Source: Ministeria vibrans ATCC 50519 (lineage: Eukaryota; Protista; Filasterea). From it: a stretch of 60,297 nucleotides of DNA. Shown piece by piece: positions 1 through 60,297 of the stretch (the first letter of the stretch is position 1; every line of letters starts with the position of its first letter). The notes under the pieces were generated by a model. That model was given only the letters and a program-made list of their open reading frames with translations. It did no database searches and was not told the DNA's origin. A program made the translations under genes and the position numbers. The stretch lies in the NCBI GenBank assembly GCA_943704425.1, contig CALSCP010002085.1, positions 1 to 60,297 on the forward strand. Reading direction: 5' to 3'.

Positions 1-6
1 TCTCTC

Positions 7-80
<74 letters not shown>

Positions 81-120
81 CTTTGTTTCTTTCTCCTCTC
101 TCTCTCTCTCTATGGCTCAG

Positions 121-955
121 GAAACTTTGGAGTGGTGAATCCAGGCAATCTGGTTCTGGTGTGGTCTGCTATCAAGAAGTTCCAGGTGCGCTGCCCGTCC
201 GCATTGCCTCACGACCTGATATGCTCTCTTTGCTATTTAGATTTGGCGCCTCGTCACCTGTGGGCTCTTCTTTGGCAAACTGGGCTTTCCCTTCCTGATC
301 AATCTCATGTTTCTCTATCAGTACAGCAAGCGGCTGCAGGAGGGGCAATACGAGAACAAGGAGGCCGACTATGTGTATTTCCTGACCTTTATCTGGGGTC
401 TGCTGGCCGTACGAACCAGCTACACACACGATGGCGCACCAGCTGACCCCTTTTTGATGTAGTTTGTGGGACTCTTTGTAATTGACATGTACATCATTGG
501 TGTGTCGCTGGTGCTCTCCGTCGTCTACGTGTGGTGTCACTTAAACCGCGATCAGATTGTGTCTTTTTGGTTTGGAATGAAGTTCAAGGCGGTAAGTGAA
601 GGAGAGTGCAAGGTGTGTGTGTAGGCTCACTCGCGCATTTCCCTCCCAACAGTTGTACTTCCCGTGGGTGCTTCTGTTCTTCAACATTCTTCTTGGAGGC
701 AGTGGGATCAGCGAGCTTCTTGGAATTGTGGCCGGCCACTCGTACGTGTTTCTGCGGTTCATCTACCCGTCGCAGCCCAATGGGCTTGATCTGCTTGCGA
801 CACCCGCCATCTTCCACCGCTGGTTCCCGTCGGGGACCCACCATGGCATTGTCAATGGCTACCGTGCCCCTGTGCGCACGGGTGCCCCTCGCGATGCAAA
901 CCCTCCACCCCAAAGAGACACCTGGGGTCGCGGACAGGTCTTGGGTCGCGAGTAA
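121..955 (+). CDS. DERL: Derlin (Der1-like ERAD membrane protein), 5' part lies outside the window
   Basis: Spliced exons read GNFGVVNPGNLVLVWSAIKKFQ / IWRLVTCGLFFGKLGFPFLINLMFLYQYSKRLQEG...YFPWVLL...LLGIVAGHSYVFL...WGRGQVLG. These carry the Derlin WR motif and the C-terminal SHP-like WGxGxxLG. Confidence 0.93.
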
Positions 956-1014
956 ACAAACGAAATGCAGCGCAAGGGGGCTACTTCTTTATTATTATGA
1001 CTGCGATGTTTCTT

Positions 1015-2149
1015 TCAGTATCCGCCTTGGTCGCCAAAGACCTTCTCAATGTCGGCATTGTGGGGATTGACAGGGGGAAGGAAGTGGGGGTACGAGTGTT
1101 CCAGTGTGTTCCACACACTGTCAGCAATCAGAGCGTGTTGGGTCTGCGAAGGATGACCACCTAAGGCGGACGTGTGTGTGAGAGAGAGACGAGCCACAGA
1201 GCGCGTGTCTGACCTCCGACTGGCTCAAAGAGATCAACAGGGTTGTTTCCTTTGGCCTTCCAATTGAGGTAATTTTGATAGGAGGGCTCTTCGACATAGG
1301 CCATGTCAAAGTTGGTGAAGGAGTGCTCCTTGAGAATCTGTTGGTATGTCGCGCTGAGGTTCATTGCGCGATCAGTTGTGAATTGACGCCAGTGCGGGTC
1401 AGAATTGAGCCTGCATAGGAATCGTAAGAGAGAAGCAAAGCATGTGTATGTGTGTGAGGAGTACCATCCCCAGCAGGCATTGAGGGTGCGGTTGTCCTTG
1501 TCGACAAGACATGAAATGTACGCCCAGAGGTCAGCGTACGGGACACCGAGGGCCGGGTGGATCTGGGCGTGCATGGTGGGCCAGATGATGCTACCGTTGA
1601 ACAGCCCCATCAGCAACATGTGCGAGCCGCGTGGAAGAATTGTGTCTAGATACTGATTGGATGAATCGAGTGAGTGAGCGGAGCGGAGAGTGAGCGTCCA
1701 TCTCTCTCTCTTTCTTATATATATTATATGTATGTGTGTGTGTGTGTTACTTGGAGTGTTTCTGTGACGCGCTGTTTGAACTCGGCTGGCTCAGTCATGT
1801 GATCTCCTCCAGGATGCGGATTACACACATCATCACCTAAACGACACGCACAGTCAATGAAGACTTGATTCTTCCATCTAAAACACGCACACAAACACAT
1901 ACCAACCATCGAGATGACACCGAGCACGGGGCGGTCCAGGAGAGGATTGCGATGAGTGGAGTTGACGACGGCCCCGCCCGTTTTAGGACTCATGGCCGTC
2001 GACCGACATCCGTTGACGCTGATGTTCTCAAAGTCACGATGCGCACAGCGGTTGCGTGACCGCAGACGAGAGTACAACGAGTTGATGGGCGCAAGTCGCT
2101 GCGGACACTGTGCGGTGCTCCAGTAGCCAGTGCCCCAGCTGAAGCACAC

Positions 2150-2203
<54 letters not shown>

Positions 2204-3459
2204 TGAAAGTGATAGAGACAGAGATTGAGTGAGACGACCACCACACAGAGAGAAAAAAATTAAGTGGGTGTGTGCACCATTGAGTGAGACTTGTGTGAGA
2301 GAGATAATATTAATGTGCGACTGGTGTTGGTTTTGTTCGGACCTGCACTGGGGCACATCCAACTCATCTTCCGCAATGCGAATCAACTCGTCAATCGTTG
2401 CATTGACCATCGGCACATGGAAATGTGCCGAAGCAGAATCTGAACACACAATTAATATAGTATTGACTCTTCTCTCTTGAGTCGATGTACCGCCAAATAC
2501 AATAAATCCCAATGGATTTGTTCCACTGCAGAACTTCTCTTCGTACGACACTCCCTGTTCGTCGTTTCCTCTGATTCCATTGCAATTTGAATCTGTGCAG
2601 AGAGATGTGAAATGGTTGTTTCGATCACTTTTATATACTGTTGTGTTTGTACCTTTGTCGGGCGATTGATCGGACTTGCGGCCCGGGTAGATTTCCGAAG
2701 AGTCGTCGTCGCAGTCGCGTCCGCGCCAGTGCGCTCCACGAAGGGTCTCGATGGTCGAGTAGTCGTCTCCGTCGTTGTCCACAACCGGCTTGTGGTCCTT
2801 GAGCTGCGCGACAGCACACAAACACACAGGTGAGCGCCACACGCACACTCATAAGGTGTGAATATTGTAATTTCCATACGTGGTTGCTTCCGTCCAACGG
2901 AGGAATTGGGAAAGGCAGGCTCAGCTTGCGGAGGGTGCGCGCGGGAAGGTTTGCCAGCGCGTTCTTCAGCTGCGTTCGTGCACCCTCCGTGTCGACGTCG
3001 TCGTAGTCATCGCTGGCGGCGTCGTCTTGGTCAAACAGATTGCAGTGTTTGTCCTACACGAAAACATGAAACCACAGTTCACTCGCGCACACACACTCTC
3101 CGCCCGCCCACGAAAGAGATAAAGCGGGATTCCAACAACCAATATGTGGCCCGCGACAGCACGGGGTTGGCGTGGTGAGTGGTTACCAGGCAAATTTTGA
3201 GCGCGCGACAAAGACGGTCCGAGTGGAGGAGAATGGTGCAAGCCATACACTCGGTACCACCATTCCCTTCCTTGCCGACACTCCTGCAAAGGAAGTCGAC
3301 GTGCATTGCGTTTGTTTGTTGTTGTTGTTGTTGGTGTTGTTATTATTATTCAAACCTCGCCGGAAGGCTTTCAATTAGCGATGCAACGGTCGTCAGCTCT
3401 CCAACAGAAATGGACGACACTAATCCAACAATGGCGCACAAAAGCAAGACAACCTTCAT
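1015..3459 (-). CDS. AOAH: Acyloxyacyl hydrolase (LPS-deacylating SGNH lipase), multi-exon, with signal peptide
   Basis: Signal peptide MKVVLLLCAIVG; TLRGAHWRGRDCDD; DSNCNGI; GDSASAHFH nucleophile motif; C-terminal PPVNPHNADIEKVFGDQGGY. Confidence 0.93.
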
Positions 3460-3549
3460 AAGAGAAAATAATCAATCAGTGATTATTTTATTATTTATTT
3501 TGCTTGAGTACTTCCCCCCCCCCCCCCCCCCCCCCTCTCGCATCCCTCG

Positions 3550-4797
3550 ATGGCAAGTCTACTACGTCTTCCTGAGGAGCTCCTTGTAATGATCATTGGG
3601 CAGCTGGACTGTCAAGCGCGGGTGCGGCTGCGGGCGGTGTGTCGGCGGCTGCAAAGCATCGTCGACCACAACGGCGGCTGCTGGCGCAACCTGGACCTGG
3701 GAAGCCTGCGGAATGGCGTTGATGACACCATCTTGGGACAGCTGGTAGACCGGGCGGCGGGCGGCGTTGATATTCTGGCGGTCCACTCGAGTGCGGTGAC
3801 AGACTCGGGCTTTCTGCGCGCATTGGCGACGGGGCGCCTGTCACGCCTGCGCGTGCTCAATCTGCACGAGAGCCCGCGTGTATCAGAGCATGTCATACGG
3901 CAGCTGATAGGAGCGCACACGGAGGAGGTGGCGCTTGGGGATTTCGGCTACACGGGCGGATCACGCATTTCGTCTCGTCTCGTCTCGCACTTGGGCACTT
4001 GTCGCCGTCTGCGACGATTGCGTCTCATGGGAGTGACCGCACCCTCGTCAGAAGATTTGGTACACTTGAAGGACCTCGATTCACTCGAACTGCCGCTTTG
4101 TCAGCACATGCGTGGTGATGATCTGGCGCAAATCTGTTGTGCGAGTCCGCGTCTGCGTGTCCTCGATGTATCGCGTGTGCCGCTCGTTGACGACAAGATG
4201 CTATTGCGCGTTGCCGAGACTTGCCATCAGCTTGAGTCGTTTCACTGCAGCTGGTGCAGTGACGTGTCGGAAGTGGGTCTTGTTGCGCTGGTGCGTGTCA
4301 ATCCGCGGCTCGAGCGCGTCGGGTTCACCCAGTGTCGAGATATTTCCGACGGAGTTGGTCTTGCACTTGCAAAGTACTGCCCCGAGCTACGTGTTGTTCA
4401 CGCAGGGTTTACTCGAATGCATGGGAGTGCCTTGAAGGCGCTCTTGCGCTCTTGCGTCCACCTTGAGGAACTCGACGTGAGCGACTGCCCAACACTTGAC
4501 GAGACGTCCCTCTGTGACATTGCGCGTGCCAGTATCTGTCCCAAGTTGACTCAGCTCCGCTGTGTGAATAGTCACGGTATCACGGACGAGTCTTTGGCGC
4601 TGCTGGTGGAGAAGGCACCGTTGCTTGTGGACGTCCGTGCGCAGCTGTGTAAGACCACCCTCAAAGTGTTTGATTTACTCGAGCCCTTTGGTGCCCGTCT
4701 CAAGTTCCTCGCTTTGGATCCAGACGAAAACGACCGAGTGGCTTTTTTACAGCGTCGCGCTGCCTTTCAAGAGCGATGGAGTGTCAAAATCTGGTAA
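3550..4797 (+). CDS. F-box/LRR-repeat protein (FBXL-like), intronless
   Basis: N-terminal F-box LLRLPEELLVMIIGQLDCQARVRLRAVCRRL, followed by Cys-containing LRRs (LxxLxLxxCxxIxD). Confidence 0.92.
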   Translation: MASLLRLPEELLVMIIGQLDCQARVRLRAVCRRLQSIVDHNGGCWRNLDLGSLRNGVDDTILGQLVDRAAGGVDILAVHSSAVTDSGFLRALATGRLSRLRVLNLHESPRVSEHVIRQLIGAHTEEVALGDFGYTGGSRISSRLVSHLGTCRRLRRLRLMGVTAPSSEDLVHLKDLDSLELPLCQHMRGDDLAQICCASPRLRVLDVSRVPLVDDKMLLRVAETCHQLESFHCSWCSDVSEVGLVALVRVNPRLERVGFTQCRDISDGVGLALAKYCPELRVVHAGFTRMHGSALKALLRSCVHLEELDVSDCPTLDETSLCDIARASICPKLTQLRCVNSHGITDESLALLVEKAPLLVDVRAQLCKTTLKVFDLLEPFGARLKFLALDPDENDRVAFLQRRAAFQERWSVKIW

Positions 4798-4903
4798 ATG
4801 TACCGTGAATGTACCTTTAATGATTGTAATCAATGTAATTAAATCTCCCTCTTCAATTTAACGATTAATTTCAAAATTTGAAAATCCACTTTTTCTATTG
4901 ATT

Positions 4904-5420
4904 ATGCGACTGTCAATTGCATTGGCGTTCATTGCGGTTGTCGCGACCGTGTATGCGGCGTCCGACAACAAATATGCAAAGAGTAATGAAATTCAAAAAT
5001 CAAAACCTCAACGACCATTTGTGGCTTCCTCTCCATTGTCGGGATGCCTTGGCTCTACTCTGCGTGCAACCATGTTGCGATCGTGTCGACTAGCGCTGTG
5101 TTTCAAGCGATTTCGTTTTTGTTTGACGTAATCTCAAATCGAACTGCTCCTTTCGCTTCCTCTGTGACGCTCGCGACGGGTTTCCACGAGGAACATGCCC
5201 ATCTTGCTGGGGTTCACGATGTCTGACCTGCGTTGTGTGCGAACAACACATTTTCGTTTTAGCTTCTTTTTTGAATGTGCCAACTCAACTTTTTTTTTTG
5301 TTTTTTGCTGTCGTCTTTTGCTTCTTCGTCCAGCCGCATACGACTGGGACGAGCTGGAGAAGAAGATCGAGGATGCACTTGCCGGACACAAGGATTGCGG
5401 CAAGGAGTGCTACAAGGTGA

Positions 5421-5463
<43 letters not shown>

Positions 5464-7419
5464 CACTCACACACAAAGTGATAGAGAGGGAGAGAGAGAG
5501 AGAGAGAGAGAAAGTGAAGAGAGAGACAAAGTGATAGATAGAGAGAAAAACACACACTTCAAGTGATAGAGTGAGAGAGACATAGAAAATTATGAGAGTG
5601 CTTAAAAACTGCTCTGTTAGAGTGTCATTGCCAACGATCTTGCGCCGTGGAAAGACGGAATTACGGACGCACAGTGGGCGGCGGCCAAGTCGCGCGTCAA
5701 GTCTGTGTACCAGATCATTGACGGAAAGCTGTACAAGACGGGCACTTGTATGTTCTATCTTCGCTGCAACGGCATCGAGCACTTCCTGCTGGGTCTCCTC
5801 GGTGACGCCAAGGGTCGCCAGAGCCTGTCCAAGAACAAGAAGTACCCGATGCTGCCCAACATGGAGTTTGCCCTCAACGAGCGCGACTACCCCCACTCGT
5901 CCATCCACAATCGCGACACGCCTCCCACTTTCAGTTTCTCCAAGAGTGGCAAAGAACGTGACATCATGTACCCCGCCTGGACCTTCTGGCAGGTAGCATG
6001 AAAGAAAGAAAGAGAAAGAGAGACATAAAAGTATTGAGTTTGTGTGTGTTTAGGCTGGTCCGGCCATTTCGGTTGAGCCGCAAGGAATGGGTCGATGGGA
6101 TCTCAAGCGCGAGAAGATGATCAAAGCTGGAGCGCAGACCCCCTGGCGCAAGAAGAAGCCTGTTGCGTTCTTCCGCGTAAGTGAATGAGTGGTAGCGGAG
6201 TGTAGCTCTAACCCTGCTACCAAGCGAAATTCCCCAATGACAACCCTTAACGTTTTGATGACAAGCCACCCCACTGACCAACCACCCATATTTCATTTTT
6301 CGTTCTCTAGGGCTCGCGTACGTCCGACCAGCGTGATCCGCTTGTGCTCATGTCTCGCGAGTACCCCGACCTTATTGAGGCCAGCTACACTAAGAACCAG
6401 GCCTGGAAGAGCCCCAAAGACACTTTGGGTGCTGATCCCGCAAAAGAACTTCTTCTCGAGGTAGGCTTTTAGTTTCTTTTCTTTGTTTTGTTTGTGTGTT
6501 TACTTTGTGTTTTGTGTTTGTTTCACTTCTACTCTGTTGTTTGTATCTCTGTGCATTGCAATTTAAATGTGTTGTGTTTTGTCTCTTTAATAAGGAGAAC
6601 ACATTAAAGGAGATACTGATGGAGGTATCTCCCTCACTCTGTGCCACTCCACTCACTCACTGTCTGTCTGTTTTTCTCTTGTGTCTTCCTCTCTCACTCT
6701 GTGTGTGTGTCTTACCCTGTATCTATATATTTATATATGTTAGGAGCACTGTCCGTACAAGTATCTCTACAACTTCCGTGGCGTTGCTGCCAGTTTCCGG
6801 TATGACCAAATGACTATACACAATCACATATGTTTTGATTAATTATTATTTTTGTGAGTTTAGTCTTAAGCATCTGTTCCTGTGCGGTTCGCTTGTCTTT
6901 CACGTTGGCAATGACTGGCTTGAGTTTTTCTATCCGGAGCTCAAGGTACACTGACGCACACCCAAAGTGATTGTGTGTGCACTGAGTGTATGTATATGTG
7001 TGACTTTACATATTATTTTAGCCTTGGGTGCACTATATTCCAGTCAAGGAGGATCTGAGTGACGCCTGGGATCTCATGGCCTTTGCGCGTGAGCACGATG
7101 ACGTATGCAACAACAACACAGTCTTATTGCGACTCTCTTTTGTCACTCTCTTACTTTTCATACCCGAACAACCTCTCATTTAAACACACACACACACACG
7201 CAAATCACTCTCAAGTACGTCAATAACTTTTTCACTCACTCTTCTTTTTTTTTGTAGCTGATGAAGAAGATTGCGGACAACGGAAAGAAGTTTATCAAAG
7301 ACCATTTGAAACAGGACGACATCTACGACTACTGGTACAATCTGCTGACGGAATACGCCAAACTCGTCACCTGGGACGTCAAGAAAGACCCTTCAGCCGT
7401 GCTTGTCAAACACCCTTGA
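4904..7419 (+). CDS. POGLUT1: Protein O-glucosyltransferase (Rumi/POGLUT1-like, GT90/CAP10), multi-exon
   Basis: Signal peptide; [110 protein letters not shown]. Confidence 0.93.
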
Positions 7420-7532
7420 TACACTGAGCCCCCCCCCACACATTTTCTCTTTCTTGAATGGTTTGTCTCACTTTACTTTGGTTGGTGGTGCATCAAAGTA
7501 CTTTTTTGGTTTTTTTTTTGGTTGGTGATGTG

Positions 7533-8398
7533 CTAAAATCCTCCGTGTTCTTCAACGTATTGGCGTTGTTCCTCGGTGCTCTCGCGCCCCAATATTTCAT
7601 CGCGGTGCGGAAATTTACCAAAGCGCACAATGATATCGCGATGCTTGTGGGCAAAGACAATGTTCCCTTGAAAAAGACCCTTGTACAAGGGGTCGGCGGT
7701 CTGTTCTGCCCGCGTGTATAGTGCAATGCATCGGTCTTGGTCTGCCACTGCAATTAGACACGAGTGCAAATCATTTTAGATGGTGCTTCTTCCTTTCTTC
7801 TTCGTTTGTACGGGATTCTGAGTGCATGAGTGGCATGTAGAAGAACATACGCTCCCATGGTACAAGGTTCTCGTCCAGCTTTTGCTCTGCGCACAACATA
7901 ATTAACATACTGAAAAATTGCACCGCAAATAAATATAAACAAGGGATAAAATCGTACCGATTCCTTTGTTGACTAGGTCGAGACATTTTGCGTCTCCAGC
8001 GAACATTTTCGCTGTTCCGCGATAGACGTTGCGCGTAAACTGGTCCAGCAGCAGCACAAGACCGACTGTATTCTCTTCAGGCCCGGCGACGCTGCAGTGG
8101 TGGCAGGAGAGAATGAGAAAGAGCGACGTGCGCTATTCCGTCTCATACGAGTCAAACTCGCCGCGAAGAGCGCCCTCAATATCGTCGCCAAACTCACGTC
8201 GAATCTTCTCATCAAAGTCGGGGCCTCCTCGGAACCAAAGACGCGACACCTCTTGCGGAATGGGCTTTCCGAGCGTGAGACCTAACGCCAACAGATCACT
8301 CACTTCTCACTCACTCCAGAGAACATGACGACTGTCGACTCACCAGGAAAGTAAAACTCGCGAGCTCGCCGCAGCACCTGGGTAGTTCGATTGGCCAT
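7533..8398 (-). CDS. DUF924 family protein
   Basis: Spliced translation gives WFRGGPDFDEKIRREF, VLLLDQFTRNVYRGTAKMFAGD, ERMFFYMPLMHSE, FAHKHRDIIVRFGKFPHRDEILGRESTEE. Confidence 0.9.
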
Positions 8399-8490
8399 TG
8401 TGGGACGCGAAAAAAAAACTGAGGCAAATCAGGAACGACTCGCGTCTCAAGTTGAATAGTAAAATAAGTTTGTTTCACTTCCTTTTCACA

Positions 8491-10526
8491 ATGCCTCTCG
8501 TGTCAACCAACGACCTCCTGGCAGCCAAGCTACAGGCGGACTTTGACGATGAGGCACCAGACAGCCGGTCGAATGGGGGGCAGGACCCAGCAGCGAGCAC
8601 GGGCGTGGACGCGCTCAACGACGACGACGACGCCGCCGACGACTGCGACGACGACCACGACGACGTGGTGGACGCCGCAACCAGCCATCTGCTGCACGAA
8701 AACCGACGCAAACGGCGCAACCGGCTGTGCAAGGTGGGGTGGACCATCTTCCTGCTTGTGGGGCTCACTGCGATTGGCGTGGGCGCGTACGTCATCGAGC
8801 CCAGTGCGGCCATTGCCGGAGCAGGTAGGCAGCGTGTTGACGCCGTTGTTTGCACTTGTCGTCTTACACTCCCTCTTCCGTCACGCGCTCTGTCTCGCGT
8901 TGCTCTTTGTAGCTATTCTGACCTGGGCTGTGTGGCTTCTCACCGTCGTGTTGCTCTTCTGGCCCACACGCATCGTTGCTTTACTTCTTCTTGCGTTTGT
9001 GCGTCGCATTACTTTCTACTCAAAGCAAGTCATGTACTACACTTCGGACCTGGTGCACCTGTCACACTATCTACTGTGGACCATTCTCAACCTCATCACA
9101 TTTGTGGGCGTCTTCAATGCCAACCCCGGCTCGTACACCACCTGTCCAACGCCGAGCACCTGCACCACGACCAAGCTCAACTTTGGCGAAGTCGCTGGCG
9201 TGCGTGCCCTTCTCATCTGCTGCATTGTCGGCTCGGGTGCCATTCTGTTTAAGCAACTCCTTGTTCTTCGGGTCGGCGAATCCCGTAAGGAGTAGAAGCA
9301 GGGCCAGAAGTGCTTGACTAACAGTCTTATTTTGTTGTTTGACAGTGTACTTTCGAGCATTCGCAGGGGCTCTGCGTGAAAACACATGGCGCATGCGACT
9401 GATGAAGTCACTTCAAGTCTTTGATAACACTTCGGTCGGCACAGAGTCTCTTGCAGCAGCAGCGTCCTCCATGACCATTGCTCGGTCCAGTCCTTCCAGC
9501 ACTGACCCCCATCCTACTCCTGCCCCGTCTCCCAACGATGATAATGGTGACAATGACAACGACTCAGTCTCCATCCCCATGACAACACTGCACGCTGAAC
9601 GCGAATCGTACATGGCAGCAGTGGCATCGCGCAACAACAGCACCTCATCCGCCTTAGATGCCCCTTCGTCTGCCGCAATCACCCACAGCACTTCAAGTGT
9701 CAAGATTGACCCCGTTTTATACACTGCTTCCTCTACCACAGCAGAGTCTTCCAACCGCCCATCGTCGTCAGGGGCGGTACTGCTCGCCTCGCGCGCCACT
9801 GCCTCGAAACGAACGAGCAGCAGTCGCAACATCAGACACAATAGCAGCGCAAGTATGCGTCGCAAGCAGTCGGTGCGCAAGAACTCGGAGACGAGCAACC
9901 TTTCAGACGACAACAAAGAAGTCGCGCCCGAGTCGCTCTACAGTATTTCAAAGCACAGCACCAAGAAGAAGGGCAGCCACAGCAGCAAACGCGGACAGCT
10001 CATCTCAACCGTCATCTCTCTCACCAACGCAGTCACCGAGTCGTCCGAGCTCAGTGAAATCCACGGACACATATCACTACCTAATTTTGACGACCAAGAG
10101 ATTGTACGGGCATTTGAGCATCGGTGGACATTATTGGCTCAAGCTGCATTTCCGGTGATTGCAGAGGGGCGAACTGTGATTGTGCTGGCAGACATTGAGC
10201 GAGCGGTGGGGACGCACGCAGATGCAGTCAAGGCGATGCGGCTGCTGAGCCAGCGCGACTCGACAGGGGGACAGCTGACGGAAGCGGCCTTTACTGAAGC
10301 CGTGCTGCAGCTGCACCACGACCGGCACAATCTGCGGCTGAGCATGGCGGAGAGTGCGTCGGTCTTGCAGGCCCTCGACACTGCCTTTCTCTCGGTCACC
10401 CTCTGCATTCTGCTTTTTGTCTTCCTTGCCATCTTCAAAGTCGATGTGGGTGCCATTTGGACGACCATTGCAGGTTAGTCAGTGATGACGCCTGTAAACC
10501 TACTTAATAACACACACACACACCAC

Positions 10527-10605
<79 letters not shown>

Positions 10606-11387
10606 ATCACTTTGTTTCTTTCTCCCTCCTTTATCTCTCTTGCTCTCTCTCTCTCTCGCGTAGGTCTGTTGGTTGCGCTCTCATTTGTGTTTGGTGATGC
10701 ACTCAAGAATTTCTTTGAGGCGACCCTTTTCATCTTTGTCGACCGTACGTTTGCAGTGGGCGATCGCATTGTGACCGAGGATATGGAGTATGTTGTCAAG
10801 CACATATCGGTAGGGATGGGACAGAGACGTAGAGATAGGGAGGGGAGAGAGAAAGAGAAAGTAGAGACATCAATATCAATATAGAGTGTCTTAGGGTCGG
10901 GCTCCATTGTTGACTCATTTTTTTGTTGTTGTCTTTTTTGTCTTAGTTGCGCCGGACTGAGTTGCAGCGATGGGATGGGGCTATTGTGAGTATGCTGAAT
11001 AGTGAGCTGTCGTCTCAGCCATTGATGAATCTGCGGCGCAGTGGACCGCAGATTGAAGAGATGCGTTTCCAGTTGGACTTTGATGTGACGCGTGCGGTGC
11101 AGGAGGAGCTCTTTGCGCGAATTGAAAAGTACGTTGCGTCGTTGCCGGACGACTGGCAGAACGTCGAGCTGGCGGTGAGTGCGGAAGGAGGCGAATCAAT
11201 GACCCTCAACGTGTGGGCGCGCGCCTGCTGCAACTTCCATGACCGCCGTGCGCGCCATCGTCGCACCACTGCCCTCGTTCTGTTCATTCGCGATGCCATG
11301 TTGGACCTTGACATTGATTACTTTCCCGACGAACTTCCCGTTGTCATGCGACAGGCTGAGGCAGCGGACAAGGAAAAAGTGGACTAA
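8491..11387 (+). CDS. MscS-like mechanosensitive channel (eukaryotic MSL type)
   Basis: N-terminal TM helices, a Ser-rich linker and an EF-hand-like segment, then LSFVFGDALKNFFEATLFIFVDRTFAVGDRI and NSELSSQPLMNLRRSG. Confidence 0.88.
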
Positions 11388-11852
11388 CTAACAGTGTTTG
11401 TGTTCTTTTCTTGTACAAATGTTTGTTTTTCTCTTTTATTGTACTCTGAGTGTGTTGCAAACTACAAGATGTTAGAAGTTAGATGTCTCTTTAAGGGCTA
11501 AGAGGCTGGAGGGGGGGGGGGGNNNNNNNNNNGGGGGGAGGGGGAGGGGGAGGGTGTAAAAAGAAATAAGAGCTCAACCTTCTCAAATTTATATTAGTAT
11601 ACCTTCCACGCAATCACACCAATAGTCATGCAGACCATCCCACTGTGAATAGTGATTAAGTTGCTCATATGACATATTAGTAGTAATCGTAACAAGTTAA
11701 TTATTAGTATTGATTGTCAGGGCATCTATATAGCGAGTATAGGGTTTGCGCAAGCGACTGGATCGCGCGCAATCTCCTTATTTGTCGTTTCAAGTGGTGA
11801 ACTTGATTCCTTTTTTTTTTTCATCGACGTCTTGTGAAAGAACAGCCGATCC

Positions 11853-13377
11853 ATGGGCATTGAGGCCTCGAAGATATTCGGAGAGGGCGCTCTGGGTGGT
11901 GCCACGCTGGACCCGGCGGTAGCAGAGGCGCTATTTGCGCTCATCGCCGAAGAAAATTCGGACGCAAGCGACTTCGCTCGCATCATCGAAAGCATCCTCG
12001 CGCAGGATCAAGGGGGCGCGCTGCTTGCCATCCGCGACAACCTTACGGGGGGCAACCTGCTGCTGCACGCGGTGGAGCGCCATCGCGTCGACCTGTGTAG
12101 GATTCTGCTGGCGAGCGAAAGCGGACGCGCTCTGGCGATGCAGGCGGACAACCGAGGGCGCTTCCCTCTCCACGCCGCCTGCGACGCAGCGGGCAAGCGC
12201 ACGCCTGCTCAGGAGGCTGCTGCATCCGTGGATGCTGCCAACATGCTCACGTGGAGTGCAGCAGGAGAACGGGACGACGAAATTGTCCGTCTCATTGTGT
12301 CAAAGTCAGTATTGCGTCCTTGTTGTTGTTGTGTTGTTGTTGTTGCATTGCGTCTCAACATTTTGTGTAGGTCCCCGTCAACGGCCCTCTCTGCCGATCC
12401 CAATCTTGACACGCCGTTACACTTGGCGGTTTTGCGCAACCGATCTCCCATGGTGATTGAGGCTCTGCTGCAGGCGAGCGACTATGCCACGATCAACCAG
12501 GCCAACATCATGCCGGGAACGACGCCTCTGCACACTGCTGTGCGCCGGAACATGCCCAATCTTGTGTCGCGCCTGCTACTTGGCGGCGCCATTGTAAACG
12601 CGACCCAGCGCGACGCGGGCAACACGGCGCTACACATGGCAGCGGCGGCGGCGCATGTCGACCCTGCGTCGGTGTTGGTGGACCATGGCGCGCAGGTGAA
12701 CGCGACGAATCGACGGGGACAGACCCCGTTGCACGTGGCGGGTCTTGTGGGTCAAACTGTCATGGTGCTGTGGTTGTTGCGCTCCAAGGGACTCCTTCTG
12801 TGGCATCGCGATGTCGACGGCGCAACGCCTTTGGTGCTTGCAGTGCGCTCAGGCAAGATTGACGCAGTCGAAGCACTCCTCGAGCACATCATTGAGACGC
12901 CCACCGGACTGGCAACGCTCACCGACGACGACGATGACGTTGAACGACTTTTAGATGATCTTCCAGAGCGCATTCGAGGACCACTCACGGGTGAGAAGCG
13001 TCGCGTCCTGGCACACATTTATGCATGTGAACAGCGCCGCAACACACTTCCACACCGCATTGCCATTGCCAGCGACCTTCACATTGACTTTTTCACGCAG
13101 CCCCACCAACTGCGCGGCATCCTGACCGACCTCACGCCAAAGCCACACAACGACGAAACGCACAGTGGCACAGGGGCCCCCAAGAGCGTCTTTCCCGCTC
13201 GCTTCTTGGCCCTTCTGGGCGACACAGGTCCTGTGTGCCTGCCTGCGTACGGTGAGCTTGTTCGACGCGTCTCGGCTCTGTATGAGCGGGTGTTTTTGGT
13301 CATGGGCCCCTGTGAGTACTATGGGGGGGCGACAATGGAAGAGACTCGCTCTGCCTTGAGACAAGTAAGTCAGTGAG

Positions 13378-13452
<75 letters not shown>

Positions 13453-13555
13453 GTGAGTGAGAGTGAGAGAGAGAGAGAGGAGAAAGAAACAAAGGGATAG
13501 AGTGAGTGAGTGTGTGTGTGTGTGAGTGAGTGTGTGTGTGAGTGTGTGTGTGAGT

Positions 13556-13592
<37 letters not shown>

Positions 13593-14701
13593 TGAGTGTG
13601 TGTGTGTGTGTGTGAGTGAGTGTGTGTGTGAGTGAGGGAGTGAGTGTGTGTGTGTTTTGGGGAGTGAGAGAAAGAGCCAGATCTGACTCTTTTTTGTTAG
13701 ATTTGCGATGAGACGGGAAATGTCGAGTTGTTGGATGAGAGTGGGACATACATTCGAATGGCACGCACAGATGAAAATGATCCAATGGGAACACTGCAGC
13801 GGGAGCGGAGATTGCGCAGGAGAAGACGGAAAGCACAGCGACAGAGAAGTGAGCTGGTGATTCGAGAGGAAGAAGATGAAGAGCGGATTGTGACAGAGTC
13901 ACGTTTTGTGGAAGGAACTCAGAGTGGAGTGACAGGAAAACGAAGCGAGGAAGGAAGAGAGGAAGAAGAAGAAGAAGAAGAGGAGGAGGAGGAAGTGGAA
14001 GAGGAAGAGGAAGAGAGTGTGCGGGTGTTGGGGTGTACATTATGGCCCAGAGTCGATGATCCGGATACTGTGAGTGTTGTCGAGAAGGCTAATCACATCT
14101 ACACCTGTTTTGTGCGCGAGGGCGCTTGTCGTCGCAAATTGACGGTATAGAATTCATCCCAGTCTCATTTGTTCTTTCTCTCTGCCGTTTTGTTCTCTAT
14201 GAATTGTTGTTTTTCTCTCTATCTCTCTATCTGTTCTTGTTGTTCTCTCTTTCTCACACGCTCCCGCACACTTTGGTTTTTCATTCTCAGGTGGCAGACA
14301 CCAATGCGATGCACGACCGCACTGTCGCGTGGCTTGAGCGTGAGATTGACGAAGCGCGTGAGCATCATCAGCGTGTGATTGTGCTCTCTCACTTCCCGCC
14401 CGTCTCGGGTGTCGGTGAACGCGATGCCAGTCTTGATGATATGCCAGACAACCCCAGAAACCGTACGATACATCATGTTACGAGTGATTGTTATAATAAG
14501 AATTTTCACACTAATTGGAATCACATCACCACAGACCTCCCTCACCTGGCCATTTCGCCCGTCTCTACATGGGCACACGGTAACACCCGCTGGTTCAACG
14601 ACGTCACTCTTCCCTCCACCACTCGTATCGTCACCAACCCCCGTGGCTACCCCATGGAGTCCAGTCTCGTTCTCTTCCGTCACAGTTTTGTCATCGAGTG
14701 A
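11853..14701 (+). CDS. Ankyrin-repeat / calcineurin-like metallophosphoesterase fusion protein
   Basis: Several GxTPLH ankyrin repeats, then IAIASDLHIDF, LLGDTG, MGPCEYY, VLGCTLW, VLSHFPP, WAHGNT, IVTNPRGY. Introns at about 13365-13700 and 14145-14290. Confidence 0.85.
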
Positions 14702-14769
14702 CGCCCCAACTTCTTTCTCTATATATAACACCTCTCAGCCTTTTTTTTATGTAAACTGCCAATGTTTTT

Positions 14770-16360
14770 TCAATCAATCTTCTTAGCGCGAGTCCTGGAG
14801 ATAGGAGACGCAGGAGGGGAGCCGGCGACGTCGTCCTCGCTGTCGTTGCGCGCGAGTGCAGACGCTGCTGCGGCCACCTTTGCATCCTTCTTCTGTTGGC
14901 GCAGAGTTGTCATGGTAACGTGGTAGTTGCCAACCACCTTGTCGCAGAAGTACCATGCGTTGAGGACGTGCAAGGAGCAGCCAAACACGGTCAGCCAGAA
15001 CTGGAACTCACTAAAGTGTCAAGAGAATGAGTGAGTGTGCGTAATGAGCTTAGCGTGTGTGTGCGTAATGAGCTTAGCGTGTGTGTGCTATTGTGTGCGT
15101 GTGCTTCGTGTGTACCTTCCGACGTGCGTTCCGCGCACATAGTTGAGCAGCACAATGTACATCGTCAGGTACATCAGAGGGTATCGAAGCTACCACACAT
15201 ACGGTTTCATAATCGCACGGTTATTTTTATATAGTCTTTAGTGTTCTTACGACCAAGTTGAGAAGTCGGTTGATTTTCTTCTCCGTGAGTTTCTCAATGA
15301 CACCAAACTTAACCAGAGCCAACAGACCATAGTCAATTCCGCCCGGGAGACCACACTGTGTGAAGCAGAGAAGCACAGTTAACACATACACACACACCAA
15401 TGTATTCTTCAAGTGGATACCATCATGAGATTGCACAGGTTGAGCAGCACACCGGCGAAACTGCCAACGCCCACCGCCACCGCAACTCCTGTGCGTCAAT
15501 TATTCCATTGTGAGACGCGCGCACTGTGTGTTTGCGAGTGTGTTTTTGAGAGCGCGTACCGGTGTTAATGATGTGGTGCCAGATGTCCTCGGACGTGAGC
15601 GGGTAAGCAAGAGCGTGGTACACTACGTCGCGGCAGTCTCAGTTACTTGGCCGGCTCTCTAATGTTGGGGTCTTACGGTGGAATCCGGCAATGACCACAG
15701 TGGTTGTGTGGCCAATGTTGTCGCAGGTCTCCTTGAAGACGTGGAGCGGGTTCGCGAGGGTCTTAAGGGCGCCGGGAAACGTGAGGAACACAATGACTAG
15801 AGGTTGAAAGAGAGGGAAAGTCAGTGCGAGTGAGTAGAGCTCTGAGATGGCTGGGTGCGCATGGAGAGGATGATGACAAGACTCAAGAGAGATGGTGGGA
15901 GAGTGGGAGCGTCACACGAGGCGAGGATGAGGAGGGTTGTTTGGTAAGGGCAAGAAAATGAAGTGTGGAGCTCTTGAGCTGATTAACGCAAGCATACGAA
16001 CTCGCTCGTGCCAGTTTCGCGTGCAGAGTACGGCCAGCGGGGTTATTGAAGCGGGGATGGGGCGAGGCGGAGCGAGGAGAACGGGGATCGCATATAGGCC
16101 AACATCACGTGAAGGCGGTTGACTTGATCACTCGTACGGAAATTGAAGAGCGTATGGAGGGTGAACCAGCGGCCGTTGTGGCCGCCACTCTTAGGCAAGA
16201 TGAGCTTCAACAGGTTATCGAAGACGGAAGCGACAAGGACAGTCAGGAGGATCCAGGCGGCACTGGCGGCTGCCAGGTTTGTGAACGACGTCGGCACAAA
16301 CGGGTTGGTGAAGGGGTCGTATGAATGCCACGTGGCAATGGCGTCGTTGATGTGCTCCAT
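14770..16360 (-). CDS. TLC-domain-like multi-pass membrane protein
   Basis: RWFTLHTLFN, YHALAYPLTSEDIWHHI, CGLPGGIDYGLLALVKFG, EKKINRLLNLVVR, LHVLNAWYF spread over about 6 exons. Confidence 0.72.
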
Positions 16361-16617
16361 GGTGTGTGTGCGGGGGAGGGGGGAAGAAAACAAACAACGG
16401 GAGTGTTTGTCGTTTGATCACTTTGATTTAATATGTTAGTCATCAAAGGACAAAATCCAATTCTTAAGGTGCGCCTCCAAGCACATTAAATGGCACATTG
16501 ACACGCTCACAGCACATCATCTCATTTCAAAACACCCATATGAATCGAATTAATATTAACAAGTAGTTGTAAATTGTGAAACATAAAAAAATATAATGTA
16601 ATATTATGTTGTTTGGT

Positions 16618-18884
16618 TTAGAGCTCATCACGATCGTCACGCCCGTCATCCTGTTCTACCTCGTCTTCCCCATCCTCCCACGCACGATCAAAATCACTAA
16701 AGAGATCATCGGAATCCATCTCCTGTCGCTTCCTATCGCCATCCTCCTCCATTTCCTCATCTTGTCCATCGTTACTTCCTGCATCTTCTTGTCCCTCTTC
16801 GCTCTGTTCCTCTCCCATCTCAAGCACTTCCGTAGCAAACAGTGGACGCAAAAAGGGCGCAAGAACACGCCCTTTGGTCTCCATATCATCTGCATCGTGG
16901 TCGTCACTGTCATCGCCATTCAACGCCAAAGAGTACCTTGACCACAGCTCATAAATTCACATACACACAGAAGCAAAAATGGACTTACTGCTCATTCGCC
17001 TTCGAGTCATACAAACTGGTATAGTAACCGAGTACTTGAAACTCGGGAGTAGCGTCGCGAAAGAGATTACGAGGAGAGTCTCGGAGGGCCCGATAGTGCA
17101 ATTGGGTAGACGGGACAGTCGCAGGAACATCCAGAGTACCCCACAGCTTCTTTTCGTACTCTTTGAGAGCGGCAAAGAGCTGCTCGCCTTCTGCCAGTGC
17201 GTTTTGAACACGTGAGCGGAACGCTTGTTGTTCAACCTGAGTTTTGAGAGCAAGATATTAGAGTGAAACATTGTATGAGCGCGACAAAGAGTAGTGAGAG
17301 TGAGTGGAGCTACAGTGAGACATAAAGAGCGAGTTGCAATTGAGTGTGTGATTTACTCTTCCGACGTGACGTGAGTCCAATCCAGTTGCAACCATTTCGT
17401 AGATGATGAGTTGCCAAACAAACAACAACTTCTCTTTAGGCAAAATCGGTTGGTCAGGAGTAACAGTTTGTTGGACCATTTCACCAAGGTCAACTTGGTT
17501 CTACAGGAACAGTGTCCCAGATAGGGTTAGAGTAAGAGATAAACTGTGTCATTGGAGTATATTTTGTCATCGGGGTTATGGTAAGGGTTACACTTTGTCA
17601 TTACGGTAAGGGATATTTTGTGAACAAGGTTAGAGTATGGATCAAAATTAAGATGTCGCCTCACCTCCATGAAGGTGTACACGTAGAGATTCTTCTTGAA
17701 CGTCTGCGGATCCTCAAAGCCCATTGTGTGCAGTCCTCCGGGAGTTCCATCGAACATCCAGGCAAAGTCAGCCGTCGAAAAGGTCCGGTTGACATGGGAC
17801 ACTGGGACCTGTGTGAGGGCCTCAGGACACGCCACTGCGTCCGTCCCCCACGGCACATACACGTCACGTGTCATTGTCTTGCCCCCAAACAATGCAGTCG
17901 CTGCAATATTCAGTGTCTAACGCAACACACAGAGTCAGAGTCAAGACACAGTCACAAAGAGTGGTAATATCGGTACGGGCATTGAGCGCACTTGGTGAAG
18001 ATACGAACCCGGAACAAACAGACAGTCTCCAGGGACCATCCGCACACGCTGAAACTCAACCTATCACAAACACATAAAAATTTATTATTATCGTCATAGA
18101 GAGGCATAATTATAATGGATACCTTTGCAAAGTTTGGGAATTTTACAAGATCAACCCGTTCGGGATCAACAAGAGAGAATCCACTTGTAGCCAGCTCAGG
18201 CGGCTCTGGTTCCTCTCCCATTGGTATCAGTCCAATCTGGTTCGGGTGGATCATCAACCTTTCGAATGATATGCGTAAGCAGTCGGGACAATTTTTTGGC
18301 TTTTCTTTTTCGTATACCAATCCTTTTCACCGACTATTTGACAGTTTACAGTGTTGTATGCATCCTTGTGAAGGGTGGACGAGGTATTGCCACTGCTGAC
18401 CCATAGATTGGGCTCAATGAGATTGTGTGCACCCGAACCGCACGCAAGCACATCGGGCATAAACACATCGTCGCCCATGGGTGTGGGAAGCTAATAGTAC
18501 GAAACCAATGTTGAGAACAAAGAATGTATTTTGTAGGAGGAGAAAAAACAAGGGCTCATACTTGGGAAATGATGTAGGAGTCGTGGGGGAACCATTGTTT
18601 GAAGAAGCGACTCAGAATGTCCTTCTCCGGACCGTTCTTGCCAATGGATTTCTTTTCAAACTTGGCCTCCATCTTCACTTCTAGGTTGGGGTACTTCTCT
18701 TCGAGCGAGGCTGCGGTCCAGTCGGTGAGTGCTGGAGCGTGTTTCTACAGCAGCAGTCGGAGAATGGGTCAACAAGCTGAGCGAATGCGTCTCTCGCCCC
18801 TTCACCCGTACAATGGCCTCGCGGATCACAACGGGCACAGTCTTCTCCACATGGTCTTTCCAGAACATCTCTACGCAAAAACTG

Positions 18885-18935
<51 letters not shown>

Positions 18936-19290
18936 GCTTTCGAACTGGTTGTGGCGAATGCAGCACGCCAGCGTGAATACAGAGCGCGGGTCGGAGGAAG
19001 AGTGGTGTGTGAAGGAAGGTCGCAGGGAGGAGGAGGCCGCGGTGCAGGCACACGGGGCGGTGTGGACGGGAGAAGAGGGAAAAGGGGAACTTGCAATTGA
19101 AAAGACTCGCACTTGCGCTACCTGGGGTGAGTTCCGAGTAGTGGACACTCAGGATAGACCCCGGATCGCCATGGAGACCCATATGCTGCAGGTGGCCGCG
19201 CGGGGGTGCCCTGCTTGTCCTGCTAGTCGCTGCTGACGTAGCGGCGATCAAGAGCGTCAAAAGAACCGCAGTCGCCGTCGACCGAATCAT
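16618..19290 (-). CDS. JmjC/cupin_8 2-oxoglutarate oxygenase with signal peptide and C-terminal RDEL
   Basis: PVVIREAI, NLWVSSGNTSSTLHKDAYNTVNCQIVGEKDW, PGDCLFVPGSYLHQVRS (HxD...H); acidic tail ending RDEL. Confidence 0.88.
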
Positions 19291-19549
19291 GCTGAAGGAA
19301 GGACGAGGGGCAGCGGTCTGTGGCACGAAGGGGTAAACGTAAGGAAATCAAACAGTGTATGAAAACTGAGTGTGTGTGTGCGAAACAACTGAAAATTTTC
19401 TGAAAATTTTGATCTATAATTCTTATAGGAGGAGCTAGCTCGAGAAAGAAGTCAACAAAGTTCACACAAAGAATGACGACGAACAATCGGTCAAAGGGTC
19501 AAAGAGATTGTGATTACTATGCAAAGACATGGTTCCCTCTTTGTTACAA

Positions 19550-21237
<1,688 letters not shown>

Positions 21238-21465
21238 GGGGGAGTCGGTCACGGAGCAGTGGTGTGGGAGGGGGAAGGGCGCGGGAGATGAGAGAAGTTG
21301 CCTGAGGCAGAGACGAGATCAGAAGAAAAAGAATGTTTTGAAATTTGATCGAAATTCGAACACATTTTACTCATTATTTTCACAACATAACACCAAAATA
21401 AATCACAAATTCAGCGATTTATCATTTAAGTTTTCACTGTTCGCAATTTCTGCGCTTTTTGCACA

Positions 21466-24362
21466 ATGCACTTTCGCGTGAAGCCCGGCCATGAGATTGT
21501 CGAGAATGGCTCCAAGTTTGTCGTACGTCGGCGAGAAAACGCCAAAACGGTCACACTGTGCTCACAGCTGCGCTTTTCAGGTCTACGACGTGCTCTGTAA
21601 CGGCGTGTTCCACGGGGCAATCCGCTACAGCACCTTCTTTCAGCTCTGGGAGGCGGTACGCTTTCGCTCTGTTACATTTTTCAGCCGTTCTCTTCCTTCC
21701 AAGGGCATTCAGTATGCGCCTGTTGCCCTACACCCATCTCCCAAGCAACATCTTTCTGATTGCGAGTGCTGCCTGCAGCGGCATGCCCTGCGTGTTGTCT
21801 TTTGTTATCATCCCACACGTTTGCGAAACACCCTTTTGTGTTTTTCCATCGTCTGCACAAGACACACGACTTGCTCACGCGTCCAGCGGTGAGCGTACGC
21901 ATCCCCTGTTTATTGATTGCTGCTATCCAACCACTGTGGGCGGCGGTGTCCCCACACAGGAGAATGAGCGAATGTCTCTGAAAATGTCTCTCTCTCTCTC
22001 TCTCTCTCACTCTCTCTCACACACACTCTCTCTCACACACACCCTCCGTAGCTCAAAGACGCTTATCCCGGCGTCAAATTCCCCCCTTTCCCTCCGAAGA
22101 AGTTCAAGTACAAGGCACTCAGCGCTGCAGATCTGGACAACCGCACTTCACTGCTCGATCGCTTTTTCGCTCGAAGTACGAGACAAGTGAACAACCGTAA
22201 AAATTATTTATGTTTGTGTTCACTTTTTTCATTTTTTAGTTGGTGAAAATTTTGCCCTTCAACAGTCGGAGCTCTTTCAAAAGTTTCTTTTGAGCACGAC
22301 AAAGGTATATGGATGCGCAAATAGTTGAAACTGCGTGTGAGTCTGAACATTTATTTTTCTAGGAGCTGAGAGAGAAAGCAGTCAAGGAAATAGTTCCGAT
22401 CTGCGTCAGTGACGAACTCACTATTGATCTGGAGCTGTCATCGCATGAGCTCAAAGTGGGAGCAATGAAGGTATAGCACTTAAGTGTGAGAGGGAGTAAG
22501 AGAGAGAAGAAGAAGAAAGCGACCGAATGTGTGTTTTTTTGTAGAAATTGGCTGAGATCACCAAGGCCAATGAAGAGTTTTTGCAGCGCTTCTTTATGTT
22601 TGTTGTGGCAGAGAAGCAAGGCGAGCGCAAGATTTGTAAGAAAAAGCAGAGAACAAACTGTCTTTGTGAAAAAGTGTAACCATGAGAATCGTCTCATCCT
22701 ATTGATCGTTCTTAGACACGCGTGTTCTCTCTGACCATGAATCACCCTACATTGCGCGTTTGCGGGCCAACTCAGGTGACTCAGTGCCTCTCTCAGGCGA
22801 TGCGCGTAATGTCATTGTGCTACGGTGCAAATTGTTTGACGACGATGCAGTCAGAGAGATGCTCTCGTGTGACGGAACTGCTCGTTTGCTCTATCATATT
22901 GTACGTTTGCTGAGTCGGAGAGAGAGGGAGAGAGAGAAAAAAAAAAGACCGCGAGAGACAGACAGACAGGCACAGAACTACAACGGACTCTGTGTGTTTG
23001 TCTTTGTAGATTCTTCAAGACATTACGTACAAATGGGTGAAACCGCAAGAGAACATTCGCACTGCTCTGCGCAACTACAGAAAGGCTCAAGACTACAAAA
23101 ACGTAAGAGACTCGATCGAAAGAATCAAAAATGACCTACTTTGACTGATAACACGTATACTGATACTGATACCACACACAATGTGACACATAGTTTGTGC
23201 TGACGTCCCTATCGACAAAAGGAGGATTGGGGCGAGTGGTGTTTGAGGAGTGTGCTGCCTCGATTCCGCGCGAAGGGAACACTGTGCGTGCGTCTCTCAG
23301 TGTTGCTGGTGTGTCAATGACTGTTTTGCGTGATCAGACGGTATGGGGGTAGAGGGAAACACAAGTTGTACTTTTTTTTTTTTTTTTTTTTTGGGGGGGG
23401 GGGGTCTTTGACTTTGTGTATCTGTTCTTTGTCTGTTCGTGTGGTTGTCCGTGTCATTCCGTTGAGTGTTTATGCTCTCTTTCTGCCTCTGTCATCCATT
23501 GTCTGCCCGTCTCTTACACTCCTCTTTGTACACACACGCTCTTGTTATCTGCGTTGCACAGGAGGAAGTGTTTGACGCAGTGCGAATCCGGTGCTGGAAA
23601 CTCGTGAACGAAGAGGACGGCTCAATGTCGTTCAACTTCGACTATCTGCACTCGCAGCGGGAACTGACATGGGTTGTGCTGCGGAGCGCACGCCAGAGTG
23701 TGTATATGGCGAATATGATGCAGACGGTAGTGGAGGAGATTCTGCGGAGTCGGGTGCGGGCGAAGCAGCTGAAGGACAAGGCGGAAGGAGGGGAGGGGGC
23801 GGGCGAAGGAGGGGAGAAGAGCGATGCGGAGGTGGCGAGTTCGGTGGTGGGCCCGAAGAAGCGGATATTTGTGACAGAGCAGGAAGGGAAGCGGGTGTTG
23901 ACGACGACAGAGGTGCAACAGGTGAAGCACACGCCGCTGAGCAAGAGCAGTGTCGATGGCAGTGAGGTTATTACGCCTGTGGGACGCTCAGCCTCAGTGG
24001 GAGGGGGAGGGGGAGGAGGGGATCCACTGACGGGCACGAGTGATCCCTTGGGTGCTAGTGGTAGTGGCGGTGGCGGTGGTGGGAGCAGTGGCGGCGGGAA
24101 GGAGAGCAAATTGCAGGTCAAGAGGGCCTATTCGAGCGATGGCTCAGGTGGCACCCAGGTAACGACTCTGCAGATGCACCACACACTTTGTACGCGCTCG
24201 ACGCACACTCATTATTTGTTTGACTAGATTTCGTCGTCGAAGAAGAGTGGACTGGCGGCGGTGAAGGAGGCAGTGAAGGACAAGGTGCTGAACAAGAGCC
24301 AGGGCAACAGCAACAGCGACAATCCCATGTTTGCCTATGGAGTGGACGATGATGATCTCTGA
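21466..24362 (+). CDS. SNX17: Sorting nexin-17-like PX-FERM protein
   Basis: MHFRVK...VYDVLCNGVFHGAIRYS, FPPFPPKK (PX); FERM-like exons (RIRCWKL, FDYL...WVVL); C-terminus MFAYGVDDDDL. Confidence 0.87.
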
Positions 24363-24455
24363 TGCAAACCCCATCTTTTATATTGATGACTATCTTTCTT
24401 GTCTGTCTTTCTCTGTTACATAATGATTGCGACATGGTGCGTGGCGTGAGGAAGC

Positions 24456-25098
24456 CTATTCACCTTCCGTCTCGTCTTTGAGACTGACTCCATCCGCCGG
24501 TTGCGCCAAAAGCGCTCTGTCTCGTTCGATTTCCCTTGCCCGCTCGCGTTCTCGTGCTGCCATTTCATTCTCGACTTCTTGACGCAGCTTGTCGGCGCGC
24601 TTCAGCATGCGTTGGCTTCGTTCGCGAGTGTGGTACATCTCCTTGCGAATGTCTATACACTCCGGTTAGAATGTACACTCAATTTGGCGCTTCAGCTCGT
24701 ACTCGACAGCTTCCCCTGGTACATGCCAATCTTGCTCATGGTGGCAGACACAGCCTGAAGCGCCTGCAGCATCTCCAGTGCCTCGCGTTCTTTGCGGATT
24801 GACGCCAAAAGTGTTTCCTGACTTTCACTATGATTTTTTTTTTTTTTTTTTTTTTTTNNNNNNNNNNCCGCCAACTCACCGATCCACCTTGTCTGGCGGC
24901 GTGTGTTGTGGAGTGATAGAGAGAGTAAATGGCGACGTACTGCAGCCCGGAGAGTTGTCCGAGGATAGGATCAACCTGTTGGAAGAGCGCGTCGACCGTT
25001 CCCTTGGCGAGAAGGGCTGTAGGACGCAACGGCGCGTCTGGAGCGGCTGCAGCGGCCGCCGGTGCCGCAGCGGCGCTGGGAGGGGCGTCGTCGCTCAT
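24456..25098 (-). CDS. BLOC1S6: BLOC-1 subunit pallidin (Snapin/Pallidin family)
   Basis: Spliced YQGKLSNIRKEMYHTRERSQRMLKRADKLRQE...EREREIERDRALLAQPA matches the pallidin C-terminal pattern. Confidence 0.8.
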
Positions 25099-25272
25099 CG
25101 CAATGGAACAAGTGTTGAGAGCGAGTACAAAATATATTATATTATTAATTATTTTATTTTTGAGTACAGTAGTGACTTGATCATTGTTGAGTTATTCGAG
25201 ATCAATTTTTGACTTTTTGACTTTTGTTGATCAATCTTTTAAGTGTTGTTTATACACAAGTGAGTAAAAACC

Positions 25273-25986
25273 ATGTCGAACGAAGCGCTCTTCTTCCCGA
25301 TCGCCAAGCTGCCGTGCCGGTTCTTCCAGCAACACGGCCGATGCAAAAATGGCGATGACTGTCGCTACTCGCACCAGCCCACGGCACTGACGCGGCTCAT
25401 CGACGTGCTCAAGTCGGCCAAGAAGACCCTTGATGTGTGCGTCTTCACCATCTCGCTCGATGAGGTTTGTTTGATGTTATTTCGTTTTGGTTATAGTTTT
25501 TCACACCTCTTTTGACTCTTTCGCTCACACAGATTGCCGACACGATCATCGACCTGCACAAGGCTGGCGTCAAGGTTCGCGTCATTGGCGACGATGAGAA
25601 GAGTAAGACAGCGGGCAAGTTTGTCGATCAGTGCTCAACAAGGACTCATTGTCTCTGTTACAGTGGCGGACAGAGGCAACGACATGAACCGCATGAAAGA
25701 AGCGGGTCTCACCGTCACCGACGACAAGTCTGAGTTCCACATGCATCACAAGTTTGCCATTGTGGACGGGACGACTCTCATCAATGGATCGCTCAATTGG
25801 ACGCGTCAAGGTACGAACGACCAGTGAGAGAGTGAGAGAGAGAGACAAAGAAAGGTAAACAATGCCAGTGTGTGCGTAGGAGTGCTTCACAACCGAGAGA
25901 ATGTGGTCATTTCCACCGACAAGGCACTTGTAGGACACTTTGTGAAGGAGTTCAACGAGATGTTCTCGTCGTTCACAAGCAAGTAA
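25273..25986 (+). CDS. PLD6: PLD6/Zucchini/MitoPLD-like single-HKD phospholipase/nuclease with CCCH finger
   Basis: ALFFP, SAKKTLDVCVFT, HMHHKFAIVDGTTLINGSLNWTRQG, NRENVV; four exons. Confidence 0.88.
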
Positions 25987-26410
25987 AGCAACGTGAGATT
26001 TTGTGGAGGACAATATTTCCTAGTGATTGTGATACATTGGTGCATAGGGTGACATTCAAAATATATGTGTTGCTCTCATGAGAAGAGGCATATGAATTGA
26101 GTCCATCTGTTCATGTGAGTCTGGGCTGCACAAAACTCGACAAAGGTGAAGAAGCGCGGAAAAGGAGGAATGGAGCCAAGGCTGTCTTCCCCCTGCGACT
26201 CGGGATTGATTCCAAGCGTCTCATTGTTTCTCTCGAACATACATCAAGTGAGGACCGGGGTTTGAGTTGCGACTCACTTGAAAGTTGCGAGTGTCACACT
26301 TTAGAAAGTTCCAGTTTATTCACAGTTGAAGTGACTCGAAACTTTCACTCATAAATGAGTAACACAATATTTATTATATTATCAGAATATCACTCAATCA
26401 CAAAATTTGA

Positions 26411-29563
<3,153 letters not shown>

Positions 29564-29790
29564 ACTTTTCGACTTATTGACAGATTTCATTCTCATCCAC
29601 TTCTCATCTTATCATAATTAAGTGATTGTAGTCAAATAAGGTCCCAACCGGCATGAATGGTACACATTGGAGAGCATGACTGGATGACCGGGAGAGCTGG
29701 TGGACGATTCACAGAAATGAGCGATGAGTTAGGTGTGAGTTAGGCTGATGAATAATTAATATTATCCTATCATTTATTTTACTGCAAACT

Positions 29791-29909
29791 ATGCTCCGTC
29801 TTGCTGCCACTGCTCCGTGGCGTGCACGCTCGTGTGTAGCACGACTAGCGTCCACCAATCTGCGCGATGCAGCCCCCAAAGGACATCGTTCCACTCGCGT
29901 ACGTTTGGA

Positions 29910-29985
<76 letters not shown>

Positions 29986-31912
29986 ACGCACCACCATGTC
30001 GCCCCCTGCCACTCCCTCTCCCTCTCGTGCGTAGTTTGGCCGTGGCGTGGCTGCTGGCGTGGCTGTGGCTGCCGTTTTCGTGTCGTCGTTTGACTCCGAA
30101 AGCACTCTCCTCAAATACGTCTACATGCCGCTGATTCGTCTCATGGATGCAGAGGTACGTCGGGTAGCAAGGACGAAGGGAGGCCGCAGCATTGGGAGGG
30201 AAAGAAGTTGAGATGACAGTTTGACACAATAACATTATCATTACTATTCGTTTATACTGTAGGACTCACACACATTTGCAATTCGACTTGCTTCCCTTGG
30301 ACTGTCGCCACGCGACCGTTCGCACGATGATCCGATTCTGGTAAGAATGTCTTTTTGTTCATGTCGATATAATTATAGGAGTGTATTCTTGATCATCATT
30401 GTGTATAGCACACAACACTGTTCAATGCGCCTCTCTCGTCGCCCCTGGGACTGGCAGCGGGATTTGACAAGCACGCGGAAGCCATGGATGCACTCCTGGG
30501 TATGGGGTTCTCGTTCATCGAGGTGGGTTCGGTGACACCCGAGCCACAAGAAGGCAATGAGCGGCCGCGCGTGTTTCGCCTGCCCGAGGACGAAGCCATC
30601 ATCAACCGCTACGGATTCAACTCACACGGACTTGCTCGCGTCATTCCGCGCCTCAATGCCTTTAGAGACAAGAACCAAAAGGTAAGAGAGGGATCGGGTT
30701 AGAGTGAGGTGTTCTCATCCCCCACACAATACTCTTTGTCGTTGCACAGCGCAGCTCTCCCCGTCGTGGACTGATTGGAGTGAATCTGGGCAAGAACAAG
30801 ACCAGTGCGTCTGCTCATGATGACTACGTTCGCGGTCTCAATGCCGCTGCTCCTTTTGCCGATTTTGTTGTCATTAACGTCTCAAGGTACACAATGCTGC
30901 ACTAAAATATAATAATAATTATATAATTAATCATTCATTATTCGTTTATAGTCCCAACACAGCGAATTTACGGGACTTACAAGGGAAAAAGGCCCTTGAA
31001 GGACTCTTAGATGCAATCATTGCCGCACGCGCAAAACTTCCCTTGCAATACGTAATGGAAAATACCAATAATAATATAAGAAATCCGTCTGACGTTTCAC
31101 ATCAAATTTTTGTTTCTTTCTCTGATTTGTTTCAGCGTTCGCTTCCCATCGTGGTTAAAATAGCGCCTGACATGGACACTGCAGGACTCAGTGACGTTGC
31201 GAGTGTGGCTCAGTCGCGGCGCATCGATGCAATCATCATTGGGAATACCACTGTGTCGCGCCCAAACTCACTGAGAGCAGACGACTCACTCACGACCCAA
31301 ACTGGAGGTGAACTCAATTATTCGATTGTGTTTTGTTGTCGTCGTTCTTATGGTTGTTTGAGTTGTTTATCGGTTTTTTTTTGTTTTTTTTTCTCGTTTT
31401 TGTTTTGTTTTGAGGGTTGTTACACTCATTTTCTTTCTCTACTAATTTTATTATTATCAATTTAATAATAATAATAATAATAATTATACTTATTACCACT
31501 TTCTAGGATTGAGTGGCAAACCGCTTTTTGAGTTGTCCACTGAGAAACTTCGCGAATTGTACCGACTGACCAAAGGGAAAATACCATTGATTGCAGCGGG
31601 AGGAGTCAGGTAAGAACAGCAGCACAATCACAAACCACCACACGCGCACACACAACTCACACAAATAAAGACGTGTGAAAATCGTATTTGTGACTCTTTT
31701 AATTAATTATAATAATTCTCTTTTTCAGTTCGGGACGGGACGCATACACGAAGATTCTTGCGGGGGCCACTGTTGTGGAGCTATACACATCGCTGTCGGT
31801 GCAAGGGCCTGGGGTGGTCCCACGGGTGAAGCAGGAGCTGGCGGTGCTGCTGCGCGAGAATGGCTATGTGTCGGTGGCGCAGGCGGTGGGCAAGGGCCAT
31901 GTGCAGAAGTGA
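29791..31912 (+). CDS. DHODH: Dihydroorotate dehydrogenase class 2 (mitochondrial)
   Basis: [68 protein letters not shown]. Confidence 0.96.
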
Positions 31913-32583
31913 AGACAGATACGACTGCCGTGTTTGTGTAGTGAAGAATCATCATAACTAAGAAAAATAAATAGAAAAAACGAGATTTGAATAATCATCA
32001 TACTAATCCAACTATTTGTGAGCCTATTCCGCATACAAGCGACCATGAATCTCAATGAGACTACACACACGACGATGGAATCCAACACACCCTCAACGAA
32101 ATTAGTATACTACACCATCAACATAATAATTATTAAGAAGAAGAATACAACCCATTTATTAATATAATAATTATATACTACACCATCAACATAATTATTA
32201 TAATAGTAGGAATAAATGAAGTACTAAAGGAGATGAAATAATTATAATAATAATTATTATTATTCATAGTTTGCTACTCTGGCTGTGTCTTCGCGTGGTG
32301 ACTGTATCATTAATAAATGGGTTGTATTCTTCTTCTTCTACTACTTATAAATCCCTTATAATTTCCATCCGACGGTCCACTTCCGGTCCACGAGGGTGCT
32401 TACATCCGTTTCACTGCATGGAAACACATCAACGTACAAAAGTCACAGTCGAGTGAGTCACAGACGTTTATATTCAATAATCAGTCGTCATTCTCATAAA
32501 ATTATCATTATTATTAAAAATTCTTCCTAAAAATATTTCGACTAAAATCCAACAAAAAAGTTATTCATCCTCCTTACCTTTGG

Positions 32584-34282
32584 ATGGTCCTCTCGTTGAC
32601 AACCCTGCTGCTGCTGTTGGTCTTTGTTGCGCACTTCAGCAGCGCGTTTGTTCCTGGAGTCTGTCCAGACGACGCGTGGTACAGGGCGACAGTCGCATCG
32701 CCAGCAGGACGCCAAGAGGCCGACGGGGCGTACTCCACCACGCTGACCGGCAGCCACGCTGTTGCGCTCTACACCGTACGCCCGAACCCCTCCCTCTCTC
32801 TCTCCCTTCGCCCCCCACCGCACCCGGCCCAGCGTTGCCCCTCCCCTCCTTGCTGGCGTGCTCTGGCGAGTGGAAGCAACTTCGAGGCTACGTCATACAA
32901 TTGGGCTGAACTTTCCTTCGTTCGCTCGCCCAACCCCCACCGCAGCATCCCCCACCCACCCTACTACCCATACCCCACAGAATATCCGCGTCTCCGCTAC
33001 TCTCTTGTTCTCTATGCACGTTTTTGGAGCTCTTTGTTTTCTGCGACAACGAAACACTGCGTTTTTTTTTTTTTTTTTCTTATTTTGTGTTGCTCATTCC
33101 CCCGACTTTTTTCCACTGCTTCAGACGGCGTCTCGGCACCTACATGGATACGTCTGCGATGCGGGCGATCTCATTGGCGCCTCGTGCGTCCCCGTCGAGC
33201 TCTTCCCGGCCACGCAGCTCACCGCCCCCGTTGCTGCCTACGACGCCGCTTCCGATCTGGTCTACATCGGCGTGCATGCAGTCGCGCAGCAGCAGGCGCG
33301 CCTACTCGTGTGCCAAGCGAACTTGACGCAATGCACTTTCGGCTCAATTTCACCTCCGCAGTCGAACATCGAAACGACCATTGCGCTCTCAGTGGTTGGC
33401 AGGTAATGCCAACACCTTACTAAGTCTGATGGTATATGGTGTCGCAGTCAGAGTGCCGTTGGCCTTTCCTTTTACGCACTATAATGTTTTTTCGCACTGT
33501 GTTGTCGACGTCATGGATTTTTTGCAATCAACACCAGCATCGCAGCACGCGCACGAGCGTCGCCATGCACCTGGCCATGAATCATGATCATCTTTAAGAA
33601 GATCATGCTGCGACCTGAGCGAGTTTAGGAGAGGATTACTGTGCGTGCGAGTGACGTGAATTGTGTCCGTGTTGACCTCACGCCAAAGCTTGCGTGCGCC
33701 TCAGCAATATTTATTGACTTTTAGAGTGATATTATGTGTGTTTGTGAGTATATGTTGGTAGTGGACGATGGCTGTGTGGGGATGGTTGTGTGTTTTTGTT
33801 GCTTTGTTTGGAATAGAGAAGGAAGCCAATAATTATTCGCCTGGCACTTTGCATTTTCAACTGCTCACAGATTGCGAACCGCTCGCTTTGGCATTGACCA
33901 ATGCTCATTGTTGATTGCTGATTTTGATCTTATTGTAGTGATGTTTATGCTTTGGTTGCAAGCGACGTGTTCGAAACGAGCAATGTGTACCATTGCACTG
34001 TAGCATCGTTGAGCGGCGGCTGTACTGATCTGGGCGAGCTGGGCGAATACGATGGAGGTGGCATGACGGCAGTGGTGTCGCTGAACACACTGACGATTGT
34101 TGTTGAGGACGATAGCGACGACGACAACGTCGCTGCCTACTCCTGTCCTCTGCCACTCACCACTGTCGACGATTGCGACAAGACTGTCCTCATCGACGTG
34201 ACACCCACTGCACCACGCACTAACACTGGAGGAGGTACGAAAATTTACAATAATAATTTAATAATAACAATAACAATAAAAT

Positions 34283-34321
<39 letters not shown>

Positions 34322-37300
34322 CATCATTCTGTTCTTTTATTATCATTATGAATTTATTATTATTAGAGAGAGAGAGAGAAAGGAGAAAGTAACAGAGAAG
34401 TAATATTGACTTTTTCTTTTCTTTTTCTTTCCAGAGCCTAAAGTGATTTACGACACAATTGCTGGCCAATTCTGGGTGTTTGCTGCAAGTTCATCGGATA
34501 TAACCATCTTTGTGTGCACCAGTGACTTTTCGGCATGTAATTTTTCGCGTGTGGACGCGCCTGACTCGTTTGGGCGACTCGACGATCCCCTGCCGAGCTA
34601 CGATGCGCTTTCGGATACCTTTGTGGTGAGTGCGATTGGCACTGGATCCGTTGCAACGATTGTGTCGTGCGAGCGGGTCAGCATGCACTGTCTCGTGCAG
34701 GCCGTGTCGCTTGTCGAGGAGGTTGAGGAGTCAGCGGCGATCGTGCTGTACTCACAGAGTGCCAATGTGATGCTCTGGTCCATTGTCGACGATGTTTTCT
34801 CGTTTAACAGCTGCAACCACACTCGAGGGCCCATCTGCGATGCGACCTCTGCCGAAAAGCAGTGTCTTAATGGCGGACAGTGCGCCCAGACAGGTCTGTG
34901 TGTGTGTCCCAGCGCCTTCTTTGGCGATCTCTGTGAGCACACATTCACCCCGTGTTTATCGGGGCCCTGTCAAAACGGCGCACGGTGCATCTCACCCGCA
35001 AACAGCACTGACTTCACCTGTGAGTGCACCGTCAATTTTTTTGGTATGCTCTGCGAACGCAACCTGGATGCAGAACTTGCCCTTGTGCAACAGACCACAG
35101 ATGGCACGCAACTCATTGGACTTCTCAGCGACATCATCACGACGTCTCCTTCGTACAGCAGTGCACCCAACGCACTCTCCATACTCTCCCAAGGACTTCT
35201 CACCGCCGCACAGGGTCTCAACACCACCACCACCACCCAACCAACGACACACCAGCAAGCCTCAACACTCCTCTTGCTACTCAACACCCTCCTTACCGCC
35301 CACACGACCACCCTCGTCCGTCTCAGCCAGGGCCCCACTGTCGTCTCTGCCGTCTCCATCTCCCTCTCCGCCTACACCCTCTCCCTCCCCCACTGCGCTC
35401 TCCCTTCCTTCCTTCCCCTCTCCGCCTTTTTTGCCTCCGCTCAACGTCTTCCTTCCGTCGTCAATCTTTCCGGCGTTTTCTCTTTCGCAAACGTTACTGT
35501 TCAGTTTACCACTGAGTTTTCCCAAAGTCTCACCGTAAGACTAATAATTTAATAATATTTTAATAATAATAATTATTGTGCTTTATACTGGTTTATTTGT
35601 AGGACTCTACGAACACGAACAACTGTTCGGTCCCCCAACAGCTTGTACAATACCACGAATGGCCCTTGAGCACCCGACTGGAGCGACAGATATCCGATCC
35701 TCGTGCGCCCGTCAGTTGGATTGGGTATGCGTCACCTCTTGTCTCGGTGAGTGTCACTGCGGGCACTGGTGTAACCGGGCTCAGTGATGCAGCGCGTGTG
35801 CGACTCACCCTGCCGCTCAGCGTGGCAAATCGGGGTGTTGGAGTGGCACAGTGCTATAGCTGGTCGTATGCGCTTGATGCTTGGTCACAGGCGGGTTGTG
35901 AGGTGCTCATGCGCAACTCAACGCACGTTGAGTGCGCGTGTAATCATTTATCCGACTTTGCGCTGCTCTATGACGGTTCGTTCCCCCCCCAAAATTCGGC
36001 GCTTACGACTTCCGCAACCGTCTTTGTGTGGGTGGGCAGCATTCTTGCACTTGTTATGGGCGTGTGTCTTCTCTTGCTCTTGACCGTAGTCCCGAAACTG
36101 CGCACGCTGGTGAGCAAGTACGTTCTGAATCTCACGCTGGCACTGTTGCTCTTCGACGTGCTTTTTCCCGTTGCGTACGATGCGACAAGCAACGAGGATG
36201 GCTGCCGCGTTGCCAAGACAGTTCTCTATTACGCCCTTTCAACCATTGTGGTGTGGTCTTTAATTTGTGCTCTCGCTCAGCTGTACAGTGTGGGCCAGAC
36301 CGTCGATCAGCTCATGGCCAGGCGCATTGCAAACCAGCGAGCCATGTTTGTCCTTGGATGGCTCGTTCCCATTGTGCCAACTGTCATTCTGACCATCTAC
36401 GACCTTCACGTGTTCAACACGACCGCCTTCAACGTGTGTTGGTTCAGCCAGGAGGGACTCAGCAATGTGGTTGTCGTTGTGGTTTCTCTCGGGTCGCTCC
36501 TGCTCGTCTCACTTCTGGTTGCCTTGCGTGGCTTTATGCGCCTTCGTCGGTCGGTGCAGACCATGGGCTCCCTCAGCAGCATTGAGACGGTGCAAAAGTA
36601 CCACATTTCACGCGCGCTCATGGTCTTCCATGCTCTCTTCATGGTCTCATTCATTCTGCTGTGCACTGCGCAGAGCATTTCGACGCAAGCACTCTGGCTC
36701 GCGTTTGCTCTGTTTAACCTCATTCACATGGCGGGCTTCTTGGCGACTCTGCTTGCATCGTCACGTGTGCGTGAGCTCATCCTCCACGAAGTGGACCGAT
36801 GGAAGCAGACGCACTCCTCCGACTCGGGCGATCTTGTGGGTGGTGGGTTGCGCGGCAGTTGCAAGCAGCAGGCCATCGACGAGATTGCCATGTCGCCACT
36901 GTCAAGGAGAAGAGGCAAAGGGGGGGAAGGGAGCAGTGGTAGTGTGATCGTGGGCTCGGGCGGGAGTGCGCAAGCCATTGAAGTTCCCGAACCGATCAGT
37001 CTTGCCCGCTCACCGCGCACACCGCGCTCGGGACGCACATCCAGCGGCGAGGGAAGTACCATGACACTGCGGAATGTCAACACACTTAATTCACAGGTCG
37101 CCCTGCTGCCACCCCCAGCCAACACGTTTGAGCAGCGACAACGCGGTGTGCGTCGCTCACGCCCCGACATTGCCAGCGACCTTGTCTACATTGATCCGCG
37201 TCACGGCATTCGTCTCAATTCCACCTCACCACCCGTGATCACCACCACCACACCAGCTGAGAGTGACATGTACAGCAACCACAACTACAGCTATACTGAC

Positions 37301-37546
37301 GACGCTGCTGAAAACCCCTTTGCCGCCGAGTGGCGCTCAGTGCTCACCAGTGGCAACAACTCAAGGCATGTCTCTCCCTCCCTCTCTCCCGCTCCAGAGA
37401 CCCCCTTTTTACATCCCCTTCAACAGAACATCTCACACACCACCCCGACACTTCCCTCTTCCGAAATCACTCTTTCCTCTTCCGTCCCCAATCGCTTCTT
37501 GCAAACATCTAATCCTGATTCCACAACAAATTCTTCCTCCGTTTGA
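32584..37546 (+). CDS. Adhesion-GPCR-like receptor (signal peptide, Cys-containing ectodomain repeats, 2 EGF, GPS, secretin-like 7TM)
   Basis: EGF domains CLNGGQC...FGDLCE and CLSGPCQNGARC...CE; GPS CYSW...WSQAGC...CACNHLSDFALL directly before 7 TM helices (LNLTLAL, GWLVP, CWF). Confidence 0.88.
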
Positions 37547-37607
37547 GTACACCACAGTTAAATAATGTTTATTGTTCTTATATTGTTATACTCGGTACAT
37601 CTTGGGT

Positions 37608-38660
37608 TTAAATGACTCGTGGCTCACCGCACCACGTTGCACAACAAAAGTTACAGGATCCCCCACAGAAGTCGCTCTACACGTTGTTTGTTTGTTTGTA
37701 AGTGTCTTTGATTGATTGATTGATTGGTTTCGTACCATATCGTGATGAGTGCTTCCACAGACATTGTGAAACATGATGTGTCCTTCGTCTTGAAGGACTT
37801 CACAGTCTTCGGGAGTCAAAGAAATGGCAAGCCATGAGATTTCTAATAATAGTAGTAATAATATATTGTGTAAGTATATAATTATCTTCCTTTGTCTCAC
37901 CTTCGTGGTAACGATCAATTTGGACAATAGCAGTTTGTGTCTTGGCCATCATGCCATGCACGGCAAGGACATCGCGATTAAATGCGTCAACGCAGGCACA
38001 CAGGGCTCTGTTGTAGCGGCGCATCCGCCAGATGAGGTACGGAACCTAAGAATTTTATTACAATCATTATTGTTCATCTCTCTCAGGTTCACATTCAATC
38101 TGACAAATCTTTCTCTCCATTTCATATTCAAATTTTAAGCTGACACACTCTCTCCATTTCATATTCACTCTCACTGTTTTTTGTTTTTGGTTCACATTCA
38201 CTCTCTCTTTAACGTCTCATTGTTATGTATGTGTCTTACGCCAATAAGGCTGATCATGAGGGTGACGACGGATGTAATAGAAAGACCACCACGGCTGACA
38301 CGCTCCAGCTTAGCGACAAATCGGGTCCATTCCTCGGGCGAGACGCCTAAACATTATTCATACGATTGAATGATAGAACACAAACAACAATAACTCACTC
38401 ACTCACTCTCTCTCTCTCACACACACACACTCTCTCTCTCTTTCTCTCTCTCTTTGCGCACCTCTGTCGTGAACTGCCTCGGGAATGTCACTGGGAAGCC
38501 TGTTCTGAGTCGTGCAGCATGTGCCGTTGTAGTAGTTGAGGATCAGGCGTGCGGCAGTGGACTGTGGGCGTCGCGCGACCCATCCGCGAGATCCGCGCGC
38601 CGGGCGGACTTTTTCAGCGGCGCTGATCGAGTCGTATTGGCAAAATTCAGTCTTCTCCAT
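37608..38660 (-). CDS. Hypothetical small protein with a central hydrophobic helix and Cys-rich tail (possibly Golgin-A7/Erf4-like)
   Basis: Five in-phase exons: ...LPSDIPEAVHDRGVSPEEWTRFVAKL...LMISLIGVPYLIW...VDAFNRDVLAVHG...CGGSCNFCCATWC. The family call is tentative. Confidence 0.6.
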
Positions 38661-39153
38661 GTAAGAATAGTTGATCAAACGAAGATGTGGGATATTGGTA
38701 GAGAAAGGTTGAGTAGTTGTGTGAGAAGTTGAGGAAAAAAAGTGTTAAGTGATTTTTGACTTTTAATTTTAGACTGGGGAAACTTTTTGATCACGGATGG
38801 GGAATTGCCCCTGGTACGGGCTTGATAGGGAGCCGATCGGCGCATTCTGCCTTGGAATAGGAGCAGCAGTGCGTGTTACTATACTGTATCCTTGGAATTA
38901 GACTGTGAGAAACGAGCTGGATTGCTTGAGCGTCGACAAAGATTGTTTTCGTTTGACATTGGTGACTGGGAAAGCCGAAAATTCGGAAGAGTCACTCACG
39001 AGAGAGACTGATCATGGAGAGTACCTCCACCCCCTCTCCTTCTGCACACAGTTGGCAAACGTGTCGTTACTTCTGGCGTGATCAGTCAGAAATGAAGTTG
39101 GATTCATTCAAATCAATCAGTAATCACTTTTTTGATTGTTTTATCTCGTCAGA

Positions 39154-41184
39154 ATGGATACATCAATCTTAGTAACCATTCAGCAGGAAATCAACGAAGC
39201 CGAATCTGTTTTTAGCAGCGTACGTCGCTTTTGAGTTTTTGAATTTGTCCTTTTTTTCAAAAGTGTTCTTTACTCTCTTTGCAATGAGACTTGCTGTACG
39301 CGACATGCATGGATAGAGACAACTGACCAGCACAATGCACATGGGCTGTCTTTCTGTAGTGGTATGAGTCGCAGAAGGCTGTTTTGGAGGACACACAGAA
39401 AGCGCATTTGGAGCGAATTGCTGCGGAACAAGGTTCGTGCGCAGGGTGGGGTTGGGCCGCGGCTGGTGTTTTGCTGTTGGGCTGCGGAGGGAGAGCCTTT
39501 TGTTGCCTGTTTGAGTTGTCAGAGTCGAATTTTTGATTTTACGTTTTTGAATTTGAATTTGGAAACGGTGAGAGAGCAAAATGGATGCGATTGTGCGGAT
39601 ACGGGTGATGCTGTATGGCTTTGTTAAGAAGACAGTGAGTGTGTGTGTGCGTTTGAGAGTGTGTGAGTGAGTGTGAGAGTGAGAGTGAGTGTTAAAGTTC
39701 AAAATTCGGTTGACTGGTTATTGTGTGACTCATCAAAAGTATTTCAGTGCTTTGTGGTGATTGAGAGTGTGCCTACGATGTGTTGTACTAGGGACAAGTT
39801 GAAACGATTGCACAGTTATTCGTTATTGTGTTTGTCTGTGTTCAATGATTTGTGATGATTGTGTGGTTGAAATATTGCACATTAGTCTGTCTTTTATATG
39901 GGTTGTTTTTGCTGTTATTGTTATTGTTGTTGTTATTGTTGTTGTTGTGCGTTTGATACTCTTCAGCAGAAGAGCCGTTCAGTGAGAGTATCATTGGGAG
40001 GAGATGTTGTGTTCGAGACAAGTGCACATTTGTCTTTGATTTGGTTTGATGTTGTGTGTTTTTACTCCGGAAGTTAAATTTCTTATTCATTTGAATCTTG
40101 GCGGAAATTTATACAAACTAAATGATGACAATTGTTGGTTGCAGATAACGAAGCAAATCTGATGGAGGAAGCGAAGAAGGTGGAGGCAGAGCAGTCGAAG
40201 AGACTCCAAGGTAAAGATAATCATAATAGATAATGGAGTAAAGTGTATGTCTGTCTGTGTGAGAGAGAAGCAAAGAGAAAGCGAGAGAGAAGAGAAAAAG
40301 ACAAGGAGAATGTGAAAGAGAAGAGAAAGAAACAAGGGGATTGTGTGCATGAGTGTGAGTGTGCGATATGCGTGCGACTGTTTGTGTGTGGTTGGGGAGT
40401 GTGTGTCAGCAAGTGATTAAGCGAGATTGAGAGTGTGATTCACAATAGTGAGATTGTTCTGAATCGTTTGAGTGATTGAGTGAGTGAACCATATATGATT
40501 GCCAGGGAGTGAGTGCGTTTGTGGGATACATTATTATGAAAAAGATTGCAAAAGCTGATGATAGCTGGAAGCAAGTTTTGACCGCGCAACAATTGTTTTG
40601 CATAGTTCAAAAGAAACAAGCAGAAGAAGTGGCAGTGGCGCGCAAGGAAGTGACACAGCTGACAGGAGACTCCAGCATTGTTCTGGCACGCCGGAAAGCA
40701 CTCGAGGACGAGAAAAAGGCCCTTGAGCGCCAACTGGCGGGTGCGCAGACGGCTTTGGAGGCGGAGCAGAGAGAAATCTCACTGAAGTAACGTCACTCTC
40801 TCACCTGACCCAAGCACTTACTAACCTGTTCGTTGTGGATAGGATGAAAGAATTCCAGAAGGGCACACAATTTTACAAAGAACGACTCGGACTCGAGTTT
40901 GAGCGGGACGGACAGAGCCACTTGTCCTTTGTCTTCCGCAACATTGACATCGACCAGTGTTCCAAACCTTTCTCCATTACCTTTGAAATAGACCAAAATG
41001 ACTGTTACATTGGTATGCAAAAACTAAGGGGAAAGAGTCTCACTGATGAACCATGTTGTGAATAGTGTTTGATTGTTCTCCAATGGTCAATGGCCTTTCG
41101 GCAATGGTGGACGAGCTCAATGCGACCAATCAATTGTCGACGTTTTTAAAGAAGCTCAGGAAGAAGTTTAAGGAGACGCTGTGA
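39154..41184 (+). CDS. SPC25: Kinetochore Ndc80-complex subunit Spc25
   Basis: Coiled-coil exons (MDTSILV..., WYESQKAVLED..., QKKQAEEV...), then RWD domain FYKERLGLEFE...FVFRNID...CSPMV...ELNATNQLSTFLKKLRKKF. Confidence 0.88.
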
Positions 41185-41585
41185 GAGAAAACAACAAAAA
41201 TGAAATCTTTTGAGTGTGTTAAAATAATGTTGTCTGTTGTGCACAAGATTGGATGCGGACGTGAAGTTGTGCCGACTTTTGTGCCCAACGTCTCTATGAA
41301 TAATTTTAGTTACTTTTTCAGACTGTATTATGAATATGATCCCTCGCAATTCCTTGAGATGCTCTTCGAAGGCCCTTGCGTAGACGGATACCGTGCCATG
41401 GACGACCCATGGCGAATTTGGTGCCTGTGGATGCGCCTGTGAAGCATGCAAAGCGCTGAAATTGTCGATTTTGATATTCATAAAAATGTATTCGAATACT
41501 ATTATTATTATTTTATTCGACTCAGATTTCAGTCTTCTTCCCTGACTGACAAACCTCGAATTTTATTGCTATATTACCATCAACG

Positions 41586-44482
41586 ATGTCAACATCCAGC
41601 GATTTTGCCGAGACGCGCTTCCACAAATACGCCCTTGTGGTCGGTCGAAGTGTGTTTGACAAAAACACTCTTGAGCTCGACACACTCGCAGGCGTCGCAC
41701 CGACCGTCCGCAACGTTGCCGTCGACCTTGTGCGCAACGGATTCAACGTCGTCGTGCTTGCAGACACGCCCATGGCGCTGTCGCAGCCCGCTTTCGACGC
41801 GACGCTGGAAAAACAATACAGCGCCATTGCCGACGACGCCGTGCGGGCTCGCCGGCTGCAGTGGTGCCGGGGGGCGGCTACGAGGCAGCACATTGCTGTC
41901 TGCGTAAAGGAACTGGCGATAATGGTCCCTGGACACCTTGCTGGGCGCCTCGACCAAATGGTCGTTTACGTTTGTGCACACGGCGTCGCCAACGCCAGCG
42001 ACGGGTCGTTTGGGGCCGCGCTGGGCGATGTGCAACGCACCGTAGCGTCGTACACGGACTCGGCGGGGGCTGCGGTCGCTGCGTGCTACGAGGGCGCGTA
42101 CACGATCGACAAGGTGCGCGAAGACGTGGCTGTCGACGAGGCGCTGCAACGGTGGTACAGCACGCTCGTGGTGATGGACACGTGCCAGGCAGGGGGCTCG
42201 TTTGGCGGCGCAACCGAGCCGTTTCTTCACTTGCAGGGCGAAGTCGAGGGCGAGAAGATGCAGAGGCTGTTCCAGCGCGAGTCGTACCAGTGCTTGGCGA
42301 GTGTGCCTTGCAAGCCAGCGGCCTTCTGCCAGCGTCACGGCACCGCGCTGTCCACGGCGTTGCAACGAGCATGGCTCCGTCCACCTGGCGATGGAGGGGC
42401 GTTTGCACGGGGGCGAGAGGGAGCGGGGCGGTGGGCGTCGATCGGGTGCGTGGTGGAGCGTGTGAATGTCGAGCTGGCGACACTCGCTCAGACGCACCCC
42501 GAGCACTTTTACAGCAACCCGGCGACGTGCGAGCTCAGCCGCATGCCATGGCGCGTCACGTCCAACACGGGAGAGTTCTTCGCATTCAACAGCAAGTACA
42601 CGAGTCTCAACAAGCTGAGAATGGTACCCGTCATCACGATGAGTTTTACGGGACGCGAGAAGGAGCTGAAGGAGTTGGAGACGCGTCTGCAAGAGAGTGG
42701 CACTGCAACGATTGGGAACCTGGCGGTGACTGCGGGGGGCGGAGTGGGAAAGACGACGCTGGCGGTGGAGTATGCGAAGCGGAACGAGCATATGTACCAT
42801 CTTTTGGTGTGGGTGCAAGGAGCGAGCGAGGCGACGATGGTCGCGTCGTATCGGCGAGTGGTGCACCTGTATTCGATCAAGGGAGTGCACCATCGGACGG
42901 CAAAGGACGAGGAAGTGGTGGAGGCGGTGAAGAGGTGGCTGGAGCAGGAGGAAGGATGGTTGATGGTGCTGGACGGATGTGATGTGATCACACGAGAGAT
43001 GGCGAAGATGATGCCGAGTTGTGGCGGAGGGACGCGAGGGAAGGTGCTTGTGACAACACGATTGCAGAGTGTGGATGAACTTGGTGAGGAGTTCAAGACG
43101 AGTCGGGTGGCACCGTTGTCGCTGGAGTTGTTTGATGAAGAGGAGGGACTGGCGTACATGAAGAAGCGGCTGTCAACATACCGAGAAGAAGACGACGATG
43201 AGGATTTGAGGAAGATTGTGGTGGAACTTGATGGAATGCCACTGGCACTGTCGCTGGCTGCGGGGTACTTGAGCCTGACGCCGTTTGTGACGGCGGGGGA
43301 GTATTTGGCACGGATGGAGGTGGACCGATTGGATGCGTTGAAGAAGAAGGTTCGGGGCGTTCAGACAGAGGATCGTGTGTTGTCGACGTATGGACGGAGC
43401 TTTGGACGGGCCGTGGAGATTGGAGGGAGGGTGATGGTTGAGAAGATGGTTGGGGTGATGGGGTTCCTGGAGGGGAATGGAATGGAGGAGGAGGTATTGC
43501 GACTGTTGGTGACGGGGAGGAGGACGAGGGAGGATGGTGTGGTGGGGAAGGATGAGTTTGATGTTGCGTTGGATGCACTGCGACAGTTGTCGATCGTGAA
43601 TGTGAGTCGGAATGTGTCGCGAATGCATCGGTTGGTGCAGGATGTGTGTCGGGCGGTGGCGTTTGGAGATGAGGATGAGCGGTGGGATGCGCTGCAGGGG
43701 CTTGGGAAAGTGTTGAAGGAAGAGATCGATGATGAGAAGAAGGTGTATGATGATATGGAATGGAGTCGTGTGGTGGGAGTGCATGGGATGCGAGTGTTGG
43801 GTTGGGCGAGGGGGGAGGTAGAGGAGAGGAGGGGAGCGGGAGATACTGAGGAGTATGAGGGGGGTGTTGTGTGGCTTGGGATCCATTTGAGTAATGCGTG
43901 GAGTACTTTGGGAGTGTACGGGTTGTCTCGAAGTGCGTCGNNNNNNNNNNNNNNNNNNNNNNNNNNNNNNNNNNNNNNNNNNNNNNNNNNNNNNNNNNNN
44001 NNNNNNNNNNNNNNNNNNNNNNNNNNNNNNNNNNNNNNNNNNNNNNNNNNNNNNNNNNNNNNNNNNNNNNNNNNNNNNNNNNNNNNNNNNNNNNNNNNNN
44101 NNNNNNNNNNNNNNATGCACAAGGAGACTACAGTCGTGCTCTTGAGTACTATGAGCGTGCTCTGACTATTAAAGAGAAGTCTGTTGGTCCCGACCACCCA
44201 TCCGCAGGAGCAACACTCTTCAACATGGCGCTTTTGTCCACGCAACAAACCAATTTTTCCCGTGCCCTTCAATACTGTCAACGTGCGCTTTCCATCTTCC
44301 AGCACACTCTTGGACCAAATCATCCGCATACGCAAAAGGCCTGCACGCTAAGCACCCAACTACAAACCCGCCGACCAAACAGCTACCGCTCACGTACTCC
44401 CCACTTCTCTCTTACCCATCTCATTGCATTCGGTTCTCTCACTCTTTTGGCTTTGGCCATTGCAGTTCGACTCAGAAAATGA
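41586..44482 (+). CDS. NLR-like STAND protein: caspase-like (C14) domain + NB-ARC + TPR + C-terminal TM; interrupted by an assembly gap
   Basis: CAHG and MDTCQ dyad motifs; GGVGKTTLA, LMVLDG, VLVTTR, GMPLAL, MHRLVQ; after the gap, TPRs QGDYSRALEYYERALTIKEKSVGPDHP; hydrophobic tail. Confidence 0.85.
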
Positions 44483-44658
44483 ATTATTATCTTAATTATT
44501 ATTAGAATATTTTTTCAACTCAAAAAGCAAATTGAGAGAGATCCAAGAACAAAGTAGGATCAAAAAAACTGTACAAATTTACTTCAGAATGTCTCTCTCA
44601 TTCGACTTACTACACGCCGTCGAATTACACGCTCCCTCTCCAGTCTGCCAAACGGACC

Positions 44659-45165
44659 TCAATCGGACGAATCGTCGTCGTAGCGAATGGAATTGGTCTG
44701 GAAATCAATAGGACCACCGCGATAGTTTCCGCGCTTCTTCTTTGTCTTCTCGTGACGGAATGACTTTCCCTTTGTAAACTTCAAATCGCGATTCGCGCGT
44801 TCACCGAACGTGCCGGACGCACCGCGTTTGGCCTCGTATGAGTTGTCGAGGAGTTCGGGGTGCGCTGCGTGGGCAACCATGTCGTTGGAGACGCGACGGA
44901 ACGGGGCGTTGACGACACGGGGTGCCTTCTCCTTGCGCTTCTTGAAGGTGGCGGGGGAGGAACTGGCAAGGGGCGTCGACTGGTCGCGTGCTTCACTGTC
45001 GGACGACGAGGAGGAGCTTGTTTCGCGCTTGCGTTTGGTGCGTGTGGTGTTGTCGTCGCTCGCTGATGATGATGAGGAGGAAGAAGAAGAAGATGATGAT
45101 GATGAGGAGACGCTTTGTTTCTTGGTCGGCGGCAGCTTTTTCTTGGCGGGAGCGTCGCTGTCGCT

Positions 45166-45206
<41 letters not shown>

Positions 45207-45897
45207 CTGGTTTGGAAGCAACAGGCTTCTTCTTGACAGGCGCCTCTTCTTCGCTGGACGACGAGGACGAGGAGGAGGAGGACGAGGAGGACGAGGCTGG
45301 CGGTGCGCGTTTGACGCTGACCTCCTTCTGCGCCTTCTTGGAGGGCGTCTCGTCTTCACTGTCGCTTGACGACGACGACGATGACGATGACGATGAGGAC
45401 GACGCCTGAGCACGTGGATCGCCCTTCTTCTTCGACAGCTTCTTCTTCTTTTCCGGCACACGTTTTGCCGGCTGCTCCTCTTCCGACGACGACGACGAAT
45501 CGTCGCTCGATTCGGCCGTTTTAGCCGGTTTCTTCGACACACCCGCCTTCTTCGTGGCTTGTTCTTCGACGTATGCATCAAGCAGGGCGGCGAGGGACAC
45601 GGATTTGCCTGCAGCAGACTCATCCTGAGAGGAGGGAAAAAAAAAAAGGGGGTTGGAAAAAAATTCGCATCCACATGGACAGACATCTAGGGGAAATCAA
45701 GGGTCGTCTTCAAGCACACGCGGCAGGACACAGCAGGGTAGGGGCATACGCGGCGAGGGATCGGGCGATGTGAGTACCACTTCGGATTCTTTCTTGAGCG
45801 ATTTCAATGTTGACTTGAAGCCGCTGTCGAGCAGGAACTTGACCACCACGTTGAACTTGGCGGCTTCCTCGCCGGAAAAGGTTGTTTTCTTGCTCAT
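44659..45897 (-). CDS. NOLC1: Nopp140/SRP40 nucleolar phosphoprotein
   Basis: LisH-like exon 1; alternating Ser-acidic and basic tracts; SRP40_C motif FGERANRDLKFTKGKSFRHEKTKKKRGNYRGG. Confidence 0.94.
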
Positions 45898-46038
45898 TGT
45901 GAATAGGCAAATTATTCTTGTTTAGATTGAGACTTTTTACTTTTGACTTTTGACTGATCATTCTTAACTTTCTCTCATCAACACCCCTATTCGGACCACC
46001 GGCTTGATCTTGAGTCCGTGTCTGGCATACTTCCTGTT

Positions 46039-47364
46039 ATGATGACTGCGCCATCTTCCGGGATGGACTCCGACGGCCAACTTGGCTTCAAACCTTTCCG
46101 GTTTCCTCCCATACTCAAAAACTCTCTCGCCCTCTCACTCTGGCGCATTCTCTGATAGAATCGGCATTTACTTTGCCTCGTTGATTGCGTGTCTGGCCAC
46201 GAGTGCGTATGGCTCGTACTCAGCTGCCCGCAAAATGCGCATCCGCTCGACAATCATCCTCGGCTTCTTTCTCCTCGCTGCCGGCGCTCTCCTCTTCACC
46301 TGGCGCGAAATCTTCCTCTTTCTCATTGAAGACGCCACCCCGTATGCCTCTGCCGACGACTGGATTGAGAAAAGCGAGTTCTTTGTCAAGGTAAATCGCC
46401 GATTGTTGTGCGACCTCTGATCGCAAGTGCTGATGGCAAGTGCAGCTGCCCAAGCGCACGGCGGTGGACGCGGTGTCGCTGAGAGGCGTGTCGAGTGTTG
46501 AGTTTGAGGAGGCGAGTCTGATTCCTCTGATTGTTTTTGAAACGCGACAGAGACCGCTCACATCTTCCGCTATGTATTCCGTAGGCTTACCTCGACGTGT
46601 GCAGTCCTGCCGAATCATTCTGGTGGTCGCAACAGCTTCTGAGCTTTGTCGTGACCTTTGTACTGCTGCTGCAACTGGACGGACCGCTACTGTCGGTGTC
46701 GCTCCTGGAGCGTGGCTGCTACGTGTGGCTGGCGTTTGGCGGGGCAGTCTCGCTTGCACTGCCTCTGGTGCTGCTCCGACTTCTGCCTGTGCTGTCTGCC
46801 CCGCCACTGGTGCGTCATCCCGACCTTGTGCGACGCACATGGGTTACCGTGACCGCTCTTTTCCCTCTCTGGCTTCTGTCCATGGTCGGCCTTGTCGGTG
46901 TGCGAGTGCTCCCCGAATTCGGCTTCAAATCGTCTCTCATGCTCCTCCACCTTGTGCTGTTTGTCCCCGCCATCATTCCCTCCCCCTCCTCCTCCTTCGC
47001 CACCACCACCACCACAACAGCAACAACACGAACATCTTCTGAGAAGCGCACCAATGAGTCGCTTGTGCTCTTGCTCTTCTCCGTCGCTGCCGTCTGCTCC
47101 ATCTTCCACCTGTGGGCGTCCACCCGCTGCACATGGTCCCCCGACGCTCCCTTTACCACTTTAACCGCTTTTCTTCGTGCGGGCTTCACCGGTCATGCCA
47201 ACCGTGGCATTGGCTTTGACTTGCTCTTCTGCACTCTCCAATCTGCAGTCTTTGTCGCTCTCGATCGTGGCTTCCTCCGCGCTCTCCTCTTCCTCACTGC
47301 TGCCCTTCTTTTCACGCCTGGTGTTGCTCTTCCTGTCTATCTTGCTCTCAGGAGGGCCAAGTAG
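46039..47364 (+). CDS. Uncharacterised multi-pass membrane protein
   Basis: In-phase exons ...KPFRIGIYFASL...WIEKSEFFVK / AYLDVCSPAESFWWSQQLL... with about 9 hydrophobic segments. Start codon uncertain. Confidence 0.7.
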
Positions 47365-47703
47365 TACAAATGAAATTAATTTTTGTTAATCGTTTCGTTG
47401 AAAGTTGAATTGAATAAGAAGAAGACATTTCCATTTTATTATCAATCACAAACGAAAAGCGACCAACACAAACAGCTCCGAACCACTTTGTAAGCTACGG
47501 GAGCGTCGAGAGGGAGCGGAGACAGGTTGGCTGATGGCCAGACAAGTGACGCGATAGGCACCAGATAGACCATAGACCATACATATCCTGAGGGGGACAT
47601 AAGGCTCTCTCTGCCAACCAACACAAATGAAAGTTGAATTGGGAAAATGAAAAAAAAAAACGTACGGAAATTATAATAATACACAAAAAAAAAAAAAAAC
47701 AAA

Positions 47704-47822
47704 GGCGGACTCGGAGAATTGAACTCCGGACCTCTCGCACCCTAAGCGAGAATCATACTATTAGGGCTAAGAACACAAGGGAAGAACCGCTTGATGTTTT
47801 ATCCTCACTAGACCAAGTCCGC
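47704..47822 (-). tRNA. trnP: tRNA-Pro(AGG) with a 47-nt non-canonical intron in the D-loop (47759-47805, between G18 and G19)
   Basis: Removing the insert gives GCGGACTTGGTCTAGTG|GTATGATTCTCGCTTAGGGTGCGAGAGGTCCGGAGTTCAATTCTCCGAGTCCGCC. It has a perfect 7-bp acceptor stem, intact anticodon and T stems, and a downstream poly-T. Confidence 0.9.
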
Positions 47823-47849
47823 TGTTTTTATTGACGAGGTGCAAAAAGT

Positions 47850-47864
47850 GCTATATAAATATAT
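47850..47864 (-). promoter_or_regulatory. TATA-like element about 30 nt upstream of tRNA-Pro
   Basis: Minus strand reads ATATATTTATATAG, 28-42 nt upstream of G1. Confidence 0.45.
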
Positions 47865-48639
47865 TTTGACATGTGATATTGCAAAATCTTCCATGTCTGA
47901 CATGGCAGTCTCTACTTCATGTGTGAATGCACGTCAATGAATGGTGAAAGTGAAAAAAAAGTTTGAGTTTCGCGAATTAAATTTTTTTTAAAAAAAATTA
48001 TTTGAAGTGTGTGTATCAAGCCCATCTTGTAGTAACAATAAGCCATTGATGATAATGCGTTGAAAACAAAAGCACCCCAGCTTGGCCTTGAAGCAGATTT
48101 TTAAGTGGACTTTAATGGTAATAAATAATCGAGGAGAGAGCCACTAGGAAAGTGGAAACTCTCTTACGAGTGACGTCCGGCAGGCCGGCAGGTCGCCGGT
48201 CGGCGCTCGCCGCTCGGGGGTATGAGTGGTATCTAAAAGCCTTAAACTGCTAATGTTCCATTTTGAACATTTCGCGTGTTCGACACTGAAAAGATCGGGT
48301 TTGAACTTTTAATCAGATTTCGCTGTGAGTAGATAAGCCAATCAGAAGTCAATCTGCTAACTGTTGTTTCACTCACTTGTTTGCTTAATGCTTATATTTA
48401 TACTGCTACGACAAACAGACAAAGAAGAAGGCCGAAATATATAGAAGACGAAGAATCAATCAGAAAATTTAACAGATGATTCTGACATGTGCGTGGGTTT
48501 AGAGAATCATTGACAACCACGAAAAAGGGTTAACATAGATCGCTCAAGTATTTTAGCTTTGGGTGTGGGCTACTTCGTGATGACTATGGAAAATATGTTT
48601 AAATAGCACATTTGAGCGTACTCTGTAAAAACCTAAAAT

Positions 48640-48746
48640 TGCGAGATGCCCCGGGTTCAAAATTGAAAACGTCTGTTTTCGTGAACATTCCCCGGCTTCT
48701 CCATTCCCTTGGGGAAGTAACTCAGTGGTAGAGTGCTCGCTTTGCA
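48640..48746 (+). tRNA. trnA: Circularly permuted tRNA-Ala(UGC): 3' half 48640-48703 (T-loop intron 48661-48688), 7-nt spacer, 5' half 48711-48746
   Basis: Reordered mature sequence is GGGGAAGTAACTCAGTGGTAGAGTGCTCGCTTTGCA|TGCGAGATGCCCCGGGTTCAA|TCCCCGGCTTCTCCA. All four stems pair, and the G3:U70 alanine identity pair and A73 are present. Confidence 0.92.
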
Positions 48747-48748
48747 AG

Positions 48749-48767
48749 TTTTTTTTGTTTTTTTTTT
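48749..48767 (+). terminator. Pol III oligo-T terminator of the permuted tRNA-Ala
   Basis: T8-G-T10 run starting 3 nt after position 37 of the 5' half. Confidence 0.75.
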
Positions 48768-48859
48768 GGTCTTCCTACGTATAATGTCTTTTAAGTTAAA
48801 ATATTATGTGATTTAATCATTTCTTTTTTTTGGCCTTTATTCTTCTCCAGTAGTAGTAT

Positions 48860-49154
48860 AAATCACACATCACACATCTAACATCAGTAACACGAGACAC
48901 GAAAGAAGGATCAATCTGGATCATATCAAACACATAGTGTAATATAATACCGTGAGACCAATCACAATTATTGGATCACATATATTCTCAATCATATATT
49001 CATATTCAAATCACACATCACACATCTAACATCAGTAACACGAGACACGAAAGAAGGATCAATCTGGATCATATCAAACACATAGTGTAATATAATACCG
49101 TGAGACCAATCACAATTATTGGATCACATATATTCTCAATCATATATTCATATT
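48860..49154. repeat. Tandem direct duplication, 2 x 147 nt (period 148)
   Basis: 48860-49006 and 49008-49154 appear identical (AAATCACACATCACACATCTAAC...ATTCATATT). Confidence 0.9.
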
Positions 49155-49166
49155 ATACAATTTTCG

Positions 49167-49584
49167 ATGTACCTCCACTCTCGGCAGATCCCGCTCCTCC
49201 TTCTTCTCCTCGCGGCATTCTCGACCAATGTCGCCTGGGGCACGGCTCTTCCGTCGCTGACGGTCAAAGGAAGCTCCTACGACGTTGGCTTTGCCATCGG
49301 CTCAACCTTCTCTCAAATGTATCAAAACTTCGTCGCCGAATACTCGTCGATGAAGACGCTTCGTGACTTTGCCGCAACGCCCCAAGGCAAGTCTGACATT
49401 GACTCCTTTACCTCCACCAACAAAGCGCTCTACCCTGAGTTTTATGAAGAGGTAAAAAGCAAAACTTTCATTATTTATGTTTACCGACTGACTCTCTCTC
49501 TCTCGCTCGCTCTCTCTCTCTCTCTCTGAAGGTGAAAAAGATAACCTTTGAGCAGAGTAGACGGAGAATGCGAANNNNNNNNNN

Positions 49585-49682
<98 letters not shown>

Positions 49683-50574
49683 TCTCACTCAGATGCAAGG
49701 CATCGCTGACGGCTCGGGCGTCGCCTACTCCGACGTACTGCTGCTCAACTACCGCGAAGAGATCAAGTTGATTCTGCGCGAAACGCAGCGCACAGTCGAC
49801 TTGCCGCGCTCCTGCTCTGACGTACTTGTGGCGAACCGCTCCATTGGACACAACGAAGACAACGACAAGAGCATCGGCAAGTATGCCGCGCTCGTGACTT
49901 TTACCGTCACAGGTGAGCCCACCGTCACCGCCTACGTGTACCCCTTGGCGGTGCCCGGGAACGCCTTCGCATGGAACGCCGCTGGCATGGTCTTCACCGT
50001 CAACGCCCTCTTTCCTCGCAACGTCCTCCTTGGCGGTCGTGTCCGGCAGTTCATTACGCGTGACATGCTTCGCGCACGCTCTCTCGACGATGCCCTTGCT
50101 CGTATTGCTCATCTGCCCAACTCGGCGACTGGCTGCTCCATCAACCTTGCGCAAATGCCGCTCACCTACACCAGCAGTGGCGCTACCACTCGCCTTGCCA
50201 ATGTCGAAGTGGCCCCTGGCAATGTCTCGTCAACGGCCTACGTGCCAAGCAACGCGCATCTCTACCATTTCAATCAGTATCTCCGTCTCAACGTCTCGCG
50301 ACACGCCGACCCTTCCTCCGACGGCCGTCTCGCCCGCGCCCTCCAGCTTCCCTCGCCCTCTCCCACCTCCTCCATCGCCTCTGTCACGCGCATCCTGGGC
50401 GACACACAAGGCTCCTACAAACTGTACGCGCGCGGTGACTGTGCCGTCCCCGACACCGACCGCTACACACTCGCTACCGCCCTTTTTGACTTCCACGCTC
50501 GCTCCGTCTCCATCTATGTTCAGAGCAATCCCGCCACTTCCGATCCCCTTATTAGACTGCCTTTGATTTCATGA
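49167..50574 (+). CDS. Peptidase C45 / acyl-CoA:6-APA acyltransferase family Ntn hydrolase, secreted
   Basis: Signal peptide; GSSYDVGFAIG; EEMQGIADGSG; SCSD (N-terminal nucleophile Cys); GHNED; PGNAFAWNAAG; HFNQY. One intron. Confidence 0.9.
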
Positions 50575-50694
50575 GCGCTGCCTTTGATTATTAAAATTCA
50601 TAATATTATTCCCTTTTTATAATAATATTTTTGTAGTCCTTTTCCTCTCTCTCTCTCTCTCACCCCACTACTCTCTGGTGCAGTGCGTTCTTGT

Positions 50695-51029
50695 TTAGTC
50701 AATCTTGACAGACGCATAAATCTTGCGCACAAAGATGAGACAAGCAACGAAACCCACTGAGCCAGTGACGATAAAGAAGATGAAGGAGGCAATGGAAGCA
50801 TAGCCAAAGAAGAGGAAGGCACTCGCAGAGCCCACCACTTCGATCTTCACGAAGAAGTAGACGACGAGCGCAAGGAAGATGTAAAAGGCCGTTGAGCCGG
50901 CCGTCAGGAACGACCGCCACCACCACCGGTAGTCCTAACGAAAGAGATGGGGGATGCGTGACGGGCGTTGAGTACTATATTTTCACTCTTGAGACCAGAG
51001 AGGGAGAGAAGAGGGGGAAAGAAAGAAAG

Positions 51030-51120
<91 letters not shown>

Positions 51121-51212
51121 NNNNNNNNNNNNNNNNNNNNNNNNNNNNNNNNNNNNNNNNNNNNNNNNNNNNNNNNNNNNNNNNNNNNNNNNNNNNNNNN
51201 NNNNAGAAACAA

Positions 51213-51243
<31 letters not shown>

Positions 51244-54200
51244 CGAAGGGGAGAGAGAAGCAAAGTGATAGAGGAGGGGGAGAAAAAAACAAAAAAAAGA
51301 GAAAGAAACAAAAAAGAGAAGGGAGAAAGACACGAAGAGAAAACATATTTTTATATCCATCAAGTTTTACCTCAGCACACAGTTGGAAGTAACACAGGAG
51401 CACTGCAACTTCGGCGCAGATGATGGCCAGAATAAAGAAGACAACAAAGAGAAACCCAAACACATAGTAGAGCAAATTGTTCCTAAACAGACAGACGCGA
51501 TGTACAACAAGATAAGAGGAGAGACGCATTATAAAATACAAATCGAAGGGACACGAAAGAGGTAAGAAGTCACAAAGGCACATAAACAGGACAATAAGTC
51601 AGACGGACACACAAACGAGCAATAGAAAAGACACACACATAAAAGAGTGTTTAATCAAAAACAACGCAAACGAGCGATGAGTCGGACACATAGAAACAAA
51701 GCAATACATCGGTCGCACAGAGAGGCGATCGGTGAGAACGACAAAACCAGACACACACAAATTTATATAAAATCTTACCAAATAGAATTGACGATAAAGT
51801 AGAGCTGGATAAAAATGGCGCCAAACGGGAGCATACCACCAGTGAGAATGCTGGGAATAGGCTTCATGTAGAACACCTGAAAAGGGACGCAAAAGCAAAT
51901 GTGAGAAGATAGGAAAGAGAAAAATCGCGAAAAAGAGACAGCGAGACAAAAGAGCGTGTGTAAGAGAAAGACAAACAGAATGAACAAATTATAAAGACAG
52001 GGGAAAGACCAAAGCAATAGAAAGATGCAAACGAAACCAACATAAAACCAAAACACAAAAAACCAAAAGAGAAAGATTATTATTATTATTATTGATAATA
52101 AATATTATCAGTGCTGCCGATGCTGACGCCACCCGAGTCATTCGTGCCGGGTGCAGTGCCACTAACAANNNNNNNNNNAAAAAAAAAAAAAAAAAAAAAA
52201 CAGTGCTCTAACCTGATCGGGAATCTGACGAGGGATCTGGTTGGTACGCAAAGGAAAGTCGGGCACAGCCTTCTTAAAGCCAAAGTAGGCACCGACAAAG
52301 TTGAGGGGCGCCGAGACACAAAACCAGAGGATGACCAGAATGAGAATGGTCGTGAAGGGAACGGCCGCGGAGGAGCCCTGTGACCACAGCAGCAGATTGA
52401 GCAGGAAGAAAAGCGCAAAGATGACACCGGGCACAAGACAACACGTCATGATCACATTGCTCTTCCAGCGTTCCCCCTTGAACATCTTGTAAAAGTGTGC
52501 CGAGACAAATCCTCCAACGAGGCCCAGAAGCACCCACAGCACAACAACGGCCGTCATGAGACCACCACGCGCAGCCGGCGACAGGAATCCAAAGCAGGCA
52601 AAGCCCAGCGAGAGACTGATCATCACAAACAGCTATCAGGAAAGAGAAAAGCAAGATTAGATTTGTTGTGTTGATTGAAGAAAAAGTGCAGACGCGCACA
52701 GACACACAAATCCACAAAATACAGAAACACAGACAGGGAGAAAAAGCACTCGTAAGATTAAAAAGAGAAAAATAAAAAATAAAGAAAATAAAAAGAAAGA
52801 AAATAAAAAAGAAAGAAATAAGAAAACAAAAAGCACTAAAGCCAATAATAATGAAAATGAAGACAACAACACGTAGCAAGAGAAAGGCGACAAAAACAAA
52901 GTAGCGCAATATCAGGAGAAGAATACCACAGAGAAGATGATACACCATCAAAAGGGTACAGCAAACAAAGTTGCAGTCAAAATTAAATAAAATCAAGGAC
53001 ACGAAGCAACAAAAGAACCCCCCAAAACGACACAACAAAAAAATTTACCGAATTGAAAACAAAAACCAAATACAATCAAAAGAACTTTACCTGAACACCA
53101 CTGCCCGCAAAAACAGAGAGCAACATGGTCTGCGTCGGAGCACGGAAGACATCGCCGTGAACCAGCTTCCATCCAAACTCCTCCTCACCCTCATCCGCCT
53201 CCAAGTCCAACTAAATCAAGTCGTGCGTCAAATTAAAAAGCAAAAAAAAAACAACACTAATACACACTCTAAACTTAATATTCTTCTTGTTTCTTACAAC
53301 TTGGTTGTAGCGGGCAATGTCCTTGTAAATGGTACGCACAAGTACGAGAAAGACCATAAAGGACAAGAAGAGCACAATGACCAGCGAGTAGATGATGGAG
53401 AACCAGTGTACACGCACATCGGCCGCATTGAGACTCAGGTAAGGGTCCCAGCGCGATGCCCATTTGATGGCTGACGGAGTGTACGTCACAGAGTATGACC
53501 AAGTCAAAGACTGAAGGACACACACACAAAGAGAGGAGTGGAAAACAAAGTGTTAGAAAAAACAACAAAAAAAAAGAGACGCATTACCAGATCCGCCGAA
53601 GCAGAAGAAAGAGTCTGTTGCGTCTTGACGGAGCAGTCAAGTTTCTTGTTTGCAGCGGCAGTTTCAGCATCGTGAGCAATGCTTCGGGGTTGAACCTGAA
53701 TGAAAAGAAGCGATTAGAGGAGAAAGGAACACGTAGTAAAGAGTGGTCCATGGGTGAACAAAAGAAACCACACAGCGGTGCGTAAAAACAAGTCAGAAAC
53801 AAAAGAGAGCAAGGGAAAACAAATAAGTGGTCTGCCGATTCCCAACCAAAACCACAATTCAACCAAATGGCGAAGGGGAAAAGCACACTCACATAGGAAA
53901 CACAAAACACATAAAAAAACACGAGCAACAAATTTTTTTTAAATGTTTCTCACGTGAATTCCAACAATGCGCGCACCAACAAACTCATCGTGCTCATGGT
54001 ACAGCACATCAATATCCAAATGGTTGAACACAATGTACGTTCCTAGACAAACAATTGGAATGTGTGAATGATGTGAATGTGAACAAACAGTGTGAGGGTG
54101 TTTGCTTAGAGAGTGATTAAGTGATAAATAGTAATAATTATTATTATTATTATTGTTAATATTGAGAGTATTTCGATTGGAATTTTGACTCAAAGAAAAA

Positions 54201-55443
54201 TAGTTACCTTCGGGAGTTCCCTTTCCACAACGCACTCGCGGGTCCTTTCCATTGTGACACCCCAGAAAGAAGCCCAAGACCTTCTGGTCGACTCCCTTGA
54301 GCTTCTCGACAAATGGCATGTTGTCCAAAATCCTACAGGACACGAAGGGAAAGGACATACATGAGGTGGCGGAAACACATTCTCTCCTATCTCCTTGTGA
54401 CCATGTTTCTCGCACAATCACAATCGCCTCAACACAACACACGGCCCACAGAATAACATTCTTCGTACCAATGCTGAACGTAAAGCTCATCAATTGCCAC
54501 TTTGATGTCGTCCACCAGCTGCTTGTGCGCCTTGTTTCCCTTGGTGTACTTCTTCGTGCAGATCTGCTGGCACGCCTGCGGCTCGCGGAAGCTCAGCTGG
54601 ATGGGTCCGGCGCGGATACGCTCGCCAAACACCACTTGGCCGAGATTCTCACTGGGCGACTCCTTGAGCGCCTACGCAAAAAACAACCACAGACGGTTTG
54701 TGCACCGCTCTCCCCACACACTCCCACATCCCACCCCCCCGGGCGCACACACTGTGTCGCTGACGCTGGCGTACCTCTTCGGAAGGCTGGCAGAAGTCAA
54801 AGTGGCTGTATTCGTAAGGAATGGCCGTTTCAATCGAATCCAGACGATTGACGAACACGCGAAGTTTTTCGCCCTGTGACGATCAGAGGAGAGGGTGTCA
54901 GCAGAGACAGACAGCCAACATAGACAGCCAGGCGTAGTGCACGGCACGCTAGCGGGTCAGGCTGGCGCAGCGATGGACGAGAGGGGCACACGAAGCGAAA
55001 AACGGAGAGAGAAAGAGGGGAAGCGCATGTGTTGGCACATTCAAAAACGGTTTGTTGCGCTGGAAATGGCATGGGAGAGGCGGAAACCCCACCAGAGCGA
55101 GCGCGCAGTCGCATACATGGGTGGGGTCGCACGGCGGGCAGCGGGTAGCGTTAGCGTGAGATGTGAGATATAATTTTCAGACAATTCCGTTTTTTTTTTT
55201 TTTGAGATAACCATCTTAACAATTATTCATTATTAAAAGAGTATCGATGGGCGAGCATAATAAGAGCGGTGAGGAGGCATCTGGTGACGACGAAGAGAAA
55301 CAGACAGAGCAAGAGAGAGACAGACAGACAAACAGAGACGAACTTACCACTGGAAACGATTGAGGCGCCAGACCGGGCACGTAAAAGGCCGAAGCGGACC
55401 AACAAAGGGCCGAGAGAGCAACGGCAACGATGAGCAGTCTCAT
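50695..55443 (-). CDS. TM9SF2: Transmembrane 9 superfamily protein (EMP70/nonaspanin, TM9SF2-like)
   Basis: [73 protein letters not shown]-terminal IYASVKID. Confidence 0.93.
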
Positions 55444-55525
55444 AGAGCCGAGTTTGAATTAAAATTATGGTGAAATTGAAGTATTATTAATTTCGATCAG
55501 ATAATTTGTTCCCTTTCTCTCTCCG

Positions 55526-57943
55526 ATGCACTCCCACGTCGCCGTGACTGTAGCACTGGTGGTTTTGGCTATATCGTCGATTGCCTCCGCCCACGACGAG
55601 TACAAGGCGCTCGTCTCGACTGGCAATGTTGTGCCGATCACTCTCGCCAACTCGTCCGCACTGCTCTCCTGGACGTTCAGCGAGCAGGTCTCCCACACCG
55701 GCTGGCTTGTGGTTATGCCGGGCGCCAGTGTGGACGAGGTGAGGCGACTGAATCAAACCACAATAGTCATTAATTGTCTTCTGTTTCTTCACGTTTCGAT
55801 CATTGTGCAGAAAGCGATCACTGGCGCTGCGCGCTATCTCCAGTACGTCGCCGCGGTCGCGACCGTGCCAGAGGACAGTGCCACTGTGGATCTCGTGGAT
55901 GCCCTGGGCGGACCCGTCAAGGACGAAGCGTACTTTAGAGTGTTCAGCTTTTCAAGAGGTAAACTATTAATAATTATTATTCTTATTATTATTGTTTGTA
56001 TACTCTCTCTTTTTTTTTTCTTCTTTTTTTTCTCTTTTCTCGCTGTGCGCTTGTCAAGACAACGGTCTTTTACTGACTACAGTCACATATGATCATAACA
56101 ACGTAATAATAATAACGTTGTGTTGTTAAGGTTTGTCAACGGAACACAAATCGTTTACGGACATTATCAGTGCTCGCTCCTTCCTTCTCGAGTCCGCTCC
56201 ACCTGTCTACATTCCTCTTAACGAAGAGAATTCGCAACAATTTCTTTCTGCCGCTGTCATGCAACACCGCATTGCCATCCTCTTCTTCACGGAATCGACG
56301 GTAAACAGCACACACATACAGAGAGACAGATAGACACACATATCACACACATACAGACACACACGTATATATATATATATATATAGACACGCACCTAATT
56401 TTGTGGCTGTGTGTAGAAATTCCATGCACTTGCGGCTCGCCTTGCGTATCGCTTTCAAGAGCACACTTTGGTCGGAGTCGCAGCAAAACCTTCTGAATCT
56501 CTGCTCACCTCACTCAAAGTCGATTCAGTCCCTCAGGTACGTAACGATTGATTGATGCGTTTACTTTGTTCAATTGAGTCTGTTTTTTGGTTGGATGTGA
56601 GCGAGAGATGAGATTTTTCTTATTAATCAAAGAGCAACGGGATTGAGAGAGAGAGAGTGAAACATTCTTTATGCATTAGGTTCGATTTATGTCTGCGCAA
56701 ATGCCAAAAACGGCCGAGGACACAGCAAAGGGAGTGCAGTTCCAGGGAGCACCGTACAGGTAGGACGACTATGATAGAAGAAGGACACTATAAGAGAGAA
56801 GAGGAGAGATGTGAATGAGAGACATTGAATGAGAGAGGCGGTGAATGAGAGACAGTGGGTATGGCTATAAATGAGACTATAAATGAGACTCTAAATGAAA
56901 TATTTTACTAAAGCAAGTCAAAAATTGTGTAGTGACGCGCAATTTGGCAAAGCAAACTACGCAAACACAGTGCGATGGATCAAAATGGTCATCAACGCTC
57001 ACAACGAAGTCAATTTCTTCGCCGAATCTGCACAGTCTGATTCCTCTCACGACCAAAACGAACCTCAAACACCCGAACAACCAACCGAATTTCAATCTGC
57101 AGAAACAGTAAGACGAAAAAAATTAATACTTCTTGCGTCGTCTTAATCATTTCATAGGTTGTTTTGAACAATGAGCAAATTGGGTCAGTGTGCAGTGAAA
57201 CGGCACTTGGAATGTGTGTGATTGCATTTGTGTCCAGTGACATTGATCAGTACAAACTTATTATGGAAAAGGTACACAAGAAAAAGAAATTCCCCCCCTT
57301 TTCATTCACTCACTCGGAACGACTTTTTTTTTTTTTTTTTTGGATAGGTCCGCACTTCGTTCAGCCAATCATCGCGTCCTCTTCACTTTGCACTGGTGGA
57401 TCTTACTTGTGACTATGCACCGGCTAAACGTGTCTTTGGCATTGAGCCTGATCAATCACCCGCTCTCATTGTTCTCTCCCGCTCAAAGGGCAAAATGGCG
57501 CGTTTTGTGGGTACGTCTAAACTGGACACACACAGATAAAATAAATGAAAACATGGTATTCTTAAATAAATGAAAACATGGTATTCTTCATAGGGTCTTT
57601 CACTGCGGACGCAATTGACGGGTTCCTGTCACGAGTGCATTTGGGGCGTGAGGCTATGATGGCACTGAGTGACGCTGGGTGGCTGGCGGATGGGGATCTG
57701 ATGAGTGCGGATGCGTGTGCCTCGTTGCATGGTGAAATTGCTGCGCTGGAGGCGGAGAGTGCTGCTGCCGCGTCGAGTGATGATGACGAAGAGTATATGA
57801 CGGAGAAAGAGAAGCGAGAGAAACGGGCGCGCGAAGAGAAGGAGAAGAAGAAGAAGAAGAAGAAGAAGGGGAACAAGAAGAAGAAGGCAAAGAAGACAAA
57901 GAAGAAGACTGTGGAGGAGACCGAACCAAAACAAGACCTGTGA
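55526..57943 (+). CDS. ER-luminal thioredoxin-fold (PDI-like, apparently non-catalytic) protein ending KQDL
   Basis: Signal peptide; repeated Trx-like segments (IAILFFT, MCVIAF, GSFTADAIDGFLSRV); Lys-rich tail and KQDL. No CxxC active site seen. Confidence 0.65.
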
Positions 57944-58012
57944 ATCACCAAAAACAAGCTCTCCAAATTACACTATTAAATCAGACTTTTTTTTTTGTGC
58001 ATAATGTTCTTC

Positions 58013-59519
58013 CTACACCTCCGCCACAAAGAGCCCATCATACACACGACGCACACGCCCATCGCAATTAGGCATGTCAGAGCAGTTCACCACCCCGCCA
58101 ATGCCCTTCCCCTGCACATACATAGTGGTGCTCCCGCCTTGGTCCATTCCCATCGCAGACGCACAGTGCAGCTGGTCCTTCATGAAATAGGCCAATTCGT
58201 GATCCGACACGCCACAGTTGGATTTGAAGCCGCAATGATCATTTCCATCGACAGTCACAAGTACCGCCTTGCTCATCAACACACCACCCGCATCCGCAAT
58301 CAACCCCACTGCCGTATTCGCCGCACGTGACAGCAGATTCACGTTGTAGTCGTCCGAGGGAATCGCCTCGATCGCACTTCCGTTGACTGTTGACACCAGA
58401 TTGGGACCCGCCCCAATTGCATTTCGCACGTCCTTTGAGACCTGTTGGCCCTTGTGCAGCACTTCAAATCGAGACCTACACGACAAAATCAAATCAGATC
58501 GTGCCTCAGTTTTGTCTTTTGTTATTATTAATTTTAATTCAAAAACAAAATAACCCCCGCATACGAAAAAACAAAGTCTTTTCATATTAATCGTACTTGA
58601 CACCATCAATGATAAGTACTGTGGGTCTGTTCTGGCCAGGACAGTCGCAGTTATGTGCGAGTGAAGTGCCATTGACCACAAGAGTACCTGACACAATATG
58701 TAAAAGACACACAATGTAAAAGATGGATTCGGTCTCTCTCTCTTTTTTTTTTGTCTTCTTTTGCTCATACAGTCTCCCACTCCGTAATTGGGATGTTCAC
58801 TTGATACGTTCTGAAGTGCATCTTGGCGGGTTTTGCCAAAGCAGACGTCATCAAAGAAACTCTGTGAGTCAACGCGCCAAAAGTACCCTCCGTTGATGCC
58901 CACTAGAGGTTTGAGTGGCGACGACTGTGCCATGTTGGGGATCGTGTCGACTTGTTTCCTGAAAAGGCAAATGAAGAAGATCACAAATGAGTGAGAATAG
59001 AAAAACAAACAAACAATCGACGTAAAACCTACAAAACGAGACAAATTTCGCATTGTAATGCTTTGGTAGTACACTGACAAACAAGAATACAAGAATGCCC
59101 CCCACCCCCGTCAAACCCACTGCCATATCAATCCATGTGTTGACACAATGATATGTTATGAAGACACACTTGCACCACACACAAAGGATTTCACACAACC
59201 ACAATCTTACAAGGGATCCGCTGCAAGTGGCACGAGAGTAGCATTGGAGGTCAGGTCAACAGTGACAATGTTAAAGGCCAATGGCTCGACACGCCAGGCA
59301 CTCGTCGTTGCACTAGGTCGGTAGAGACATCGCAAGAGTGAATCAGACGCACTCCCACACAAAATACACTCACCTGCAATTGAACTTCTCCCATGCAACA
59401 CCCGGGGCAAGCTGAGCACTGTCAAGCGGAATGCAAGTCCACTGGGTCACAGCGTCGGGCGCGAGACGACGCGACCAGGCGAGAGACGCGAGTGTCACCA
59501 GCAGAAGCCCAAGGCGCAT
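58013..59519 (-). CDS. Phosphodiester glycosidase (NAGPA/DUF2233 family), secreted
   Basis: Signal peptide MRLGLLLVTLASLAWS; VGINGGYF, AIGAGPNLV, NTAVG, LVTVDG, AMGMDQGGSTTM, RRVYDGLFV. Confidence 0.88.
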
Positions 59520-60083
59520 TCAGAGCGATTTCAGAGGGGACAGAGAGCGAGAGAGCAGACGAAATCGTCACAGGAGAGAGAACAAAGAGGAGGTTGCGGG
59601 AGGAGGGTGCACAGAGTACAGTCTTCGGCAACACGAGAGGAGCGTGAGAGTGAGTAAAAGTGTGAAAACATTTGATCGTCACTCATGATCTCATCTCAGA
59701 TATACAGACAGAAGAACCCTTTACGTTACGAAATTTTGTAAGAGAATACTGACAGAAATCTCAAATCAGAAATCTACGTCCGACGAACCCATGGCATTAT
59801 TGGCAAGTAAAATTTAGTAAATGGCAACGTCCACAAGAGTAACAAGCTCGCTCCATGACGTCCATGTAACAGGGATGCCTTCAGCCTTGATCACATGCGG
59901 GAAAGAAAACGTGACTCTCAAGGTATAATATGGGTGTAATTAAGCTTAGGCTAAGCCTGAAGTTGTTTTCTTTCCTCTCTCTCTCTCTCTGTCTCTCTCT
60001 ACCTCTCTCTTTCTCTGTCTATCTTTCTTTGTCTCTCTTCTTTCTTCTCCATCATTTTTCTTTCTCCCCTCTCTTCCATTCCC

Positions 60084-60297
60084 TCAGCAAGGCGCTCCCC
60101 AGTTGGGCTTTGGGAGTGTCCATGAGGGGGTATTAGTCGAAAAGCTCGATGGCTCGCTTGAGATTTGCGACACACACCAGCCGGACAAGTCTTGGTTGAA
60201 GTGTAAGGCGTTACGGAACATCCCAAACATATTTGTCACCTTCGACACATCCCATTGTGAAATATCCGCGTTAAAGAACGAAGCTGATGAAAACATG
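60084..60297 (-). CDS. DUF285/BspA-like bacterial surface-repeat protein, C-terminal part only
   Basis: FNADISQWDVSKVTNMFGMFRNALHFNQDLSGWCVSQISSEPSSFS...PNWG. Confidence 0.85.
   Translation of the reverse strand, partial: MFSSASFFNADISQWDVSKVTNMFGMFRNALHFNQDLSGWCVSQISSEPSSFSTNTPSWTLPKPNWGAPC

Follow-up and report, generated by a model that had tools for sequence, protein, structure and literature searches.

We have identified a split tRNA gene that is very probably a live nuclear gene for cytosolic tRNA-Pro(AGG), the transcript of which would carry a 47-nt intron between G18 and G19. Splicing of this transcript is inferred from the sequence, as there are no RNA data. The gene is located on contig C2085 of a eukaryotic genome assembly (29.7 Mb in 2860 contigs); the whole stretch of DNA that was analysed, 60,297 nucleotides long, is called the window here. 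Furthermore, we are quite confident that the gene would represent one instance of a genome-wide, BHB-dependent disruption of tRNA genes, comprising D-arm introns, T-loop introns and permuted genes. Eukaryotic tRNA introns are taught as occurring only at position 37/38, because the heterotetrameric splicing endonuclease measures from the mature domain. In yeast and human, this ruler measures how far the anticodon loop is from the mature domain, and it contacts the D-arm.

The tRNA-Pro(AGG) gene is encoded on the minus strand at 47822–47704, and reading of the sequence shows that it is of the eukaryotic type and complete, these coordinates spanning exactly tRNA positions 1–73. Exon 1 (47822–47806, minus strand) comprises positions 1–18, namely the 5' strand of the acceptor stem, U8, G9, the 5' strand of the D-stem, and A14 G15 U16 G18. 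The intron (47805–47759, minus strand) lies exactly between G18 and G19 and forms a hairpin. Exon 2 (47758–47704, minus strand) comprises positions 19–73: G19 U20 A21, the 3' strand of the D-stem, an anticodon arm with the loop UU-AGG-GU, a 5-nt variable loop, the T arm, and the 3' strand of the acceptor stem with the discriminator base C73. Read across the insert, the D-loop is A14 G15 U16 G18 / G19 U20 A21. All four arms are complete, the invariant bases A14, G18, G19, A21 and U33 and those of the T-loop are all contained in the exons, and the two exons form an acceptor stem with seven of seven pairs and a D-stem that is also matched. Because the anticodon loop UUAGGGU is unbroken, the criterion for a canonical 37/38 intron is not met. 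A terminator-like run of the RNA polymerase III type (TTTG followed by T15; 47703–47685, minus strand) begins directly after C73, and other nuclear tRNA genes in this genome likewise end in a T-run.

Standard tools do not report this gene. In the whole window, ARAGORN with default settings found no tRNA genes, and no Rfam match reached the gathering score; in E-value mode, RF00005 matched 47704–47776 with 21.4 bits, under the cut-off of 29. When ARAGORN was allowed anticodon-loop introns, it called the Pro(AGG) gene as Ile(aat), and in the same mode it misread Gln(UUG) as Trp and Ser(CGA) as Thr; these calls were discarded as artefacts. The last of them concerns a class II gene on another contig (G000:C1793:34874–34983, plus strand), for which Ser(CGA) with a 29-nt intron at 37/38 is a better reading than Thr(cgt); its discriminator base is separated from the T-run by a 23-nt hairpin. 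The anticodon arm of the Pro(AGG) gene is the only eukaryote-type one for this tRNA in the assembly. The precursor, insert included, exists in a single copy in the assembly, and the insert is thus not a dispersed repeat.

Under the BHB ruler used here, helix H consists of exon bases −6 to −3 relative to the 5' cut, paired with intron bases −6 to −3 relative to the 3' cut, and each cut falls 2 nt 3' of this 4-bp helix. The Pro(AGG) junction was fixed by homology, with no choice of register. Three of the four positions of its helix H are paired (U13-A, A14-U and G15-C, contributed on the intron side by bases 42–44), the first position being a C12·A mismatch. The 5' bulge is 3 nt (U16 G18 / A) and is completed by the first intron base, and helix h' has four of five pairs, formed by intron bases 2–3 and 5–6, with its middle position unpaired. 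The 3' cut falls exactly 2 nt after H, inside a 7-nt loop, and there is no outer helix h in register. The motif falls short of the strict archaeal hBHBh' form, having no outer h and a 7-nt loop in place of the 3' bulge, and belongs instead to the relaxed BHBs, in the HBh' class as defined for Cyanidioschyzon merolae (PMC3728597).

Shuffled introns reached the quality of this junction in 0.8–1.2% of trials (P = 0.008–0.012). In the minimum free energy (MFE) fold of the precursor the insert pairs with itself, while the acceptor, anticodon and T arms are kept (z = −2.4), and a fold constrained to the BHB register lies 2.4 kcal/mol above this minimum. Taken by itself, the insert hairpin has no unusual stability (z = −1.0). 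A scan of the precursor for BHBs alone was unspecific, since 86 of 4339 junction pairs did as well in pair counts, and such a scan cannot locate the junction by itself. The original prediction had described a 47-nt insert that splits G18–G19, that folds on itself, and whose CUA pairs with exonic U13 A14 G15 beside a UG/A bulge in a relaxed BHB motif. Our reading of the minus strand confirmed the insert and the MFE fold contained the self-pairing; the proposed pairing is real, the energy cost of its register being small, and the relaxed motif is supported by its HBh' form and the shuffle test.

Evidence that the gene is alive was obtained from its paralogue Pro(CGG) (G000:C2066:28477–28589), in which the D-arm is unbroken and which has two introns of its own, one of 28 nt at 25/26 and one of 13 nt at 37/38. 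When the two whole precursors were aligned with MAFFT, their mutually exclusive introns caused a misalignment, and the alignment was replaced by a comparison piece by piece by coordinates, in which the exons were never joined and the spliced sequence was not scored. Exon 1 is identical to the corresponding piece of Pro(CGG) (L088:408–424) at 13 of 17 positions, the four differences being acceptor-stem bases that are compensated in exon 2. The pieces of exon 2 show identities of 7/7, 11/12 and 22/36, with all of the T-stem and acceptor differences compensated. Positions 6–25 are identical in the two genes, including across the proposed junction, and within positions 26–37 the sole difference is at base 34. 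The stem pairs that differ, four in the acceptor stem and four in the T-stem, have all changed on both sides (8/8) and none is broken, which implies that both genes evolved under cloverleaf constraint. The intact D-arm of Pro(CGG) also fixes the position of the junction at G18/G19 independently of the BHB. The criteria for a pseudogene or a dispersed repeat are not met by the Pro(AGG) gene, which is single copy, has perfect stems, and possesses both a promoter element and a T-run. The view put forward originally, that the rest of the tRNA is intact and that the gene is not a pseudogene, is upheld by the compensated pairs, the promoter element and the T-run.

The alternative that survives best is a young pseudogene, that is, a gene killed by the 47-nt insertion, with the codons CCU/CCC being read by other Pro tRNAs or by Pro(AGG) genes borne in tRNA arrays. 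Three uninterrupted Pro(AGG) genes of this kind exist, two on contig C585 and one on C2093, and they could in principle make the split gene dispensable; since they exist, its indispensability cannot be argued. The imperfect BHB and the lack of significant stability in the insert hairpin also agree with a pseudogene. However, the array-borne genes are of an atypical type, with a T-loop in which the 54–58 pair is swapped, and no promoter element was found in the array stretch that was read upstream of the Pro genes on C2093; a gene for an rve integrase adjoins another compact array, on C2083. In the split gene, by contrast, the stems, invariant bases, promoter element and terminator are all intact, the junction conforms to the BHB ruler (P ~0.01) with no register having been selected, and the same relaxed motif recurs at the D-loop junctions of three tRNA genes with other amino-acid specificities. 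We consider a pseudogene unlikely, though not to be ignored. The absence of a spliced product together with uninterrupted Pro(AGG) copies, or an insert that proved to be a dispersed repeat, had been named beforehand as findings that would refute an intron; the uninterrupted copies do exist, albeit in an atypical form, so that half of the first condition is fulfilled, whereas the insert is not a dispersed repeat.

The compact arrays each contain four to nine atypical tRNA genes, and are located on G000:C585 (around 22.3 kb and at 35.6–37 kb), on C2093 (around 9 kb) and on C2083 (7.1–8.1 kb and 38.1–38.5 kb); the array loci overall are L001–L009 and L061. They include Pro(AGG/CGG/UGG) genes with the T-loop ATCGTCC, as well as 74-nt Leu tRNAs that lack a long variable arm. 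Next to the arrays are masked stretches of N. The rve integrase open reading frame (ORF; L005:124–1239) adjoins the array on C2083, not the Pro(AGG) arrays of C585 and C2093. A mobile or viral element may carry these arrays as cargo. Our searches yielded no eukaryote-type Pro(UGG) gene, merely Gly(GCC) genes or chance matches.

It is also conceivable that the transcript is processed otherwise, through other cut sites or by a BHB-independent mechanism, or that it has a different function, such as supplying tRNA halves. The MFE register differs from the BHB register, and a BHB that is formally better (H 4/4, h' 5/5) results from an alternative 3' site 6 nt upstream. However, use of this site would leave a 13-nt D-loop without G19, and the G18/G19 junction is the only one that restores the D-loop found intact in the Gly(GCC) genes as in Pro(CGG); processing of another kind seems very improbable to us. 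Chance resemblance, or an assembly artefact that joined two unrelated tRNA-like fragments, can scarcely be credited despite the fragmentation of the assembly into 2860 contigs, as pairing between the exons is perfect in the acceptor stem and the D-stem, and they are placed between the promoter element and the terminator, well inside the 60-kb contig. A live gene with an intron between G18 and G19 remains the reading that we prefer.

Around 820 nt from the Pro(AGG) gene, in divergent orientation, lies a permuted tRNA-Ala(UGC) gene (48640–48746, plus strand). Its parts, all on the plus strand, are positions 38–58 (48640–48660), a T-loop intron (48661–48688), positions 59–73 (48689–48703), a 7-nt linker (48704–48710) and positions 1–37 (48711–48746). 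The 28-nt T-loop intron, at 58/59, has a complete helix H (4/4) with flanking helices and meets the strict BHB criterion, and the 37/38 junction is a BHB between leader and trailer (h 5/5, H 4/4).

Further disrupted tRNA genes were found elsewhere in the assembly. Gln(UUG) has a 44-nt D-loop intron with an HBh' motif, Gln(CUG) a 29-nt intron at 22/23 (H 4/4, h' 4/5), and Leu(CAA) a 22-nt D-loop intron, again with HBh', in addition to one at 37/38. At the two introns of Pro(CGG), H is 3/4 and h' 5/5 (25/26), and H is 4/4 (37/38). Permuted genes comprise Gly(CCC), with its junction at 37/38 (h 5/5, H 4/4); Lys(CUU), which is present in two copies with the junction at 59/60 (h 5/5, H 3/4, h' 5/5); and Arg(UCG), which is permuted in the D-loop, with HBh' there, and has a 37/38 intron as well. 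The permuted Lys(CUU) and Gly(CCC) junctions, like those of the neighbouring Ala gene, are counted among the strict BHBs. The D-loop junctions of Pro(AGG), Gln(UUG), Leu(CAA) and the permuted Arg(UCG) gene are all four alike, with H 3/4, a strong h' and no h. When 13 junctions were pooled, 44 of 52 H positions were paired, compared with 37.5% expected (binomial P ~4e-12); this value is optimistic, for several of the other junctions are the best of three to six registers, whereas that of Pro(AGG) involved no such choice. A genome-wide search with a T-loop pattern gave 61 matches against four for the control, and the disrupted genes were recognized by reading these matches and examining their junctions. 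Many of the 61 were not reported by the search with the Rfam tRNA model, although that model search scored only 63 of 508 candidates. Canonical 37/38 introns coexist in this genome, in Leu, Ser, Asp and Arg tRNA genes.

Two introns at different positions in different tRNAs, that in the T-loop of Ala(UGC) and that at 22/23 in Gln(CUG) (L077:1444–1472, plus strand), have 17 of their first 20 bases in common. The common part is the inner hairpin GAAAAC-NTCT-GTTTTC, and none of 1000 shuffles scored as high, a likeness that hints at a common origin or a spread of introns. Among the ectopic introns this was the only significant pair, and the Pro(AGG) intron was not significantly similar to any other. 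At two additional loci, L083 (G000:C1653, around 16900, minus strand) and L092 (G000:C2553, around 104930, plus strand), a T arm, the 3' strand of an acceptor stem and a T-run are present, at L092 together with a Lys(UUU) anticodon arm; neither locus has a matching 5' acceptor strand within −400/+300 nt. They could be cases of further permutation, of an acceptor or D-stem intron, or of split genes.

Upstream of the Pro(AGG) gene is a promoter-like element, AAAATR-N7-ATAKCAC followed by a T-rich stretch (47848–47867, minus strand), which ends around 25 nt before tRNA position 1. An exact match to the same pattern (48590–48609, plus strand) precedes the permuted Ala(UGC) gene, and these two places, in front of the Pro and Ala genes, are the only ones in the window where the exact element occurs. 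Alignment of around 20 nuclear tRNA genes placed the element, AAAATR-N7-ATAKCAC(W)TTT, 25–55 nt upstream, and it accompanies nearly all nuclear tRNA genes. Across the genome, exact matches to the pattern number 30, compared with four for the reversed control. Genes could be read at 16 of these 30 matches, the other 14 being at places without a recognized tRNA and not included in the count that follows: four of the genes are uninterrupted, four have a 37/38 intron only, and eight have an ectopic intron or are permuted. We infer that the element is a gene-external promoter that would act in spite of disturbed A and B boxes, its activity being deduced, not observed. The shared upstream element also offers a structure-independent route to every RNA polymerase III tRNA gene of the organism. 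Both wider claims of the original prediction have stood up: the permuted Ala gene is there in all its parts and with its BHB junctions, and non-canonical processing, so far as it can be judged from the DNA alone, appears widespread, since half of the readable promoter-tagged genes are of the ectopic-intron or permuted kind.

The following pathway may be proposed for the Pro(AGG) transcript. RNA polymerase III would start from the upstream AAAATR-N7-ATAKCAC element and stop at the T-run, the sequences being present and their use inferred. Folding of the precursor would give the acceptor, anticodon and T arms, with the intron extending the D-arm as a hairpin, and exonic C12 U13 A14 G15 would pair with intron bases 42–45 to give helix H, at three of its four positions. 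The 5' cut would then lie in the 3-nt bulge (U16 G18 / A), which h' closes on the far side, and the 3' cut two bases 3' of H on the other strand, in the looser 7-nt loop, as in a relaxed BHB of the HBh' type. The tRNA splicing endonuclease is inferred to cut both sites without measuring from the mature domain, and a tRNA ligase to join the halves into a tRNA body of 72 nt; neither step has been observed. Profile searches of the genome found matches for catalytic endonuclease subunits of the Sen2/Sen34 type (PF01974, on C1244 and C1078), together with one match each for a Sen54-type gene (PF12928, on C1258) and a Sen15-type gene (PF09631, on C1907).

The host has T-box genes, and no match to the chlorophyll a/b-binding (LHC) family was found in its genome. 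Proteins encoded in the window include SNX17-FERM, EGF plus GPS, NB-ARC, F-box and ankyrin types, and a Nopp140-like protein has its best matches in animals (55–60% identity). The ORFs with EGF and a GPS motif resemble the extracellular region of adhesion receptors, and the NB-ARC ORF is 859 amino acids long (window 34443–37546 and 41586–44165, plus strand). There is no close relative in the protein database, where the best match was 46% identical. With T-box genes present, LHC absent and the best matches animal-like, the host is read as a non-photosynthetic, opisthokont-like protist rather than an alga, and it is probably a unicellular holozoan. Contig G000:C1523 (at least 55 kb) contains around 27 bacterial-type tRNA genes, including a tRNA with the anticodon UCA (UGA read as Trp), and is presumably the mitochondrial genome.

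The evidence seems to us evenly balanced as to whether a non-photosynthetic, opisthokont-like, probably holozoan protist with a four-family Sen endonuclease performs genome-wide tRNA maturation with a BHB at any position and a dedicated upstream promoter, and is the first such organism outside algae, nucleomorphs and archaea. If this is true, such maturation either originated independently or had a much wider ancestral distribution, and a eukaryotic Sen2/34/54/15 enzyme is able to work independently of the mature domain. If the host is a relative of animals and fungi, then disrupted tRNA architecture is no algal curiosity, and the host provides a second, independent system for the recognition of a D-arm BHB by Sen2/34/54/15. 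The same circumstance would explain why standard annotation gives too few tRNA genes in such genomes.

In the literature that we searched, ectopic tRNA introns and permuted tRNA genes of eukaryotes have been described only in C. merolae, Chondrus crispus, the Mamiellales and the nucleomorphs of Guillardia and Bigelowiella (PMC3728597, PMC3978253, PMC13578239), and nothing relevant was found for Capsaspora, holozoa or opisthokonts. Introns outside 37/38 are known, as here, in Chondrus crispus and the Guillardia theta nucleomorph, and permuted genes in Ostreococcus, Micromonas and the Bigelowiella nucleomorph (PMC13578239, PMC3978253), but these cases, unlike the present one, all belong to algae or to the relict nuclei of algae. 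Moreover, most of the G. theta introns cannot form a BHB, and the green algal genes are permuted with no ectopic introns reported (PMC13578239, PMC3978253).

Archaeal BHB introns (Thermoproteales, Nanoarchaeota and others) likewise exist at many positions, including the D-loop (PMC5829648, PMC6379350), and their BHBs are recognized locally, independently of the mature domain, as is inferred for Pro(AGG). They are cut by (alpha-beta)2 or epsilon2 endonucleases, and the enzymes of broad specificity tolerate relaxed motifs (PMC5829648, PMC6379350). Permuted tRNA genes are also present in the archaeon Thermofilum. Unlike the archaeal genes, Pro(AGG) is a eukaryotic nuclear gene with an RNA polymerase III-type promoter and T-run, in a genome with the four-family enzyme set Sen2, Sen34, Sen54 and Sen15. 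The canonical 37/38 intron presumably shares its enzyme family with the Pro(AGG) intron, and both have a relaxed BHL in which the last exon bases pair with bases near the 3' end of the intron to give H; however, the Pro(AGG) intron is located at 18/19, where it disrupts the D-arm.

The closest parallel is C. merolae, in which nuclear tRNA genes have D-loop, D-stem and T-loop introns, sometimes together with a 37/38 intron, and in which the same motif classes, strict hBHBh' and relaxed hBH and HBh', have been distinguished (PMC3728597). Both genomes also have circularly permuted genes with a BHB-forming leader and trailer, intron sizes within 11–69 nt, and many genes that standard tRNA finders miss. 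In C. merolae transcription relies on an upstream promoter in place of intact A and B box spacing, a role that is inferred for the upstream element of the present genome. Unlike this red alga, the present host has T-box genes, lacks LHC and shows animal-like best protein matches, and it possesses a homologue of Sen15, a subunit that has not been found in C. merolae. For the C. merolae genes there is verification by RT-PCR and northern blotting, whereas that of Pro(AGG) is without RNA data. The mechanism is thus of a class already known, that of C. merolae, and the lineage appears to be new for this class.

Follow-up and report, generated by a model that had tools for sequence, protein, structure and literature searches.

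Within the window, the 60,297-nt stretch of DNA that we analysed, the two halves of a tRNA-Ala(UGC) gene lie on the + strand in reversed order. In the window sequence, tRNA positions 38–73 occupy 48640–48703, upstream of positions 1–37 at 48711–48746, and the two are separated by the 7-nt intervening sequence TTCCCTT (48704–48710). Once the halves are reordered, four stems pair (GGGGAAG/CTTCTCC, ACTC/GAGT, CTCGC/GCGAG and CCGGG/CCCGG), and all 21 of the 21 stem pairs are intact, as are the signature bases of the T-loop and D-loop. G3 (48713) pairs with U70 (48700), the discriminator base is A73 (48703), and the 5′ half carries the acceptor 5′ strand, the D-arm, the 5′ strand of the anticodon stem, the anticodon TGC and A37. 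CCA is not encoded; the sequence directly after A73 is TTC, which is the eukaryotic type. A preliminary description of the locus had placed the 3′ half before the 5′ half in this way, and its coordinates and all four stems proved accurate. It had, however, passed over a 28-nt insert (48661–48688) that makes the T-loop 35 nt long, such that the upstream part measures 64 nt rather than 36 nt. The insert separates positions 38–58 (48640–48660: anticodon-stem 3′ strand, variable loop, T-stem 5′ strand and start of the T-loop) from positions 59–73 (48689–48703: end of the T-loop, T-stem 3′ strand and the acceptor 3′ strand with U70 and A73).

The halves are embedded in what looks like a single transcription unit. 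A TATA-like box and CAC element, TAAATAGCACATT (48600–48612, + strand), matches the pattern TWWAWANCACWTT and stands 28 nt before the 3′ half; we presume it to be a TFIIIB-type Pol III promoter. It is followed by a leader (48613–48639), the last 13 nt of which (48627–48639) can base-pair with anticodon-loop and trailer sequence, giving a bulge-helix-bulge (BHB) motif at the junction. The 5′ half is followed directly by AG, T8, G and T10, a trailer at 48747–48767 whose T8/T10 run (48749–48767) is a Pol III-type terminator and whose first U residues belong to the outer helix of the BHB. No such signal occurs in the intervening sequence, which we infer to be the loop closing the acceptor stem in the precursor and the circular intermediate. 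At 7 nt it falls inside the range of 1–74 nt for intervening sequences of known permuted tRNA genes (PMC3978253). The divergent neighbour on the − strand (47704–47857) is a tRNA-Pro(AGG) gene (47704–47822) with a D-loop insert of ~46 nt and its own promoter, TATATAGCACTTT, at 47845–47857; it is a member of the same disrupted-tRNA system as the Ala(UGC) gene.

Standard scanners had been expected to miss a gene of this form, and they did: for the whole window in native order, ARAGORN called neither a tRNA nor a tmRNA, and Rfam returned nothing at gathering scores, nothing with E-values up to 10 around the Ala locus, and no tmRNA match. The accompanying expectation that the reordered sequence would be called as Ala-TGC held only in part. 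Reordering alone, with the insert kept, gave no ARAGORN call, whereas reordering combined with any 28-nt T-loop deletion that leaves a 7-nt loop gave tRNA-Ala(tgc) with all stems, G3:U70 and A73. As a control for circularising a sequence and then scanning it, we treated 145 random 170-nt segments of the window in the same way and obtained no tRNA calls. By comparison, 11 of 13 real permuted units (see below) were called directly, and the remaining two after their introns had been handled. We conclude that the Ala(UGC) cloverleaf is beyond what chance would produce.

The preliminary description had proposed a relaxed BHB at the 37/38 junction, and each of its elements could be confirmed. In the strict 37/38 register, positions 32–35 (UUUG) form four of four pairs with the leader at 48634–48637 (UAAA). 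This central helix is flanked by two bulges of 3 nt each, C36-A37-A(+1) (CA|A) and A-U-U38 (AU|U; 48638–48640), and by a 6-bp outer helix, GUUUUU/AAAAAC, that requires one bulged C. The minimum free energy (MFE) fold contains the outer helix; the AU-rich central helix is not formed in it. An unconstrained MFE fold of the native-order RNA (48622–48752) has the anticodon, T and D stems together with a 7-bp acceptor hairpin closed by the intervening sequence. Across the nine type II (37/38) genes that we found in the genome, the strict-register central helix is complete in three, Ala, Gly(CCC) and Thr(CGU), and two others form three of four pairs. Given a chance rate of ~2% per gene, three complete helices in nine genes represent an enrichment. 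The BHB motif is nevertheless relaxed in many of the permuted genes, and leader/trailer duplex energies across the family were no better than those of shuffled leaders (mean z −0.27). Relaxed BHB motifs have also been reported for the red alga Cyanidioschyzon merolae.

The T-loop insert has the form of a BHB intron. At 58/59, a GUUC/GAAC central helix is flanked by AAA and AUU bulges and accompanied by a GAAAAC/GUUUUC hairpin. The MFE fold retains this hairpin and pairs UUCA with UGAA, a register shifted by one step that is compatible with excision at 59/60, and the intron boundary is thus ambiguous between 58/59 and 59/60. The criteria for an ectopic BHB intron, that is, one not at 37/38, are met: there is a 4-bp helix, the bulges are opposed, and removal restores a T-loop of 7 nt. 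Ectopic BHB introns in tRNA genes occur in C. merolae and Chondrus.

The locus might be transcribed and yet be matured or used in another way, either as a nicked tRNA that stays in two pieces, in the manner of a tmRNA, or as a regulatory tRNA-like RNA. Keiler and colleagues are said to have described, in 2000, two-piece tmRNAs from circularly permuted ssrA genes in alpha-proteobacteria and some cyanobacteria. Such genes resemble the Ala locus in being permuted and in carrying an alanine-accepting acceptor/T-arm module with G3:U70. Moreover, metagenomes commonly contain permuted genes for Ala-accepting tmRNAs that share the CTCCA-linker-GGGG signature of the Ala locus: a pattern scan of metagenomes for related permuted Ala genes found no relative, and its matches were mostly of permuted tmRNA layout, as judged by eye, together with tandem ordinary Ala genes. 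The weak thermodynamic support for the BHB across the family also leaves room for a fate of this kind. However, the bacterial two-piece tmRNA lacks an anticodon arm, remains in two pieces and contains a tag reading frame, whereas the Ala locus has a complete D-arm and anticodon arm and no tag reading frame. We rejected a tmRNA identity on the basis of these complete arms and the absence of any ARAGORN or Rfam tmRNA match. For a nicked tRNA, the break at 37/38 would interrupt the anticodon loop of a decoder tRNA that is complete in all other respects. In addition, strict BHB geometry is met at the Ala junction, the genome encodes a splicing endonuclease and RtcB (see below), and the published algal cases mature via circles (PMC3978253). 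We consider a two-piece or regulatory RNA very unlikely.

The Ala(UGC) locus is one of at least 15 permuted loci in the genome, which represent 12 isoacceptors, lie on at least 13 contigs, and have their junctions in the D-, anticodon and T-loops. The other 14 are Lys(UUU), Lys(CUU) in two copies, Arg(CCG), Arg(ACG), Arg(UCG), Gly(UCC), Gly(CCC), Ser(UGA), Ile(AAU) in two copies, Thr(CGU) and a pair of Val(AAC)-type genes. Six of these emerged from a genome-wide search for a B-box followed, after a short gap, by an A-box, which gave 15 matches compared with one in a reversed control. With matches on the mitochondrial contig, in tRNA arrays and in coding sequence (three) set aside, the pattern yielded Lys(UUU), Arg(CCG), Arg(ACG), Gly(UCC), Arg(UCG) and Gly(CCC). 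A search for the promoter element TWWAWANCACWTT gave 107 matches versus 49 in the control, and added both Lys(CUU) genes, Ser(UGA), both Ile(AAU) genes and Thr(CGU). Some of these matches were rejected as promoters, since they belong to a (CT)n-associated TATCACTTTGTTTCT repeat. We read 50 of the promoter-element loci and left out ~43 matches; hence, 15 permuted loci is a lower bound. A relaxed version of the B-box to A-box pattern performed at noise level (79 matches versus 74 in the control) and served only to spot the Val(AAC)-type pair, in which acceptor pairing is seven of seven.

ARAGORN scans of the circularised sequences returned the expected anticodons for permuted loci. In the classification of PMC3978253, junction types I, II and IV are all present in the family. 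Thr(CGU) is built like Ala(UGC), with a 37/38 junction and a T-loop intron. Arg(UCG) combines a D-loop junction with a 12-nt intron in the anticodon loop, and the two Lys(CUU) genes have their junction in the T-loop, with a 9-bp leader/trailer helix.

Promoter and terminator are of one design throughout. All six permuted genes found by the B-box to A-box pattern have a TATA-like box followed by CAC(T/A)TT 35–70 nt upstream, and a run of at least seven T residues right after the 5′ part. The same TATA/CAC element lies upstream of most of the other permuted genes and of most ordinary dispersed tRNA genes that we checked, including those for Thr, Val, Trp and Ala-CGC; the Phe tRNA gene has no clear match to the motif. 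A run of T7 or longer ends every permuted and every ordinary dispersed tRNA gene checked. Shorter runs occur inside the units, namely T4 in the Ala T-loop intron and T5–T6 in sister introns and linkers, while the true terminators are T7–T15. Pol III must therefore read through runs of T4–T6 and stop only at longer ones.

The 181-nt Ala locus and the 36-nt 5′ half each occur once in the 29.7-Mb assembly. The preliminary description had allowed that sequence reads might not support the unusual gene order; DNA contigs from two runs belonging to separate studies, one from 2022 that bears the same species label, the other an "algae metagenome" of 2024, are colinear with the window across the Ala locus (47711–48889 and 47538–48873) and support it. 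The 2024 contig differs from the window by three SNPs and three indels, all of which lie in the flanks, with none within 48640–48746. This number of variants is too small to prove selection. Signs of constraint came from duplicated members of the family. The two Lys(CUU) genes, like the two Ile(AAU) genes, have unrelated flanks and identical exons, and are similar from ~12 nt before the TATA box to the terminator; the rare differences within the pairs are confined to the leader or linker. Since pairwise similarity stops at promoter and terminator, the conserved block corresponds to the predicted transcription unit. RNA data were uninformative: the poly(A)-type, spliced contigs of two RNA-like runs (X9 and X14) do not cover 47572–49045, which is evidence neither for nor against expression.

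The genome also contains other Ala genes. Only two Ala 5′ halves with a canonical D-arm were found in it, that of the permuted UGC gene and that of an ordinary CGC gene (contig C2404). Ala(AGC) genes on contigs C434 and C123 are in normal order and have a 9-nt insert in the D-loop; their products could decode GCA after editing of A34 to inosine. The preliminary description had asked whether an intact Ala-UGC gene exists elsewhere. There is no ordinary dispersed Ala-UGC gene in the genome, but two Ala(tgc)-like sequences of uncertain function lie on contig C2083 inside a dense tandem array of tRNA-like repeats that lacks promoters and terminators, and that also holds one copy with a Pro anticodon and one with an acceptor mismatch. 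Contigs C585 and C2093 carry arrays as well. Because Ala(AGC) could read GCA, and because of these two array-type sequences, the permuted Ala(UGC) gene is not demonstrably essential.

On a rival reading, the locus is a dead relic, left over from the rearrangement or tandem duplication of a tRNA-Ala gene and no longer giving rise to a tRNA. The lack of RNA coverage, the presence of Ala genes with AGC (with its D-loop insert), CGC and array-type UGC anticodons, and the T4 run inside the insert are all compatible with decay. A relic would not, however, be expected to retain every one of its 21 stem pairs, G3:U70, A73 and the T-loop and D-loop signature bases, nor a promoter and terminator placed exactly as in ordinary tRNA genes. 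It would also leave unexplained the fourteen sister loci of the same design, the paralogue pairs that are conserved only inside the unit, and a second strain whose differences from the window spare the gene. We regard loss of function as improbable.

The preliminary description had inferred a non-algal heterotrophic host, and a new lineage for permuted tRNA genes, from the neighbouring genes; so far as this can be tested, the genome supports the inference. The assembly comprises 29.7 Mb in 2860 contigs, and GC content in the window is near 49%. The window codes for proteins of the SNX17-FERM, EGF/GPS receptor, NB-ARC, NAGPA and AAT families, and the Ala locus, flanked by spliced protist genes, belongs to a contig at least 97 kb long. 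The mitochondrial genome is represented by a 55.9-kb contig (C1523), in which TGA encodes Trp. We found no light-harvesting (Chloroa_b-bind) genes in the whole assembly, and three genes with full integrin-beta domains; hence, the host is not an alga. For its cytosolic HSP70, complete identity (100%) was found only with ENA metagenome proteins and with an entry in the MMETSP transcriptome of Alexandrium margalefii, which we take to be a culture contaminant, and the best matches among named organisms are to animals, with 70–74% identity. Searches with the NB-ARC and AAT-family proteins likewise pointed to no named organism as a close relative. Amoeboaphelidium was ruled out as the host: its published GC content is 40.5%, it reads UAR codons as Gln, whereas the host genome has long ORFs of the ordinary kind, and it already has annotation in NCBI. 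Host DNA is present in runs labelled with one species (2011 and 2022) and in algal metagenomes. Our conclusion is that the host, a protist, is not photosynthetic, carries adhesion genes of the integrin type, lacks annotation in public protein sets and often co-occurs with algal cultures.

That association, together with the fragmentation of the assembly and its problems with homopolymers and N-runs, could suggest that the Ala locus arose as an artefact of assembly or came in with foreign, algal DNA. This is contradicted by the colinear contigs from two runs of separate studies, by the length of the contig and the spliced protist genes on both sides of the locus, and by the absence of any Chloroa_b-bind gene from an assembly in which permuted genes are spread over at least 13 contigs. 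An artefact or contaminant is, in our view, scarcely credible.

The genome encodes the splicing endonuclease and RNA ligase that a permuted gene would need. Two genes with a tRNA_int_endo domain, the catalytic domain of the splicing endonuclease, are located on contigs C1244 and C1078, one of them also with the N-terminal domain; RtcB is encoded on contig C2497, and BRF1 is encoded as well. A six-frame search of the genome detected neither the TFIIIC B-block domain nor the Tau95 domain, which is a weak negative. It parallels C. merolae, which is without TFC1 and TFC3 (PMC3978253).

All of the sequence-level features that define a circularly permuted tRNA gene, in the sense of Soma et al. (2007), are present at the Ala(UGC) locus. 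We therefore think it very probable that the locus functions as a nuclear tRNA-Ala(UGC) gene in circularly permuted form, of type II (37/38), with a 7-nt intervening sequence and a 28-nt T-loop intron, although RNA evidence is missing. That the gene is transcribed, that a circular intermediate forms, where exactly the RNA is cut and that the tRNA is aminoacylated are all inferred rather than shown. We propose the following pathway. Pol III would be recruited via the upstream TATA/CAC element rather than by the inverted A and B boxes, and would produce one RNA consisting of leader, 3′ half, linker, 5′ half and trailer, with transcription stopping in the T8/T10 run. Pairing of the leader with the anticodon loop and the U-rich trailer would create the BHB, at which a tRNA splicing endonuclease of the Sen2/Sen34 type is predicted to cut after A37 and before U38. 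Ligation of the ends by RtcB would then give a circular RNA, closed via the acceptor-stem loop TTCCCTT. The same endonuclease and RtcB may also remove the T-loop intron. Finally, the linker would be cut out by RNase P and tRNase Z, and the 3′ end completed with CCA.

Eukaryotic permuted tRNA genes have been regarded as an oddity of a few algae, and it is debated whether they are relics of early eukaryotes or archaea, or algal innovations. In the literature that we searched, in which subscription journals were thinly covered, the only hosts named are C. merolae, prasinophytes, Auxenochlorella, the B. natans nucleomorph and Thermofilum pendens, and we found no permuted tRNA genes outside algae and archaea; an earlier report is not excluded.

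The genes of C. merolae (PMC3978253) share most of their design with those described here: the 3′ half comes first, on the same strand, with a short intervening sequence and a junction BHB; a TATA-like box is found no more than 50 bp upstream, and a T-stretch follows downstream; one genome contains junctions of types I, II and IV, along with extra introns that include ectopic ones in the D- and T-regions; CCA is not encoded; and TFIIIC DNA-binding subunits are not detected. C. merolae differs from our host in being an alga and in having 11 permuted loci as against at least 15. Conversely, the host adds a conserved CAC(T/A)TT to the promoter, its Ala(UGC) permutation is an independent gene, and its genes lack verification at the RNA level.

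Permuted genes of prasinophytes (Ostreococcus and Micromonas), Auxenochlorella and the Bigelowiella natans nucleomorph (Maruyama et al. 2010; PMC12633428) resemble the Ala(UGC) gene in being mostly of type II (37/38) with intervening sequences of 5–16 nt. Unlike the host's set, they are almost only of type II and have few extra introns, and all are green-algal or derived from a green alga. With its several junction types and ectopic introns, the host is closest to C. merolae and does not follow the prasinophyte pattern. Thermofilum pendens (PMC3218864) likewise combines permutation with a further intron and has a T-loop junction at 59/60, which in our host is found in Lys(CUU), but its endonuclease and promoter are archaeal, CCA is encoded, and it has only two permuted genes. 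The split tRNA genes of Nanoarchaeum equitans and Caldivirga also have halves that are joined at a BHB by splicing endonuclease and ligase; their halves are separate, distant transcription units, whereas those of the Ala gene are 7 nt apart in one unit.

We conclude, with reasonable though lesser confidence, that an undersampled, integrin-bearing heterotrophic protist (obazoan or holozoan-like) possesses a genome-wide disrupted-tRNA system, with 15 or more permuted genes (types I, II and IV) and ectopic introns in the D-, T- and anticodon loops, apparently driven by TATA/CAC elements and without detectable TFIIIC DNA-binding subunits. If so, no earlier system of this kind would be known from outside algae and Archaea. 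A rich set of permuted tRNA genes in a plastid-less, integrin-bearing protist uncouples these genes from photosynthetic lineages. Presumably, a Sen2/Sen34-type endonuclease together with RtcB can handle D-, anticodon- and T-loop junctions in a further supergroup. The organism offers a second, independent system for testing whether loss of TFIIIC-dependence permits scrambling of the A and B boxes. Standard tRNA annotation misses the permuted genes, which cover at least 12 isoacceptors, and inferences about codon usage or "missing tRNAs" drawn from it for such protists would be wrong. If our reading is true, permutation-competent tRNA processing would either be ancestral to eukaryotes or have arisen recurrently once transcription had become independent of internal A and B boxes.

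We found that interruptions of tRNA genes are not confined to the permuted tRNA-Ala(UGC) gene. A tRNA-Pro(AGG) gene on the reverse strand of the window (47704-47857) has its own TATATAGCACTTT promoter and is not permuted, but its D-loop carries ~46 nt of inserted sequence; ARAGORN made the Pro(agg) call only once this insert had been deleted. Shorter D-loop insertions were found elsewhere in the assembly (G000), of 9 nt in tRNA-Ala(AGC) genes (C434:28922-29070, locus L083; C434:20883-20964; C123:2351-2432) and of 4 nt in the permuted Ile(AAU) genes. These could be either mini-introns or enlarged D-loops. A further normal-order tRNA gene with a promoter, at locus L096 (G000:C1049:8223-8585, reverse strand), reaches ~145 nt through long intervening sequence(s). 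ARAGORN forced this gene into a Lys(ttt) with a 63-nt intron, a reading that is probably wrong; the gene looks like a multi-intron gene.

The window also includes a dispersed repeat of ~165 nt (47405-47580). We identified 162 candidate copies, with 77-94% identity; read depth over the repeat is very high, and it is contained in RNA contigs. Copies of the repeat also adjoin, at ~9988-10421, a tRNA-Phe gene on contig C1494 (tRNA at 10710). The repeat may be a MITE/SINE-like element that favours tRNA neighbourhoods. Contig C2085 itself continues past the end of the window and reaches at least 97 kb, where part of an NB-ARC gene is duplicated in inverted orientation (G000:C2085:97265-97318 versus window 43090-43143).

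In metagenome contigs, the pattern CTCCA-linker-GGGGNNNTAGCTCAGTGGTAGAG (loci L116-L194) mostly reflects, as judged by eye, the gene layout of circularly permuted two-piece tmRNA, and it also catches tandem tRNA-Ala arrays with spacers of 6-8 nt. Locus L115 is an ordinary Ala(UGC) gene, with an unusual TAACTC/GAGT D-stem that resembles that of the permuted tRNA-Ala gene in the window. Within the M. vibrans assembly, contig C1523 (55,949 bp; loci L004, L006 and L022-L030) is a mitochondrial genome contig with ~30 tRNA genes. It uses TGA for Trp, with 14 TGA codons in cox1, and encodes a tRNA with anticodon UCA. At L003 (G000:C2083:6387-9457), L002 (C585), L001 (C2093) and L005, tRNA-like genes form dense arrays with a spacing of 30-110 nt; all four arrays lack the TATA/CAC promoter and T-run terminators. 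The arrays include tandem 112-nt units, in which an Ala body (G3:U70) carries a TGG or TGC anticodon, together with minihelix-like fragments, odd T-loops and 'Leu' tRNAs of 74 nt that lack a long arm. The arrays may be viral, polycistronic or decaying.

At locus L108 (G000:C2371:117220-117582, reverse strand), the same TATATAGCACATT promoter as at the tRNA genes precedes a sequence of ~130 nt that is not tRNA-like and ends at a T-run terminator. This sequence may encode a further small RNA made by Pol III. At many of loci L065-L092 (for example L068, L073, L079 and L091), the frequent TATATATCACTTTGTTTCT motif is followed by long microsatellites of the (CT)n or CTCAAA type, often directly upstream of coding exons. 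We rejected these sites as tRNA promoters, though they underlie many promoter-pattern matches. Neither the B-block domain of TFIIIC (PF04182) nor the Tau95 domain (PF09734) was detected in the whole genome, whereas BRF1 is encoded at C2781:73853-74146, a combination that is consistent with TFIIIC-independent tRNA transcription.

Follow-up and report, generated by a model that had tools for sequence, protein, structure and literature searches.

To our knowledge, reports of permuted tRNA genes and of nuclear tRNA introns outside position 37/38 are confined to archaea, a few algae and algal nucleomorphs. In the red alga Cyanidioschyzon merolae (C. merolae), 27 nuclear tRNA genes contain 42 introns, four of which lie in the T-loop (Soma et al. 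2013, PMC3728597), and four tRNA genes, including tRNA-Gly(CCC), are both permuted and intronic (PMC3728597, PMC3978253). The tRNA genes of C. merolae have upstream TATA-like promoters, and the bulge-helix-bulge (BHB) motif of the anticodon arm is processed last (PMC3728597). Permutation in the tRNA-Gly(CCC)a/b genes is of type II (37/38); their intervening sequence measures 7 nt, and a 13-nt intron of the 'no h' kind interrupts them at 55/56 (PMC3978253). The intronless tRNA-Ala(UGC) gene belongs to type IV (59/60), and its intervening sequence measures 8 nt (Soma 2014, PMC3978253). In the literature searched, none of the papers found on permuted tRNA genes described them in an opisthokont or any other heterotrophic eukaryote.

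Here we analysed a stretch of 60,297 nt (the window) from the genome of Ministeria vibrans. A 28-nt insert at 48661-48688 was read directly from the sequence as separating T-loop nucleotides 58 and 59 of a permuted tRNA-Ala(UGC) gene. By analogy with C. merolae, the insert is probably a protein-spliced intron at 58/59 of the cell's nuclear tRNA-Ala(UGC) gene, which is circularly permuted at 37/38. The features of the locus are as follows.

47704 to 47822 (locus 47685 to 47867), minus strand: tRNA-Pro(AGG) with a D-loop insert of about 45 nt, an AAAATA/TATATAGCAC promoter and a T-run; Rfam tRNA match of 21 bits, sub-threshold.
48590 to 48609, plus strand: putative upstream promoter element AAAATA-N4-TAAATAGCAC before the 3' half, a motif common to other tRNA genes.
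48627 to 48639, plus strand: leader, able to pair with the trailer and the end of the 5' half to form the terminal BHB.
48640 to 48660, plus strand: exon with tRNA nucleotides 38-58 (3' strand of the anticodon stem, variable loop, 5' strand of the T-stem, TTCAA), from direct sequence reading and ARAGORN.
48653 to 48691, plus strand: hBHBh' motif (h GG/CC, H GTTC/GAAC, bulges AA/A and AT/T with the slash marking the cut, h' plus hairpin); 14 of 14 pairs verified, -4.1 kcal/mol, 0.39% in shuffles.
48661 to 48688, plus strand: putative 28-nt T-loop intron at position 58/59, the only excision with both a strict BHB and a 7-nt loop.
48689 to 48703, plus strand: exon with tRNA nucleotides 59-73 (TC of the T-loop, 3' strands of the T-stem and acceptor stem, U70, A73), from the sequence and ARAGORN.
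48704 to 48710, plus strand: 7-nt intervening sequence TTCCCTT, which closes the acceptor stem into a loop (sequence and RNAfold).
48711 to 48746, plus strand: 5' half with nucleotides 1-37 (acceptor stem, D-arm, 5' strand of the anticodon stem, loop TTTGCA), from the sequence and ARAGORN.
48747 to 48767, plus strand: trailer and terminator (A, G, T8, G, T10), from the sequence.

The halves of the gene stand in type II order (the class of Soma 2007), with 48640-48703 first, then the 7-nt linker and then 48711-48746. When the gene was rotated and the 28 nt were excised in a local script, ARAGORN called a 72-nt tRNA-Ala(tgc) with a clean cloverleaf and the T-loop UUCAAUC. All four stems were free of mismatches and the sole wobble was G3:U70, the alanine identity pair, within an acceptor stem paired at 7 of 7 positions; the discriminator was A73. 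On raw DNA, ARAGORN called no tRNA anywhere in the window, and Rfam returned no match to the raw locus at the gathering threshold or at E ≤ 10. Both tools are thus blind to the permuted gene, and the tRNA sets of genomes with such genes will look incomplete. RNAfold of the 130-nt precursor (48627-48756), a check proposed in the first-pass annotation of this DNA, gave a permuted cloverleaf with z = -2.1, in which the anticodon stem, the T-arm with its insert, the acceptor stem closed by the linker and the D-arm were all formed.

The leader and trailer build a second BHB around the termini of the precursor (-3.2 kcal/mol). Its central helix pairs UUUG (48741-44) with UAAA (48634-37), and its inner helix h' pairs G48748 with C48633 and five U's of the trailer with A48627-31, with one bulged C. 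The bulges are CA/A and AU/U, the latter being A48638, U48639 and U48640 (nucleotide 38) on the 3' side; they place the permutation junction at 37/38 and give the anticodon loop UUUGCAU.

In the T-arm, the outer helix h of the BHB consists of 2 bp, G48653-G48654 with C48690-C48691, and the central helix H of four Watson-Crick pairs, GTTC at 48655-48658 with GAAC at 48683-48686. The 5' bulge is A48659, A48660 and A48661, with the cut between the last two, and the 3' bulge is A48687, T48688 and T48689, likewise cut after the second base. Inside the intron, h' is formed by A48662:T48682 and T48663:G48681 and is followed by one bulged T and a 6-bp hairpin (GAAAAC 48665-70 with GTTTTC 48675-80, loop GTCT). 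A central helix of exactly 4 bp and two 3-nt bulges on opposite strands, each 3' of its strand of H and cut after the second base, are the hallmarks of a strict BHB, and the locus shows both; h and h' reach the bare minimum of 2 bp, h only with a slipped T-stem. Removal of 48661-48688 leaves the T-arm CCGGG-TTCAATC-CCCGG. Each base and pair that the first-pass annotation had named in 48653-48691, covering the insert, helices, bulges and hairpin, was present in the sequence, and cutting after the second bulge base restored TTCAATC exactly as it had claimed. Its description of the gene as doubly disrupted also held, with an insert of strict hBHBh' geometry lying in a genuine 37/38-permuted tRNA-Ala(UGC).

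All eight possible 28-nt excisions that leave a 7-nt T-loop were scored for H, h and h'. Only one, at 58/59, combined a fully paired H (4/4) with at least 2 bp in both h and h'. Among 200,000 shuffles of the intron, a 4-bp H arose in 2.2%, and H together with a 2-bp h' in 0.39%. These results indicate that the T-loop BHB is real and beyond chance, as it is unique among the eight excisions and rare in shuffled sequence.

Signals of transcription were found on both sides of the gene. At dispersed tRNA genes throughout the genome, the upstream motif takes the form AAAA(T/C)A-N4-TA(A/T)ATAGCAC and stands some 25-31 nt ahead of the mature 5' end or, in permuted genes, of the first exon. It was present at the canonical tRNA-Trp and tRNA-Val genes, at the tRNA-Pro(AGG) gene of the window and, on other contigs, at many disrupted tRNA genes. 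The spacing is 30 nt to U38 in the permuted Ala gene, against 25 nt in the tRNA-Pro gene and the canonical tRNA-Trp gene, and this extra distance matches the length of leader needed for the terminal BHB. The dispersed tRNA genes all end in T-runs of eight or more T; in the Ala unit, T8 and T10 runs follow from 48749 and the longest internal run is T4. The promoter lies 5' of the 3' half, the terminator follows the 5' half, and neither occurs between the halves, as in a single transcription unit. The B-box is interrupted by the T-loop intron and lies 5' of the A-box, so that, judging from this layout, a standard internal promoter could not work here.

Runs of T6 were observed inside other apparent Pol III units, namely in the linker of a permuted tRNA-Arg(UCG) gene (C2431:223780-224134) and in the T-loop intron of tRNA-Arg(UCU) on contig C1993. 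Genuine gene ends carry at least T8, which suggests that T6 is not an efficient terminator in Ministeria vibrans. Non-tRNA-like units are also bracketed by this promoter motif and a T-run: those of about 90-150 nt on C2371 (117250-117602), C320 and C2154 may be other Pol III small RNAs.

Matches to the promoter pattern, parsed by us, gave a catalogue of disrupted tRNA genes that is a partial sample of the genome. At least two further 37/38-permuted genes with T-loop introns exist beside the Ala gene. These are tRNA-Arg(UCU) on C1993, with a 28-nt T-loop insert, and tRNA-Thr(CGU) on C2350, with a 32-nt one, and each gave a perfect tRNA by ARAGORN once the insert was excised. All three T-loop introns of this small, incomplete sample are thus in 37/38-permuted genes, as in C. 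merolae tRNA-Gly(CCC). A tRNA-Ser(UGA) gene and a probable tRNA-Gly gene are permuted at 37/38, tRNA-Arg(UCG) on C2431 combines a D-loop permutation with a 37/38 intron, and tRNA-Lys(CUU) on C277 is present in two copies, each permuted within the T-loop. Several genes have D-loop and/or 37/38 introns and share the promoter of the Ala gene. The Lys(CUU) copies (C277:5074-5230 and 23460-23615) are near-identical and lie in opposite orientation about 18 kb apart; the Rfam tRNA model matched them only in part, over positions 8-63.

Although the T-loop BHB is canonical in its geometry, it is not the most stable fold of its sequence. For 48653-48691, the strict BHB has -4.1 kcal/mol against -9.0 kcal/mol for the MFE structure, and thus is neither the stable nor the dominant fold there. 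The MFE fold predicted by RNAfold keeps the full 5-bp T-stem, pairs UUCA (54-57) with UGAA, shares three pairs with the central helix H of the first-pass annotation and has bulges of 4 and 5 nt. In the strict form, the T-stem must slip, since the outer helix consists of only G51-G52 with C61-C60. The earlier description of the motif as canonical therefore stands for its geometry but not for its rank in energy. Many accepted C. merolae BHB motifs are likewise relaxed or weak (PMC3728597), so a strict motif that is not the MFE fold does not exclude splicing. The energies of the T-loop and terminal BHBs (-4.1 and -3.2 kcal/mol) are also near the -4.8 and -4.43 kcal/mol of the experimentally processed C. 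merolae tRNA-Gly(CCC) (PMC3728597).

A real intron could also be recognised in the relaxed conformer (UUCA:UGAA, 4- and 5-nt bulges), or cut nearby, for example at 59/60 with the loop UUCAAAC as the product; the description as a canonical BHB at 58/59 would then be inaccurate in its details. RNAfold prefers the relaxed conformer by about 5 kcal/mol, and such relaxed motifs are widely used in C. merolae. The T-loop introns of Thr(CGU) and Arg(UCU) also fit 59/60 best, both in relaxed form (H 4/4, h 5 and h' 0 for Thr; H 3/4, h 5 and h' 2 for Arg). In the Ala gene, however, no BHB can be drawn for a cut at 59/60 or 60/61, where H falls to 1/4 and 0/4, and both 58/59 splice sites fall inside bulges in the strict and relaxed conformers alike. 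We therefore regard this variant as unlikely, and as the most serious competitor to an intron spliced at 58/59 from the strict motif.

A decaying or silent pseudogene, with the insert a mere insertion and GCA codons read by other tRNAs, would need another source of the tRNA. BLAST of the 130-nt Ala unit against the genome returned the unit alone, and a D-arm-to-anticodon pattern matched the Ala gene and two sites across the genome judged to be chance matches; one of these two, on C38, was considered as a second Ala(UGC) gene and rejected, its sequence containing no tRNA. A tRNA array on C2083, however, holds two Ala(UGC)-like genes with high tRNA scores. They make it less certain that this anticodon comes from the permuted gene alone and that the gene is indispensable, and they, or an inosine-34 tRNA-Ala(AGC), may be another source. 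Neither of the C2083 copies is followed by a T-run or preceded at the usual distance by the promoter motif, and both are part of a 112-bp tandem repeat. Their body, G3:U70 included, is shared with a neighbouring copy that has a Pro(TGG) anticodon, and some 30 kb from them on the contig an ORF with an integrase (rve) domain lies directly beside a second tRNA cluster. For these reasons the copies are unlikely to be ordinary host genes, and the arrays may, from their sequence, be part of a mobile or viral element. In the permuted gene itself, the mismatch-free stems, the identity elements, the promoter and the terminator are all intact and the insert carries a precise BHB. A pseudogene thus appears improbable, and a functional gene with a spliced T-loop intron is preferred. 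Dense arrays of canonical-looking tRNA genes, spaced by 0-60 nt and lacking T-runs and promoters at the usual distance, were also observed on C2093 and C585, in addition to C2083 (about 7.1-8.1 kb and 38.1-38.5 kb).

If the insert were retained, the RNA would be tRNA-like with an extra T-loop arm and a non-tRNA function. The stable intron hairpin and the well-folded precursor (z = -2.1) are in keeping with such a role. Against it, the BHB is all that the three T-loop inserts have in common, the similarity of Ala to Arg being marginal (p about 0.04) and that of the other pairs nil; an interrupted T-loop would be unable to make the T54-A58 and D/T-loop contacts, and the permuted order demands end-joining anyway. 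Retention is hence very improbable next to excision of the insert as an intron.

An assembly artefact or a foreign (algal) contaminant contig is scarcely credible, for although the 29.7-Mb assembly is fragmented (2860 contigs) and has a gap elsewhere in the window, the contig of the Ala gene codes for a protein with a GPS motif, each of its closest atlas clusters being one of metazoan adhesion GPCRs (score 0.97), both the promoter motif and the window's (AAT)n intergenic signature recur on many contigs, including those of integrin and TSEN genes, and psbA was looked for in the assembly and not found. The same contig also encodes EGF, NB-ARC, F-box and ankyrin proteins. Elsewhere in the assembly, three integrin-beta genes have metazoan proteins as their best named relatives (34-38% identity), and TGA is a sense codon in cox1 of the mitochondrial contig. 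From its sequence, the host is probably a non-photosynthetic holozoan protist and not an alga, and the 58/59 intron is most readily read as part of its own nuclear gene.

Candidate genes for all four TSEN subunits, whose complement the first-pass annotation had singled out for inspection, were present in the genome. PF01974 matched on C1078, together with PF02778 (Sen2-like, with N-terminal and catalytic domains), and on C1244 (Sen34-like), where named homologues support the assignment; the Sen54 N-terminal domain PF12928 matched on C1258 and Sen15 PF09631 on C1907. The TSEN-family matches are to exon pieces and all lie above the Pfam cut-offs. A multi-exon gene for the ligase RtcB was found on C2497. 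Judged by these domains, the set looks like an ordinary candidate TSEN. Sen15 was not found in C. merolae, for which an unusual enzyme has been proposed (PMC3728597).

By analogy with C. merolae tRNA-Gly(CCC), the anatomy and geometry of the Ala gene and the enzyme genes of the host can be placed in a pathway whose transcription, cleavage, ligation and order would be as follows. RNA polymerase III would start from the AAAATA/TAAATAGCAC promoter and end in the T-run, giving a transcript with leader, nucleotides 38-58, intron, nucleotides 59-73, 7-nt linker, nucleotides 1-37 and trailer. The splicing endonuclease would then cut after the second base of each T-loop bulge, and RtcB would join A58 to U59. 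The same enzymes would cut the BHB of leader and trailer (CA/A, AU/U) and join A37 to U38 into a circle, from which, once folded, RNase P and tRNase Z would take out the 7-nt linker before CCA is added. The T-loop intron would have to leave before RNase P and tRNase Z act, because these recognise the folded tRNA body. The need for ordered processing put forward in the first-pass annotation is thus upheld for removal of the intron before these two enzymes but not for the two BHBs, which are independent and not nested. In C. merolae, a T-arm intron blocks pseudouridylation of position 55 by Pus4, and by the same reasoning intron removal would be expected to precede T-loop modification in Ministeria vibrans.

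The architecture is already known from C. merolae tRNA-Gly(CCC), while the lineage looks new. The first-pass annotation had contrasted the gene with typical eukaryotic introns, found only at 37/38; the arrangement nevertheless has a eukaryotic precedent in tRNA-Gly(CCC), which combines a 37/38 permutation with a T-loop intron (PMC3728597, PMC3978253). Both genes place the 3' half first, with a 37/38 junction, a 7-nt linker, a BHB-type T-loop intron, an upstream TATA-like promoter, a T-stretch and similar BHB energies. In tRNA-Gly(CCC), the circular intermediate is already without the T-loop intron, which is therefore removed first. The two genes differ in that alanine is encoded here and glycine there, the intron is at 58/59 and not at 55/56, and it is 28 nt long with a strict hBHBh' motif, whereas that of C. 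merolae has 13 nt and no h. The present host is non-photosynthetic and has a Sen15 candidate, unlike C. merolae, and the C. merolae gene is known to be processed whereas the Ministeria gene is known from sequence alone.

C. merolae tRNA-Ala(UGC) is the same isoacceptor and is also permuted, and the BHB site in its T-loop is one nucleotide from the Ministeria intron. There, however, the junction falls in the T-loop and the anticodon loop is continuous, whereas in Ministeria the junction falls in the anticodon loop and an intron occupies the T-loop. We considered and rejected orthology of the two arrangements, with a 37/38 junction and a 58/59 intron here against 59/60 and no intron there. They fit a duplication-and-loss origin, in which permuted genes derive from tandem intron-bearing duplicates broken at different introns.

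Archaeal non-canonical introns, as Marck and Grosjean (2003) are cited in PMC3728597, share with the Ministeria intron the 3-4-3 geometry, the cut after the second bulge base and a location outside 37/38; unlike them, it belongs to a nuclear gene of a eukaryote, with promoter and terminator of the Pol III type, and the enzyme candidates are Sen2, Sen34, Sen54 and Sen15 rather than EndA. BHB-dependent disrupted tRNA genes also occur as permuted genes in prasinophytes and chlorarachniophyte nucleomorphs (Maruyama et al. 2010, as cited in PMC3978253) and as genes with ectopic introns in Chondrus crispus and the cryptophyte nucleomorph (PMC13578239). These lineages are photosynthetic or algal-derived, and in the accounts cited here genes with both a permutation and an ectopic intron are rare among them.

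Homology searches and a metagenome pattern scan gave no orthologous permuted Ala gene in related species. The pattern (Ala 3' end, short linker, Ala 5' half) matched at least 119 loci, with no homologue of the permuted Ala gene among them; the loci were tandem tRNA-Ala arrays and tRNA-like junctions, possibly bacterial. Homologues of the neighbouring AAT-family protein reached at most 46% identity, and those of Sen34 at most 61%, over a quarter of its length; the atlas matches of the AAT-family protein were of mixed taxonomy. In JGI sample 3300040761, contig Ga0439914_100959 encodes a protein 100% identical to part of a Ministeria vibrans integrin beta, so the same or a very close organism is present in that sample. 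On at least seven metagenome contigs, a T-arm and a 3' acceptor strand ending in a CCA-less 'CTCCA' are followed by 5-8 nt, GGGGCCGTAGCTCAGTGGTAGAGC and then non-tRNA sequence, and some of these Ala-like junctions repeat as tandem units of about 290 nt. The recurring junction may represent tRNA-like genes in tandem that carry a long insert, or else a tRNA-like RNA in permuted order. At least five metagenome contigs carry intron-containing tRNA-Ala(AGC) genes in tandem arrays with a spacing of only 6-8 nt, and such arrays are the kind of precursor that the duplication-and-loss model of permuted genes requires.

Beyond the single gene, the evidence tilts slightly towards the view that a non-photosynthetic relative of animals runs a whole BHB system in the style of C. 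merolae, with D-loop, 37/38 and T-loop permutations, ectopic D- and T-loop introns and upstream promoters, processed by an ordinary four-subunit Sen2/Sen34/Sen54/Sen15 enzyme. If this is true, an animal-type TSEN would be capable of mature-domain-independent BHB recognition in vivo, and the permuted and ectopic-intron organisation would have arisen, or been kept, outside algae and archaea. The apparent absence of Sen15 from C. merolae has been offered as part of the explanation for processing at ectopic sites (PMC3728597). If the Ala gene is expressed as we infer, a standard-looking TSEN with a Sen15 candidate would handle such sites, and the phenomenon would reach a lineage near animals. Ministeria vibrans would then provide a second, independent system for testing the origin of permuted from intron-bearing genes, with the break in one and the same isoacceptor, Ala(UGC), falling at 59/60 in C. 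merolae but at 37/38 in Ministeria vibrans, where there is also an intron at 58/59.
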